Shown one piece after another: positions 1 to 6,494 of a stretch of 6,494 bases of DNA. The notes under the pieces are model-generated. The model was not told where the DNA came from and made no database searches. It saw only the letters and a list, made by a program, of their open reading frames with translations. A program made the translations under genes and the position numbers. How positions within the stretch are numbered: position 1 is the stretch's first letter; each line of letters begins with the position of its first letter. The DNA comes from Candidatus Auribacterota bacterium (lineage in GTDB: Bacteria; Auribacterota; UBA6266): assembly GCA_023136205.1 (NCBI GenBank), contig JAGLRQ010000055.1, forward strand, positions 1-6,494, given 5' to 3'.

Positions 1-85
1 GGATTTAGATATTAGGGTTTCGGATTTTAGTTTGTGTGTAGTAAGAAATTTAATAAAAGTCATTATTAATTACGGGAAGAAATAA

Positions 86-877
86 ATGAGAAACTTTTTG
101 GGTAGTCTTGGCAAACCAACTTTAATTTTTTTCAGGCATCTTGGAAGCATCTGGAAGATTTTTATGCAGACGCTTTACTGGATTTTTATAGCGCCTTTTA
201 AAGGCCAGATGCTGAAGCCGGGTGCGGTTTTTGCTCAGATGAATCTGATAGGCGTCGGGTCTGTTCCGATTGTGGCCCTTGTAAATTTTTTCTTCGGAAT
301 TACGCTGGCAATGCTCACATCTTACCAGTTGAAGCAGGTAGGAACCCAGGAGCTTATGGCCGGGCTTGTCGGGGTTTCATTTACAAGGGAGTTAGGCCCT
401 TTCCTGGCCGCGGTGGTTGTAGCTTCAAGAGTGGGGTCTGCTATAACTGCGGAAATAGGCACAATGACTGTATCCGAAGAGGTTGATGCCCTTGAAACCA
501 TGGCATTGAAGCCTGTAAGGTTTCTGGTGGTTCCCAGACTGCTTGCCCTGGTTATCATGCTGCCCTGCCTGACTATTGTTGCTAACTGTGTAGGGATGTT
601 GGGCGGATATGTCATAGGCCGTTTTAATTTGCATCTGAATTCAGCTTATTATCTTAAGCTTACGTTTGATTATCTGGTTCTTAAAGATATCGGTACGGGG
701 CTGCTGAAAAGCTTTGCCTTTGCGATTGTTATAGCCATGATAGGGTGCTATCAGGGGCTTACCGTTAGCGGCGGTTCCGCTGGGGTTGGAATTTCCACCA
801 CTAAGTCAGTTGTTCAATCAATTATGTTTATAATTATAATAGATTGTTTGTTTAACGCCTGGTTTTATTTTGTTTAG
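86..877 (+). CDS. mlaE: ABC transporter permease, MlaE/YrbE (phospholipid/lipid-trafficking) family
   Basis: The 263-aa ORF is polytopic and hydrophobic. It carries the family core 'FTRELGPFLAAVVVASRVGSAITAEIGTMTVSEEVDALETMALKPVRFLVVPRLLA', which closely matches the conserved MlaE block (RELGPvltAl..aGR.GSa.aAElGsM.vtEqiDALe.mg..P...LV.PR). A GGGAAG Shine-Dalgarno-like element lies at 74-79. The stop is 8 nt before the next gene. Confidence 0.9.
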   Translation: MRNFLGSLGKPTLIFFRHLGSIWKIFMQTLYWIFIAPFKGQMLKPGAVFAQMNLIGVGSVPIVALVNFFFGITLAMLTSYQLKQVGTQELMAGLVGVSFTRELGPFLAAVVVASRVGSAITAEIGTMTVSEEVDALETMALKPVRFLVVPRLLALVIMLPCLTIVANCVGMLGGYVIGRFNLHLNSAYYLKLTFDYLVLKDIGTGLLKSFAFAIVIAMIGCYQGLTVSGGSAGVGISTTKSVVQSIMFIIIIDCLFNAWFYFV

Positions 878-885
878 GGAAAAAA

Positions 886-1683
886 ATGTCAATAATAGAA
901 GTAAAAAATCTGGTTAAGATATACGATAATCGCCGGGTACTTGATGGTATTAACCTCAAGATAGAAAAGGGTGAAACCATGGTGATTATGGGGGGGAGCG
1001 GTTGCGGCAAGAGTACGCTGCTCAAAATATTGATCGGACAGCTTAAACCGGATGATGGACAAGTTTATATTGATGAAGATGAGATTATCCATATGACTGA
1101 CAGAGAGCTTGATGTGGTCAGGCGTAAATTCGGTATGTTGTACCAGGGGGGAGCTCTTTTAAACTCTCTAACACTTGCCGAAAATGTAGCTTTACCGCTT
1201 AAGGAACATACCAAACTGGATAAACGCATAATTGATATAATAGTTAAGATGAAACTTGCGCAGGTAGGGCTTGTTGGTTTTGAAGATAAAATGCCTGCGG
1301 AGATAAGCGGAGGCATGAAAAAAAGAGCGGCTCTTGCCCGCGCTATAGCTCTTGACCCCCACATAGTCTTTTATGATGAGCCTGGTGCCGGCCTTGACCC
1401 CATTGTTGCCGCCGTTATTGACAAGCTTATTATGGATTTAAGCAAAAAGCTCGGCATGACATCTGTGGTGGTAACTCATGAAATGCAAAGCGCGTTCAGG
1501 ATTGCCGATAAAATGGCTGTTTTATTCAAAGGCAGGGTAATTGAGCTTGGTACCCCCGATCAGATTAAGAATTCAAACAACCCCTATGTTCAGCAGTTTG
1601 TAACAGGTTCATTAGAGGCAGCCTCTATTTCCGCGAAAGATTCCACAGAGGAGTACATAAAAAGCCTTGTTGAAGGAACATAA
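886..1683 (+). CDS. mlaF: ABC transporter ATP-binding protein, MlaF family
   Basis: Motifs present are Walker A 'GGSGCGKST', Q-loop 'MLYQGGALLNSLTLAENVALPLKEHT' (MlaF-like), signature 'ISGGMKKRAALARAIA', Walker B 'IVFYDEPGAGLDP' and H-loop 'VVVTHEM'. It sits immediately downstream of the MlaE-like permease. Confidence 0.93.
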   Translation: MSIIEVKNLVKIYDNRRVLDGINLKIEKGETMVIMGGSGCGKSTLLKILIGQLKPDDGQVYIDEDEIIHMTDRELDVVRRKFGMLYQGGALLNSLTLAENVALPLKEHTKLDKRIIDIIVKMKLAQVGLVGFEDKMPAEISGGMKKRAALARAIALDPHIVFYDEPGAGLDPIVAAVIDKLIMDLSKKLGMTSVVVTHEMQSAFRIADKMAVLFKGRVIELGTPDQIKNSNNPYVQQFVTGSLEAASISAKDSTEEYIKSLVEGT

Positions 1684-1689
1684 TCTTTT

Positions 1690-2988
1690 ATGAAAGTAAC
1701 CCAAATTACCGCAGACGAAAAAATCAGGCACTTTCGCAGGATAATTATAGTTGAAAAATATATAATGTTTCCTGCCAAATTTCTTATGATACTGATCCTG
1801 GCCTTTTTTTTATGGTCGGTGAGAGAAGCCCATGAATTAAAGTTCGCTTTCCATAGATATCAGTTCTGGATGTATGTTCTTGGCAACCTTTTTTTTATGA
1901 TTGTCCTTATAAAAATCGGGCAGAGAAAATTTAATTTTAAAGCAGTTCAGGTTTCCGCTTTTTTTCTTTCTATAATTGATAATTTGTTTTTAAGTTTTTT
2001 AATCTATTTTACAACGGGCCTTGAAAGCGAGTTTTACTGGCTGTACTGCGGGCTTATAATACGTAACGCGGTTGATTTTCCCCGCATAAGAACGCAGTCA
2101 ATGATAAACCTTAGTTTTATACTTTTTTATATTATTGCTATTTATTCGCACGATCAGACCGCGGCTTTTCTGTCAAACCAGATTTTCTGGCTTAAAGTGT
2201 CTGTTCTTATTCTTGTAAGCGTTTGCTGCTGGGGCATATATACTATTTTGGTTTACCAGAGGAGGAGGGGCGAGGAATTCCAGGAGATGACTGTCAGGTC
2301 GGAAAAGCTTTCGTTTGCGGCAAAGCTTGCCGCGAGCATTGCCCATGAGCTGAAAAACCCTCTTGGAATAATTATGAATGCCGCGTATCTGCTGGAGAAT
2401 TCTCCTGAAGTATCTTCTGATTTGACAAAAAAACAGATTGGAGTTATAAAGCGTGAGACCATGCGGTCCGATAGGATAATCAGCGACTTGTTGAATTATT
2501 CCCGCCTTTCTGAAGGAAAGATTGAAAAAGTGAATATTAATTCGTGTATAGATGAGGTAATTGAAAGCCTGAATCCGGAAATATTCCTTGAAAATGTTAC
2601 AATCATAAGAAACTACAGGAAGGATATTCCGTCTATCTATTTTGATGTTTTGCAGATGAGGCAGATTATAACCAATATAGTTACAAATGCGAAACAGTCT
2701 ATGCCGGATGGAGGGGCTTTGAGGATAAAAACTGATTATTTTTCTCCGCCGGACAGAATTGTTATATCTTTTAAAGATACCGGCAAAGGGATAGATAAAG
2801 ATTTAAAAGACAAGGTTTTTGATCCTTTTGTGACAACAAAGTCGAAGGGAACCGGGCTTGGGCTGGCTATTGTTAAATCCATAGTTGAGACATATAACGG
2901 AGAAATATCTTTGCAAAGCAGTAAGAAAGGTACGAAAATGATTGTTACTCTTCCAATAAGGACGGTTTTCAAAAATGGCAAAAAATAA
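1690..2988 (+). CDS. Membrane-embedded sensor histidine kinase with about 6 TM helices, HisKA and HATPase_c; no PAS or HAMP recognised
   Basis: Residues ~27-189 form six hydrophobic segments joined by very short loops. The catalytic boxes are H-box 'SIAHELKNPLG' (His219), N-box 'IITNIVTNAKQSM', G1 'FKDTGKGI', F-box 'VFDPFVTTK' and G2 'GTGLGLAIV'. The start codon is uncertain: ATG 1690 or the in-frame ATG at 1765, and neither has a good SD. The 3' end overlaps the regulator gene by 14 nt. Confidence 0.9.
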   Translation: MKVTQITADEKIRHFRRIIIVEKYIMFPAKFLMILILAFFLWSVREAHELKFAFHRYQFWMYVLGNLFFMIVLIKIGQRKFNFKAVQVSAFFLSIIDNLFLSFLIYFTTGLESEFYWLYCGLIIRNAVDFPRIRTQSMINLSFILFYIIAIYSHDQTAAFLSNQIFWLKVSVLILVSVCCWGIYTILVYQRRRGEEFQEMTVRSEKLSFAAKLAASIAHELKNPLGIIMNAAYLLENSPEVSSDLTKKQIGVIKRETMRSDRIISDLLNYSRLSEGKIEKVNINSCIDEVIESLNPEIFLENVTIIRNYRKDIPSIYFDVLQMRQIITNIVTNAKQSMPDGGALRIKTDYFSPPDRIVISFKDTGKGIDKDLKDKVFDPFVTTKSKGTGLGLAIVKSIVETYNGEISLQSSKKGTKMIVTLPIRTVFKNGKK

Positions 2989-4378
2989 TATCTTAAACAG
3001 CAAGATAATGATTGTTGATGATGAAAAAGGTATGCTTGAAACCCTTTGCGTTATCTTAAGGAAGAACGGATACAGTGTCGTAACCGCGCTCAGCGCTGAG
3101 CAGGCGCTTTCAATTTGTGATAATGAAAAATTTAATCTCATAGTTACTGACGCGAAGATGAAGGGAATTGACGGATTTGAATTTATGAATATGGTGAAAA
3201 AGGATTTTCCTGAGACCGCGTTTATAATGATTACCGCTTACGCGACTCCCAAACTTGCCGTAAAGGCGATAAAAGATGGAGCGTTTGAGTATATATCAAA
3301 ACCGTTTGATCCGGAGGAGTTTTTGATAATCGTAAAACGAGGCCTTGAGCATAACAGGCTAATTTTGGAAAATAAAAGGCTTGTGGGAGAGCTGTCGAAT
3401 GAAACAGGGCTCAGGGGAGTTGTGGGGAACTCAGGGCGGATGCGGGAAATTTGCAAACTGATTTATGTAGTTGCTCCTACATCTTCACCGGTTCTTATAG
3501 AAGGCGAGGACGGCACGGGTAAGGAACTTATAGCGCGGGCACTGCATTTTCACAGCGCGAGAGGGGGCAATCCTTTCTTCAGCGTGAACTGCGCGGGTGT
3601 TTCGGATAAAGATCTTGAAATTGAGTTATTTGGCTATGAGAAGGGAGCCGTATCCGCCCCTTTGGGATCAAAAAAGTCCTGTTTTGAGGTTGCTCAAAGT
3701 GGAACACTGTATATTAATGAAGTCGGTGATATTCCGGCCGGGCTTCAGAAAAAGCTGTTGAATGTTCTTAAATACCAAAAGTGCGTCAGAAACGGAGGCA
3801 GTAAAGAGATAAAAGTTGATGTCAGAGTTGTTGCCGCGACAACCAGGGATCTGGAAAAGGAAGTGGAGAAAGGCAGGTGCAGTGAAGGCCTTTTCTACCG
3901 GCTTAATGTTATAAATATTAAAATCCCTCCTTTAAGAGAACGGCAGGAGGATATGCCTCTTTTAATGGATTATTTTTTAAAGAAATATGCTGTTCTTACG
4001 GGTAAGATTATTAATGGTTTTGAGCCTCCTGTAAAGGAAGTGTTTGTTAAATATAGTTGGCCCGGAAATGTTTCAGAACTGGAGAATGTTATTGAAAAAG
4101 CGGTCGTCCTTGAGAAGTCGAATAAGATAGGTTTACAAAGCATCCCCGAAGGAATTATAAAGCCGGGGAAAAGACGAGTAAAAGAAGAAGCGCCCGCGGA
4201 ACTTCCGGAATCGGGGATTGATTATCAGGAAGAGGTCTCGAATTATGAGGAAGGGCTGATCAAACTTGCGATAAAGAGGTCGGAAGGTAATGTCGCTAAA
4301 GCCGCGAAAATTCTCAAATTAAGCAGGCACGCGCTTCGTTATCAGATGCAGAAATTGGGCATGTTATTGAAGAAATAG
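2975..4378 (+). CDS. NtrC-family response regulator (receiver + sigma54-activator-type AAA+ + Fis-type HTH) with atypical AAA+ motifs
   Basis: The receiver has 'IMIVDDE', acceptor Asp in 'LIVTDAKM' (D59), 'MITAY' and 'ISKPF'. The AAA+ domain has Walker A 'GEDGTGKE', 'VDVRVVAAT', 'YRLNV', 'PPLRERQEDM' and 'WPGNVSELEN'. The C-terminal HTH is 'GNVAKAAKILKLSRHALRYQMQKLG'. The GAFTGA, Walker B, FRxD and sensor-II positions deviate from consensus (see findings). Confidence 0.9.
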   Translation: MAKNNILNSKIMIVDDEKGMLETLCVILRKNGYSVVTALSAEQALSICDNEKFNLIVTDAKMKGIDGFEFMNMVKKDFPETAFIMITAYATPKLAVKAIKDGAFEYISKPFDPEEFLIIVKRGLEHNRLILENKRLVGELSNETGLRGVVGNSGRMREICKLIYVVAPTSSPVLIEGEDGTGKELIARALHFHSARGGNPFFSVNCAGVSDKDLEIELFGYEKGAVSAPLGSKKSCFEVAQSGTLYINEVGDIPAGLQKKLLNVLKYQKCVRNGGSKEIKVDVRVVAATTRDLEKEVEKGRCSEGLFYRLNVINIKIPPLRERQEDMPLLMDYFLKKYAVLTGKIINGFEPPVKEVFVKYSWPGNVSELENVIEKAVVLEKSNKIGLQSIPEGIIKPGKRRVKEEAPAELPESGIDYQEEVSNYEEGLIKLAIKRSEGNVAKAAKILKLSRHALRYQMQKLGMLLKK

Positions 4379-4387
4379 GTTTATGCA

Positions 4388-4397
4388 ACAGGCCTGT
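4388..4397. promoter_or_regulatory. Perfect 10-bp palindrome ACAGGCCTGT just after the regulator stop codon; possible operator
   Basis: The sequence is self-complementary as read directly. It has no loop, so it is not a hairpin terminator. It lies ~130 nt upstream of the pilin-like start. A 10-bp palindrome can occur by chance. Confidence 0.15.
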
Positions 4398-4512
4398 GGG
4401 TTGGATGCGTCATTTTCACGCAGTACCCCTATTGAATTAGTTGATTAAATATGGTTTACTGTAGGTGTAGGTGGAAGAGATAAATCTATAAAAATCGTAA
4501 AAAAAAAAGGAA

Positions 4513-4518
4513 AGGAGG
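4513..4518 (+). promoter_or_regulatory. Shine-Dalgarno site (AGGAGG) of the pilin-like gene
   Basis: AAAGGAGGT lies at 4511-4519, with an 8-nt spacer to the ATG at 4527. It is the strongest RBS in the window. Confidence 0.75.
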
Positions 4519-4526
4519 TAGTTAAC

Positions 4527-5045
4527 ATGAAGAGAATGAAGGGTTTTACCCTGATTGAACTTCTGGTTGTTATCGCAATTATAGCTATTCTTGCCGGAAT
4601 GCTTTTGCCCGCGTTAGGCAGAGCAAGAGAACAAGCCAGAAGAGTCAACTGTCTGTCGAACGTAAAACAGCTGGGAACATCAATGCACATGTACGCGCAG
4701 GATTTTGGTGAGGATTTTGTAAATTATGGCGCTTACGCGGCAGGGACTAATTCACTTGTGCCTTTGTATTCGTATGCGACAAGCTGGCGCGTTTTTGTAT
4801 GTCCCAGCACAACGGATGCTATTTCGAATACGGCTTCTGGGTTAGCGATTGCTACTGGTGGTACCAACTCTATGAGTTATCGTTATATTTCCGGACTTAC
4901 TCAAGCAGATGATGCTGATTGCGGCCTTATCTGGGGCGCGACTCCCGCGAATCACGACAACGATGGTATTAATTGTGTTTATATCGGCGGTGACGCGGCA
5001 TGGTGTCCATGGAGAACCGCAGAAACTACTACGAAGAAGCAATAA
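4527..5045 (+). CDS. Prepilin-type N-terminal cleavage/methylation domain protein (type IV pilin / T2SS pseudopilin-like; PVC-type DUF1559 / H-X9-DG-like class)
   Basis: The class III signal peptide is 'MKRMKG|[24 protein letters not shown]', with Gly at -1, Phe at +1 and Glu at +5. It is followed by '[26 protein letters not shown]', the conserved continuation seen in the large PVC-type pilin-like paralog families. The C-terminal '[18 protein letters not shown]' resembles a diverged H-X9-DG box. Confidence 0.88.
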
Positions 5046-5064
5046 TGCTCAGATTGATAAAAAA

Positions 5065-5099
5065 CGCGCCCGGATTTTATTTTCGGGTGCGTTTTTTTT
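5065..5099 (+). terminator. Rho-independent terminator of the pilin-like gene
   Basis: The stem 5065-5074 (CGCGCCCGGA) pairs with 5082-5091 (TTCGGGTGCG), giving 10 bp including 2 G-U pairs. The loop is 7 nt (TTTTATT) and a T8 run follows at 5092-5099. An A-run precedes the stem (5057-5064), so it could act in both directions. Confidence 0.85.
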
Positions 5100-5252
5100 A
5101 TAATATAAAGAGAATTGAAATTGGACGCAGACTATAGTCCTCAGTGATTTGTTTTGCGAAGCGAAACAGCAGGGGGTTAACTCAGATTTTCAGGATTTTA
5201 AAAAGTGTGAGAAAGGAGATGGTGGAGATAAAAAATAATTACACAAAAACTA

Positions 5253-5281
5253 TTCACAAGATGTTATATACAAGATACTAT
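5253..5281 (+). promoter_or_regulatory. Candidate sigma70-type promoter (TTCACA-N17-TACTAT) for the downstream O-antigen-ligase-like gene
   Basis: The hexamers and spacing were read directly. The region is very AT-rich, so chance matches are likely. Confidence 0.2.
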
Positions 5282-5334
5282 TATACGATATATGAATTTA
5301 AACCCTGACACCCAAAACCAGGTACCTGATACCC

Positions 5335-6494
5335 ATGATCTATAACCTAAATGCGGTTAAGTTGAAAATTAGCTTGAATATAACATTTATTTTTCTCCTG
5401 GCGCTATATATTTTTCTGTTTCCTTTTCTGGGGATTCCGGGGTTGATAAACCCTTTCATGGGGAAGTTATATATAGTCCAGATTATCCTCCTCTTTTTCA
5501 TAATATATTACCTCTGGAACCTCAGAAAAGGCAAGGAAGTATATCTTTTTGACAAAAACGATGTTTTTCTTCTGCTGTTTTTGTTTTACCTGGGATTGTG
5601 TGTTTTAACTTCAGATTTCGCGGGCTTTGCCCGCAGAGGCTGGGTTATTCACCTTTCACTTGTTCTGATTTATGCTTTTTCTAAGTATATTCTTGTGTCA
5701 AATCCTGATTTAAAGAGTTTTTTTGTTAAGCTTTTTGTTTATTCTTCGACCGTTTTTGCGGTGTATGGGCTGGTAATTGTGTTTTTTTACAGGCCGTGGA
5801 GATTAAAGATATTTTTTGGTAACACCCTCCTTCTTTCAAATATTTTTCTGGTCGCTTTACCTATCATTATAGTGATTATCGCGGAATATCTCAAAGAATG
5901 GAAGAAAAACAGGGTAATGGTTTCTTTATGGTGTCTTGCGTTCCTGGCTAACCTTCTGGCGCTTTACTTTACAAAATCAAAGACCGCCGTACTTATTTGC
6001 GGAGTCGCGATACTTCTTCCGATAAGTTTAATTTATAAGAAGTGGAGGAAATTGGCTATCCTGATTATTGTTGTTTTTGCTGTAATCGGGCTCAGTTTGG
6101 TTTTATTCCTCGAACAAAGTGGAGGAAATTCAGGGACAGCGGCAATAAGGTACCAGATTTACAGGGGTACATGCGCGCTTATCAAAGACAACCTGATTTT
6201 GGGAACCGGGCCGTATACTTATTTCCTGTCCTACCCCGAATATATTACGCCGGAGTATTTTAAGTTACCGCTTTCAGCGGATGTTACAAATCACGCGCAT
6301 AGCTATTTCCCTGAAATTATTGCAGAGTCCGGTTTGCCCGGATTCATATTGCTGATGATTTTTATAAGCTCTTTGCTGTATAAGCTGGGCAGGGAAGCAT
6401 TAAAACCCTCCCGGCATTCTTATATCGCGGCTGGTGTTTTTTCGGCTTTGGTGGTTACATATTTATATAATCTTTTTAACATAAACCAGAATGT
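5335..6494 (+). CDS. O-antigen ligase (Wzy_C) family polytopic membrane protein, 3'-truncated by the window edge; WaaL / Wzy / PglL / TfpO-like
   Basis: This ORF is not in the supplied track. Frame 1 is open from the stop at 5299-5301 to the end of the window, about 386 codons from ATG 5335. The translation is 'MIYNLNAVKLKISLNITFIFLLALYIF...' with many TM segments. It also has the family's hallmark periplasmic-loop region '...AAIRYQIYRGTCALIKDNLILGTGPYTYF...NHAHSYFPEIIAESGLPGFILL' (R..W/Y....P..G.G.G.F ... HAHN.yl..l.e.G..G). No SD precedes ATG 5335, so the start is uncertain (alternative TTG at 5362). Confidence 0.75.
   Translation, partial: MIYNLNAVKLKISLNITFIFLLALYIFLFPFLGIPGLINPFMGKLYIVQIILLFFIIYYLWNLRKGKEVYLFDKNDVFLLLFLFYLGLCVLTSDFAGFARRGWVIHLSLVLIYAFSKYILVSNPDLKSFFVKLFVYSSTVFAVYGLVIVFFYRPWRLKIFFGNTLLLSNIFLVALPIIIVIIAEYLKEWKKNRVMVSLWCLAFLANLLALYFTKSKTAVLICGVAILLPISLIYKKWRKLAILIIVVFAVIGLSLVLFLEQSGGNSGTAAIRYQIYRGTCALIKDNLILGTGPYTYFLSYPEYITPEYFKLPLSADVTNHAHSYFPEIIAESGLPGFILLMIFISSLLYKLGREALKPSRHSYIAAGVFSALVVTYLYNLFNINQN

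Follow-up and report, generated by a model that had tools for sequence, protein, structure and literature searches.

A degenerate NtrC-type response regulator beside a pilin-like gene in Candidatus Auribacterota, probably a sigma-54-independent descendant of PilR-like activators

VpsR of Vibrio cholerae carries an Asp-to-Asn change in Walker B, has neither a GAFTGA motif nor ATPase activity, and activates a sigma-70 promoter (PMC6158489). NtrC of Rhodobacter and Caulobacter has lost the L1 loop by deletion and kept the Walker B Asp, a residue that the Caulobacter protein needs (bioRxiv 10.1101/2023.06.06.543975). Several such proteins are still controlled by phosphorylation of an Asp by the cognate kinase (bioRxiv 10.1101/2023.06.06.543975; PMC6158489). 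At pilin genes, PilS, a kinase with six membrane segments, senses pilin, and PilR activates pilA (PMC6058289). Here, we report an NtrC-type response regulator encoded between a membrane kinase and a pilin-like gene in a Candidatus Auribacterota bacterium (GCA_023136205.1, contig JAGLRQ010000055.1; the whole stretch of 6,494 nt that was analysed is called the window). Its AAA+ domain is homologous to that of sigma-54 activators, lacks GAFTGA and has non-consensus Walker motifs, the features that define atypical enhancer-binding proteins (PMC6158489). A preliminary description of the window had remarked that GAFTGA-less homologs acting with sigma-70 are known (TyrR, HupR), with which the literature agrees (PMC6158489). 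It had also called a version with four active-site changes beside an apparently functional kinase unusual, which was overstated, since atypical enhancer-binding proteins in that setting are established (R. capsulatus/Caulobacter NtrC, NtrX, HupR). Our main reading, rated at a probability of about 0.7, is that the regulator descends from a PilR-like enhancer-binding response regulator and has become atypical, working without sigma-54 in a circuit rewired to a sigma-70-type promoter.

The regulator and its phospho-acceptor are located as follows.

2975..4378, + strand: NtrC-type response regulator with a degenerate AAA+ domain, 467 aa (Pfam, alignments)
3149..3151, + strand: phospho-acceptor Asp59, invariant in A1 and A3

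Pfam resolves a receiver (Response_reg, PF00072, residues 11-119), a Sigma54_activat AAA+ domain (PF00158, 150-315, E 2e-51) with its lid (AAA_lid_14, PF25601, 321-401) and a Fis-type HTH (HTH_8, PF02954, 425-461). The top sequence matches among solved structures are NtrC1 (1NY5, E 1e-80, gap-free over AAA+ residues 149-382) and ZraR (1OJL, E 8e-68, gapless over 241 aligned residues); the fold is settled by this E-value to solved NtrC1 and by the gapless alignment. In NCBIfam no named equivalog scored above its curated cut-off (the best, AtoC, reached 402.8 bits against a cut-off of 714) and no PilR-specific family model gave a match; JGI's automatic annotation calls some of the homologs "PilR", a label that does not test orthology. 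The receiver pocket retains D15, D16, T87 and K109 besides Asp59, and all 11 receiver columns that are at least 95% conserved in canonical homologs are kept.

The regulator forms a clade of seven sequences with six further orthologs, 57-99% identical, and those that can be placed belong to Candidatus Auribacterota; 255 other homologs served as the comparison set for the motif columns. All six further orthologs lack GAFTGA, the Walker B Asp and the sensor-II Arg. The clade has six independent orthologous loci in two tight subclades, which amount to about two to three independent observations. Members of the clade are in the three MAGs GCA_016933315.1 (JAFGBE01), JAQUNG01 (STD1_172) and CBDURG01 (SRR21487744_concoct_83), and the canonical comparators are in GCA_030765365.1, GCA_964640155.1 and GCA_016196885.1. 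No new clade member was found when metagenomes were scanned with the clade alignment (best 45% identity, the patterns chosen being generic to receiver domains), and in the representative library the clade is one 50%-identity cluster with no added diversity.

The neighborhood of the regulator is as follows.

1690..2988, + strand: sensor histidine kinase with HisKA (H-box His219) and HATPase_c (Pfam E 5e-13 and E 6e-25)
4527..5045, + strand: pilin-like gene with the class III signal MKRMKG|FTLIELLVV, N_methyl plus DUF1559 (Pfam)
5059..5102, + strand: intrinsic-terminator-like hairpin AAAAAACGCGCCCG...CGGGTGCGTTTTTTTT (inverted repeat I3)

The kinase and regulator genes overlap by 14 nt, and a hydropathy scan finds five clear and one weaker hydrophobic segments at kinase residues ~25-188. 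The pilin-like protein matches N_methyl at E 2e-9 and SBP_bac_10 at E 7e-9, and its gene is likely the regulated target. Its transcription unit is closed by inverted repeat I3 (14 nt, 93% complementary, then a T run); Rfam gave no matches. A multi-pass membrane kinase, an NtrC-type regulator and a class III pilin-like gene thus stand side by side, as in PilS-PilR systems. Kinase orthologs, full-length and 39-61% identical, adjoin the regulator and pilin-like orthologs follow it in all related loci, and the order kinase-regulator-pilin-like is kept in 10 loci. Relatives with a fully canonical regulator carry the orthologous cassette, including the next gene (Wzy_C/TPR); their regulators, the canonical positional orthologs, are P0076 (Ca. 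Theseobacter exili), P0015, P0273 and P0275. Neither full-length sequences nor receiver plus HTH gave a neighbor-joining tree that resolved the canonical sister group; what ties the clade to the P0076 group is gene order, kinase and pilin-like orthology and a shared GT[IL]Y signature preceding Walker B. P0005-P0011, the canonical proteins of highest similarity (45-46%), share the upstream context YicC-rpoZ-flavoprotein-kinase-regulator; they were left out of the promoter comparison because no pilin-like gene lies downstream. A CHASE2-cyclase and a partner-switching module are encoded upstream in related loci.

The promoter of the pilin-like gene differs in type between the two groups. The canonical positional orthologs have a -24/-12 element before the pilin-like gene in 5/5 cases (TGGyAy-N5-yTGCT, 1-2 mismatches to consensus), whereas a GG-N10-GC element occurs in 0/8 pilin-like promoters of the degenerate clade, where a conserved -35/-10-like block is present instead, its start site being predicted only. 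Across ~74 kb of clade loci there is no intergenic -24/-12 element; the three consensus matches are all genic, two of them in the L006 and L007 regulator genes and one in a downstream ORF of L007. A sigma-54-like match at 12356 of L007, inside a coding region, was dismissed.

4406..4422, + strand: 17-bp palindrome TGCGTCA-TTT-TCACGCA, predicted regulator site, conserved in clade loci
4432..4460, + strand: candidate sigma-70-type promoter, TTGAAT, 17-nt spacer, TTTACT (conserved block)

The palindrome occurs once per locus and in the same place in 6/6 clade loci, and again before a second pilin-like gene in L001 and L005. A model of the dyad has nine matches in 117 kb, all before pilin-like genes, against 0.2 expected, a test that is partly circular because the model was fitted to the same sites. 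At the window locus the palindrome ends 9 nt upstream of TTGAAT (4432-4437), the spacer ends in TGG (4452-4454) and TTTACT follows at 4455-4460; the series palindrome, 8-9 nt, TTGAAw, N17, TGG-TTTAmT recurs at eight clade promoters. Please note that the -10 candidate (TTTACT/TTTAAT) is without the usual A at position 2, which is why the promoter scan did not report it, and that the register of the hexamers, or even the sigma factor, could be a different one. Other registers (TATGGT, TAATTA/TACTGT, GATAAA) were considered, and not one is compatible with a 16-18 nt spacer at every locus. In L169 (the Ca. Theseobacter cassette) and L170, related dyads precede the predicted sigma-54 start by ~153-155 bp, which suggests that the recognition site was kept and moved.

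We propose that the multi-pass membrane kinase encoded just upstream would phosphorylate Asp59, and that the phosphorylated regulator, as a dimer or a higher oligomer, would bind the palindrome through its Fis-type HTH. The palindrome is centered ~53 bp upstream of the predicted start, which would lie near 4467. From there the regulator may activate the candidate promoter TTGAAT-N17-TGG-TTTACT, which would drive the neighboring pilin-like gene; the likeliest mode is that of VpsR, a contact with RNA polymerase beside the -35 region. Like the choice of activation, DNA binding and sigma-factor dependence are predictions from sequence in this scheme.

An unlikely alternative, and the one that survives best, is that the phosphorylation-controlled protein does not activate but represses, or binds DNA passively, in the manner of NtrX or of TyrR when it represses; bound at the palindrome, it would impede a promoter whose true elements overlap the site or lie upstream of it. 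NtrX, itself an atypical enhancer-binding protein, is a repressor, and the hexamers here are predicted only. The imperfect -10 candidate can be taken either way, as a sign that the real elements are elsewhere or as the weak element that fits an activator-dependent promoter. The position of the site, 8-9 nt upstream of the TTGAAw block at 8/8 promoters, is, however, where activators such as VpsR bind, and the canonical orthologs are activators by construction. Activation by the regulator from the palindrome is for these reasons the reading we prefer.

The AAA+ domain deviates from the canonical one at the following positions and retains the arginine finger.

3503..3526, + strand: Walker A GEDGTGKE, Lys183 kept, conserved Ser replaced by Asp179 (homolog columns)
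3644..3661, + strand: L1 loop, GAVSAP replacing GAFTGA, the sigma-54 contact (alignments, homolog columns)
3701..3724, + strand: Walker B GTLYINEV, Asp replaced by Asn248 (3716-3718), Glu249 kept (homolog columns)
3842..3844, + strand: sensor-I position, Thr290 for the canonical Asn (AATN) (homolog columns)
3881..3889, + strand: S303-E-G305, which is R-E-D in orthologs and canonical proteins (ortholog alignment)
3899..3901, + strand: Arg309, arginine finger, retained (NtrC1 alignment, PMC7175178)
4073..4075, + strand: sensor-II position, Ser367 for the canonical Arg (homolog columns)

The gapless alignments to NtrC1 and ZraR place GAVSAP under GAFTGA, GTLYINEV under GTLFLDEI, RCSEGLFYRL under KFREDLYYRL and GNVSELEN under GNVRELKN, so the motif deviations of the preliminary description are real, and GAVSAP and N248 do lie at 3644-3661 and 3716-3718, as it had placed them. 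No clade member (0/7) has the F or the T of GAFTGA, which 252 and 250 of the 255 other homologs carry, respectively; in subclade B the loop has a 3-residue deletion and an unrelated sequence. The Walker B Asp is Asn in 7/7 members (Asp in 254/255 others), and the sensor-II Arg, universal in the comparison set (255/255), is S or L in all seven. Every clade member has also lost the sensor-I Asn (T/T/T/T/T/A/A; Asn in 233/255 others) and the Walker A Ser (D/D/N/D/R/K/I; Ser or Thr in 254/255). The deviations go far beyond normal variation in the family, because the canonical residues are near universal among the 255 other homologs.

Four changes had been listed at first, and the list was both too short and in one place too long. 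The losses of GAFTGA, the Walker B Asp and the sensor-II Arg hold throughout the clade; the clade-wide losses at sensor I (T290) and at the Walker A Ser (D179) had been overlooked, and so had the loss, at S235, of a conserved Gly that follows loop L1. The CSEG change is private to the strain and cannot be taken as selected: R303S and D305G, two single-base changes (AGA to AGT, GAC to GGC), are confined to the present strain and its 99% twin P0001, and CRED stands at the same positions in the orthologs that are 93% and 89% identical. The FRxD Arg, present in 252/255 other homologs, is not the arginine finger, which aligns to R309 (NtrC1 R299, PspF R168; PMC7175178) and is invariant in the clade and in 254/255 other homologs. 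The ATPase site is accordingly incomplete, with Lys183, Glu249 and Arg309 kept and Asn248, Thr290 and Ser367 marking losses shared by the whole clade.

The AAA+ core has evolved unusually fast. Between the two subclades the receivers are 74-78% identical and the AAA+ cores only 51-55%, whereas canonical pairs with comparable receiver identity (n=1026) have a mean AAA+ core identity of 82.5% and a minimum of 71.8%. Selection is relaxed yet purifying: dN/dS is 0.09-0.23 for the AAA+ core and 0.06-0.23 for the whole gene, and the domain is therefore still selected. The sigma-54 contact of the domain would be gone and ATP hydrolysis is very probably lost, since Asn stands in place of the Walker B Asp and neither the sensor-I Asn nor the sensor-II Arg remains. 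The domain probably serves now as a nucleotide-binding oligomerisation scaffold, with the Walker A Lys and Walker B Glu still in place together with the switch residue Asn205 and the arginine finger. The original interpretation is partly borne out: its core, a phosphorylation-controlled DNA binder that does not remodel sigma-54 holoenzyme and probably does not hydrolyze ATP, is supported by substitutions fixed under purifying selection and by the loss of -24/-12 at the target.

Purifying selection despite the catalytic losses would also be expected if the AAA+ domain had been repurposed as a small-ligand sensor, or formed mixed rings with a canonical enhancer-binding protein from another locus, poisoning or tuning it. 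Binding of c-di-GMP is known from FleQ and VpsR, the residue at the Walker A Ser position varies (D/N/R/K/I), and the upstream CHASE2-cyclase and partner-switching module of related loci would suit such a role. We nevertheless consider it improbable: the locus encodes no second enhancer-binding protein, no ligand-binding motif was identified, and the simple model of a DNA site plus a promoter already covers the data. Continued sigma-54 dependence, through a divergent L1 loop and residual ATPase acting on promoters elsewhere in the genome, is more doubtful still. It could draw on the retained Walker A Lys, Walker B Glu, arginine finger and switch Asn, yet the GAFTGA F and T are absent in all members, the loop of subclade B is deleted and randomised, three catalytic-site residues are lost clade-wide, the ~74 kb of clade loci hold no intergenic -24/-12, and the AAA+ core changes much faster than in any canonical pair. 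An assembly error or a decaying pseudogene, for which the strain-private S303/G305 pair could speak as a trace of relaxed constraint, is effectively refuted by the same sequence and an intact frame in independent assemblies (P0001 with 10 member sequences, L006, L007, L001-L005, L023), by the whole-gene dN/dS and by the very strong conservation of receiver and HTH.

Beyond the proposed sigma-54-independent activator itself, a wider reading is tentative, and we would put it at slightly under even odds. Inside a single uncultured phylum, a pilin-sensing circuit may be seen here on both sides of a sigma-54-to-sigma-70 switch, with the dyad kept and moved from ~-155 to ~-53, the -24/-12 element replaced, and the AAA+ domain turned into a non-catalytic but selected module for nucleotide or ligand binding and oligomerisation; the switch may follow loss of rpoN in the lineage concerned. 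The two bacterial modes of transcription initiation have a single natural bridge, the sigma-54 activators that left sigma-54. Orthologous cassettes exist in both states, a canonical activator with -24/-12 and a degenerate activator with a -35/-10-like block, and at least one canonical comparator belongs to Auribacterota; sequence comparison can therefore give the order and the minimal set of changes, and part swaps can test them. If the switch reading is true, the cassettes would form a stepwise natural series from enhancer-dependent promoters to ordinary activator-dependent ones. The database label "sigma-54-dependent Fis family transcriptional regulator", given to all these proteins, is probably wrong for the degenerate clade.

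Compared with known systems, the regulator adds to the atypical enhancer-binding proteins and reveals no new mechanism. NtrC1 (Aquifex aeolicus) and ZraR carry every catalytic and sigma-54-contact residue that it is missing, and its receiver-AAA+ coiled-coil linker resembles the NtrC1/DctD type. The likeness to PilS-PilR (Pseudomonas, Geobacter, Myxococcus, Kingella) is one of arrangement only, a membrane kinase and an NtrC-type regulator beside a pilin-type gene: the kinase is without a PAS domain, the pilin-like protein is a DUF1559-type pseudopilin, and PilR is strictly sigma-54-dependent, whereas the degenerate clade has neither the sigma-54 determinants nor -24/-12. R. capsulatus and Caulobacter crescentus NtrC, Brucella NtrX (PDB 5M7N; E 5e-76 to the regulator), HupR and TyrR/PhhR are likewise GAFTGA-less homologs of sigma-54 activators at sigma-70-type promoters, but of a different orthologous group, phylum and regulon. 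Unlike in Rhodobacter/Caulobacter NtrC, the L1 loop is here substituted (subclade A) or three residues shorter (subclade B), and the losses extend to the Walker B Asp, sensor I and sensor II. VpsR (PDB 7V2B, E 8e-40) shares the REC-AAA+-HTH layout, the loss of GAFTGA and the Walker B Asp-to-Asn change. It also alters the Walker B Glu (ND), which the regulator keeps (NE), and it needs c-di-GMP and not phosphorylation, whereas the regulator keeps the full phospho-acceptor pocket beside a cognate kinase; its targets are biofilm polysaccharide genes, that of the regulator is predicted to be the pilin-like gene. VpsR binds immediately upstream of -35 and activates sigma-70 RNA polymerase, and the predicted palindrome sits likewise here.

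The genes on the forward strand of the window form one tight row:

86-877 (+), MlaE permease
886-1683 (+), ABC ATPase (MlaF-like)
1690-2988 (+), histidine kinase with six hydrophobic segments, five of them clear and the sixth weaker
2975-4378 (+), response regulator, overlapping the kinase gene by 14 nt
4527-5045 (+), pilin-like gene with N_methyl and DUF1559 domains and a class III signal peptide
5059-5102, hairpin and T-run terminator downstream of the pilin-like gene
5335-6494 (+), O-antigen-ligase-like Wzy_C membrane protein, downstream of the terminator and truncated by the window end

Pfam assigns to the regulator a receiver, a Sigma54_activat AAA+ domain (E 2e-51), an AAA lid and a Fis-type HTH; none of the curated NCBIfam equivalogs was reached: AtoC, the top one, scores 403 bits where 714 would be required. 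The AAA+ domain aligns gaplessly with NtrC1 (1NY5, E 1e-80) and the alignment with ZraR (1OJL) is likewise gapless, and the four deviations reported in the preliminary description, at GAFTGA, the Walker B Asp, the FRED Arg and the sensor-II Arg, lie exactly under the corresponding motifs, at the nucleotide coordinates it gave. We aligned 255 other homologs (400-560 aa, from two database searches), in which the canonical residue is found in 252 for the GAFTGA Phe, 250 for the Thr, 254 for the Walker B Asp, 252 for the FRxD Arg and all 255 for the sensor-II Arg; the deviations are therefore real and far beyond normal family variation. The substituted FRxD Arg is, however, not the arginine finger (NtrC1 R299, PspF R168; PMC7175178), which aligns to the intact R309.

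Six further orthologs were found, in two subclades: A, the window regulator with P0001 (99% identical), L007 (93%) and P0002 (89%); and B, P0003, P0004 (annotated as Candidatus Aureabacteria/Auribacterota) and L023, 57-60% identical to the window regulator. In all seven sequences the Walker B Asp is Asn, the sensor-II Arg is Ser or Leu, and loop L1 lacks Phe-Thr, with three residues deleted and the remaining sequence unrelated in subclade B. Three of the four motif losses are thus fixed clade-wide, but CSEG is not: R303S and the adjacent D305G, each a single base substitution, are confined to the window and P0001, and L007 and P0002 have CRED at this place. Two further changes had been overlooked, namely the sensor-I Asn (Thr or Ala in 7/7) and the Walker A Ser (D, N, R, K or I across the seven). 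Canonical homologs have 46 AAA+ columns in which conservation reaches 95% or more; in a count of all of them, made without preselection, 26 are kept clade-wide, 13 are lost in part of the clade and seven are lost in every member (F226, T227, A229, G235, L247, D248 and R367). The Walker A Lys, Walker B Glu, switch Asn205 and arginine finger are invariant, and the receiver is intact as first described, with all 11 columns of the same conservation kept.

An assembly artefact or a pseudogene is ruled out by the dN/dS of the AAA+ core (0.09-0.23) and a reading frame unbroken in all assemblies. Receiver and HTH have a dN/dS of 0.02-0.04 in subclade B. Between subclades the receiver is 74-78% identical and the AAA+ core only 51-55%, whereas canonical pairs with receivers 70-85% identical (n=1026) have a mean core identity of 82.5% and a minimum of 71.8%, i.e., the usual ranking, with AAA+ the best-conserved domain, is reversed. 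This pattern points to an AAA+ domain that has probably lost its catalytic constraint and retained a structural or binding role.

The gene order is clade-wide: CHASE2-cyclase, GAF-SpoIIE phosphatase, RsbW-like kinase, STAS protein, MlaE and ABC ATPase, followed by kinase, regulator, pilin-like gene and Wzy_C/TPR, with an extra pilin-like and an extra Wzy_C/TPR gene in subclade B. MlaE, the MlaF-like ATPase and the kinase-regulator pair lie in a single gene row (window 86-1683; L001 3036-8715; L005 2938-8616); the STAS protein might be an MlaB-like partner of the ABC ATPase. To our knowledge, a partner-switching module immediately 5' of MlaEF is an unusual arrangement. A Wzy_C membrane protein with TPR repeats follows every pilin-like gene (10/10 loci; L001: 12132-13949, 14728-16815), a pairing that is reminiscent of PilO/TfpO-type enzymes, which O-glycosylate pilins, and, by analogy, suggests that the pilin-like protein may be glycosylated. 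The gap between the two genes is 289 nt in the window (5046-5334), with a strong terminator-like hairpin and no Rfam match, and only ~100 nt in L001, L005, L006 and L007.

The kinase-regulator-pilin-like-Wzy_C/TPR cassette is also present in four relatives with a fully canonical regulator (GAFTGA, LDE, FRxD, [VI]REL): P0076, from Ca. Theseobacter exili of a different Auribacterota lineage, P0015, P0273 and P0275. Their kinases are 39-44% identical over the full length and their pilin-like proteins 40-53%. Upstream of these canonical positional orthologs are pyrF, gmk and coaBC genes, not the Mla/partner-switching row. Our trees did not resolve the sister group of the degenerate clade. Tyr246 (3710-3712), two residues before the Walker B Asp/Asn, is shared by the clade and the pilin-linked canonical group (P0076, P0015, P0271-P0276), which together read GT[IL]Y[LIM][DN]E; the remaining canonical homologs in the comparison have Phe at this position. 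This small signature supports a putative common ancestry of the two groups. The closest canonical regulators, P0011 (locus L167) and P0008 (L168), are 45-46% identical with a GSFTDA loop, and lie in a YicC-rpoZ-flavoprotein-kinase-regulator row beside V-type ATPase genes; in these two loci the regulator is not followed by a pilin-like gene. YicC and the flavoprotein also lie upstream in the canonical pilin-linked loci L170-L172, which hints at an older common location of the two-component system.

The two kinds of cassette differ in promoter type. A -24/-12 element precedes all five pilin-like genes of the canonical loci:

first, TGGCATGTATATTGCT
second, TGGTATACTTATTGCT
third, TGGTACAAGATATGCT
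fourth, TGGCATGAAACCTGCT
fifth, TGGAATAAAACTTGCT

GG-N10-GC is found in none of the eight pilin-like promoters of the degenerate clade, and the only three consensus sigma-54 matches in its loci (≤2 mismatches) are intragenic (the L006 and L007 regulator genes and a downstream L007 ORF). All eight promoters have instead a 17-bp palindrome, 8-9 nt, TTGAAw (TTGCAT in L007), a 17-nt spacer ending in TGG, and TyTAmT, a count in which independent observations are few because the six loci represent just two tight subclades. The palindrome reads TGCGTGA-TTT-TCACGCA, with one mismatch in the window (4406-4422), or TGCGTTA-TAA-TAACGCT before second pilin-like genes. The second gene of subclade B, absent from the source annotation in L005, has its own module (TGCGTTATAATAACGCT, at L001 14006-14022 and L005 13908-13924, then 8 nt, TTGAAA, N17, TTTACT), the palindrome being changed symmetrically in both arms (G to T, C to A). 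A palindrome model, fitted to the same sites on which it was scored, gave nine matches, the clade promoters and one L170 site, with 0.2 expected in 117 kb. L169 and L170 have related dyads at ~153 and ~155 bp 5' of their predicted sigma-54 starts, an arrangement which suggests that the recognition sequence was kept and probably moved from enhancer distance to beside the -35 region. The promoter scan did not call the candidate promoter, and its -10 candidate lacks A at the second position, so that hexamer register and sigma factor are deduced from two features only, the lack of a -24/-12 element and the conserved spacing.

We propose that phospho-Asp59 would control oligomerisation and binding to the palindrome, centred near -53, and that the regulator, by analogy with known activators, would activate a sigma-70-type promoter through direct polymerase contact, its AAA+ domain serving as a scaffold that may bind nucleotide without hydrolysis.

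The circuit, with its kinase of five clear and one weaker segments and a class III signal target, resembles PilS-PilR-pilA; in Pseudomonas, the six-segment membrane kinase PilS senses pilin in the membrane, and the pilin promoter is the target of PilR, an NtrC-type activator that depends on sigma-54 (PMC6058289). A close functional precedent is Vibrio cholerae VpsR, with the same Walker B Asp-to-Asn substitution as the clade: it lacks GAFTGA, reads Asn-Asp at Walker B, shows no ATPase activity, and activates sigma-70 RNA polymerase from a site at -31 to -52 (PMC6158489). Other precedents are NtrC of R. capsulatus and of Caulobacter, NtrX, HupR and TyrR/PhhR (PMC6158489; bioRxiv 10.1101/2023.06.06.543975). 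Two unrelated homologs among the 255, P0267 (GAFAGA, VpsR-like LFLNDV at Walker B, FYSL) and P0193 (GSLAGA, FSEE), indicate that independent loss of sigma-54/ATPase determinants recurs in ~1% of NtrC-type regulators. The rarity first attributed to this regulator was thus overstated, as atypical enhancer-binding proteins working without sigma-54 are an established category, in which VpsR shares the Walker B change. What is new here is the Auribacterota lineage and the PilR-like context, together with the clean match of activator state to promoter type across orthologous cassettes.
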